DNA of 64,000 nucleotides from assembly GCA_950097015.1 (NCBI GenBank), contig CATNEN010000034.1, positions 806,001 through 870,000 on the forward strand, in the 5' to 3' direction. The first letter of the stretch is position 1, and every line of letters begins with the position of its first letter. A program made the translations under genes and the position numbers. Shown here piece after piece: positions 1 through 64,000 of the stretch. Source of the stretch: Macrostomum hystrix (taxonomy: Eukaryota > Animalia > Platyhelminthes). The notes below the pieces were generated by a model that was not told the DNA's origin, did not search any database, and worked only from the letters and a program-made list of their open reading frames with translations.

Positions 1-2243
1 TTGTCTAGGCCTATGGCACAGCTGACATTATCAGCATAAAAATAATCAATTGAGTTGGAGCAAGGACATCTATATATAGCATCCATAATTAAATGAAATC
101 TTGTCTATTTTTATTTAACAAATAAAACTATAGTTATGCCACTAAATTTTCCTAATTGGTAAAGTTGGGGATTAAAGAAGAAAATGAGTATCCTAAAGTA
201 AAATAATATTAAATAGTAGTTTACTAAGATCAATAATGGTTTTCTTTCTAGTTCGAACTTTTCTACTAAATAGAACATTGAGCATTTCAAACTAGGTACC
301 CTAGTAGCTATGTTATAGTACCATATTTTCTACCATAGAGAAAACGATTAGCAAAGTTACCAAGTAACTAATAAATACGTGAAGCATGCAGAATGGTGAC
401 AAAATTGATACCGTATCAGATCGTCATTTATTTAACTCATAGCTAAGCTAAACTATAGATTTTTCGGAGAAAATGCTTTGGTTAACTTTAACTATGTTTT
501 GTGTAATGATTTAAACTAATTCGCACGAAAGCGCGTGTGCATTTTTATTTCAGAAACATAGACAATTTTAAACGACAAAGTAGTTATAGTAAAACTAGCG
601 CTTCTTTTAAGCGCACTTAATATACAAGCGTACATGAAAAATAAACGCTTTTAGTATACGTGGATGCATGCATATGATGCATCCATTTTCAGCAGATAGT
701 GGTGAACTCAAGGGCAGAATTTTACCATATTTAAAAAATGATAAAAATGAAGTAGATCGAGCTAGTGGATAAGAACTTCATTGTAATGGACAACCCTGGC
801 CTTGTATATGAAATATTTATGTTTTTGTCAGTAAAATTGCAGGTATTCTGTGGGGAAACTTGCGTTAGCTTGTGGTCTGTTTACAAAGATTTTAGCAGTT
901 TATTCTAAGTGTCTTTAGCAGTCTTTTCTAAATGATAGTGCTTGCTAAGTCGACCTGAATGATTTTTTAATTCAGCTAAACGATTACTCAGCTAGTATGT
1001 TGTGTACACCACTAGGACCACTTAGGACCACTAGGGGTCGACCTAGGATTAGGTCGACTCCGAATAGTCCTAGGTCAACAGCTCTAATTAAGTTTATATA
1101 ATTACTCAACCGAACAATCAGACTTAATCGCTAAAAAGGTGATGTACAATTAAGAATTCTTTAAGAAAGAAGAATGTACATGAACACGATGTCATTTTGT
1201 AGAATTAGGAATTGAAGAAGATCGATTGCGGAACCTGGATCAGCTACTGAGGTCATGTGACCCTGGCTACTTCCCAGAGTGGGAGAGAGAGAAGCCAGAA
1301 GCCGCTCCCTTGGGATCGCATTGACTGATAAGCTCCTCTCTCTTTTTGGTCCTTTCTCCAGTCGCGTCTATTCTAGAATCCCGTCTCGCCCTCGCCATCT
1401 AGTTTCTTCGCCTAATTCAGATACTGGCTCTCCTGAAGCCACAAGAGAGAGCGGACTAAAAGGCAGTTGCTGGGGGAATGGGGTTTATCGAGTTCGCGTA
1501 GCGCCACACGATCACTCTCTCCTTCTTCCCATCTGGTGCCAAACACAACAGCCTCTCCCGCCTGTCCTTAAACTAGACCGCCTCCCCGCGCCGGAGCTGT
1601 ACGCTTGTCCCCAACCCTACTCTCCCTCTCTTTCCTGTCCCCACTCGCTTTTGCTGTTACACATGCAAATTGCATATAGAGAGAGGGAGAGAAATCATTG
1701 GGTGCGGCACGAAACTTTCCCAACCCTTCCTTGCCACTCGCTGTACCCTCGCCGGTCCCGCTGCCCGTCTCCACTCCGTTTCTCCCCCGGCGCTCCAGGC
1801 AATCAGCTGAGGGCTTGGGTGGCCCGGACGCACACTCGCCCCTCTCCGCGTCTTCCTCGTCCTCCTCCCCTCTCGCCGCACTACTCCCCATGCCAACCCC
1901 TACTTTACTCCTCAAATAAACTTTGCTCGAGTCCCTCCCAAAAGTAGTCCGCTTCCCAAAATCAATACGAGACGTGTCGCCAGGCGCGCTTTGTCGATTG
2001 CCTCTTTCAAAAAGGGCTTTGGCCACCCAGCCTGTTCCGACAAGTTGTAGGTGGGTGAAGGGGCAGTAACAGACATAACAGAGATCGCATTTGAACACAG
2101 CCAGCCAGCTAGCCATCCGGTAAGTTGCTGCGCTTCTTTAAGTCAGTTAAACCTGAAAAAATCAATATGAGTTAATGAGTACCGACTCACAGATCTAGAT
2201 CAATGTGGATCTGGATGGCACTGCCGCATCTGGATGAAGCCTA

Positions 2244-2435
2244 CTAGATCTAGAAGAAGCGTCCTAGATCCAGAAGAAGCGTCCTAGATCTAGAAGAAGC
2301 GTCTTAGATCCAGAAGAAGCGTCCTAGATCTAGAAGAAGCGTCCTAGATCTAGAAGAAGCGTCCTAGATCTAGAAGAAGCCTTATATCTAGATCAGGATT
2401 AATCCTGCAGGATCCAAAGGAAGCGTCCTAGATCT
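2244..2435. repeat. 20-nt minisatellite (CTAGATCTAGAAGAAGCGTC)
   Basis: About 7 clear units, then degenerate; lies in the putative 5' UTR intron of the LRR-Ig gene. Confidence 0.9.
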
Positions 2436-2639
2436 CTAGAGAATTGCTGCTAGATCTTCTAGACTAGACGAATTCAGCTATATTTTCTATGCATCCAGAA
2501 CTAGACCTTGAGGAATCGTGCTTCACGTGGAAGAATAAGTGGAATGACTTTTTAATTCAGGCATTAATACAGAAAATATTTCAAAGTGAAAATGAACAGT
2601 CAATGAAAATATTTTCAGCAAGGCTCAAAATCTCTTCAA

Positions 2640-5600
2640 ATGCCGCTGCTGTCTTCGTTGATTTTCCTGCTGGCGTCGTGCCACGCTACCGTCGCCCTGC
2701 CACCGCCGCTGACGACCTCAACGCAGCCGCCTTGTCCAAATGCTACCCGCTGTCGCTGCGACTCAGGCGGCGTCGCCATCGTCTGCTCGAACCTCTCCGC
2801 AGCCGACTGGAGCCTCCTGGCCTCCGCCCGGCTGCCAACCTGGTCCAGCCTGACGGTCAGCTTGGCTCCTTCGATAAACCCCTACAGCCTAGCCGACCTC
2901 GGACCCGCCTGGCGCCGCGGCCAGCTTCGCAGGCTCCGCCTGACCGGCCGTTCGGCAGTCGACCTTGTCGAACTGCTCAGCCGCCGCAGTCAGGCCTGGC
3001 CGGGCCTGGCCCAGCTCGACCTGTCCGGTTCGGCCAGCCGACAGAACCAGCCGCTCCCACTCTCCTCTTTGTCTGCCGCATTTCCCGACCTCGTCCAGCT
3101 CAACATCTCCGCCTGTGGCCTGACAGGCCTCTCCATCGAGCCATTCGCTGCCAATCTAGCCAGACTCCGCAAACTCGATCTGTCAAACAATCCCCTGACT
3201 GTTGACCTCGATGACCTGCTAGAGCGTCTGGCTAATGTCACGACTGGCGGCGTCGGGTTAAACGAGCTGCGACTCTCGGCAAGCGGCCGGCTCGCGACCC
3301 GCGGACTGGTCAAGCACCGCAGCCTGCGCTTCGTTGAGTTCGCCGACTCGCCTAACCTTATCGGCGTCGAATACGAGTTCGTCCACTCGCTCAGCCGCCT
3401 GCCGAGCCTTAAAATTCTGCGCTTCGTCCGCTGCCCCCGCCTCACTCACTTCGAATGGAGCCCAGAACTGCGGCGACTCGGCTCTGTCGGCATCGTCGAT
3501 GGCGGCGCCGGCGCCTGGAACTGCAGCGACTGCGGCGTGGCCTGGCTTGGCAGCGGCATCGGCCACTCGGCCGCCTGCGCCGAACCAAAACGACTCCAGG
3601 GTCGCAGCCTGAGCAGCCTGAACTTTACGGCCGAGCGACTGGGCTGCCGGCCGCCCAGCTTTCTGAACTTCTCCAGCCGCGCTAGCTACGGCATCGGCGA
3701 CTCCGCCCGCCTGCTGTGCCGCGTGGCCGCAGAGCCGCACGCCCACGTGACCTGGGTGACCGGGAGCGGAGGCAACGTCACCTTCAGGCCGCCTCTGAGG
3801 GCCAGGTTGGTTTTGATTGCTAGCCCTCTGTCCTTCAGTTTCATTGCTCAGTCCTTCAGTTTCATTGCTCAGTCCTTCAGTTTCATTGCTCAGTCCTTCA
3901 GTTTCATCGTTCAGTCCTTCAGTTTCATCGTTCAGTCCTTCAGTTTCATCGTTCAGTCCTTCAGTTTCATCGTTCAGTCCTTCAGTTTCATCGTTCAGTC
4001 CTTCAGTTTCATCGTTCAGTCCTTCAGTTTCATCGTCCCTGTGTTTATGTCTATATTTTTTCCTTTGGTGTGAAAGTTCTTGATGGAACTAAAGTATACA
4101 GAATTAGCAAAAGTGCAGCCACAAATGGACTCTCCATTAGCTAGGCCGCACCTCATTAACGATTGTGATTCAGCTGGGCGCACATCCCCTCTGTATCTCT
4201 CAAAAGCAATAGCATTTTCCCATCGTCGCTCTGGGCCCGCTGATGCTGACAAATCGATGCGACACCTTCCCAATACCCCTGCCCGCCTTTGACAATCTCC
4301 ATTCCGCTATAACCTAAACCATATTCGACTTCTATTTATAGCAATTTCCTTTGTAACATTTTAGCAATTCCACGCGCGCTCTGCTCAAATTACAGGAATT
4401 AAACACTTGACACTTCAGTTTATCAGAGTTCAGCACTACAGTACTTCAGTACTTCATTTTATCAGAGTTCAATTCAGTCCTTTAGTTTATCAGAGTTCAG
4501 CACTACAGTCCTTCAGTTTATCAGAGTTCAGCACTACAGTCCTTCAGTTTATCAGAGTTCAGCACTACAGTCCTTCAGTTTATCAGAGTTCAGCACTACA
4601 GTCCTTCAGTTTATCAGAGTTCAGCACTACAGTCCTTCAGTTTATCAGAGTTCAGCACTACAGTCCTTCAGTTTATCAGAGTTCAGCACTACAGTCCTTC
4701 AGTTTATCAGAGTTCAGCACTACAGTCCTTCAGTTTATCAGAGTTCAGCACTACAGTCCTTCAGTTTATCAGAGTTCAGCACTACAGTCCTTCAGTTTAT
4801 CAGAGTTCAGCACTACAGTCCTTCAGTTTATCAGAGTTCAGCACTACAGTCCTTCAGTTTATCAGAGTTCAGCACTACAGTCCTTCAGTTTATCAGAGTT
4901 CAGCACTACAGTCCTTCAGTTTATCAGAGTTCAGCACTACAGTCCTTCAGTTTATCAGAGTTCAGCACTACAGTACTTCAGTTTATCAGAGTTCAGCACT
5001 ACAGTACTTCAGTTTATCAGAGTTCAGCACTACAGTCCTTCAGTTTATCAGAGTTCAGCACTACAGTCCTTCAGTTTATCAGAGTTCAGCACTACAGTAC
5101 TTCAGTTTATCAGAGTTCAGCACCACAGTACTTCAGTTTATCAGAGTTCAGCACTACAGTACTTCAGTTTATCAGAGTTCAGCACTACAGTACTTCAGTT
5201 TATCAGAGTTCAGCACTACAGTACTTCAGTACTTCATTTTATCAGAGTTCAATTCTACAGTCCTTTAGTTTATCAGAGTTCAGCACTACAGTCCTTCAGT
5301 TTATCAGAGTTCAGCACTACAGTCCTTCAGTACTTCATTTTTTCAGAGTTCAATTCTACAGTCCTTTAGTTTATCAGAGTTCAGCACTACAGTACTTCAG
5401 TACTTCATTTTATCAGAGTTCAATTCTACAGTCCTTTAGTTTATCAGAGTTCAGCACTACAGTACTTCAGTACTTCATTTTATCAGAGTTCAATTCTACA
5501 GTCCTTTAGTTTTCAGAGTTCAGCACTACAGTCCTTCAGTTTATCAGAGTTCAGCACTACAGTACTTCAGTACTTCATTTTATCAGAGTTCAATTCAGTC

Positions 5601-8600
5601 CTTTAGTTTATCAGAGTTCAGCACTACAGTCCTTCAGTTTATCAGAGTTTAGCACTACAGTCCTTCAGTTTATCAGAGTTCAGCACTACAGTCCTTCAGT
5701 TTATCAGAGTTCAGCACTACAGTCCTTCAGTTTATGAGAATTTTCTCCGAGTCCTTCAGTTTATCAGCATTTTTCTGAGGTCTGGAGGCCTTTTTCGGCG
5801 AAAAACGGAACTCTTTGAGATGGATCTGGGAAGAGATTTGGGTGTGGCCAAATTCCTAGAAATTTATCGATCTCATCTCCTTAACTGGCTATCCTCTGAG
5901 CCATTCCCTTGAGTTGGGGATGCACCAATCATTCTTTCCCTGCGATTTGCCTGCTCAAACGAGAGTTGATTTCCATCTTCCACTCACTCGCATTTGAGAC
6001 CTCAGCTCTCGGGCTGGTTACTCGTAAAAGTACCCGCTGTCGGAGAGATATTTACTGGAAAGGACTGAAGTGAGTATAGGAAGTGAAAGTGGAACTAACA
6101 CTTTCTATTCCTACTCGCAATCAATAATTGTTATTCTTCGGCTCAAATCGATGAATAAATTAAGGAAATGATAAAGTGTCTGTTTCCTGAATTTGTATTT
6201 CAGGTAAATAGCACCTCTAGGTCCTTGCTTTTATAGTTAGGAAGCCGTTGAGCTTATTTCGGCTGTTGCACCAAATACATTCAAGGACAAAAACTGAATT
6301 AAATACAATACATTGTCTAATCACGATTATCTACTCTCTAGTTTACATTGTCTAATCTCGATTATCTTCTCTCTAGTCTACGTTGTCTAATCTCGATAAT
6401 CTACTATCTAGTTTACATTGTCTAATCACGATTATCTACTCTCTAGTTTACATTGTCTAATCTCGATTATCTTCTCTCTAGTCTACGTTGTCTAATCTCG
6501 ATAATCTACTCTCTAGTCTACATTGTCTAATCTCGATAATCAACTCTCTAGTCTACATTGTCTAATCTCGATAATCTACTATCTAGTCTACATTGTCTAA
6601 TCTCGATTATCTTCTCTCTAGTCTACATTGTCTAATCTCGATAATCTACTATCTAGTTTACATTGTCTAATCTCGATTATCTACTCTCTAGTTTACATTG
6701 TCTAATCTCGATTATCTTCTCTCTAGTCTACATTGTCTAATCTCGATAATCTACTATCTAGTTTACATTGTCTAATCTCGATTATCTACTCTCTAGTTTA
6801 CATTGTCTAATCTCGATTATCTTCTCTCTAGTCTACGTTGTCTAATCTCGATAATCTACTCTCTAGTCTACATTGTCTAATCTCGATAATCAACTCTCTA
6901 GTCTACATTGTCTAATCTCGATAATCTACTATCTAGTCTACATTGTCTAATCTCGATAATCAACTCTCTAGTCTACATTGTCTAATCTCGATAATCAACT
7001 CTCTAGTCTACATTGTCTAATCTCGATTATCTACTCTCTAGTTTACATTGTCTAATCTCGATTATCTTCTCTCTAGTCTACGTTGTCTAATCTCGATAAT
7101 CTACTCTCTAGTCTACATTGTCTAATCTCGATAATCAACTCTCTAGTCTACATTGTCTAATCTCGATAATCTACTATCTAGTCTACATTGTCTAATCTCG
7201 ATTATCTTCTCTCTAGTCTACATTGTCTAATCACGATTATCTACTATACAGTCTTCAATCTCTAATCTCCACTATCTAATCCCTTTAAATTTCCTAATCT
7301 CTGTATTAGGTAATCTAGTGCTTACCCTCCAATCGGTTGTTTGGCAACAAGGCTGGGACAGGGATAGCAAAATCATGTTCCTCTATCATCCCGTATCTAT
7401 ATTTTTGCGTGTCAACGCTATAAAATGGGATATTTTTTATAACACACGGCGCTATGAAACAATCCGGGCGGAATCCTGTAAACAGAGCGACGACTGACCC
7501 CCGAGGCCATCGGCCGGTGGAAGGAGACAGCGCGCGATGGCGCTTAATTCTCAGGCTCTCATCCCATTAAACATTTCTCCCCCCCCATGCTCGCTCCTCC
7601 TTTGTTTAATCCCTATGAAGCAGAGGAAGGTCTTCTGGCAATCGATTGCCAGCTCAGATAATCCCAAACCACACAGCCAGCACGCACACACACACACACA
7701 CTCACACACACACACACTCACACACACACTGGTAATCCAATCACATGGTCAGCGCCAACAGAGCAGAGGCAGAGAGGGGAGCAGAACGCTCCCCTGTCCC
7801 ACCCTCTCCTATTACTCCAGCAAAACTGCTTGCCTGCATGCTAAACAAACCGACCCACGATAGCGGCCGCCTCTCCCTCCACCTACTGCACGCCGGTACC
7901 TGCTAGCTGCGACCTGTTTCAACCGCCCTGTACTCCTCCGATCTGCAGTCTGCCCTTATAAGTCCCTTCCTGCTCTCTTCCTGGTGTCTCTCTGGATTCT
8001 TACTGGTGTCTCTCTCTGGTATCTAACTGGTGTCTCTCTCTGGTCTCTAACTGGTGTCTCTCTCTGGTATCTAACTGGTGTCTCTCTCTGGTCTCTAACT
8101 GGTGTCTCTCTCTGGTATCTAACTGGTGTCTCTCTCTGGTCTTTAACTGGTGTCTCTCTCTGGTATCTAACTGGTGTCTCTCTCTGGTCTCTAACTGGTG
8201 TCTCTCTCTGGTCTCTAACTGGTGTCTCTCTCTGGTCTCTAACTGGTGTCTCTCTCTGGTCTCTAACTGGTGTCTCTCTCTGGTCTCTAACTGGTGTCTC
8301 TCTCTGGTCTCTAATTGGTGTCTCTCTCTGGTCTCTAACTGGTGTCTCTCTCTGGTCTCTAACTGGTGTCTCTCTCTCTGGTCTCTAACTGGTGTCTCTC
8401 TCTGGTCTCTAACTGGTGTCTCTCTCTGGTATCTAACTGGTGTCTCTCTCTGGTCTCTAACTGGTGTCTCTCTCTGGCCTCTAACTGGTGTCTCTCTCTG
8501 GTCTCTAACTGGTGTCTCTCTCTGGTATCTAACTGGTGTCTCTCTCTGGTCTCTAACTGGTGTCTCTCTCTGGTATCTAACTGGTGTCTCTCTAGTCTCT

Positions 8601-11600
8601 CTTCCTGGTGTCTCTCTCTGGTCTCTAACTGGTGTCTCTCTCTGGTATCTAACTGGTGTCTCTCTCTGGTATCTAACTGGTGTCTCTCTCTGGTCTCTAA
8701 CTGGTGTCTCTCTCTGGTATCTAACTGGTGTCTCTCTCTGGTATCTAACTGGTGTCTCTCTCTGGTCTCTAACTGGTGTCTCTCTCTGGTATCTAACTGG
8801 TGTCTCTCTCTGGTATCTAACTGGTGTCTCTCTCTGGTATCTAACTGGTGTCTCTCTAGTCTCTATTCCAGGTGTCTCAAAAATAGTTTCCAGCTCAGTC
8901 AACAAGCTGGCAGTGAATATTTTGTTCAAATTTTGTTTACTGATGGATTGTCAAGCCCATCCTAAACCGGCCGTTGACCAATTATGGCGCGCGCTGGCTT
9001 CGTTAAGCTGTCCCGGATTGCAACAGCTGCTCTAGTGTGTGCTTTTGTGGTATCGCATGTGCTGTGTGTGTGAGTTTGTGTGTTTGTAAGTTGCTCAGCT
9101 GTTTCTAGTACTTTAAGCAATACGAAAATATTTTACTCGGCGCCAGAGTTTCTTGAAGTCTTGCGTTGGCGGAAAGTGCACTTGAGATTAGTGTAGCTCA
9201 GAGGAATACTGCTTCGTGAGCAGAACTCAGCAATCGAGAATTTGCCATACTTTCCATTATTTGAGAATAGGCAGCAAAGCGTAAAGACCAAGGTGCAACT
9301 CCCCTGCCTGCCCCGCTGTCGCTTGAGAGTGTGAGGCTGCGGGCAAGGCAATGTCTGCTTCCGCTGCGAGTAAAGGAAGAGGAAAATAATCCCACACTTC
9401 AAGGACACTTAAATTACCTCAAATTTGAACTTGGGAATAGTATTCCCATTCCTAAACCCGCTGAAGTCTCGGTAGAAGGTTCGGGAGCACTTTTATAAGG
9501 AGATATAATTTGCGGCCTGTCAGGGTTGTGTTTTTAATTGGCGGACAAGGAATTATTACTGAGGGGAAAACAGAGCAGATGAGTAAGAAAGGCCATCCGC
9601 CTGACCGCATTTTACACGCCTCCAACCCCTATGTAAAAGTGCAAAGGAGCCAAGCCTGACAGTCGTAAACAAACTTATAGAAAAACAACACGAGAGACCT
9701 GCCAAAATTTATCTTACTTATAAAATTTTTTATCCCGCTTTAAGCATTGAATTTAAGCTACCCCACTCCACACCAACCTCACTTCACACCCACCTCACTT
9801 CACACCCACCTCACTTCACACCCACCTCACTCAATACACACCTCACTCCATACCCACCTCACTCCACACCCGCCTCACTCCACACCCGCCTCAATCCACA
9901 CCCGCCTCACTCCACACCCGCCTCACTCCATACACACCTCACTCCACAACCGCCTCACTCCACACCCGCCTCACTCCACACCCGCATCACTCCACACCCG
10001 CATCACTCCACACCCGCCTCACTCCACACCCGCATCACTCCACATCCACCTAACTCCACCGCAGGTACCACGCGCCAGCTGACACATTCACGAATACATT
10101 CCATGCGGAGCATCAATGGCACTGGAACACGCAGTACGAAGACAATAAAGCAGCCGAAGGTCCTGGCTCGTCGCGGGTTCAGGTACTCCAAGACGGCTCG
10201 TTGTACATTGATTACGTAACCAGGGCGGACGCTGGGCTTTACCGTTGCATCGTGGACAATGGCATCGGACCCGCTGTAGTAAAAGAGGTAAGTGGAATAG
10301 GAAATAAAAAAGAATTTAATTCAAATGATTTGATTGAAGTTAATAGACTGAGAATGCTCGGAGCCAGTTCACTGGAGTACAATTGTAACATACTACCATT
10401 TCCCCACGCCTTACACACAGCTGGTCTTCACTCTTAAGTACGAAGTACTACGCGAGGTGAAAAAGTACGGCATGATGGTTGGCGCATTGTGCGCCGCGTC
10501 GCTGCTCTGCATCGCCGGTGTCATCGGCCTCATTCGTCTGGCCGCTAGGAAATTGTCGGAGAAGGAGCGCAACAAGCAGAAGTCGATCAAAGAGATGCTG
10601 GAGCACCTGGAGGCATACAGGGGCGCCAAGATGGAGCAGCTACGCGAATGCAAGGACTGGTTCAGGACCTACCGGCACAACCAGTTGGACAACTGCAACG
10701 CCAGGGTTGGCAAAGTTAAGGAGGCCTGCATAGGTAACATGGTACTAATGCAGGAGCACTACAACAGGCGCATAGCCAAGATCAAAGATCACTGCGACTG
10801 CCAGATGGAGCGGCTGCGAGAGAGCTACAACAGCCAGATGAGCCGCATCAAGGACTACAAGTCCAACCAGGTCGGCCTGGGCTGCTGCCTGACTCCCTAA
10901 TAGTCCTTCCTGACCCCCTACTAGTCCTTGATTGACCTACAACTGATATTCATTCGACGCATAACGATTGATCCCTTAACAAGTGAAAGTTTATTTTAGG
11001 CCACAAAAATCCTGATTAAATCACTTAAGTAATGCTCAGGCTCAGCTTACTATTCTCTTTCTTTATTGAATGAGTCAAGGTGCCGCGAGTAACGCTAACA
11101 TAGGGAGGACATAATTAACGCCATACATTTTGAGCACTCTTAGCGTGATTTAGAATTCCCAAAGTTGTGAATAATCAACGACCAGCTACAGGAGCTAGAT
11201 AGGACGCCGATCAGTCAGGCAGAAAAATTGAGTACAGCAAGAGCTCCAAGGGAAAATTTATTATTCATTTGACAATGCTAGAGGGCGAGTCTCCAATCTA
11301 CTTTCTCGATGTCCAGTGTCTACTAGTAATGCACTTAAAAACCGTTTTGGAAAAATACCTGACCCATTCATAACCGCGTTTTGCTACTGAAAGTAGCGAG
11401 AAAGTATAGCACTGTCAACATCATTGAAGCGCTCACGCGTGCCCGCAGGTGGAGCGAGTCCGCGACCAGTACAACCAGCAGCTGCTGCGCATCAAAGAGT
11501 ACGCGGCCACGCAGCTGGAGCGACTCCGTGAGCAGTACAAGGCCCAGCAGGCCTACCTGCTGAAGGTGCTCGACTCCGTATCCATCGACAACTGCATGTC

Positions 11601-11946
11601 CGGCGCCGCCGCCGAGGAGCAGCTATTGAACTTCCGGCTAGACGTCACCCCGGACGTCAGCGACTCCGAAGACGCGCCGGTGCATGCCAACCTCACCACC
11701 CTCGCTTTTGCCGGCGACGAAGATGTCGAAGATTTTGTCACGGCCATCGGCGACGACGGCGACTCGCGTCTTGACCTCGGCGACGACGAAGACGACGACT
11801 CCGGGGTCTCCTCGCAGCGTATTGTGGTCGAGGCGGAGGTTCTGCCGCCACCGCCAGACGTCATTGTGTCGATGCCGAGGACCACTCTCAGCATTTCGCT
11901 GCCCGACCTTCAGATCAGGCCTGGCATCGCCGAGGAGGAAGTGTGA
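2640..11946 (+). CDS. LRR-Ig single-pass transmembrane protein (LIG family-like), 778 aa; join(2640..3805,10065..10287,10421..10870,11449..11946)
   Basis: Signal peptide MPLLSSLIFLLASCHATVA, then LRRNT (CPNATRCRC), LRRs (LAQLDLSG, LVQLNISAC, LRKLDLSNNPL) and LRRCT (WNCSDC...CAEPKRLQG). The Ig domain is split by intron 1 (LLCRVAAEPHAHVTW ... VLQDGSLYIDYVTRADAGLYRC). TM helix MMVGALCAASLLCIAGVIGLI. Introns are GT-AG with matching phases 2/0/0 and the total is 2337 nt. A probable 5' UTR exon ends at 2119 (GTAAGT at 2120, acceptor at 2618). Confidence 0.9.
3830..4035. repeat. 21-nt minisatellite (CAGTCCTTCAGTTTCATCGTT)
   Basis: About 10 units starting 25 nt after the 3806 donor. Confidence 0.95.
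4410..5768. repeat. 33-nt minisatellite (CAGTCCTTCAGTTTATCAGAGTTCAGCACTA-based)
   Basis: About 40 near-identical units in LRR-Ig intron 1. Confidence 0.95.
6310..7275. repeat. 35-nt minisatellite (TCTAATCTCGATAATCTACTCTCTAGTCTACATTG)
   Basis: About 27 units. Confidence 0.95.
7981..8878. repeat. 24-nt minisatellite (CTGGTGTCTCTCTCTGGTCTCTAA)
   Basis: About 37 units. Confidence 0.95.
9765..10058. repeat. 16-nt C-rich minisatellite (ACTCCACACCCGCCTC)
   Basis: About 18 units ending just before the 10064 acceptor. Confidence 0.9.
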
Positions 11947-13524
11947 CGGCCCAGCAATGAGACTGGAGAGAGCAACAACACCTGCACATCTACATTTCTG
12001 CTCGGCGAAAGTAGACTCTATATTCAATTATAACAAAGTCGACAGACCCAGTGAAGTAGAAAACTTATTTTGTGTAACATTGGTTAAGCACGCGGTAATG
12101 GAAACTCAATAATTTTTATTATCACAAAAATCGTTTGAATATTTTTAGTAAACGCCAACAATTTCTAGATTGAGTACATAATTATATATATACTGTTATA
12201 CTATTTATTTTCTATTATCAGCAAAATAATAAGAAAACTTGGAAAAGTATATGTTTTAATTATTAATAATTTTAAACAAATCTAAAAATGAACTTTACAG
12301 TATTATAACAACGATTATGATGTACAAAAAGTACAACAAACTATCGTGTTCAATCTTAGAATATTAATCTTACTCTCGTGTTTTAAAAGATGTAAACCAT
12401 AAAATATTATGCACTGTAAACTCCCCATTTGCACTTATACAGATTTATCGTGATAACAATAAGCTATTATCTTGCTGAACTAAATATTCATTCGTGCACC
12501 ATTTGTTGTGTGATTTTTATTTAAAACCAAAAAGCACGAATTGAAAATAGTCAGTTAGTGAAGTCGTGGCCTCTTCAGCATGCACTTTTAGTAGCTAGAG
12601 AAGCACCGTTGGACTTTCTGCTTATTGCCATGTCAGCACCCACTGCCCTAATAGCGAGTCGGTATTTTGATAAGTAATCTTTCAACTCTTTTCTGGTATT
12701 TTTTCCTTTCTACTGCACATTGTTATCGCAGCTGTAATACATTTTTTTCTGTGATTCTGAATTTTTATGTTGTTTATAACCAATTGCAATAAGGACTTCT
12801 GAAACTAACATCTCGACTTTGTAAGTTGCCCCTGTATTAAATCATGTTGTTTTTTATATCTAAAAGTCCCTATGCTAGTTTTTGACGTCCTTTTAGTTCT
12901 GAGCATAATTAATCGATCGATTTTCATATATTTACAGTCTAAATCGCATTATTGCACTCTATGGTCTATAGTCTGTATTTAACATGCGATAACTATCTTA
13001 TCGACTATTGTTATGATCTAGATTCTAGAATCTATAAAAGTGCACAATGAGGATTATCTTGATTTATGTCCTTGACGGTCGAGCTGACCCGAAAATTCTA
13101 GGATGTCCAAGCAGACCAAAAACCCAATTGGCGCCAATTTTACACAGTTGTCCTTCACTGTATATTTTGTTTTTTTCTTACTGTCTCCTGTTCTAAGAAA
13201 TCCGAAATTGTTGTTTTAGACAGTTTTCACAAAAAACATCACTTGAGTTTTTTTCGAGCTAAAAATAACATCCGCCTCACTAAGCGCCCACCCCAAAGTT
13301 GCTGCACATCTTGCTCTTAAGAGCTTTCTATGTATTGTTTTCTTTTTTCTTGTCCCAGATCGACTAATGAAAGCACCCCGGCTGTTAATCGTACTCTCAC
13401 AAAAAATAAACTCTAGTAGCCACGAGACCGTCATTCTATCCGATATATCTATCGATGGAATCTGATTTACTTACTAAGTTTTCGAAGACAACAAAAACAA
13501 GAAGACAACAACAACAATGATGGA

Positions 13525-13905
13525 AGAGTGGGGAGAATGAGAAAATTTGAGTGGGACGAGAATGGGGGAGGGGGAGAATGGGAGAATTGGGGAGGGGGAA
13601 GAATGGGAAAGGGGAGAGAATGGGAGTGGGGAGAGAATGGGGAGGGGGAGAATGGGGAATTGGGAAGAATGGGAAGAATAAGAGAGATGGGAGAATGGGG
13701 AAGGGGAAGAATGGGAAGAATGAGAGAGAGGGAAGAATGGGGGGAGGGGGAGAATGGGGGAGGGGGAGAATGGGGGAGGGGGAGAATGGGGGAGGGGAGA
13801 GAATGGGGTAGGGAGAAAATGGTGGAGGGGAGAGAATGGGGGAGGGGGGAGAATGTGAAGAGGGAAGAACGGGAGAATGGAAGAAAGCGAGAGGGGGAGA
13901 ACGAG
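13525..13905. repeat. Purine-rich degenerate repeat (GGGGAGGGGGAGAATG-like)
   Basis: Almost purely G/A with repeated GGGAGAATG. Confidence 0.85.
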
Positions 13906-14508
13906 AGTATCGGAAGAATTAGGAAATGGAAGAATAGGACAAGGTTCCAAAAAAACAGTTGCTTTTTAGTGCAAAGATTGTGTTGCAATCCAATGTCAAT
14001 TTTCGTGAATCTATTCCCGATGATCCGCAGTGACGTTAATCCGTTCATTATTTTGTTCTATTGATCCAATTCGAGAATAATACTAAACAATTGGAACCAC
14101 TTGTTGCTCAGAAGTTCCCATGTGGGATGCGATCCCACATCTTGCGCCAGTTTATAGAAGATTTACCTACCTAATTTTCCTGTGGGATTAGGCAACAGCT
14201 TGTCGCCTAAATCTCGGCCCCGTCACAAATCCCAATCATCTTAATCCCACCCTTGGCTGTCACCTGTTCCCATAAACAGGCAACAGCTGTTGGCTACGGT
14301 CAGCAGAAAATCTGATCATATAAAAACATGGCGATTCAGAGATGAGTCTCAATTGAGCACGTCCGAGTGTTTTTGACTATTATTGTTTGACTATTTAGGA
14401 ATTTTCGATCAACTGTTGATTGCGAGCAGTCTGCTCAAGGTAAAACTTTATAGCTGAATACTTCGATTCCTAAAAATTATACGCAATCACCATAACACCG
14501 TCCGCATC

Positions 14509-14521
14509 GTTGCCTAGCAAC
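14509..14521. promoter_or_regulatory. RFX X-box (GTTGCCTAGCAAC) 30 bp upstream of the lectin ATG
   Basis: Exact match to GTNRCC-N-RGYAAC. Confidence 0.55.
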
Positions 14522-14550
14522 CAAAGCCCAGCTGTCCACAGAGAAGAACT

Positions 14551-15581
14551 ATGCCGTATCAGCTGCAGCCGTCACTGCTGCGGCTGCTGCTGCCGTTGCT
14601 GCTTTTGGCATTGACTGATAGCCAGGCCGGCGCCATTGTGACCTCGGCCCCAGGTCAGATGAGTCTTTGCAGCGGCTCCAGTCGCTACCAGTGCGTACAG
14701 TCCTGCTACGATAGCGGCCAGAGGCTGGTCACAATCAAGGACCTGGACACTAACAATCGGGTCAAGGCGTTCCTGCTGGGAAAGAGGGTCGACAAGGCCT
14801 ACGTTGGCATGGACGACCAGGCGCGAGAGGGTGAGAGATTGAGGATCGGGAACAGCGATGGATGAGGATCGGGAACAGCGGTGGATGAGGATCGGGAACA
14901 GCGGTGGATGAGGATCGGGAACAGCGGTGGATGAGGATTGGAATTAGGGGTAGATGAGGATTGGGAATTAAGGGTAGATGAGGATCGGGAATTTGGGGTA
15001 GATGAGGATTGGGAACCGGGAAGGCAGATGAGGATTGGGAAAAGGGAGGGCAGATGAGGATTGGGAACAGGGAGGGCAGATGAGGATTGGGAACAGGGAG
15101 GGCAGATGAGGATTGGGAACAGGGAGGGCAGATGAGGATTGGGAACAGGGAGGGCAGATGAGGATTGAGAACAGGGAGGGCAGATGAGGATTGGGAACAG
15201 GGAGGGCAGATGAGGATTGGGAACAGGGAGGGCAGATGAGGATTGGGAACAGGGAGGGCAGATGAGGATTGGGAACAGGGAGGGCAGATGAGGATTGGGA
15301 ACAGGGAGGGCAGATGAGGGTTGGGAACAGGGAGGGCAGATGAGGGCCAGCGGTAGAGCATGCACAGAAGCTGGTAGGCCCTAAATTCTGCTCCGCGGCA
15401 CCCGCAGGCTACTTCCAGCGCACGGACGGCAGTGTCTACGTGAAGGACGATTTCAATAGGTGGGCCAGCGCCACAGGCGGTCCCGAGCAGCTAAACGAAG
15501 GTGACGACTGCGTGACCGTCGACAGCGATGGTAACTGGCGCGTTGAGTCCTGCAGCCTGCAGCTGCCATCGGTCTGTGAAG
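14551..15581 (+). CDS. Secreted C-type lectin domain protein; join(14551..14830,15408..15581), terminal exon or stop unresolved
   Basis: Signal peptide, then C..SC...GQRLVTI...AYVGMDD, phase-1 intron, then FNRWASATGGPEQLNEGDDCVTVDSDGNWRVESCSLQLPSVCE, which is the CTLD Cys/Trp pattern. A GTGAGC donor follows at 15582; otherwise the frame reads through to a stop at 15634. Confidence 0.85.
14840..15345. repeat. 26-nt minisatellite (GATGAGGATTGGGAACAGGGAGGGCA)
   Basis: Fills the lectin intron starting about 10 nt after the donor. Confidence 0.95.
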
Positions 15582-17480
15582 GTGAGCACATGTTCGCTTT
15601 TCCTTCCCTGAGATATAATAAAATGAATATATAGAGAGAACCCAGCGATTTGCGAACGTGAGCACGCGAGGCAGCTCTGGTGAGTCAACTTCTTGCATTT
15701 TTTGCTTCTTTTAATTGTTTTCCGAACGAATCCACGCCAGCAAAGTAGAAATTTCAGGATTTTTAAGGCGCCTATCTGAACTACAAGTTTTGACAAGTAC
15801 TATAATTTCGGTCTGACTGTTGACACCAAGCGGCCTACTAAAGCCAGTAGTCTGTAACGATTAATAATGCTGCAGTACTGTTGAATTTTTCTAGCAAGAG
15901 AAAAACTGATTTCTTCTTGTAACGTAACCATTTTATTGTACTGATAAGTAGTTTATCTCGTAGTTAATGTGCATTTCTTTAGCTTTTTCCAACAAAGCTG
16001 TGAAAATGAGTATTCATTGATTAAATAAAACACGATATCAACACAAGACTATTTGTTTTGAATTCAAAATCATTTACTGAGAGGTAATTATACCATATAT
16101 CGAAAACGCAATGACACATTTTAATGGGCTCGACACAGTTCTAACCGATTTGGTAGATATTGGGAATAGACAGTCAGGGAAATCCAGGTTCAGGAAGCCG
16201 ATTAATCTGCAAGGGGAGGAAGAGCAGAAGGGGAGATGACAAGAAGGGGAGATGACAAGAAGGGGAGGAGAAGAAGCGGAGAGGAGAAGATGGGGAAATG
16301 AGAAGATGGGGAGATGCGAAGAAGGGGCAATGAGAAGAAGGGGAGAGGAGAAGGGGAGAGAAAATAGCAGTGGTTTTCCGATACGTTAGAAAAAGTGCGT
16401 AAAAAGCTTTTCTCAACACATGGCCCACCGTGCTTTAAAATTATAAAGCACGTAAAGTGCTTTAAAATTTACAGCTTCCATCCATCGACACTTGATTGTT
16501 TATTTGCCGGTTCGAGTTGTATGGGCTGCACTTGGCTGATGGAGATCTTTTGAGGGGAGGTTGGGTTATGGGGTGGCTGAAGGCTGAAGCGCGCAATAAA
16601 ACTATTCCAGTTTGGACTGGTTTTAGCAAACCTAACTCCCTCTCAACTGCCCTCCCTTCCTTTCACTCCTCACTCCCTTGACAAAATGTACATGCGCGTG
16701 CTAAACAACAGTTGGTGATGCCAATGAGGATTAAGAATATTTATTGAATTAGAAAATGTACGTCAGGACATTGTGTGAAAGCAAGTCTCTTAAGAAAATG
16801 CTAAAATAGCTGGTTATTTTACGTTGAAATATTTTGCCGGTTTGATCTGGATCGGAAAATGGAATCTCCCAATAGCCGTTTTTATCTTCCATCATCAACC
16901 AACAGTCAACACCATCCCATCCCATTCTCCCCCACTTATCGAGCTCTTGCATTATAAAGTAGCCAATGACGTTTTCTGTCTTAGAAACCCGATTTCTCCC
17001 CTTTTGGGGTGGATGCTCCGCTTGTCTCTAAAGCGCACAAATTGCTTAACCCTCACTGCTGACTCCCTCCCACTATTTCAAGGCATTTGAACTGGCATTG
17101 GGGTACATAGACTGGGCAGGAAGGCCTGGACAACCACCTCCTTCCGTTCTACGTACAAGAGAATCTACATATGTACACTGGAGGAGTGGGTTGTTCAACC
17201 TCGCTTTCGGCCTCTGCCCCTGCGCCCTTCAAAACAAGGTCCTCGCGATTTTATGTACGCTTTCTGTGTTGAGTGAGCCCCACCACCCCATTTCCGTCCT
17301 CCCAGTCTGCTGAACATTCAGCCACGGCAGTTTTTGTTCAGAAAATGCATAAAGAACGAAAATTGGATGGAGTTTATTACAGTCCGGAGCGAGTCGTGCT
17401 CGAATAGTTTTTTATCATTTGAACTTTAAATACTTAAACTTGAGTAGTTGAGAACCTGGTTATTTTCAATTTCAACTAAG

Positions 17481-20400
17481 ATGGCGATCAGCTATGCATC
17501 AAAGATCTACACCAAGGATCGCCTGTTCTTCCTTAAACTGCTGTTTCGTTGGACTGGCAGCGTCTGGGAAATGCTCTGGGTCGACTATATATTCTTTGTC
17601 CTGTCTTACGTCATCCTGGCGGTGATTTATCACCAAGTCCTGGCGAATCACGAGCACCGGATGATCACATTCGAGGCTGTGGTGCGCTGGCTTAGCAAGA
17701 TTCGCACCTCCGTGCCGTTATCTTTTATGCTCGGCTTCTTTGTGTCAACCGTGTTTAGTCGGTGAGTTGTGCTACGCTTAATTGTCTGGCTAATTGATCA
17801 GCTGACTTTAATCTAGGTTTTTTCGAGTTTAGATAAATAAATTGCAATTACGCTTTAGTTACATTGTTTTTAACTGTGTTTCGCACTCACTACACTCTGA
17901 GTTCTTAGTTCTGAGTTCTGACTTCTGTATTATAAAAAAATTTAACGTTTTTTTAATATATGGAATCTAAAAATACTTTTAGCTAGGGGTCTCAATCTTA
18001 ACAAAATTAGGCTGCCTTTTAAACTGAATGTTAATGTTACTTAACTGCCTTTCTGGCACCTCAGCTGCTTCTTTGCCACTTTTAAGGCCCCCGTTGCCTC
18101 TCTGGCACTTTCATGGCGTTTCTGGCACTTTCATGGCGCTTCTGACACTTTCATGGCGTTTCTGACACTTTCATGGCGTTTCTGGCACTTTCATGGCGCT
18201 TCTGACACTTTCATGGCGTTTCTGACACTTTCATGGCGTTTCTGACACTTTCATGGCGCTTCTGACACTTTCATGGCGCTTCTGACACTTTCATGGCGTT
18301 TCTGACACTTTCATGGCGTTTCTGACACTTTCAAGGCGTTTCTGACACTTTCATGGCGCTTCTGACACTTTCATGGCGCTTCTGACACTTTCATGGCGTT
18401 TCTGACACTTTCATGGCGCTTCTGACACTTTCATGGCGCTTCTGACACTTTCATGGCGTTTCTGACACTTTCATGGCGCTTCTGACACTTTCATGGCGTT
18501 TCTGACACTTTCATGGCGTTTCTGACACTTTCATGGCGTTTCTGACACTTTCATGGCGTTTCTGACACTTTCATGGCGTTTCTGACACTTTCATGGCGCT
18601 TCTGACACTTTCATGGCGTTTCTGACACTTTCATGGCGCTTCTGACACTTTCATGGCGTTTCTGACACTTTCATGACGTTTCTGACACTTTCATGGCGTT
18701 TCTGACACCTTATAGGGTCTCTGGCAACTACACTACTGTTGGGCACCTCCACCTGCCTTTCTGGCACCTCTATTGGCCTTTATCACACTTCCACTGCCTT
18801 TTTGGCACCTCACTGCCTTTCTGGCACCTCCACTGCCTTTCTGGCACCTCCACTGCCTTTCTGGCACCTCCACTGCCTTTCTGGCACATCCACTGCCTTT
18901 TTGGCACCTCCACTGCCTTTTTGGCACCTCCACTGCCTTTCTGGCACCTCCACTGCCTTTCTGGCACATCCACTGCCTTTCTGGCACCTCCACTGCCTTT
19001 CTGGCACATCCACTGCCTTTCTGGCACCTCCACTGCCTTTCTGGCACATCCACTGCCTTTCTGGCACCTCCACTGCCTTTCTGGCACATCCACTGCCTTT
19101 CTGGCACCTCCACTGCCTTTCTGGCACCTCCACTGCCTTTCTGGCACATCCACTGCCTTTCTGGCACCTCCACTGCCTTTCTGGCACCTCCACTGCCTTT
19201 CTGGCACCTCCACTGCCTTTCTGGCAACTCCACTGCCTTTTTGGCACCTCCACTGCCTTTTTGGCACCTCCACTGCCTTTCTGGCACCTCCACTGCCTTT
19301 CTGGCACATCCACTGCCTTTCTGGCACCTCCACTGCCTTTCTGGCACCTCCACTGCCTTTCTGGCACCTCCACTGCCTTTCTGGCAACTCCACTGCCTTT
19401 TTGGCACCTCCACTGCCTTTTTGGCACCTCCACTGCCTTTCTGGCACATCCACTGCCTTTCTGGCACCTCCACTGCCTTTCTGGCACCTCACTGCCTTTC
19501 TGGCACCTCCACTGCCTTTCTGGCACCTCCACTGCCTTTCTGGCACCTCCACTGCCTTTCTGGCACCTCCACTGCCTTTCTGGCACCTCCACTGCCTTTC
19601 TGGCACCTCCACTGCCTTTCTGGCAACTCCACTGCCTTTCTGGCAACTCCACTGCCTTTCTGGCAACTCCACTGCCTTTTTGGCACCTCACTGCCTTTTT
19701 GGCACCTCCACTGCCTTTCTGGCACCTCCACTGCCTTTCTGGCACCTCCACTGCCTTTCTGGCACCTCCACTGCCTTTCTGGCACCTCCACTGCCTTTCT
19801 GGCACCTCCACTGCCTTTCTGGCACCTCCACTGCCTTTCTGGCACCTCCACTGCCTTTCTGGCTCCTCACTGCTTTTTTGGCACCTCACTGCCTTTCTGG
19901 CACCTCCACTGCCTTTGTGGCACTTTCATGGCGTTTCTGGCACTTACACTCCCTATTGGGCACCCTCCATCTGCCTTTTTGGCCCTTCAAAGGCCTCTCA
20001 TCAGTGCCTACAAATAACATTACAACGGCCGCATCTATCTTTCCCTCGCAGCTGGTGGAGCATGTGTATGTCCATTCCGTGGCTGAGCAGCATGTCATTC
20101 TACACCCAGGCCCTGGTTGAGAGCACCCACCCTGTTAAAAGCGACATCGCTAGAAAAATTCGCATCACAATTCTACGCTACTTCAACCTGTCCTGGATAC
20201 TAATGATGGCGACAATATCGCTGCAAGTCAAGGATAGATTCGGCTTCAACAAGCCGAAAAAACCTAAGAAGGCTGTGGCAGCCGACGCCACCGCAGCCGG
20301 GGATGACGAATCAACAGACACCGGCAAGAATGAAAAGAAGGCCGCATTTGAGCTGACTTGGCGAGAGAGGCTGCAACTAATCAATTCGGATGAGAAGGTA

Positions 20401-23400
20401 CAGAAGCACTTTGGCAGGCTCGTCACTGACGAGGAGGTCGCGACATTCGCCAGATCGGCCGAGCTGTCCCAGAGCACCGATCTCACTTACAGTCCTGAGT
20501 ACTGGCTGCCACTCACCTGGGCTACTCGACTCATGAGGCGCGCCAGGACTTTAGGTAACTGGCGGTACACAATGGGAACGTAAAGAGGAGAGTGGGAATA
20601 GTGAGGGGAATAATAATAGTACGAGTAATACTAGTATTATTATTACTGTTTTACAGTCCATGGACTGGGGGGACGCCACACTCAATTACGAGAACCAAAG
20701 CTAATGCTGGTACCCATTTAATAGCTGGCTGAACTGAAGCAATCCAGAGTTAAGTATCTTGCTAAAGGACACAAATTGCTCTAGTGATGTCGGGTATCGA
20801 ACCCTTGACCTTAAAGTCATAGGTCAGGCGCAGAAAACACAAGGCTACAATAGTAGGGGATATATGAGAGGGGATTGGGAAGAGCGTGGAGTGGGGATAA
20901 GAGTGGGGAAGAGTGGGGATAAGAGAGAGGAAGAGTGGGGATAAGAGAGGGGAAGAGTGGGGATAAGAGAGGGGAAGAGTGGGGATAAGAGAGGGGAAGA
21001 GTGGGGATAAGAGAGGGGAAGAGTGGGGATAAGAGAGGGGAAGAGTGGGGATAAGAGAGGGGAAGAGTGGGGAAAAGAGAGGGGAAGAGTGGGGATAAGA
21101 GAGGGGAAGAGTGGGGAAAAGAGAGGGGAAGAGTGGGGATAAGAGAGGGGAAGAGTGGGGATAAGAGAGGGGAAGAGTGGGGATAAGAGAGGGGAAGAGT
21201 GGGGAAAAGAGAGGGGAAGAGTGGGGATAAGAGAGGGGAAGAGTGGGGATAAGAGAGCGGAAGAGTGGGGATAAGAGAGGGGAAGAGTGGGGATAAGAGA
21301 GGGGAAGAGTGGGGATAAGAGAGGGGAAGAGTGGGGATAAGAGAGGGGAAGAGTGGGGAAAAGAGAGGGGAAGAGTGGGGATAAGAGAGGGGAAGAGTGG
21401 GGATAAGAGAGGGGAAGAGTGGGGGATAAGAGAGAGGAAGAGTGGGGATAAGAGAGGGGAAGATTGGGGATAAGAGAGGGGAAGATTGGGATAAGAGAGC
21501 GGAAGAGTGGGGAAAAGAGAGGGGAAGAGTGGGGATAAGAGAGAGGAAGAGTGGGGATAAGAGAGGGGAAGAGTGGGGATAAGAGAGGGGAAGAGTGGGG
21601 ATAAGAGAGGGGAAGAGTGGGGATAAGAGAGGGGAAGAGTGGGGAAAAGAGAGGGGAAGAGTGGGGATAAGAGAGGGGAAGAGTGGGGATAAGAGAGAGG
21701 AAGAGTGGGGATAAGAGAGGGGAAGAGTGGGGATAAGAGAGGGGAAGAGTGGGGATAAGAGAGGGGAAGAGTGGGGATAAGAGAGGGGAAGAGTGGGGAT
21801 AAGAGAGGGGAAGAGTGGGGAAAAGAGAGGGGAAGAGTGGGGATAAGAGAGGGGAAGAGTGGGGAAAAGAGAGGGGAAGAGTGGGGATAAGAGAGGGGAA
21901 AAGAGAGGGGAAGAGTGGGGATAAGAGAGGGGAAGAGTGGGGAAAAGAGAGGGGAAGAGTGGGGATAAGAGAGGGGAAGAGTGGGGATAAGAGAGGGGAA
22001 GAGTGGGGAAAAGAGAGGGGAAGAGTGGGGATAAGAGAGCGGAAGAGTGGGATAAGAGAGCGGAAGAGTGGGATAAGAGAGCGGAAGAGTGGGAACCGAG
22101 ATGTTAATGCATATAGACTACTCAGTAGATGCGGCAAGTTTTCTAAGTGCTCAACCTATTCTCACACCCTTCCAGGCCTCATAGCCGAAGAGCGAGAACT
22201 GCTATTTCTGGTTGAGATGACCAACAAATTCAGAGGCGACCTCGGCACGGTGTGGTCCTACAGCGAGTTCAACGTGCCGCTGGTGTACACCCAGGTGGCT
22301 GTGGCTGCAGTATACCTGTTCCTGTTCTCAACTCTGCTATCAACTCAGATGACCCGTGCGGAGATGGTGCCCCAGATGACCATGACCCCAGCGGCGGCCG
22401 TTTCTATGACCAATCAAACCCGCCGCCCACTCAGTAATCTGATGGAGACAGTGCTTGGAGTGGAACTGCTGTCCTACTTCCCTGTGCTAGGCTCCTTGGA
22501 GTTCATTTTTTACCTGGGTGAGAACTAGGAAAATAAGGACTTGATTTTTTTAATTCCTAATGGGTATTTTCACAAAATAGGATTACAAAAATGAGGCTAA
22601 TAACCAGGGGAACTTAAATTACCGCCTAAGATTGAAATTTTTATGTGAGTTTTAGATACGCTCGCATTAAATGAAGAGTTAGGATTAGAATCTGGGATTG
22701 AGATTTGAGATTGGGGTTTTGAAATTAGTATCTAAGATCGGATCTGTGATTCGGCCATGAAATTGGGTATTTAGGATTGGGATTTCGAGTTTAGAAGATA
22801 CTATTCTGAGATTCGAATCTTAGATAGGGATTTTCAGATTGGGATTTGCGATTGGAGTTTTGAGATTGTGATCTCAAATGTGAGGTTGCGATTAGGATTT
22901 TAAATTGTAAAATAAGATTGGGATCCGCAATTGGTATCTGAAATGTAAAATTTCGTTATACAATTTCGATTCGTGATTTGGCATCCAAATCCACTCTCGG
23001 CCTTCTCAGGCTGGTTCAAGATCGGCATCATGCTGCTCAACCCCCTGGGCAAGGACCGGGCAGACCTGCCCCTCTCCGACATTCTCAACTCAAACCTGAA
23101 GTCCTCAGTGAAGCTAGGCGGTGCGGAGGACAGCCTCTTCCCGCCCGGCCTCACGGACAATGGCGAGCCAGCCGAGCAGCAGGTGGCCCTTCTCCTGCGC
23201 TCTTTTGACTTCAGCCAGGTGCACGCGCACGATAATTTCACGCCGGCGGAGGAGGTCGAAGCCCACCTGCACAAGCACCTGCTGCGCCGCCTGCAGGGCA
23301 CAGGTAAGGAGATTGTGAACACTCTCGACTTTCTGCAGTTGCGCAACGCCGGACGAAAGAAGGCGGGCGCCAAGGCAGCTGCGGCCGCCATCGCGACAAA

Positions 23401-23671
23401 GTCGGCCCCGAAGAAGTCGGCCTCCGGCAGCGACCTGCTGGACAAAAGCGGCCCGGCGGGCTCCGGTGCTACAGGCGCCGGTGCTACAGCCGCGGCTCTG
23501 GTCGCTTCGCCGTCAATCGAATCGCTGACGTCTCTGGAGGTCGAGGCGATGCGGGCCAGTGTGCTGGCAACAATGCGGCCGCGCCACGAGAGCATGCCGC
23601 TGATCGGTCTTAAGGATGGCGGCGGTGGCGACAGCGAGTTGGGCGGCCTGGGAGCAGAGGAGCGGGTTTAG
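17481..23671 (+). CDS. BEST: Bestrophin-family anion channel (divergent), 595 aa; join(17481..17761,20052..20554,22176..22517,23010..23671)
   Basis: Motifs MAISYAS, LLFRWTGSVW, VPLSFMLGFFVSTVFSRWW, RYFNL, VKDRF, YWLP, PLVYTQV and FYLGWFK...LNPLG. Phases 2/1/1 are consistent and the total is 1788 nt. Confidence 0.93.
18043..19915. repeat. Two adjacent related 20-nt arrays: (TCTGACACTTTCATGGCGTT)n at about 18100-18710 and (CTGGCACCTCCACTGCCTTT)n at about 18745-19915
   Basis: Bestrophin intron 1; both have a 20-nt period. Confidence 0.95.
20654..20850 (-). mobile_element. tRNA-derived CORE-like SINE, copy 1 (bestrophin intron 2)
   Basis: Aligns end to end with 35375..35570. Shares the CAGTCCATGGACTG palindrome, GGTACCCA and GAGTTAAGT..CTTGCTAAAGGA core. 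Has a degenerate B box and an (AAT)n-like tail at about 20625-20650. Confidence 0.75.
20890..22092. repeat. 22-nt purine-rich minisatellite (GTGGGGATAAGAGAGGGGAAGA)
   Basis: About 54 units, bestrophin intron 2. Confidence 0.95.
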
Positions 23672-25268
23672 AGGCTGTGGGGATTTCTTTGAAACTGTTG
23701 ACTAGGTTAAGCAGTTTCTGTATTTCTTAGAATCTCAGATACAAATACAAAATTACCTAAAAAAACTGTTTCTTATAAACAGTTTAAGAGCAAACTTCTT
23801 TTTTAAAGAACATTTCTAAGAAAGCTTAAAAAAAATTTGAGAAGTCATGTGGCAGATTCTTAGAAATATGATTTGTTGGTTTCAACACAATTTTTATTCT
23901 GTTTCTCTCGAGAAACGGTATTTCTCGGGACCGTTTCTCGAGAGGGGGTCATTGCCTATGTAAAACGGTTTGCGAGTTTGATCCTAGCACACTCCGTTTA
24001 TACTGACCGCTGCACACCATTTGAATATTAACAGTGCTACTTGTATGTGTTAATTTGGTTACTAAAAGTAGTATATTCGTTTGCTTACATGAAATTGTTA
24101 AACAATTCTTTTTTTAGGTTTAAACGTGTATCAAACAAATTTTTATATTCGTAGTTATATGCCTTTTATTGTAACTAAGTTTTCTATTCTTTTTATTAAC
24201 TGATTATATTGTCGCAGTAATGTAATGTATAATGGACTGAAGAAAATTGTTAGCTCGTACGTTGTGTAAATTCGCTCTAAGCCAGCATTACTGCCAACAA
24301 ACAAATAGATATTAGTAGTAAAAAAGTTGAATATAATTTATTTTCTGTGCTACCAATATTTGTCTGTCGCTAACTTTTATTACAGCTTCAAGTGCAATCT
24401 GTGTTTCTGCCCTTGTTATAACGATATATGGTCGCCTAATACGATCATCAATGCGCTTTTTAATAACATAACTATTGTCTAAACTTCAAATGCAGGTAAA
24501 AATGCTATAAACTTATATGTCTTATACAGGTTTTTGTCTTCTGAAAGGACTGATTTACTTACAATTCCGTGGCATCTGGTTCGTTTTCAACAATCACGCG
24601 ATGGTGATTTTCAGGCTACTAAAGGTGAATACCCTTAGTGATAATTGATTTAAACAAAACACGAAAATTGAAACTCTATTCGAATAATTTGATAGAAAAA
24701 GCAGTGCACATTTTTTATTACGTTTAATTAGAGTGAGTAAGAGCAAGGACACACACAGTCTGTTTAATTGCACATTAAAAAGCTGCATTATGTTAAAATA
24801 TGTTAAAGAGCCAAGTAGTAGTAGTAGTAATCGTAGTTTGCCGCTAATTTGAATTAGGAAATTTCTAGTAAACACAGACAGTTTTGAAAAAATATAAATG
24901 AAAACTTTTTTGCCTGGAGCGAAACAGTTCACTATGTGATAAAATGTGCAAATTTAGTACTCTAAAGTAGCGACAGCTGCGCAAGGGCCGATAAAAGCAA
25001 TGTAGAATCGTTAAATAGACATGTCTGCACACCTAGGAGCTCAGAGATAATATGCCAAGGACACGCAAAGGTGAATGCAGCAGTATCTTACTGCAAAAAA
25101 TCCATTGAAAAGACAGGAAACTAGCTAGAGCAATAGATTGGTGACTATAAAAGTGAATAGAAGCATTGCAAATAAAGTCACTGTCATTTTAGCTCGTATT
25201 AGAAGAAACGACATCTCGACTAGAAGAAACTCTGCGAACAAGTCTAGTTTCAGGCCATTGCGGGTGTG

Positions 25269-28200
25269 TCAGCCGGGCATGTGGTAGGCCTCGAGCCAAA
25301 GCTCGCCGGACTTCTTCAACGACTGGATGATGCCAGCCAGGGCACTGGCTAGCGGCTTCTCCACGTAGGCGATTCCGTGCTTGGCGCAAAGGCGTTTCAC
25401 ATGCGGCTGCACCAGCGGGTAGGAGTGACGCGGCATTGTGGGGAACAGGCTGCAGGGCAGCGCGGAGAAGGGGTGGGGCGGTTAGCAACAACAGGGATCG
25501 GCCCTCACGGGCGTTATCTTTAAAATAAATTATTTTATACTACTCGTAGATTATGCGAGAACTCAAGCTCTGATGCAATTGACGTACAATTCGCACCAAT
25601 TTTAACCCGAAAGGCACAGTGAGAATGTACATTGCATTATTTCTATTTTTTGTTACAAAAATGAGTACTCACTGGTGTTCAATCTGATAGTTCAGGTGGC
25701 CTGTAAACCAATCGTTAAATAGGCCACCCTCGGCATTCATTGTAGCCTTCAGCTGCATCGGCAGCCACTCGCGCTTCTGGTCCCGATCGATGTCCATTGG
25801 GATGTGGCTCATCTGGGTGCAGGCCACGAACCAGTGCGACTCCAAGTAGCTGCGGAGGTTGGCACGGGTTGGTTCGGCGTCTGATTCAGATAGGAAATAA
25901 ACACTTCCTTCCCCAATATCACGATGGAATTCCCCAGTCCTTACGACTAAGGATTCCCTGCAATCTGACCATTGAATTCCCTGCACTCTGATGATGGAAT
26001 TCCCTGAACTCAGACCATTGAATTCCCTGCACTCTGACCGTGGGATTCCTTGCACTCTGACGATGGAATTCCCTACTCTCTGACCATGGAATTCCCTACA
26101 CTTTCTGTACTCTGACCGTGGTAATTCTCTGCACTTTTATCATGGAATTCCCTGTACTTTTATCATGAAATTCCCTACACTCTGTACTGACCGTGGAATT
26201 CCCTGTACTTTGATCCTGGGATTCCCTAGACTCTGACGATGTAATTTCCCTACTCTCTGACCATGGATTTCCCTACACTCTCTGTACTCTGACCATGGAT
26301 TTCCCTACACTCTCTGTACTCTGATCATGGATTTCCCTACACTCTCTGTACTCTGACCATGGATTTCCCTACACTCTATGTACTCTGACCATGGATTTCC
26401 CTACACTCTCTGTACTCTGACCATGGATTTCCCTACACTCTCTGTACTCTGACCATGGAATTCCCTGTACTTTGACCATGGAATTCCCTGTACTTTGATC
26501 ATGGAATTCCCTGCAGTCTGAACAGGAATTCCCTGTACTCTGACTATGAGATTCCGTGCACTCTGACCATGGAATGCCCTGTTGCCTAATCAAGGAGTCA
26601 CAATTTTCCCAAAGCCGCAATGCCAGCTAAACTCACCGAACAAACATATAAAATCCAAACGTAGCGAGCCAGGACGGAAAGAAGTGATTGAAAATGTAGA
26701 AAAACTTGAAGAAGAAGGACAGCGTCCAGACCAGATCGCGCCAGTCGCCGCGCTTCAAGATGAAGTAGATGTTCTCGTAGTGAAAGTAGAGCGGCAGCAG
26801 CATGGGTGGGCCCAGCAGCCAGAAGTAGTCGTGCTGCCAATTGTAGGGCATGAATCCGCGGCGCCGCTTGCCCCACTCGCGCGGCATTTTGTCGCCAAGC
26901 AGGAACAGGTAGGGCACGTTGATGTCCGGATCAGAGCCCATCACGTTCGGCTTCGAATGGTGGAGAAAGTGCCTGCCAGAAAAAAACACAATTAAGCCAT
27001 AAATATTCATTAAGTGCTACTGAAAGTACTAGTTCCACCTAAAGTAGTACTTAGCTATTAGTTATTAGCGCTTGGGTTTTTCAAACACCCTTATAAACGA
27101 ATTAGCACTGCACCTCTGTGCAGCCTTGCCAGGCCTTCAAAATTTATCAGCACGTCACCCGAATGTGCCTGCATCATCTCCGTCTTCGGTGATCACCTGC
27201 CGTTATCTAGACGGACTGCAGGGCCTTCAAGAGCTACAAAAGGTGGATCAAGGCCAATTTCACTGATCAAGCCTAAATATGATGCGCAGCTCAACCACAG
27301 GACACCCTCGCCTAGTCTGCCAACCAATCAGTCACCACCCAACGCTGCCAAAAAATTTCAGGCTGGGGGAAATCCCCTCGGTATTCCTATTAATAATAAA
27401 GAGAAAGAGATTGGTAATTACTTCATGAAATAAATTGAGCCTTCGCAGTAAGTTACAGTCTACGGCTCTAGATGAATCGAAAAGCGGCAGTGTCAAGCCC
27501 TTCAGGCCGAGAGTCAAAATACATGTACAATAACCAAGCGATAAGGAGGGGGGCTGAAGGATAAAAGGAGTGAAAACGGGCCAGAGGGTAAGAGCTAAAA
27601 ATGAGGGGGGTGAGGAAAGAGAGACGAACAGCTAGAGCTAGCCAATCAGAGACGATGGAGAGAATCAGTGCGAGTCTTACCCCTTCAGGAAACAGGTCCA
27701 TAAGCAGATAGCATAGCGGATTTTCAATACCTGAAATTCCACCAGTGCGAGCTGGCGCCCTTCATGTGTCCCACCACGAACTCGTGCCCAATGTGGTTGA
27801 GTTTGCGGCTGTTGAACACGCTCAGGTGGCCGTAGTCGTGCTGGGCCCAGCCGGCCTGGGCCTGGGCGGTGCAGAGCAGCAGCGCAGAGGCCAGCAGGGT
27901 CCACAGGTGCAGGCCGAACTGCCACAGCAGTAGGATGGCGACAAGCTCGAAGGCCCAGCACTGGGCCAGGTATTTGATGAAGAACTCCGGGCGAGCGCGG
28001 AACCAGCCGGAGTCCTCGGCCAGTTGGCGAAGGCGACGAAAATCGGCTTGAACTGGTGACTGATGGGCCAGGAAAAATATGTTTCATAATGTCTCATTCT
28101 GACTACTCGTTATAAATCGAACAGTAGAAAGCACTGAGTTTTTGCTGCCTTACCACATGTTTCTCATAGTCTTCAACAATGCCACATTGCAATGGTTTCA

Positions 28201-29230
28201 TATACTTCTCCACAAGATTTCTGTCATTGTGCAGTGCGACCCATGCGTCCTATAAAAGCAAAAAATGTAATAAACAGTCTATCTAATAATAGTAATAACC
28301 CTTTTGAGTTTTCGCACATAAAAATAAAAATGCACTTTTTTCATAGTTCTAAGCGTAAATATATATAGAGAGTTTCATTAATTCATAGAATTGGGCAATT
28401 ACTCACTCTCATACTTTATAGAAAACCATACATGCATACATTAATTAGGGCATGTAAAATCTTGGTAATTAATACTACACAAGTATTTCTGCATGTAATT
28501 AGCCACTTACTGTTAGTATTAGTATTGTTTACTTTCATAAAACCAAAATGTATTGCAGATCACATTGAAAATTTATTCAACTTCTTTATCCCTGATCTGA
28601 ACTGCAGTAATAAAAGCAAAAAAGCTAAACTTCATAAAAATTATAACACAAAGAAATAACATGATTTATTAGAATGAAATGTTTATAAACACAATATTTG
28701 TATTATTATTTAAATAATCATTTCAGTGCCTTTTCATAGTTAATCAGTTACAACCATTATATCAGTTTAGAAGAGAATATTACTGAGTTATCATAGGCCT
28801 AAAGTTCAAGAAAGATACCAATAGCTTAAGTGTTGTCCTTCAGATTACTTGCAGCAAAAATATCAGCAAAAATGTATTTTTAAAGATGATAAAAAAACTT
28901 CGATTAAACATACTGAACGTACGCATACAAAATAAATACATAAAATCATAGCTAAATCAGCAATAAAGAAGGTACATTTCATTTTCCAGTGGCAGAAAAG
29001 TGAAATTCTGAGACAAGTGAAGACACCAAAAAGGCTATACGTTAAATAAAATATAAATAAAAACGTACCGTTGCATCCTCTCCTGAATATGCACCCAACA
29101 GCTTAGCTCCACCAGGATGCTTGTGCATGAAGGAAGTAACATCGTAGACTTTCCCTTCGATCCCAATTAGCTTCTGCTTGCAATCGCGACGTTGGAATTC
29201 TTTTAGCGAATCCCAAGTATACGTTTTCAT
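25269..29230 (-). CDS. FADS: Front-end fatty acid desaturase (FADS1/FADS2-type, delta-5/delta-6), 426 aa; complement(join(25269..25449,25673..25849,26637..26972,27731..28059,28154..28249,29069..29230))
   Basis: N-terminal cytochrome b5 with HPGG ([14 protein letters not shown]|DAWVALH) and three His boxes HDYGH, HFLHH, QIEHH. C-terminus [13 protein letters not shown]. All five introns are GT-AG with matching phases and the total is 1281 nt. Confidence 0.95.
25925..26580. repeat. Degenerate 23/31-nt minisatellite (CTCTGACCATGGAATTCCCTGCA)
   Basis: Desaturase intron 4. Confidence 0.9.
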
Positions 29231-31559
29231 ATTAAATAATGTGGTTATATTTAGTCCACGTTATGTTTGAAACCGAATGATAAGCTAGGCAATAAAATGT
29301 AAAGTTTGTAAGTATTGTAAGAAATCTTCTGATCGCCTAAAATTAAGCACCTTTTATCAGCAATTAAAATAGTGCGCATCGTTGCCGCGTTAACCAAAAA
29401 GTTATATCAAATTAGTTTCACAAGCTGAAAATTAGGCTGACATTAAGAATTAGAAAGCAAGACAGAAACGGCTAATATAATTTTCTAATTTATTTTTCAG
29501 CTTGCGTGAGAATCGTTTTGTATCATATTTAAGAATCAAGATCGAGATAAGTCGTAGCGTATCAAAAGCAAGAATCACAAGAAAAAGTGTTTACTCTAGT
29601 GAATCCTTGATCAAAATATGTCTTTCAAACGAGCTATATATAAAATTTGAAATTAATGATCGATTGCATTCTAGAAACTTATTTTAAATAAATAGCTAAA
29701 TGTTAAAAGCTATTAATTCAGGTCAGCGAATTCTCTTGAGTATTTGGAACATGCACATGTGACAACGATGCCATATTCAATTCGACTCAGCGAGTCAATT
29801 GTAAGACAATGTGAAGAAAGCGAAAAATAAAAAAACTGCTTGTATATACTATTGCCCAGAACTGCATTTATGCAGTACATATCGATCCCAGTCTTTTTTA
29901 CAAATCAAAATCAAAATCTACATTTTTTTCCCAAAAAGCTGTTATACGACAGCTTTTAAAGGGTTAAACAAGTTATAAAAGCTGTTTAAAGGGTTTATAT
30001 GTTGTTTAGCTTTCAATAGAGCTAAAACATGAACATAATTACAGTAAATCACTGTTCATTCACTTTTAACTGAGTAAACTTAGTAGTATGCACGGTAAAT
30101 ACTTCGACTTGTTTTTTACGAAAAGCTTTTGATTTAAACCTCTGCATATATGTACATTATAATAACGTGTGAAGAATTACAGTATTAAAATGCCCAAGTA
30201 TCAAATCTTGATATCAAATGCATGCACAAGGTTGTATAATGAGGTTGAGCTGCTTAATTAGGTAATTTTATACGAACACCTGCATTAGCATGCATTTTAT
30301 TTTTAGCGCAATGTTGAGAATTCAGATAATAAAATTTATATAGTTACTTTAACTTCGCATGAACTGAACTGAAATCGACAGACATATTAAATTATTCGTT
30401 TATCCATGAAGAGAAGTTGGGCAGGGTGCTTTTTACAGTCTACTATCGTTGAAAAGTCTGCATGCTCTTGCCGAGTGCCTAACTCTTCTGCATTTTGTCC
30501 GCTTCTCAAAAAAGAAAAACCCCACCTTCGATCGGGCGAATAAGGACTAAGGGATGAAATCCTGAATGGTAGTCATGGCAACCAAAGGCAGCTGATACGA
30601 GAGTAAAGCAGGTGCAGTCTACTCGCGCCAGCATTTTTAGATGCTGGCTACATTTTTTTCAAAGCTATAAACTTTCTTTCCCCATTCAGATGCATCCAGG
30701 ACTCTAGGCTACAAACACTTCATCGCAAATAAAAGGCTTCAACAAATCTCTGTTGCAAGGAATTGCATATTTTCTAGTACTAGGTCTTCTATGTGACATT
30801 TGGACAGAAGAATTTGTTTTTTATTTTAGAAATCTTGGCGAAGGGTAACAATTGTTGGTCACAAGTTTTGAAAATTATTTGTTTAAAATCTGTATTTTGT
30901 AGTGTTGTGGCACAAATTTGAACTGAAATAATTTTACGAATGAAGAAGTAAAATTGAAGATCTGTTAGTGACCGCGGCGATAACAACAGCAACTGCAGCT
31001 GCAGCGGCTAAGACTGGAAATGAAACTGTGGACGTGCCATTTATGGAAATTAATAAACAATTATCACACCCGGGCTGTTAACTCAAAAGGCCGAGACTTT
31101 GCACAGTAAATTAATTCTGCTTTCCACCCGCAAACTGGCTTCCTCCGGATGTGAGTGAGTGGGATGCCAGTCGCGATCAATACTTACACCTGTGCGGTAT
31201 ATTAGAAAACTTATAACAATGGCAAGTCTGAGACAATGGTTATCAAACTGGAACAATGGGAACAGCAGGTGTCGCACGGGAGTTCAGATGAGGACACGAC
31301 TCCGGTCATGAGCACACATATAAGCACACATATATCGCGTCCCTTATTGATCAAAATAGGCAAATTCTGATTGCGCAAACGGATGAGCACACTGGGGGTG
31401 AGACAATGTGAAAATAGGCCACACCTACAACTCTGGGTGAGATTTTAAATTTATTACATCCTCCCAAACAGGGTGAAATCTTGAGCTCTGATCTTGTGTG
31501 TCCAAACGCATGAAATCTGAAATCTGTAAAACTCAGCGGTATCGCGTGAGATCAGACTT

Positions 31560-31915
31560 TTAGCATGCGCCAGGAGATTGAGATCTTGAGTCTTCCTCAC
31601 TGACATCCAGAGTGAGATTCTGAACGCATCGCGCATAGATCCAGAGTGAGATTTTGAGTAGATCCAGAGTGAGATTTTGAGTAGATCCAGAGTGAGATTT
31701 TGAGTAGATCCAGAGTGAGATTTTGAGTAGATCCAGAGTGAGATTTTGAGTAGATCCAGAGTGAGATTTTGAGTAGATCCAGAGTGAGATTTTGAGTAGA
31801 TCCAGAGTGAGATTTTGAGTAGATCCAAAGTGAGATTTTGAGTCTTGCCCACTCACTTACATCCAGAGTGAGATTTTGAGTCTTGCCCACTCACTTACAT
31901 CCAGAGTGAGATTTT
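31560..31915. repeat. 23-nt minisatellite (GTAGATCCAGAGTGAGATTTTGA)
   Basis: About 8 perfect units plus degenerate flanks. Confidence 0.9.
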
Positions 31916-32384
31916 CAATCTACTTTACTAAGAGCCAGGTTGCGGTTTCTGATAAACATCTGATACCTTCAAATAAGCAGATATTTTTTATCTAACCATT
32001 TAACAACCAGGGTTGGTAAAAAAATTTACTAAAACTGTTTAATAGAGGTTTAATAGAGATTTTTCATCTGACTTTAGAATTGTAAATGTGTATAGATCTT
32101 TTCTGGAATTGTAAAGTTGGTACAATTGAAATAAAAAGACCAACAAACAAAAGCTTCATCAGAATTTAATCGCATGAATTTGTTGCACTGAAGTCACGCA
32201 TTTCTAACGCCAGGCCGCTTATAGTGTGCGAGTCTCACAGCTGTGCGATGGACTAATTTCCACTTATATTTTAAACCAAAATTCATTGGATTCAAGGCTG
32301 TGAGTTCGGTTGCCTCAGAGTTCAATTTTAATCAGAGTCAGTCTATCAAAAAGCTTCGTAAAATTCTGGACGCTCAAACAGCGA

Positions 32385-32820
32385 CTACTCATCGTAGTTT
32401 GAGTCGTACAGGTCGTAGCTGAATTCTCCCAAGTCTGCCAGCCGACGGTTGGGCCTGCGATGCCGGTCGACACCGGGGGAGCGCTTCCCGAATCTGGGAT
32501 TCAAGATGAGATGCGAATGAAAACCGCTTTGCAATCCTATGATAGAAACATAAATAGTTGACAAAATATTGCACTCGATTTTTTCACCTCTGTCTGCCGA
32601 TGAGTTTTAGGTAGGCCTCCAGCTGTTTCATGTAGGTATCGAACTGTTCAACAGTTGTGAACCTGTCAGGTTTAGCCGGCGGCTGAATCTGGCGCTTCTC
32701 GGCGGCAACTTCAAAGGGCAGAGCGGAGGCAGCGGCCGCTACGAAGGCGACGGCGGCTAGCCAGATGAGCAGTCGAGAGTGGCTGACGGCTGAGTACTGC
32801 TGAGCTGCGCTGACTGGCAT
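32385..32820 (-). CDS. npf: Neuropeptide F/Y precursor A; complement(join(32385..32493,32588..32820)); mature 36-mer QIQPPAKPDRFTTVEQFDTYMKQLEAYLKLIGRQRF-amide
   Basis: Signal peptide, KR site, PP-fold pattern (P..P..F...E....Y...L..Y), and the family-typical phase-2 intron inside the last Arg codon (AG|A TTC GGG AAG CGC = R-F-G-K-R). Confidence 0.92.
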
Positions 32821-33382
32821 GGCTACTGAGAATTTCAATGCGAAACTTCTGTATAAGTTGCAAGATATCGGCACAATGTCACCATTTTTTGGCCCATACT
32901 TACCTATTATTGAAAACGTTTTGCTGCGATTAAACAATTCAGTTTATAAATCAATTCAGAAAGATGCTTTATACCTGTCTCTCTAAGTGTGTGTAATGTC
33001 AGTCTTTCTGTAGCTCCTTCTCTTTGCTCCACAGTCAATATAGCAAAGCGTTTGTGAGGCCGCAATGGTTCCGATTTTATAAGGTGGTTGGGAGGCGGCA
33101 ATAGGGGCGGCGACAAGGAAGGGAGATTTTTAGTGGATTGAGGATTCTGTAGGCGAACGGCCTCAGCGAATGGGGGGTGATCGATTTGTCAGGTTTCCGC
33201 CAAATTAAGCATCTCCAACTGCCGTTTATAGGGCCAGATAGGCCTTAATACGCGCGATTGGGCCCCGCGTTGCGTTGGAATCAGGAGCTGAAAATATCTC
33301 CCCCAGAAGTCTCAAAACAAACAGCCAACATCGATTGTTCGGCTAGTACCGTGCCTCGGCTGCGGTAGCCATAGATAGTTTT

Positions 33383-34165
33383 AGCTGTAGCCACTCAGCT
33401 AGAATCGAAGCAGGAGCTGTAGCCACTCAGCTAGAATCGAAGCAGGAGCTGTAGCCACTAAGCTGGAATCGAAGCAGGAGTTGAAGCCACTAAGCTACAA
33501 TCGAAGTAGGAGCTGTAGTCACTAAGCTAGAATCGAAGTAGGAGCTGTAGCCACTAAGCTAGAATCGAAGCAGGAGCTGTAGCCACTAAGCTAGAATCGA
33601 AGCAGGAGCTGTAGCCACTAAGCTAGAATCGAAGTAGGAGCTGTAGCCACTAAGCTACAATCGAAGTAGGAGCTGTAGCCACTAAGCTACAATCGAAGTA
33701 GGAGCTGTAGTCACTAAGCTACAATCGAAGTAGGAGCTGTAGCCACTCAGCTAGAATCGAAGCAGGAGCTGTAGCCACTAAGCTACAATCGAAGTAGGAG
33801 CTGTAGCCACTAAGCTAGAATCGAAGTAGGAGCTGTAGCCACTAAGCTAGAATCGAAGTAGGAGCTGTAGCCACTAAGCTAGAATCGAAGTAGGAGCTGT
33901 AGCCACTAAGCTAGAATCGAAGTAGGAGCTGTAGCCACTAAGCTAGAATCGAAGTAGGAGCTGTAGCCACTAAGCTACAATCGAAGTAGGAGCTGTAGCC
34001 ACTAAGCTACAATCGAAGTAGGAGCTGTAGCCACTAAGCTAGAATCGAAGTAGGAGCTGTAGCCACTAAGCTAGAATCGAAGTAGGAGCTGTAGTCACAA
34101 AGCTGGAATCGAAGCAAGAGCTGTAGCAGGAGCTGTAGCCACTAAGCTGGAATCGAAGCAGGAAT
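33383..34165. repeat. 32-nt minisatellite (GGAGCTGTAGCCACTAAGCTAGAATCGAAGTA) between the two NPF genes
   Basis: About 24 units. Confidence 0.95.
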
Positions 34166-34689
34166 TCTCTATATCATCCAATAAGAATTAAGAATTAAGA
34201 ATCAATTAAGAATCCAATAGCAAATTAGCCACTCAAATTACTGTGCAGTAGTCTGTTAAAACTGCTGTTTTCAAATCTGTTTCCTTCGCGTCTAAGACAA
34301 TTCATATTTGTATTTGTTTCTTGGACGTAATATTTACTACTAACACAGTCTCTGCCACTGAAAGTAGTATGCATTGGTCGTTGGACTATAATCTGTTAAT
34401 TTGCCGTAAGTTTTTTGACGCCTAGTCAAATATCTAGCCCGTTTTTTGTCAACAAAACGATAATTCTCAAACCAAAATTATTTTTCTTCTCAACGAAGTT
34501 TAAAGATATGTTGCCCAGATTAATGTGCAGCCGTGAGTAAACTCACTGGCAGTCTAGCTACAAAGTTCATTGCCAGATCGAGCCAGAGTTTTGTGCGTTT
34601 ATTTTTCAATTTGGATGGAATTTTAATTGCGATATTCCGTCACTGCCGCTGAAAGTAGTCTGCATTTATCTCGATTGACTATAATTTAT

Positions 34690-34808
34690 TCAGCTGTAAA
34701 TTGCATCATCCGCGTCGTCATCTTGCCACGCAGCTCCATTCAGCATCTGGGGGCCGCGCTTGCCGAAACTGCGGGAGATACACAAGTGACTTCATGAACT
34801 GACTGACT

Positions 34809-34851
<43 letters not shown>

Positions 34852-35196
34852 TGACTGACTGACTGACTGACTGACTGACTGACTGACTGACTGACTGACT
34901 GACTGACTGACTGACTGACTGACTGACTGACTGACTGACTGACTGACTGACTGACTGACTGACCGTTGCCTGGCCATCAGCTTGTGATAGACCTCCAGCT
35001 GCTGCAGGAAGTCCTTCAGCTCCTCGGCTGAGTTGAACTTCTGCGGCATGACCGGCTTGACGAGCTGCCGTTTGGCTCTTGCCGATGGCTCCGCGAAGGT
35101 CAGTTGAAAGGCGTCAGCTGGCGCCGGTGACACCGACAACATCACCATCAGCGCTAGCAGCATCAGCGGCATCAGCGCCAAAGGCAGTGTGGACAT
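34690..35196 (-). CDS. npf: Neuropeptide F/Y precursor B; complement(join(34690..34768,34964..35196)); mature 36-mer QLVKPVMPQKFNSAEELKDFLQQLEVYHKLMARQRF-amide
   Basis: Signal peptide, KR site, PP-fold pattern, phase-2 intron in the Arg codon (CG|T TTC GGC AAG CGC). An alternative upstream ATG at 35217 overlaps an acceptor-like TGCAG. Confidence 0.92.
34797..34963. repeat. (GACT)n microsatellite filling the NPF-B intron
   Basis: About 41 units, one substitution. Confidence 0.97.
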
Positions 35197-35374
35197 TGCT
35201 CTGACTGGGTACTGCATTCAAGACCGTTGCTCTACAGGGATTGGAGAAAATCGGGGATCCCTGATCACTTTGAAATCAGATTTCAGTTCCCGGATTTATA
35301 ATGTATTACACCTGCCCCAATTGGTCCAGATTAGCAGCCGACAGCACAGCCGCAGCTATTGCTGTACGGCAGTT

Positions 35375-35570
35375 CAGTCCATGGACTGGGGGGACGCCAC
35401 ACCCACCCTCAAATAACCCAGCTAATGGGGTACCCAAGCTGGGTGAACTGAACCAATGCAGAGTTAAGTGACTTGCTAAAGGAGACACACTGTTCAAGTG
35501 GAGTCGGGAATCGAACCCCCGACCTTTAAGTCGTGAGTCCGACGCTCTAAGCACCAGGCTACAACCGCCC
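35375..35570 (-). mobile_element. tRNA-derived CORE-like SINE, copy 2 (just upstream of NPF-B)
   Basis: The minus strand head has an A-box-like TAGCCTGGTGCTTAG and a B box GGTTCGATTCC. The central block resembles the MIR/CORE motif GAGxTTAAGTGACTTGC. It has a 3' palindrome and a second copy at 20654. Confidence 0.8.
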
Positions 35571-36471
35571 GCATCCGGGATCCAGAACCAAAAATCCTTA
35601 CCCCTCATTCAACCATTTTACCTGATCCTATAATTTCATCCTTGCATGCTAAACCATCATATTTTAGTTCGATATCACTTCTCATACGACTAAGCCTGTC
35701 ACTACAAGCACGACATGTGGAATGCACTGTCAGGCCTGATAGTAAATGCTTGATTAGAATCACGGTTTCGCCTTCTCCCAGTGGAATTCAATTCCATCTG
35801 TCCGGAATTTAGATGAGCTCTTGGAGAAAAACTCAATGTTGAAAATTACTTTTAAAATTCTGCGTCAGATAACTTGTTCTCACCGGTTCCTTTTAGAAGA
35901 TCAAGTGTGCTCTCCTGAGTCGAACTCTCGCTGTCTGTCTCAGCCGAAGGGGGCTGCTTTGGAAAAATGTTAAAGCAAAAAATTATTTGCGATCGCATCC
36001 AGATGGCTTTAAATAGGCAGCAGAGGTCTGGGCTGCGTTAGCCAATCACGGGCTGGCACATCGTAGAGGATTTCGCCGATTTGGTAGGTCGCTAATCCCC
36101 AGGATTAGGAACAGGGCTAATACTGTTAAGGAAAGTGAGACATTTATGCTCAGAAAATTGGGGGCTTCACACACTATGTGAGTCAACTGTCACTAAATTA
36201 TGTGCCAGGGTCCACAGTCCTCCAGAAATTATTACTAATGCAAATTTTATAGGATCCCCCGAAAGTTCAAGAAGTGATTCAAGAGGACCTGCTTGAAATC
36301 TGGCATTACACTACAAAGCATAAAGCTTCTAAAAAAGTTTGAAGCTGCGAATAAATATTATCCTATTGTTGTCAATCCATAATTTATTAATGCCACTCAT
36401 ATGAGATGAATAATTAGCTAAAAGCGATTAGGTTTAAATAGTCATTCTTCTAATTCCAAGGTGGGCAGTTA

Positions 36472-37448
<977 letters not shown>

Positions 37449-37687
37449 TTTGTGTGTTCGCTGCAAAATTTTATCGTTTGCTACCCACCCATTCCTGGTT
37501 AATGGTTAGCGATGCTTCATTCATTTTTTAATTTGACTCTAAGACCTTTAAGTCTCTGGCACCTTTTTAGTTGGCTGCATGTACACTTGTTCATCGTACC
37601 TGCTCAGCCTATCCACTCTCAATACCATTTATTTGTCGCTATAAAAGTCTCGCTCAAAATTCGCTCTCTTCGCTCTTCAAATAAACG

Positions 37688-37726
37688 GACCCTGATAAAG
37701 GCCCAGAATGGGCCGAAATATTGGTC
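37688..37726 (+). ncRNA. Minimal type I hammerhead ribozyme motif (Penelope-like element LTR type), possibly degenerate
   Basis: GACC-CUGAUAA-A-GGCCC-AGAAU-GGGCC-GAA-AUAU-U-GGUC. Stem I GACC/GGUC, 5-bp stem II, palindromic AUAU stem III. There is a C3/A8 core mismatch. Confidence 0.6.
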
Positions 37727-37787
37727 GACAGATTTAACTTGCAATTAAGAGAGATTCCTACTCTGTGTGCGTGGTTTCTTTACATTC

Positions 37788-37788
37788 G

Positions 37789-37852
<64 letters not shown>

Positions 37853-37871
37853 AGAGTATTTCTATCTATCC

Positions 37872-37926
<55 letters not shown>
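37788..37926. repeat. Interrupted (ATCT)n microsatellite
   Basis: Direct reading. Confidence 0.95.
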
Positions 37927-40900
37927 AATCTATTAGCTAGCATATATATTTCCGGGCTGTCTGTGGTCAGAAACTCCAGTTAATAGAAGTTCTCACATGT
38001 TTTCACCGTGAGAGAGCTCCAGTCTCGGAAGTTGTTTTATAGCCAGGATTCCTAACGCGACTCTCCAGGAACCTTTGACAGCCGCAGCCCAGCGGGAAGT
38101 GCCGACAACTGGGGGCAGTGAATGAAGGCCCCACACAAAAGGTCTCTGAGGCCAGCAATGAGAGCAGCAGACTGCGCCAGCTTCCGGCAACACGAGAGCA
38201 GTGCGAAGAGTGGAAAGTGACTGAAGGCGTATAAGAATGCTAGAAAAAGCAGGCCGAGCAAATCTCCGCTCTCTCCAGGAAAATCCCTATTCGATTTAGA
38301 GGCCGCGAGCCACGCACCGCCGCACTTGTGTCTGCAGTAAAGACGTCACTCTAACTGCATTGGTTCATGCTCATCAGGCCAGCATTCTCCTGTCGTCCCG
38401 ATCATGAGTTTATTTTGACAAGCCCGTCATAAGCAGGCATTAGTGCTCCAGACAGTTATTCATCCAGTCCCTATAGAATTTTTGTTTTTTTTCAGACTGT
38501 TTGTCACCATTTGGATTTTCCCAGTTTGGCTAAATTTAGAATAACTTTCAGCTATTTATAGAAGAATATATTTTTTACGCCACAGCTGCAGCTGCTGCTG
38601 CTGCTGCTGCTGCTGGAAGCGGAAGGAAGTGCAAAAAATTATTAAGAAGTTTGCCATCGAATATATATGGCTTCCTTATTGATACTGAGCTGCTCCAAAT
38701 GGGTGTGTGCCTGGGGCGCAGTGAGATGAAGGTCGATGACGCGGAGGCATCAGTCAGTCATGATTTCTGATGCGCGCAGCCAATACGGAGAAAATCACTA
38801 TGGGCTGCAATTTCCTGTCCATTGAAGCGGCTGACGCAGATGCCAGGAAGTCTTCGCGCTGTGCGGCAGCTGCATGCGCTTGCACTCTTTCTGCACGAGC
38901 GTTAGAGCGTTAGGCCTTAACTGTATAGCTGCACTATCGAGTGAGTTGTGGCTGATTGATTGATTGCATTTGCAGTTCAGGATTAATAGTATTATCTGTT
39001 TTCCTACTCGCAATGCCCTTTTATTTAAGAGTATTTATGTTTTCTAAAATTTACATAATTCATGAACTAATAGCCAGTTGTAGTTATTGAGGTACAGTGT
39101 GAGCTTCTGTGCTTTTAGCATATAGCTACAGGACTTTAGCCACATTTCTAGAATTAAATAGTTAAAATATGCGGTTTTTCTATTAACGATTTTTTGTCAG
39201 TTTTTCTGAACGAAACAATAAAGTAGGTAGAATTGATGACCCGCGCACAAATTGGACGTAACATTTATATAAGCTTTTTCCTGGCACCGTTGCCAATAAA
39301 TCATGCGACCGTAATCTCAGGACATTTATATCAGGGAATATGCCTATGGTTTTATATTAAACGTAATCAGCCAGGAGACACCAGTGCGAAAATTTTATGG
39401 ATAATACGATTATCGTAGCCGTTTCTATCATTTGCCAAAATCAGTGGCGATTGGCCGCGTTCATGCATATACTCGTATCATCAATAAATACTCTTTTTTT
39501 ATTGGCTCCTTCCTTCTGGTGTATAAAGTAATACACCTTACTTACTTGCTCAGTGCATTTGGGGTCTAATTTCGCGTCTTGATGCAACTATAGCGGAGAT
39601 AGTTTCCTGTCTATATAGGATGACGACTGCCGAAGACGCGCCTGTCGAATTTATTCGTTAGACACATTTTTACATGCCATACCAAAATGTTTGCTTACAA
39701 ATCCTAGTTTATCAAAAGAAATTTATGGCTTGCAAACACTGAGGGTGATGCAGTAAGTTTACACACATCTCTGAATCAGAATCAGACTCGATTTTGAAAA
39801 AACATTGCATGGGAAAATATAATATATATGAACTATCTAAACCTAACCGGGTATACGATCAGTACGGCGCAAAGCAGCAACACGGTGTTGGAAATTCAGT
39901 ATATTATTGAGCAAATGAAAGTTAAAACCATTTTAAAGGTATCGACTGCATCTGCATGTAAATCCCACTAGAAAGTTAGGAAGCGAAATATTTTTTTATT
40001 AGCACGCTATTCATTTTACAATCTAACTGCATTTACTTCAGTGCATTGAAACTAAACGAAAAAAAACCGACCAGTTTTATCTGTTTCCAAAGTCAGATAT
40101 GCATAAATTCAGACATTATAATTCGGAATGAAAAATTCGAAATAGAGAAATCGCTTTTCTTCTAAATAATAATACTCATAAAGTAGACAGTAGTGTGACA
40201 CGTTTATTTACTAAGCAATTCGGTAACTGCAGGTTAAACATAACTTTAAAATGTTTTTCTCACTTTCTTTTAATTATATGCTTTGCACAGTTTAAATTCA
40301 TACATTCTTTTTACAAAAGATAAGGCAGTATTTGTTACTGTTAAAAACCTGATTCTAATAAAACTTCTTGTCAAAATACGAGTTTCAGTTTCAGTTCCGA
40401 TTCAAATCAATTATCATGATGCCAATTCGTCATGCAAATTGCATGATTCAACCTAGAGCATTATAAATATCACATGTCTAGTCAAAAGTAGGCCTAACCT
40501 GTATATGAACATAAATTTAATACTTATAACTTTAATTAGTAGTTATTATTATGAAAATAAATAAAAAAGAGAAACTGACAATAATAATATTAAATCACAT
40601 TAAAACGTGTGATGGTATGATTAGGCCTAGTTACTATTTTTTCATTCTATCTTAATCTGCTGTACTTATCAGAGCGCATTTCATTTATATACCTTAGGCA
40701 TTTAATAAAAGCTGAAACAGACAAATATAACATGGTGAATGCATATAGTTATGTAAATATTTTGCATTTTGTATACTTAGCTCAGCATAATATGGTAGGC
40801 CTATATTAATCAAATTTAAATTGATATTTTAATATCAGGTACCATGCATGCTAAACCCTAAAAATTTCACCTTTCTAGTGCAACTTAGTTTGTGTCCAGA

Positions 40901-41634
40901 TTTGCATTTTAACTCCTCCCCATTGCAACTTAGTTCCTTCCAAATGCGGCTTAGTTCCTCCAGATTGCAACTTAGTTCCTCCCAATTGTGACTTAGTTTG
41001 TCCCTTTTGCAACTTATTTCCTCCTGAATGCAACTTAATTTTCACTTTGTATTGTGACTCTTCTTTCCCTTTGCTCTTTTCTTATTTCTTTTCTTTCCTC
41101 TCATCTTTCCCCCTCTCTCTTCTCCCTCCTTTCTTTTCCTTTTCTCTTTTGCTTCTTTCTTTCCCCCCCCCCAATTCATATTTTTGATTTTGTGACTTAT
41201 CTTGGCAAATGGCCATTTCATTGGTCTGGTTCAGATGGGTTAAACAGGTGTTTGGCATGTATGTCAGGTATTGGTAATCTGCCATAGTCTGGATCATGTT
41301 GGCTGCAGGCCAGAAAAAGGTAACTAGTTGTTATTTGTCTGGTTAACCAATAATATAGGCCTAGGGCCTAATAACATGAAATAGATATTTCATGTGTTAA
41401 GTAGGCTAGCTAATAGCAATGCCTAAATGATTTAAAACATGTCTAGACTAGGGCCTAGCAAGCTATTTTCAAAGGGCTTTAAATATATATTTGATAATAA
41501 TATTTTATAAATATAAAATAGAAAAATGATGAGGAATTACAACTGAAATATTTCCAGTAACTACATAATTTATATTTTTCAAAACAGCTAACTAGTCCTA
41601 TACTTTTTGTTTCACTTATACTCTAGCTCTACAT

Positions 41635-42055
41635 GGTCCCAGGTCAGTTCAGTGACAACTATTTTTGCACCTAAATATGCTAAGAAAACAGCCTTCCACA
41701 ATCCAGCAGCTGCTTAAAGCCTGCACTCGCCTTGTCAATCCAAAACTTGAAAAATGTTTATTATACACATTTAATTAGGAACGAATAACTATTGAAACTA
41801 TTGACTAGGGCCTACTCATTAAATAATTTAATAATTTAACTCATTTAAAGTAAAACCCAGACTTTAACATAGCGATGCAGCTTCTTATTAATACTTTTAG
41901 CATTATTTAATTAATATTTTATATGTGTGCATAGTTAAAATGGAAGGCAGTTTTTTAGCATATTAAGGTGCAAAAATAGTTGTCACCAATCTGACCAATT
42001 GTGTCACCGAAATGACTGTCACCGAAATGTCTTGTCACCGAAATGACCTGGGACC
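41635..42055. mobile_element. Non-autonomous DNA transposon (MITE) with TIRs and 8-bp TSD
   Basis: Ends GGTCCCAGGTCA...TGACCTGGGACC. A second inverted pair of about 47 bp lies at about 41651-41698 and 41941-41987. The perfect TSD CTCTACAT is at 41627-41634 and 42056-42063. Confidence 0.9.
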
Positions 42056-43528
42056 CTCTACATTAACTTAAAGGAAGTTTTTAGACACCTATTTCTCTTT
42101 GTTTTTTAGTTTTATGTTAATTTTAGCTTAGACCCTATAATAGCTTTAATAAATTCACAAAGATAGACTTTTTGTGATTTAAGGGTTAAAACAAAATATT
42201 CAACATTTTTATCTTCTTATGTCATGTCTTATGTCTAAATTCTAAAATAAACATGTAAAACTTTTGTTTAGTCATTGTTAGAGGTATGCTTGACTTTGGC
42301 AATAGACTACAAGCAGTTCATACTGCTCATCAGTAGGAAGTCATAAGTACATAAAAGAGGGCAGAAGATTCAAAATAATGACACTAAACTTCTTAGAATC
42401 AGTCCAATTGAAAAATGTTATGAAAAGAAATATCTTTTCTAGCTTAAATGGTCACGTTTTCTAATGCATTACTAAAAGTGGCATAACATTTTTATTCCTT
42501 GACCAATTTCAATAAATGAGGCCATTTTGAAGTCATGTGACCAAGATTTATACAGCCAAGTAAAAAAGTACAAAAAAGCTTTCAAAACCTCACTGAAACC
42601 CCTAACTATGGTAACCATCTACTGAAGTACAAAGTAAAAGTTGAAGAATTAATATATAGGATTAATAGTTTTTATTTCTAAAGAAATAAGACTTGATATA
42701 CATTTTCTAAAGAAGAATTAAGATGAGTAATAAAGTTAATATACTATTACCTATATCTGTTTTTTGTATGTTTTAAACAAAGCCATTAGGAATTCAATGC
42801 CAGTTTTTATTCTCAAACCTTTATATATTATATATTAACTTGTTACTATCTTATTCAATCAGAAACTATTCCCCAGGAATAATTTTACTGTTAGTTATAT
42901 TTCCTATTGGTCATATCTCAAAATATGTGGATATCCTATAAAGAATACAAGCGTGTAGACAAATTTTTGATCTTAGGTGCACCAGGTCTATTTTCATCTA
43001 TAGATTTCCTTGAGTAGGTAGGATACTGTCCACACTTGCTCCAATTAAGGTTATACTTCATTAAGGTAATACTGAATCAGTTTAAATCAATTTATTTACC
43101 TTTGCAAAGTTCCTCATTATTTTTTTGTAGCTTCTGGCTTCAGATCTTTGACCTGAAGTACACGAGAACATTGAAAGTCAAATAAAAAAGATATTTTCAT
43201 AAGGCAATTTTAACACATTGTTAAGTAATCAAATTAAGTTAGTAACAATGCAAATTGAACAATGTAGAATATGTTGAATTTATTGTAGGTCATTTCTCAC
43301 CAGAATATAGTTTAATTTCATCGTGAGATATAGGAAAAAAAATTCCATGATTCATGGTAATATTTCCCATTTTTTTCATAATCGATTTTAGATTCTACAA
43401 AATGTATATATTATAAATATGTATTTATTGTAAAAACACTTTTTGTATAACTGGTTTATATGAAGTACAGTGAAAATATTACGTGGCTTTTTGCCTCATC
43501 TCTATATCGTACTTCAGCCGGCCAAGCA

Positions 43529-49482
<5,954 letters not shown>

Positions 49483-50778
49483 GCTTGAGCCCAGCCCTCG
49501 AACAATTCACGACAGGACGAAGAAAATACTCGAAATGGGAATTAAATTTGCTTTGGTCTGCTACTGTATGTGCTCCCATTTTATTTTAATTGTATGCAAG
49601 CTATTCTTCAGGCCTATACCATGTGCTCCATAGCTCTTTTTGATAAACTGTCTTTTCATATGCGTGTTTTAATCCAACTTCCAATGAGCACTCTATTTCT
49701 ACTGCTTGGCGGTTATCTAATTCTAAATTTTCAGAAAAACGCAGTAATTGTATTGTCCATTTACAATTTTACAGCACTGATATTTTACTGGCTGATTTTT
49801 ATACTTATTTTTATTATCAAAAGATAAATCAATATTCCCATATACTACTTTCGTTAGTAGCAGCGATTTTTTAAGAATTCAAATAAAATTCTTAGGGCAT
49901 CCAGAGCGAGACAATAAAATGCATAGTTAGCTTGTTTTCCATTGAGTGAAGTAGGTTCTTGACTAAATATATATATTTGCCTAGTTCTATTGTTAAGCTA
50001 ATTGATTTAATCAGATATCATTGATTGAATAGATTATTATATGTTTTGTCTCCTGTCTGAAATTCTTCTGATTCTAAAAGTGCCCAATTTTAGCTTTGTG
50101 TGTGTCCTAATGGTTTTACTTTAACATTCGCAGTTTTTCTTTCTTCAATCGCGCTAATGCGTTGAAAATTATTGTGTTTTTGTGTATTACTTATAATTCC
50201 TTGCTGTCCGCCTTGGCAACAACGGGAGGCCACAGGCGTCTTTAAGCTGCACCAGTTTGTATGTGTATTCTGTAAGTCTGGCTTTAACCATGTACTACTT
50301 GTAGTACGCTCTTTTATACTATATTCTAGATTTTTTGAGCCGATTGTGCGACTTAGTTATTGCGTAGTATTTTTTCACTAAGCGTATTTCCGGTTGTTTT
50401 TTGTTTTAGAAAAGATAATTTCTGTTTGATGCGCACATTAAAATTTCTCTCCCAGTTTTTATAAACAGAGACATTTTCTTGTGTAATTGTATCATTACTG
50501 ATTTGATTGCTGTACCCTTTTGACAATGTTTTATTCTTGACATTTGTGCGCTTAAAGGCTGTATCTAGGACTTTTGATGGACATGTTAAATAGGTAATTG
50601 TTTGTGCGCCTTTTTTCTGGACGCTTTGAACTTCATATTGATCGCCATGTTTATTAGGCTTTTCTGGAGAGGTAAGTCGTCTAAAATGCGCTAATCATTG
50701 TTTTAATTCTTATTAAGAAAAATGTGCGGAAGTGGAAGATTATTGTAGGCGACGACTCATGCTAGGTGCTAGGCAGAC

Positions 50779-51311
50779 AGAAAACGATCGATAAGAAAGG
50801 TTAGAGAGTAAGCTGGAAGTGTACTTTAAACTGTTCCTCAATGCCACTGCTCACGAGCCGGCTAGAAAACAATCGATAAGAAAGGTTAGAGAGTAAGCTG
50901 GAAATGTACATTAAACTGTTCCTCAATGCCACTGCTCACGAGCCGGCTAGAAAACAATCGATAAGAAAGGTTAGAGAGTAAGCTGGAAATGTACATTAAA
51001 CTGTTCCTCAATGCCACTGCTCACGAGCCGGCTAGAAAACAATCGATAAGAAAGGTTAGAGAGTAAGCTGGAAATGAACATTAAGCGCTGTTCCTCGAGG
51101 CCACGGCACTGGAGGCGGCTAGAAAACTATCGATAAGAAGGGTTAGAGAGTAAGCTGGAAATGTACATTAAATCCGTTCCCCACTGCACATGGGGTGGTT
51201 AGAAAACGATCGATAAGAAGGGTTAGAGAGTAAGCTGGAAATGTACATTAAATCCGTTCCCCACTGTACATGAGGCGGTTAGAAAACGATCGATAAGAAG
51301 GGTTAGAGAGT
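50779..51311. repeat. 80-87-bp tandem repeat, about 7 copies
   Basis: The ATAAGAA anchor is at 50791, 50876, 50961, 51046, 51133, 51213 and 51293. Confidence 0.9.
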
Positions 51312-52154
51312 TATCCTGCAATAGTTTTTATACTGCTTGTAGCAAGGACTAGACAGCTTTGCAATTCTAAATTGCCTATTGTTATACTCTTGTCTGCCAA
51401 ATTAATATAAATTAGTTGTTCTGCCGCCTCGCCGAAATTTTACTGAGTTCATATCCATAGCCTAAGGCAGAGCATGTATTGCCAATCGTGGTGTTTAACT
51501 GTGCGTAGCATCAACTCGGAAACTTCTCTTCTCAATCAAGCGTCCCATCCCTCCATTGTTGTTTTAATGCTCAGCTTTTTTTCTCCCCAACCAATTTTCA
51601 TTGTCGGGCTGTCTTAAAAACTTGGGTATGTTAAACACATTTTTTAAATATTTTATTGCTAAAGTTTTCACCAGTAACCGACTTTTTATTCATATATTTA
51701 CTCACTAGTTGCACCTTGTTATAAAAATGTGATCCAATTCCGCCGCTCCTGACTAAACTTGGCCTAAATTTTACTTTTTTTGTTTGCACACTGTCTGTCG
51801 CAACTTTAAAGTTAAATTCGGTGAATTAAAACTAAATAGGATAAAAAAGTATTTGCGTGCGCTGCTAATTTTTTAACCAAGTGAGACGCAGGGCAACCCT
51901 CGTCCTCACTACTGTCACCCCAGAGGAAGCTCTGTGGGTCGTTTTTTACTTAAAAATTGACGTTTTTTCTCGACACTACTTTTCGTCCGATGAGTTGCTG
52001 TTTGTTAAGAAAATATTTAAAATGTCTCGTTTTCGTCTTATTTATTTGCTTTAATTTATTTTGGATTCCATTTTAAATGGATAACATCTCGCTCCTTTTG
52101 TGTACATCCAAATTCATCGTGTACTTCCTCTCCTTTTGATCATCAGTTCAATCT

Positions 52155-53108
52155 CCTCCCGTGTGTACATTCCAGTCAGCACTCTCTCTCCCCGTGTGTA
52201 CATTCCAGTCCGCAATCTCTCTCCCCGTGTGTACATTCCAGTCAGCACTCTCTCTCCCCGTGTGTACGTTCCAGTCCGCAATCTCTCTCCCCGTGTGTAC
52301 ATTCCAGTCAGCTCTCTCTCTCCCCGTGTGTACATTCCAGTCCGCAATCTCTCTCCCCGTGTGTACATTCCAGTCAGCACTCTCTCTTCCCGTGTGTACA
52401 TTCCAGTCCGCAATCTCTCTCCCCGTGTGTACATTCCAGTCAGCACTCTCTCTCCCCGTGTGTATATTCCAGTCCGCAATCTCTCTCCCCGTGTGTACAT
52501 TCCAGTCAGCACTCTCTCTCCCCGTGTGTACATTCCAGTCCGCAATCTATCTCCCCGTGTGTACATTCCAGTCCGCAATCTCTCTCCCCGTGTGTACATT
52601 CCAGTCCGCAATCTCTCTCCCCGTGTGTACATTCCAGTCAGCACTCTCTCTTCCCGTGTGTACATTCCAGTCAGCACTCTATCTCCCCGTGTGTACATTC
52701 CAGTCCGCAATCTCTCTCCCCGTGTGTACATTCCAGTCCGCAATCTCTCTCCCCGTGTGTACATTCCAGTCAGCACTCTCTCTCCCCGTGTGTATATTCC
52801 AGTCCGCAATCTCTCTCCCCGTGTGTACATTCCAGTCAGCACTCTATCTCCCCGTGTGTACATTCCAGTCAGCACTCTCTCTCCCCGTGTGTACATTCCA
52901 GTCAGCACTCTCTCTCCCCGTGTGTACATTCCAGTCCGCAATCTCTCTCCCCGTGTGTACATTCCAGTCCGCAATCTCTCTCCACGTGTGTACATTCCAG
53001 TCCGCAATCTCTCTCCCCGTGTGTACATTCCAGTCCGCACTCTCTCTCCCCGTGTGTACATTCCAGTCCGCACTCTCTCTCCCCGTGTGTATATTCCAGT
53101 CCACACTC
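52155..53108. repeat. 33-nt minisatellite (CCCCGTGTGTACATTCCAGTCCGCAATCTCTCT)
   Basis: About 29 units. Confidence 0.95.
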
Positions 53109-53584
53109 TATCTTTCCTTGTAAATATGGATCCCAGTTATAACCCGGTGGCTTAGAGCATTGTTCAACGATCCGATGTTATTGATAGAAGTCCAGAAGAC
53201 GGCATTGCTTATTTCGTTTTATTAATCAGTGTATTTTTATATGGTTTTGCGTGATGGTCTAGCAATATGCTTGACCTGCCAGACTTATAAGAGGTATGTT
53301 ATATACGTAGCTTATATGATCAATGCCTGCTGTTTCAACACGGACTTTAGTAACGATTCACTTTGGCAGGCAATTGCTAAGAAAATTGCATAAGAACATG
53401 CATGTAACTTATTGGTAATGGATATATTGTGAGTAGTATGTGCAACAATAATAATAATTAAATATTGCTAACACGCAATCACAATTTGCAAGTTCTTGGG
53501 CTTCTGATAACAAGGTAATGGGTAAATTAATCAATTAGGACACTGAAAATTCAGTAGTATGCTTGCTTATCATTAGAAAGCATC

Positions 53585-53616
53585 TGATTGGCTAATAAGC
53601 GGAATCACGTGACGTG
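53585..53616. promoter_or_regulatory. Promoter-like cluster: inverted CCAAT plus overlapping E-box/CRE-like TCACGTGACGTG
   Basis: ATTGG at 53587 and TCACGTGACGTG at 53605-53616, upstream of the partial gene at 55044. Confidence 0.35.
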
Positions 53617-54089
53617 CGAGAAATCCAGTTAAGCATAGTGTTTCCTAGATGTGTGTTTGTGAAACCGATGAGGTTTCTCACTCCCCTACTTTAAATAGCG
53701 CATAATGCGTGCTGTCAAATTTTCACAACCGGCTAATTAATCCTGCTAGGATATGCTTTTAATCTAATTGCTTTCTGTTACTGACCAAAGACAAACATGT
53801 AGCTCATCAAATATTTACTATTCACTGCTCTAGGTGGCTAAATTTCAAACTAGAATCCCTGCTTGGAACTGCAGAGAACACTTTAATTAATGATATGAGC
53901 CAGCGCGAACAGATTCGTCTATGTTTCAGTGCCTTGACAGATCAATTACTTACTTTAGTCATTTATTAGAAATTTTTCTTACTCAATAATCGATAGGAAA
54001 ATACCTAGCTGCGAAGGCATTGCTGGGTGTTATTGGTATTAGCAAGTAAACACAGGGGGACAAAACGAACAGACAGCGGGCTTAAAATC

Positions 54090-54670
54090 TCATGTTCTAC
54101 CATAGCAATCTCATAGTCTACCATAGCAATCTCATAGTCTACCATAGCAATCTCATAGTCTACCATAGCAATCTCATAGTCTACCATAGCAATCTCATGG
54201 TCTACCATAGCAATCTCATGGTCTACCATAGCAATCTCATGGTCTACCATAGCAATCTCATGGTCGACCATTGCAATCCCATGGTCTACCATTGCAATCT
54301 CATGGTCTACCATTGCAATCCCATGGTCTACCATTGCAATCCCATGGTCTACCATTGCAATCTCATGGTCTACCATTGCAATCTCATGGCCTACCATAGC
54401 AATCTCATGGTCTACCATTGCAATCTCATGGCCTTCCATAGCAATCTCATGGCCTACCATAGCAATCTCATGTTCTAGCATTGCAATTTCATGGTCTACC
54501 ATTGCAATCTCATGGTCTAGCATTGCAATCTCATCGTCTACCATTGCAATCTCATGGTCTACCATAGCAATCTCATAGTCTACCATAGCAATCTCATAGT
54601 CTACCATAGCAATCTCATAGTCTACCATAGCAATCTCATGGTCTCCCATTGCAGCTTCATGGTCTACCAT
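54090..54670. repeat. 21-nt minisatellite (CTACCATAGCAATCTCATGGT)
   Basis: About 27 units. Confidence 0.95.
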
Positions 54671-55043
54671 AGAAATCTTGTTATTTCTCTCGCCTCTCTC
54701 TTTTTATCTACCATTGTAGATCAACAGGTAGATATATGCACATGTTCACTACTTGTCACTAGGTTTGTCCTTGTTTGGAAATCTTACTCAACAGCCACAG
54801 ACAGTTAGTTATAGCTAATGAAGTGTATAATCGAAGCATTTGCTAGACAACATCACCTTTAACATATAGCTAACAAAATCAGAGCTGATGCATCGACTGA
54901 GTGAGGATAGATGCTGGGAAAATGAGTAAATGTAAATAACAGTTAGCTAATAAATCCATTCACCTGCTGCATGTTGTCTTGCTGCTGTCTGTATAGAAAA
55001 AAACGTTTTTAATAACAGAAGCAAGACTAAATATTTTTACCAG

Positions 55044-58000
55044 TCACTTTTCGAGTTAACCAGCGAATCACAACGAATCACAAGAGTGAAAACTATCGCG
55101 AACATTCTGCCGCCTCACTGGACAGTGCTCAGCAGCAGAATCAGGAGTTGAACGCATCCAGCAGTAACAGCCGCACTACATTGGTCTGGCTGAGCTCGCA
55201 CAGTGGCAGCTTTTTCGACAACCGTCGGGCACCATTGACCTGCGGAATCGAGTTCAATGTAAGTTAATTAGTCTCAGGGGAGAAGTTTGTCTGTCTCCGC
55301 TGCTGATCCGTCTCAACTGCAAATGCAGTGGGGAAACACCACGGGGGTATTTCAAATACCCACTGCCTAATTCACGACGGCTCCCAAACCGAATGACCGA
55401 TTTTCGTGAAAGTCCGCCATATCGATCAGAATTTTCCGCCCTATATTACGATCAACTAACTGTCAAAGCCGTCTGACGTCAGCATCGTCTAGAGATTCGC
55501 GATGTCGAAGACCCCGGTGACTGACAACCCCGGATGTTCACCCGTGAAAGGCAGCAGAGGGTCTCCAAGAACTCTGCTCGACGATCTCCGATTCACGTTT
55601 CAAGATTCCACGGCGAGGCCACATTCACGCGGAGAGCAGGCTTGGGGGCTGGTCGTACAATTTACGCACTTGAGGGCCAACCTCCAAGGAACAGTGAAAG
55701 TGTACACTGCCTGTCGATGAGAAAGTCAAAGCCGATGTACACCCTAAGTGTGAGCGTATGCTTGCGTACAGTATCCGTGTGCGTGTGTGATCAGGAGTCA
55801 GCGGAATGCGCGGAATCGCAGCAGCATCAGCAAAAGCAGAAACAACAGCAGTAGCCGCAGCAGCAGCATCAGCAGAAGCAGAAACAACAGCAGTAGCCGC
55901 AGCAGCAGCATCAGCAAAAGCAGAAACAACAGCAGTAGCCGCAGCAGCAGCATCAGCAAAAGCAGAAACAACAGCAGTAGCCGCAGCAGCAGCATCAGCA
56001 AAAGCAGAAACAACAGCAGTAGCCGCAGCAGCAGCATCAGCAAAAGCAGAAACAACAGCAGTAGCCGCAGCAGCAGCATCAGCAAAAGCAGAAACAACAG
56101 CAGTAGCCGCAGCAGCAGCAGAAGCAGAAACAACAGCAGTAGCCGCAGCAGCAGCATCAGCAAAAGCAGAAACAACAGCAGTAGCCGCAGCAGCAGCAGA
56201 AGCAGAAACAACAGCAGTAGCCGCAGCAGCAGCATCAGCAAAAGCAGAAACAACAGCAGTAGCCGCAGCAGCAGCATCAGCAGAAGCAGAAACAACAGCA
56301 GTAGCCGCAGCAGCAGCATCAGCAAAAGCAGAAACAACAGCAGTAGCTGCAGCAGCATCAGCAGAAGCAGAAACAACAGCAGTAGCCGCAGCAGCAGCAT
56401 CAGCAGAAGCAGAAACAACAGCAGTAGCCGCAGCAGCAGCATCAGCAAAAGCAGAAACAACAGCAGTAGCTGCAGCAGCATCAGCAGAAGCAGAAACAAC
56501 AGCAGTAGCCGCAGCAGCAGCATCAGCAGAAGCAGAAACAACAGCAGTAGCTGCAGCAGCATCAGCAGAAGCGGAAACAACAGCAGTAGCCGCAGCAGCA
56601 GCATCAGCAGAAGCAGAAACAACAGCAGTAGCTGCAGCAGCATCAGCAGAAGCGGAAACAACAGCAGCAGCCGCAGCAGCAGCATCAGCAGAAGCGGAAA
56701 CAACAGCAGTAGCTGCAGCAGCATTAGCAGAAGCAGAAACAACAGCAGTAGCTGCAGCAGCATCAGCAGAAGCAGAAACAACAGCAGTAGCTGCAGCAGC
56801 ATTAGCAGAAGCAGAAACAACAGCAGTAGCTGCAGCAGCAGCATCAGCAGAAGCAGAAACAGCAGCAGTAGCTGCAGCAGCATTAGCAGAAACAACAGCA
56901 GTAGCCGCAGCAGTAGCATCAGCAGAAGCAGAAACAGCAGCAGTAGCTGCAGCAGCATTAGCAGAAGCAGAAACAACAGCAGTAGCCGCAGCAGCAGCAG
57001 AAGCAGAAGCTGAAACAGATCCAGCACCAACCCTTTAAGTTTCGTGTGTCCCACCCCATGACTAGCACGGCAAACGCAGCGTTGCCCAGTTAAACTGGGT
57101 GAAGGCAGGGCAGATAATGATGTCTGGGGTTGCGCTCGAGTCCCTGAGGCCGGATCGCGGTGAATGTGAGCAAAATAAATTCGGGCTAATGTAAGATGGG
57201 CGTCAGCTCGCCACCTCATTACCATCAGTGAATGATAAAATCTAAGCTATGACTTCTTGCCCGATGCACATACAGTGTGTGGCCAAGTCTTATCCCAGTT
57301 TGGTCAAGAATATAAGTATCCACGCACGTACTGACTCTGTGTCCTTTAGATGAGGGAATTTTTACAGCCAAAAAAGTTATTTTCGTTTTTTACGGTGAAA
57401 AATTCCAGTACCTTATATAAAAACCTCGCACTATAAACTTTTTATAATTGTTACATTCTTTAGCACAAACTAATCTTGGCCAACGTTACACTGTTGCTGC
57501 TGCGATTCTATATACTGTTCTTGCTACGATATCAAATATTGTTCTTGCTACGATTCCAGATACTGTTCTAGCTGCGATTTCAGATACTGTTCTAGCTGCG
57601 ATTCCAGATACTGTTCTATCTGCGATTCCAGATACTGTTCTAGCTGCGATTCCAGATACTGTTCTAGCTGCGATTTCAGATACTGTTCTAGCTGCGATTC
57701 CAGATACTGTTCTAGCTGCGATTTCAGATACTGTTCTAGCTGCGATTCCAGATACTGTTCGTGCTGCGATTCTAGATACCATTCTTGCTGCGATTTCAGA
57801 TGTTCTTGCTACGATTCCAGATATTGTTCTTGCTACGATTCCAAATACTATTCTTGCTGCGATTCCAGATATTGTTCTTGCTGTGATTCCAGATACTGTT
57901 CTTTCTGAGATTCCAGATAATGTTCTTGCTGCGATTCCAGATAATTTTCTTGATGAGATTCAAGAAATTGTTCCTGCTGCGATTCCAGATACTGTTCTTG

Positions 58001-58412
58001 CTGCGATTCCAGATACTGTTCTTGCTGCGATTCCAGATACTGTTCTTGCTGCGATTCCTGAGACTGTTCTTGCTGCAATTCCGGATAATGTTCCTGCTGC
58101 GATTCCAGATACTGTTTCTGCAGCGATTCTAGATACTGTTCTAGCTGCGATTCCAGATACTGTTCGTGCTGCGATTTCAGGTGTTCTTGCTACGATTCCA
58201 GATATTGTTCTTGCTACGATTCCAAATACTATTCTTGCTGCGATTCCAGATATTGTTCTTGCTGCGATTCCAGATACTGTTCTTTCTGAGATTCCAGATA
58301 ATGTTCTTGCTGCGATTCCAGATACTGTTTCAGCTGCACTTCTGCTTCTACCGCGATTCTAGCTACTGGTCTAGTCTTCTTACTCACTGTATTTATTTGC
58401 GTACTCACTTAG
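55044..58412 (+). CDS. Putative secreted/GPI-anchored protein, partial; candidate exons 55044..55258, about 55493..55749 (frame unresolved), 57066..57190, 58334..58412
   Basis: Open exons flanked by AG/GT. 57066..57190 ends in phase 2 and 58334 starts in phase 2, giving ...GECEQNKFGLICTSASTAILATGLVFLLTVFICVLT*, a small-residue stretch plus terminal hydrophobic tail. Tandem arrays fill the inferred introns. The 5' end was not found. Confidence 0.55.
55812..57012. repeat. CAG-derived 36-42-nt minisatellite
   Basis: Unit GCAGCAGCAGCATCAGCAAAAGCAGAAACAACAGCAGTAGCC with length variants in steps of 3. Confidence 0.95.
57490..58333. repeat. 24-nt minisatellite (GATACTGTTCTTGCTGCGATTCCA) with an internal higher-order duplication
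   Basis: About 35 units; a block at about 57790-57945 recurs at about 58170-58325. Confidence 0.93.
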
Positions 58413-58757
58413 CGATCGCGGTAAGTGCACATTTTAAGAGATGCACAATATACAAAAGCAAGAATGCATTGGATGCATGCTTTGGCAAAATTAGGTTTTG
58501 CACGCACTATTTCTGATTACAAGCACCTCCTTATCCCAATCCTTAGGAGCCGAGGGCGCTGCTGCTTCGCTTCAGAGTAGGTGGGCGCGGCGCATTATTT
58601 GATTTGAGCCATGCAGCAAACACAATTTGTCTGCCGGCCTAGGGGTGGCCCCGCCCGCTAATCACCCTCTGCTTCTGAGTTCTCCGTCTTCTCATCCTCC
58701 TTCGTTCAACGTAAGAGTATATCCTTACTCATTCTGGCCTGTTTCAGTGGCTTGATC

Positions 58758-59707
58758 GCTGGGAATGGGATGCTGACTCACTGGGAATGGGATGCTGACT
58801 CACTGGGAATGGGATGCTGACTCACAGGGAATGGGAGGCTGACTCACTGGGAATGGGATGCTGACTCACTGGGAATGGGATGCTGACTCACTGGGAATGG
58901 GATGCTGACTCACTGGGAATGGGAGGCTGACTCACAGGGAATGGGAGGCTGACTCACTGGGAATGGAATGCTGACTCACAGGGAATGGGATGCTGACTCA
59001 CTGGGAATGGGATGCTGACTCACTGGGAATGGAATGCTGACTCACAGGGAATGGGATGCTGACTCACTGGGAATGGAATGCTGACTCACTGGGAATGGGA
59101 TGCTGACTCACTGGGAATGGGATGCTGCCTCACTGGGAATGGAATGCTGCCTCACTGGGAATGGAATGCTGACTCACTGGGAATAGATTGCTGACTCACA
59201 GGGAATGGGATGCTGACTCACAGGGAATGGGATGCTGACTCACAGGGAATTGGATGCTGACTCACTGGGAATGGGATGCTGACTCACTGGGAATGGGATG
59301 CTGCCTCACTGGGAATGGAATGCTGACTCACTGGGAATAGAATGCTGACTCACAGGGAATGGGATGCTGACTCACAGGGAATGGGATGCTGACTCACTGG
59401 GAATGGGATGCTGACTCACAGGGAATGGAATGCTGACTCACAGGGAATGGAATGCTGACTCACAGGGAATGGGATGCTGACTCACAGGGAATGGGAGGCT
59501 GACTCACAGGGAATGGAATGCTGACTCACAGGGAATGGGATGCTGACTCACAGGGAATGGGATGCTGACTCACAGGGAATGGGATGCTGACTCACAGGGA
59601 ATGGGAGGCTGACTCACAGGGAATGGAATGCTGACTCACAGGGAATGGGATGCTGACTCACTGGGAATGGGATGCTGACTCACAGGGAATGGGAGGCTGA
59701 CTCACTG
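58758..59707. repeat. 22-nt minisatellite (GGGAATGGGATGCTGACTCACT)
   Basis: About 43 units. Confidence 0.95.
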
Positions 59708-61017
59708 GATGCTGTCTCACTGGATTCTAACTCAAAATACGATAACCATTACGTCGAAAGAAGCGGAAATATGTGAGATATTAGCTTGGATACAGTCCTA
59801 TAGGGCTTTGGTGAGCGTGTCACTCATTCATTTTTCTGTTATGTCTTTAAGAAGGTAAAATCTGGAGATTTACTCAGACTGAGGAGCCATCTAATCCAAT
59901 AGAATATTTCCCCAGGTGACAGCCAAGATCCTAGAGCTCGCTTGAACCTGTCACGCCAAATCTATACACAATAACATCCCAAACCCGTCTGTGTCAGGCC
60001 ACATCCCCACTTCTCTCTCTTGCCCCAGAGTGAGATCCCGCGTGATGCTAATTTTATCCCACCCTGCCCCCACTAATTCCTCATACTTATTCCGGGCAAG
60101 CTACAAAGGTTCGATCCCTCGGGATCCGGGAGAACGCGCCCACCACCCCACTCCTACCGAATGCCGCCGCAGAGAGTGACTCTGAACGATTGGAAGATTG
60201 AAGAAACACGTTGATGGAGGGAAGACAGGCAGATATCGACATGTCCCTCACCCCTCGGCCTCAGTTGCTTTCGTTTTTTTACTTTCAGTGTGCTGCCAGT
60301 TTTCTAAATTTAGTTCCACACTTGAGCAACTGGCCCCCCAACTACCCTAGGCTAGGGTGGAGATAGGAGATCGATAGCTCCACTTCCCACCAGCCATCAT
60401 GAGTCCTAACCACACGATGCTGAGAAAACACAAGCGCACACACACACACAAGAGACACTTGTGAGCACTTAAGAGCAGGAGATGAATCTTCGGGCAGGGT
60501 TCCCTCACTTCGTTCCCGCCTGTCTACCGTGTCAAAGAAAACAATTGACGGGTCGGTTCCATAGCCAGATATCACCCAGCCGCCCCCGTGACCCATTTGG
60601 CAGTTGTCAATTGAAGTTGTGTAAAAGCTGATTAAAGAAACAATCCATTATGCATCGAGTATGAAGACGAGAGCTATGATATGTTTGAGATGGGATTAGA
60701 TTTCGTGTGCGTGACTAGCCAGCAAGCTCTAGTGCCTAAATTGTATCCATTGCCAGCTATTCATAAAATTTCCTCTTCCTATTTTTCCCCGCTGCCTATT
60801 TTCGTAGCCGTACAAGGGCCGTGGGAACTTGTCAATCGCTTGAAATATGAATCGAGACTTCGAAACTGACAGCCCACCTCACTCCGCTGATTCCAACTCA
60901 GAACATTCTGCGCGTGTTTAAAAACTGTTCAACTGAAAACTAGTCAGATCAGTGGGAATAGGAAGACCTGAAGAAGCAAACTAGAAGACCTTTCAGTCTA
61001 TGTTGTGGAAAATTTGT

Positions 61018-62060
61018 GGATGTCAGGGTAGGCAGTTGAGGATGTCAGGGTAGGCAGTTGAGGATGTCAGGGTAGACAGTTGAGGATGTCAGGGTAGGCA
61101 GTTGAGGATGTCAGGGTAGGCAGTTGAGGATGTCAGGGTAGGCAGTTGAGGATGTCAGGGTTGGCAGTTGAGGATGTCAGGGTAGGCAGTTGAAGATGTC
61201 AGGGTTGGCAGTTGAAGATGTCAGGGTTGGCAGTTGAAGATGTCAGGGTAGGCAGTTGAGGATGTCAGGGTTGGCAGTTGAGGATGTCAGGGTAGGCAGT
61301 TGAGGATGTCAGGGTAGACAGTTGAGGATGTCAGGGTAGGCAGTTGAGGATGTCAGGGTAGGCAGTTGAGGATGTCAGGGTAGGCAGTTGAGGATGTCAG
61401 GGTTGGCAGTTGAGGATGTCAGGGTAGGCAGTTGAAGATGTCAGGGTTGGCAGTTGAAGATGTCAGGGTTGGCAGTTGAAGATGTCAGGGTAGGCAGTTG
61501 AGGATGTCAGGGTTGGCAGTTGAGGATGTCAGGGTAGGCAGTTGAAGATGTCAGGGTTGGCAGTTGAGGATGTCAGGGTAGGCAGTTGAGGATGTCAGGG
61601 TAGACAGTTGAGGATGTCAGGGTAGGCAGTTGAAGATGTCAGGGTTGGCAGTTGAGGATGTCAGGGTTGGCAGTTGAAGATGTCAGGGTTGGCAGTTGAA
61701 GATGTCAGGGTTGGCAGTTGAGGATGTCAGGGTTGGCAGTTGAGGATGTCAGGGTAGGCAGTTGAGGATGTCAGGGTAGACAGTTGAGGATGTCTGGGTA
61801 GGCAGTTGAGGATGTCTGGGTAGACAGTTGAGGATGTCAGGGTAGACAGTTGAGGATGTCTGGGTAGACAGTTGAGGATGTCTGGGTAGACAGTTGAGGA
61901 TGTCAGGGTAGACAGTTGAGGATGTCAGGGTAGACAGTTGAGGATGTCTGGGTAGACAGTTGAGGATGTCAGGGTTGGCAGTTGAAGATGTCAGGGTTGG
62001 CAGTTGAAGATGTCAGGTTTGGCAGTTGAGGATGTCAGGGTTGGCAGTTGAGGATGTCAG
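61018..62060. repeat. 22-nt minisatellite (GAGGATGTCAGGGTAGGCAGTT)
   Basis: About 47 units. Confidence 0.95.
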
Positions 62061-62073
62061 TATAGACAATAGA

Positions 62074-62281
62074 CTAACCATTGGCGATCATCTCTCTTCG
62101 TATGGCCTCGATTCTACGCCAGAACTGGCACTGACGCCTTCTGAGGTTGCTGGCCTTGGCATAGTTGACGCCTGTTTTGGTATCCAGCACAATGTGTGAG
62201 CGGTTGTATCTCGTGTACTGCGGCCAAGTCATGAAGGCGTCCTTCACTAGCGGTGTGGCGACGTCGGCCTGGTTCGGGTTG
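62074..62281 (-). CDS. 3' exon of a type-B carboxylesterase/cholinesterase-family gene that continues beyond the window end
   Basis: Phase-2 acceptor at 62282, then (G)NPNQ...WPQYT...LRRRQCQFW, matching the family C-terminal GNPN / WPxY / LRxxxCxFW motifs. Confidence 0.8.
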
Positions 62282-62699
62282 CTATGGGAACGAAGGAGAT
62301 GTAAGGTGTCTAATTGTAACGAATTGGTACGAATTTTTGTCATCAAATATTTGTAGCTCTATCGTATATCGTATTGAAACATTCAGGCCAATCTAATCAA
62401 TAAAATATGCCAGGAACAATCGCTGTCTGTGTAGCATCTCCATTTCAAATCCCGGCTCACATCTTATCCCACCTTATTTTGTAAGATCCCTGTAGGAGCT
62501 CTTCTCAGCTGCTTCTCGAGTGTCACCCACTTGTGTTTGCCTATCAAACGCAGGGTTTGCATTTCCGCTACTTACTCGTCTGCCAGAGACTTTGTGAGTG
62601 CGGCGGGCATCCAGGTGTGCGATAGAGAACTGAAACTACCCGCGTTTCTTAGAATATTTACTCCACATCTAGGCACCGATTATACACCACAGAGAGCTG

Positions 62700-64000
62700 C
62701 ATCTACTCAGCTATCCGGATGGGGCAGCTGGATCTACTCAGCTATCCAAATGAGGCAGCTAGATCTACTCAGCTTTCCGGATTGGGTAGCTAGATCTACT
62801 CAGCTTTCCGGATTGGGTAGCTAGATCTACTCAGCTTTCTGGATTGGGCAGCTAGATCTACTCAGCTTTCCGGATTGGGTAGCTAGATCTACTCAGCTTT
62901 CCGGATAAGGCAGCTAGATCTACTCAGCTTTCTGGATCGGGTAGCTAGATCTACTCAGCTTTCCGGATAAAGCAGCTAGATCTACTCAGCTTTCCGGATA
63001 AGGTAGCTAGATCTACTCAGCTTTCTGGATTGGGTAGCTAGATCTACTCAGCTTTCCGGATAAGGCAGCTAGATCTACTCAGCTTTCTGGATCGGGTAGC
63101 TAGATCTACTCAGCTTTCTGGATTGGGTAGCTAGATCTACTCAGCTTTCCGGATCGGGTAGCTAGATCTACTCAGCTTTCTGGATCGGGTAGCTAGATCT
63201 ACTCAGCTTTCTGGATTGGGTAGCTAGATCTACTCAGCTTTCTGGATTGGGTAGCTAGATCTACTCAGCTATCCGGATCGGGTAGCTAGACCTACTCAGC
63301 TTTCTGGATTGGGTAGCTAGATCTACTCAGCTTTCTGGATTGGGCAGCTAGATCTACTCAGCTTTCCGGATAAGGCAGCTAGATCTACTCAGCTTTCCGG
63401 ATAAGGCAGCTAGATCTACTCAGCTTTCCGGATTGGGCAGCTAGATCTACTCAGCTTTCTGGATCGGGTAGCTAGATCTACTCAGCTTTCCGGATAAAGC
63501 AGCTAGATCTACTCAGCTTTCTGGATTGGGCAGCTAGATCTACTCAGCTTTCTGGATTGGGCAGCTAGATCTACTCAGCTTTCTGGATTGGGCAGCTAGA
63601 TCTACTCAGCTTTCTGGATCGGGTAGCTAGATCTACTCAGCTTTCTGGATCGGGTAGCTAGATCTACTCAGCTTTCCGGATGGGGCAGCTGGATCTACTC
63701 AGCTTTCCGGATTGGGCAGCTAGATCTACTCAGCTTTCTGGATTGGGCAGCTAGATCTACTCAGCTTTCTGGATCGGGTAGCTAGATCTACTCAGCTTTC
63801 TGGATCGGGTAGCTAGATCTACTCAGCTTTCTGGATCGGGTAGCTAGATCTACTCAGCTTTCTGGATCGGGCAGCTAGATCTACTCAGCTTTCTGGATCG
63901 GGTAGCTAGATCTACTCAGCTTTCCGGATTGGGCAGCTAGATCTACTCAGCTTTCTGGATCGGGTAGCTAGATCTACTCAGCTTTCTGGATCGGGTAGCT
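62700..64000. repeat. 31-nt minisatellite (GCTAGATCTACTCAGCTTTCTGGATCGGGTA), runs off the window end
   Basis: More than 40 units, in the carboxylesterase intron. Confidence 0.95.

Follow-up and report, generated by a model that had tools for sequence, protein, structure and literature searches.

The window, a 64,000-nucleotide stretch of a Macrostomum hystrix contig, contains a four-exon bestrophin gene on the + strand (w17481-23671, where w denotes window coordinates) with a coding sequence of 1788 nt, or 595 codons (Table 1). The reading frame is open in all four exons and the splice sites are canonical (GT/AG); exon 1 breaks off 2 nt into an Arg codon, just before GTGAGT, and the stop codon is TAG at 23669-71. 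Every junction agrees with the annotated gene of the Macrostomum lignano orthologue P0022, whose model has no additional intron, and in L027, an intron-free contig that resembles a transcript and belongs to the orthologue of a paralogue, the block boundaries coincide with these junctions. The low-complexity insertion of exon 2 is confined to the orthologue lineage of the window gene.

Table 1. Exons, diagnostic codons and intronic repeats of the bestrophin gene (window coordinates).
Feature	Position	Strand	Remarks
Exon 1	17481..17761	+	ATG at 17481; N-terminal extension and TM1-TM2, including the neck
Neck codons	17712..17738	+	Val 17712-14, Phe 17724-26, Phe 17736-38; equivalent to BEST1 I76/F80/F84
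Two 20-bp minisatellite arrays	18101..19983	none	Most of intron 1; non-protein
Exon 2	20052..20554	+	RFG in place of RFP, then low-complexity insertion; EYWLP helix at the end
22-bp minisatellite array	20889..22093	none	Most of intron 2
Exon 3	22176..22517	+	Aperture helix, YSEFN, PLVYTQV/TM3, variable extracellular loop, TM4
Arg codon CGA	22193..22195	+	Equivalent to BEST1 aperture residue 205; follows an invariant Glu204
YSEFN	22259..22273	+	Replaces canonical YDWIS (residues 227-231)
Exon 4	23010..23671	+	End of TM4, Ca2+ clasp, conserved subfamily-specific segment of ~85 aa, low-complexity tail
Ca2+ clasp NPLGKDRADLP	23039..23071	+	N296 P297 L298 G299 K300 D301 R302 A303 D304 L305 P306

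We searched the exons of the gene one by one, and its product is, by sequence and by fold of its orthologue, a member of the bestrophin family (PF01062, RFP-TM). In a six-frame genome search, exon 1 matched Pfam positions 1-109 (E 2e-18, 73.1 bits) and exon 2 matched positions 92-152 (E 9e-8, 37.9 bits). Exon 3 scored 48.4 bits (E 9e-13) against a cut-off of 24.2 bits, and the clasp exon, exon 4, reached 14 bits alone (E 0.027), which is under the curated cut-off. Searched at full length, the paralogue P0002 matched solved structures with E-values down to 5e-41. The fold was assessed on a natural protein, the orthologue P0022, in place of joined exons of the window gene: its AF2 model has a core pLDDT of 70-94, its top 22 Foldseek matches are all BEST1 or BEST2 (E about 1e-14) with KpBest next, and its target-normalised TM-score against BEST structures is 0.70-0.85. 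The Arg-Phe-Pro (RFP) motif has been called invariant (PMC2292144); the window gene and every other member of its subfamily have R-F-G instead. Since other flatworm groups carry RFS, RFL or RFT, and some crustacean matches also lack the motif, RFP does not truly define the family.

The syntenic M. lignano orthologue is BOX15_Mlig017879g1 (PAA60023.1, UniRef A0A267EEP4), automatically annotated as “hypothetical protein / Bestrophin homolog”; our literature search found no papers on PAA60023.1 and no relevant papers on the bestrophins of Macrostomum, flatworms or planarians. It has the same four exons, and the upstream C-type lectin gene is kept in synteny. Amino acid identity is 79-95% per exon (95% for exon 1), and IAEERELLF and NPLGKDRADLP are identical, whereas the M. 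lignano introns are shorter and devoid of minisatellites and its exon 2 low-complexity insert is longer. We computed dN/dS exon by exon and summed the counts, which gave an NG86 dN of 0.10, a dS of 1.1 and a ratio of 0.09 that is approximate, as dS is near saturation; single exons range from 0.035 to 0.13, and the clasp-exon core stands at 0.066. By these estimates the window gene is under strong purifying selection. Neutral decay, which the initial annotation proposed to check by looking for a dN/dS near 1, is excluded by a ratio of ~0.09. An unexpressed, decaying duplicate might have been suspected in an expanded family with stop-codon fragments elsewhere in the genome, and from introns swollen by minisatellites. 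Four open exons with canonical splice sites, an orthologue that is both syntenic and intact, the low dN/dS, and exons that remain 75-86% identical between the species while introns have diverged beyond alignment effectively refute this explanation.

To assign residues, we used HMMER alignments to the solved chicken BEST1 and human BEST2 chains (for chicken BEST1, chain index + 1 gives the residue number). The exon 3 Arg aligned to residue 205 of BEST2, and the clasp exon aligned to BEST2 287-318. Because the clasp exon alone is non-significant against the solved structures (E 1.6), the mapping is based on the full-length natural paralogue P0002 and the orthologue. In the alignment of P0002 with chicken BEST1, the block from EYWLP to past PLVYTQV is ungapped and places the Arg on V205, and the P0002 clasp residues K/D/K/A/D/L/P fall on E300/D301/D302/D303/D304/F305/E306. 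A MAFFT alignment of 26 sequences gives the same assignments. We therefore regard it as very unlikely that the assignments are alignment artefacts, with the Arg not at 205 and the Lys and Arg not at 300 and 302: the weakness of the lone clasp exon against both Pfam and the solved structures would allow for such an error, but the full-length alignment is ungapped between strong anchors (EYWLP-PLVYTQV and GWFK-NP.G), and MAFFT arrives at the same positions. The pattern at the Arg and the clasp is also beyond chance, since it recurs in five paralogues and the M. lignano orthologue, with Arg205 written by four different codons (CGA, CGT, CGC and CGG).

With these equivalences, the initial annotation's observations at the locus are borne out and its interpretation is in part, the strongly shifted or lost Ca2+ gating and altered selectivity that it proposed being conjectural. 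Translation and the alignments to BEST structures place its clasp as described, with D301 and D304 kept and with E300K, D302R, D303A and E306P; the Arg lies at aperture position 205; YSEFN stands in for YDWIS; and the neck, described as nearly intact, reads VPLSFMLGFF in the exon 1 translation, with V/F/F at 76/80/84 and no variation within the subfamily. Its comparison of the Arg with a lysine at the same aperture position of BEST2 does not hold, as the BEST2 lysine is K208 and residue 205 of BEST2 is Ser or Gly (PMC8496536). Compared with the BEST1-4 type of metazoan channel, a homopentamer that conducts anions and is activated by sub-micromolar Ca2+, the window protein thus has the hydrophobic neck and the clasp residues N296, D301 and D304; it has neither the contiguous EDDDD at 300-304 with E306 (here K300, R302, A303 and P306), nor V/I205, nor the K208-E212 pair with S/G205, its aperture being R205, L208 and E212.

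The window gene belongs to a six-gene subfamily in M. hystrix, the other five members of which lie on contig C38 and carry ER at 204-205, Y[ST]EFN and GKDx[AE]D[LIV]P. The initial annotation had suggested looking for homologues sharing GKDxxD, and these C38 genes, along with the M. lignano members, are such homologues. Glu-Arg at 204-205 and K300 are invariant across the subfamily, P297 and G299 are retained, and N296 and the two side-chain Ca2+ ligands, D301 and D304, are invariant in the six paralogues and the orthologue. Residue 302 varies (R/K/Q/E), and residue 212 is Glu in some paralogues only. Residues 300-304 carry a net charge of 0 to -2 here versus -5 in canonical bestrophins, and the subfamily has gained an N-terminal charged triplet, K-[DE]-[RK], at residues 12-14. 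The genome holds ~20 bestrophin genes in all. Beyond the subfamily, canonical GEDDDDFE occurs in genes on C7, C15 and C34 (107 kb), GDDDEDF in genes on C1, C24, C25 and C38 (12.97 Mb), and the intermediates GVDEEDFP and AADVDDLP are also present; K300 was found in none of these canonical, GDDDEDF or intermediate clasps. The paralogues on C37 and C7 (7.71 Mb) have a (L/F)P(F/L)S..ILNSNL(K/R) segment in common with the window gene, and the C37 gene also has an Arg at 205.

We searched 1.84 billion representative proteins with a profile of the clasp exon and obtained strong matches in Macrostomum only, with weaker kin in other flatworms and in UniParc and Logan entries. As the word-index search is blind to full-length kin when queried with exon-sized sequences, we used P0002 and alignment A2 as queries there, and retrieved the M. 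lignano members along with P0026, P0040 and P0041; the next matches were arthropod and nematode bestrophins at ~30% identity. P0026, P0040, P0041, P0009 and P0011 form a sister group of ~40% identity, in which residue 301 is acidic as well. Four other matches of the profile search (P0003, P0007, P0013 and P0014) were rejected as relatives because they are very large repeat proteins that build up their scores from many matches of ~7 bits each, and two more (P0008 and P0015) because they are frameshifted Macrostomum fragments. The alignments of repeat proteins and fragments also ruled out a conserved GGAED segment after the clasp as an RTX-like second Ca2+ motif. The subfamily clade has supports of 100/99 and 100/98 in a tree with long branches and sparse sampling that leaves out vertebrate and other spiralian sequences. 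Taken at sequence level, these data support a distinct, conserved and lineage-specific bestrophin subclass of six genes over a peculiarity of one gene. Of the “distinct invertebrate subclass” proposed earlier, the subclass stands on its six genes, M. lignano orthologues, supported clade and dN/dS of ~0.09, and “invertebrate” is too broad a label given the Macrostomum-only strong matches and weaker flatworm kin.

Among known channels close to the window protein is vertebrate BEST1 (chicken 4RDQ/6N26, human 8D1I), a Ca2+-activated Cl- channel with the same fold and hydrophobic neck, which shares N296-P297-x-G299, D301, D304, PLVYTQV and GW(F/L)K with the window protein. At ~23-30% identity, the window protein differs from it in the four clasp substitutions named above and F305L, in the Arg in place of Val/Ile205, in YSEFN and in RFG, and its region past residue 318 is unrelated; no C-terminal inactivation peptide is recognisable in it. 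Vertebrate BEST2 (bovine 6VX5, human 8D1E) scores best with exon 3 among the solved relatives and has a non-hydrophobic, charged aperture, but its basic residue sits one helical turn off (208 instead of 205, residue 208 being Leu here) and it keeps the complete EDDDD clasp. The Ca2+-independent KpBest of Klebsiella and the plant thylakoid VCCN1 show that the bestrophin fold can gate without an acidic clasp; both lack any clasp, whereas in the window protein the backbone of the clasp and its two coordinating aspartates are still present. KpBest moreover conducts cations and is a more distant fold match to the P0022 model.

We consider it reasonably probable that the window gene is functional and encodes an anion-channel subunit of the bestrophin family, one of six lineage-specific paralogues with an altered clasp and aperture, in which Ca2+ is still bound. 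The predicted protein would assemble into a pentamer with its gate at the hydrophobic neck, and would coordinate Ca2+ via D301, D304 and backbone carbonyls. Because the charge at 300-304 is so much less negative than in canonical bestrophins, its apparent Ca2+ affinity, its coupling to the N- and C-terminal extensions, or both, would be expected to be unlike those of BEST1. The roles of D301 and D304 versus E300, D302 and D303, and those of V/I205 and K208, are reviewed in PMC8496536. D301 and D304 do not vary across the clade, which speaks for a site in continued use and against its loss. When human BEST1 carries E300Q, D302N, D303L or E306Q singly, the channel is essentially non-functional (PMC2585866); a clasp of this kind would therefore not be expected to work within BEST1, and Ca2+ gating may have been lost or rebuilt rather than merely shifted.

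A Ca2+-independent bestrophin is a possible but clearly less probable alternative, in which Lys300, together with Arg/Lys302 where present, would act as a tethered cation that neutralises D301 and D304. The clasp would then be held permanently “bound-like” or be otherwise Ca2+-insensitive, and cell volume, pH, voltage, phosphorylation of the C-terminal tail or a ligand would supply the gating signal. The invariance of K300 and the gain of the triplet in the N-terminal extension, itself part of the Ca2+ sensor, are consistent with this alternative, as is the existence of Ca2+-insensitive homologues such as KpBest; and since single neutralisations at 300, 302, 303 and 306 abolish the Ca2+-activated current of human BEST1, classical activation would be unlikely to survive four changes without compensation. 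Against it, D301 and D304 are strictly conserved, with an acidic 301 even in the sister group, which fits a site that still binds a metal; residue 302 is basic in some members and not in others; and N296, P297 and G299 are kept. A bolder form, which we hold to be somewhat more doubtful still, is that the Ca2+ sensor has been turned into a built-in salt-bridge switch, with Lys300 and the N-terminal triplet occupying or neutralising D301 and D304, another signal gating the channel independently of Ca2+, and the Arg205 ring forming a new charged selectivity site; if true, it would be a natural experiment on how the bestrophin clasp is coupled to the neck gate. In the P0022 monomer, pLDDT is <50 at the D-R-A residues of the clasp and at residues 1-22, so that the model is unreliable for the side-chain geometry of K300, R302, D301 and D304.

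At the aperture, the five Arg205 side chains of the proposed Ca2+-binding channel would form a charged, hydrophilic ring instead of a hydrophobic constriction. The aperture is lined by a hydrophobic V/I205 in BEST1, BEST3 and BEST4, and has a K208-E212 pair with S/G205 in BEST2, where the lysine side chain points towards the pore axis and an anion binds to it (PMC8496536). The Arg205 ring may thus be an anion-attracting site that functionally resembles BEST2 K208, rather than a gate or a filter that acts by dehydration. In a homomer, five arginines in one ring might be unfavourable, and one genome harbours six genes of the subfamily among its many bestrophins, both of which would suit a subunit that does not conduct by itself or only modulates, and that needs other bestrophin paralogues as partners in a heteropentamer, as the initial annotation suggested. 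We think this unlikely, as the neck and pore-lining helices are fully conserved and all six genes carry the same Arg, which leaves no obvious Arg-less partner within the subfamily.

The window gene is thus predicted to be a real channel variant, not a one-off oddity or a dead gene, because it is intact and selectively maintained and is itself one of six sister genes that are alike at the clasp and Arg205. The practical weight of the finding is modest, since its functional side is all deduced from sequence. Work on bestrophin gating rests almost wholly on vertebrate BEST1 and BEST2, where EDDDD is regarded as all but invariant and as unable to tolerate mutation, and the ~20 flatworm bestrophins, with their several clasp classes, are a hitherto unstudied set. 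The present clade, in which just the two coordinating aspartates are left, basic or neutral residues have taken the place of the others, and strong purifying selection has acted in several genes and species, makes a natural separation-of-function set. It could reveal whether the non-coordinating acidic residues serve to recruit Ca2+ or to dock the N- and C-termini, and if permeation is altered by a cationic ring at 205.

The window gene encodes a bestrophin protomer in four exons with GT/AG boundaries, whose split codons at the three junctions (Arg, Gly and Gly) all close cleanly to give 1788 nt of coding sequence, or 595 codons plus stop. Every junction is matched by P0022 (PAA60023.1), a 600 aa protein from Macrostomum lignano, and exon 4 contains no further intron. 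We searched the gene exon by exon and ran full-length analyses on natural full-length relatives. Exon 3 scored 48.4 bits against the Pfam bestrophin profile, which exons 1 and 2 also match in a six-frame genome search. An AlphaFold2 model of P0022, built from a 26-row alignment, has a core pLDDT of 70-94, with low confidence in the N-terminus, two lineage-specific loops, the clasp D-R-A residues and the C-terminal tail, so that clasp side-chain geometry is not readable. Searched with Foldseek, the model has BEST1 or BEST2 structures in its first 22 places (target-normalised TM 0.70-0.85), with KpBest next. By profile and by fold, the window gene is thus a bestrophin family member. Introns 1 and 2 are mostly minisatellite, in three long strand-asymmetric arrays, whereas the M. 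lignano introns at these places are short (446 and 985 bp).

Features of the window bestrophin gene, its neighbours and its paralogues (w, window position; C, host genome contig)
Feature	Position	Strand	Basis or detail
Exon 1	w17481-17761	+	DNA reading, ORF list
Exon 2	w20052-20554	+	DNA reading, ORF list
Exon 3	w22176-22517	+	DNA reading, ORF list
Exon 4	w23010-23671	+	DNA reading, ORF list
K-D-R triplet	w17514-17522	+	exon 1
Neck, VPLSFMLGFF	w17712-17738	+	exon 1
K-D-R-F-G-F (RFG)	w20211-20219	+	exon 2
Arg of LIAEERELLF	w22193-22195	+	exon 3 translation
YSEFN	w22259-22273	+	exon 3 translation
Clasp, NPLGKDRADLP	w23039-23071	+	exon 4 translation
Minisatellite	w18101-18708		20 bp x30, intron 1
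Minisatellite	w18742-19983		20 bp x62, intron 1
Minisatellite	w20889-22093		22 bp x55, intron 2
Coiled-coil-like ORFs	w10457-11946	+	upstream of lectin gene
Lectin gene	~w14551-15634	+	syntenic with L026:2333-3536
Tandem array	w14840-15345		26 bp x20, inside lectin gene
Downstream blocks	w25276-25453, w25667-25720		L026:11734-11911, 12680-12733
L001, L002	C38:29616119-29621162, 29623724-29627084		tandem pair
L003, L004	C38:1433519-1438206, 1442873-1446418		tandem pair
Intermediate-clasp paralogues	C37:2873032-2873523, C7:7711429-7711968		GVDEEDFP, AADVDDLP

The Arg (within LIAEERELLF), YSEFN and NPLGKDRADLP, reported in the initial annotation, were recovered exactly in the exon 3 and 4 translations, and the neck it described as nearly intact reads Val/Phe/Phe at BEST1 positions 76/80/84. 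Its placement of the Arg at BEST1 residue 205, and its clasp register, were upheld by three alignments. In a phmmer comparison with solved chains, the sixth residue of exon 3 (the Arg) aligns to human BEST2 residue 205. P0002, a full-length subfamily relative, aligns to chicken BEST1 (chain index one below residue number) in two ungapped stretches, one spanning EYWLP to PLVYTQV and the other GWFK and the clasp. The Arg thereby falls on V205, and G-K-D-K-A-D-L-P corresponds to G299-E300-D301-D302-D303-D304-F305-E306. The same columns were recovered in a MAFFT alignment of 26 sequences. The hydrophobic neck and both Ca2+-coordinating aspartates are intact, the surrounding charge is reduced or reversed, and an Arg occupies the aperture position. 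D301 and D304 had been correctly named as the side-chain ligands; they act with the carbonyls of A10, Q293 and N296, while E300, D302 and D303 are non-coordinating (PMC8496536). The proposed analogy with the BEST2 lysine fails on position, since BEST1/3/4 use V/I205 as the aperture and BEST2 a K208-E212 pair, with Ser or Gly at 205 (PMC8496536). Compared with the studied Ca2+-activated BEST1-4 channels, the window gene lacks the contiguous acidic cluster and both types of aperture, and reads RFG at the RFP motif, the source of the old family name RFP-TM. RFG occurs in the whole subfamily; other flatworm bestrophins have RFS, RFL or RFT.

A six-frame search of the host genome (220 Mb, 42 contigs) with the Pfam profile returned 79 bestrophin exon matches, corresponding to about 20 genes. 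Five genes on contig C38 have the same exon boundaries as the window gene, with 50-78% identity exon by exon, and a clasp-exon search of the genome returned exactly these six genes plus two distant relatives. All six have VPLSFMLGFF, [ED]-E-R at 203-205, Y[ST]EFN and the clasp GKD-[RKQ]-[AE]-D-[LIV]-P-[LM]-S-[DE]-ILNSNLK; Arg205 is encoded by CGA, CGC or CGG, and by CGT in the orthologue. The genes lie as two tandem pairs and singletons. Nearly identical protein pieces in L001 and L002 suggest a recent duplication, and in L003 and L004 an additional intron splits the clasp exon after roughly residue 58. The remaining bestrophins of the genome have canonical GEDDDDFE, GDDDEDF or intermediate clasps. 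In the two more distant paralogues with intermediate clasps, the clasp is followed by the same ..PFS.I(L/F)NSNLR segment as in the subfamily, and Arg205 is present in the C37 gene too, which suggests that flatworm bestrophins lost the acidic cluster stepwise.

L026, the genomic locus of P0022, shares its four-exon structure and its upstream C-type lectin neighbour with the window gene, of which P0022 is the orthologue. Between the two species the exons alone align at the DNA level (75-86% identity), with no intron alignment. The lectin gene product combines a C-type lectin domain with a signal peptide, and further upstream lie long ORFs for a coiled-coil-like protein whose C-terminal region is acidic. 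Two blocks on the downstream side of the bestrophin gene, 85-87% identical to L026, are presumably exons of a conserved neighbour. Nei-Gojobori counts, made per exon and summed as counts alone, gave an overall dN of 0.10, dS of 1.1 and ratio of 0.09, values that are approximate with dS near saturation, although dN is far below dS. Exons range from 0.035 to 0.13, and the ratio is 0.066 over the initial 96 codons of exon 4, which carries the clasp. A neutrally decaying copy, which the initial annotation had considered and which predicts a ratio near 1, is contradicted by these values. The clasp and IAEERELLF are identical in the two genes; the neck, D301/D304, altered clasp charge and Arg205 are conserved under purifying selection.

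To find relatives elsewhere, we searched 1.84 billion representative proteins with a clasp-exon profile, which gave only 15 matches at E<=1e-3, two of them strong (P0002 from M. lignano and P0001 from an intron-free Logan contig). Weaker matches include short bestrophin fragments, two from the monogenean Protopolystoma xenopodis, with the clasps GDDKHDLP, GKEQSDLP, GSDPSDLP and REDQSHFP. On alignment inspection, some other weak matches were frameshifted Macrostomum fragments and further ones were spurious repeat proteins. Word-index searches with P0002 and with alignment A2 returned about ten M. lignano subfamily proteins, whose sole annotation is "hypothetical protein" or "Bestrophin homolog", then a sister group (P0026, P0040 and P0041; 35-40% identity), then arthropod and nematode bestrophins (~30%). 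Sister-group sequences read YNEFN and carry GREQSDLP and GEEHGDLP as clasps, with E-R or N-R at 204-205 in two of three members and Gly205 in the third. The contig L027 (1845 nt; run SRR28338165) has an unbroken frame of 559 codons, matches L004 exons in blocks of 77-88% identity that break at homologous junctions, and looks like a spliced subfamily transcript from a third species. The suggestion of a distinct subclass is supported by the six paralogues, the M. lignano members and a maximum-likelihood tree recovering the Macrostomum subfamily at 100/99 and subfamily plus sister group at 100/98, with long branches and thin sampling. These relationships place the host in Macrostomum, as a species distinct from M. 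lignano.

The protein would form a pentameric anion channel in which the D301/D304 site is still in use, because it would otherwise be hard to explain why both residues are strictly conserved and why position 301 stays acidic in the sister group as well. Having lost the residues thought to concentrate Ca2+ and to recruit both terminal extensions, the channel would differ from BEST1 in Ca2+ affinity or coupling. Loss of Ca2+ dependence is a serious rival to this reading: hBest1 E300Q, D302N, D303L and E306Q are each essentially non-functional (PMC2585866), whereas mBest2 carrying E306A behaved like wild type but lost its current with D301A or D304A (PMC2650406). A natural K/R/A/P clasp must accordingly have some compensation or operate in another way. 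A compensating role could fall to a charged triplet in the N-terminal extension (residues 12-14), K-[DE]-[RK] across the subfamily and uncharged in canonical bestrophins, which may have co-evolved with K300/R302. At the aperture, a ring of Arg205 beside invariant Glu204 would be charged and hydrophilic, functionally closer to the BEST2 K208 site than to the BEST1 dehydration filter.

Literature searches found no papers on flatworm bestrophins, and P0022 is already in public databases as automatic annotation only. Large divergent invertebrate bestrophin families are known, with 26 genes in C. elegans (PMC2292144). The Macrostomum genes form a conserved, lineage-restricted bestrophin subclass, predicted to act as anion channels.
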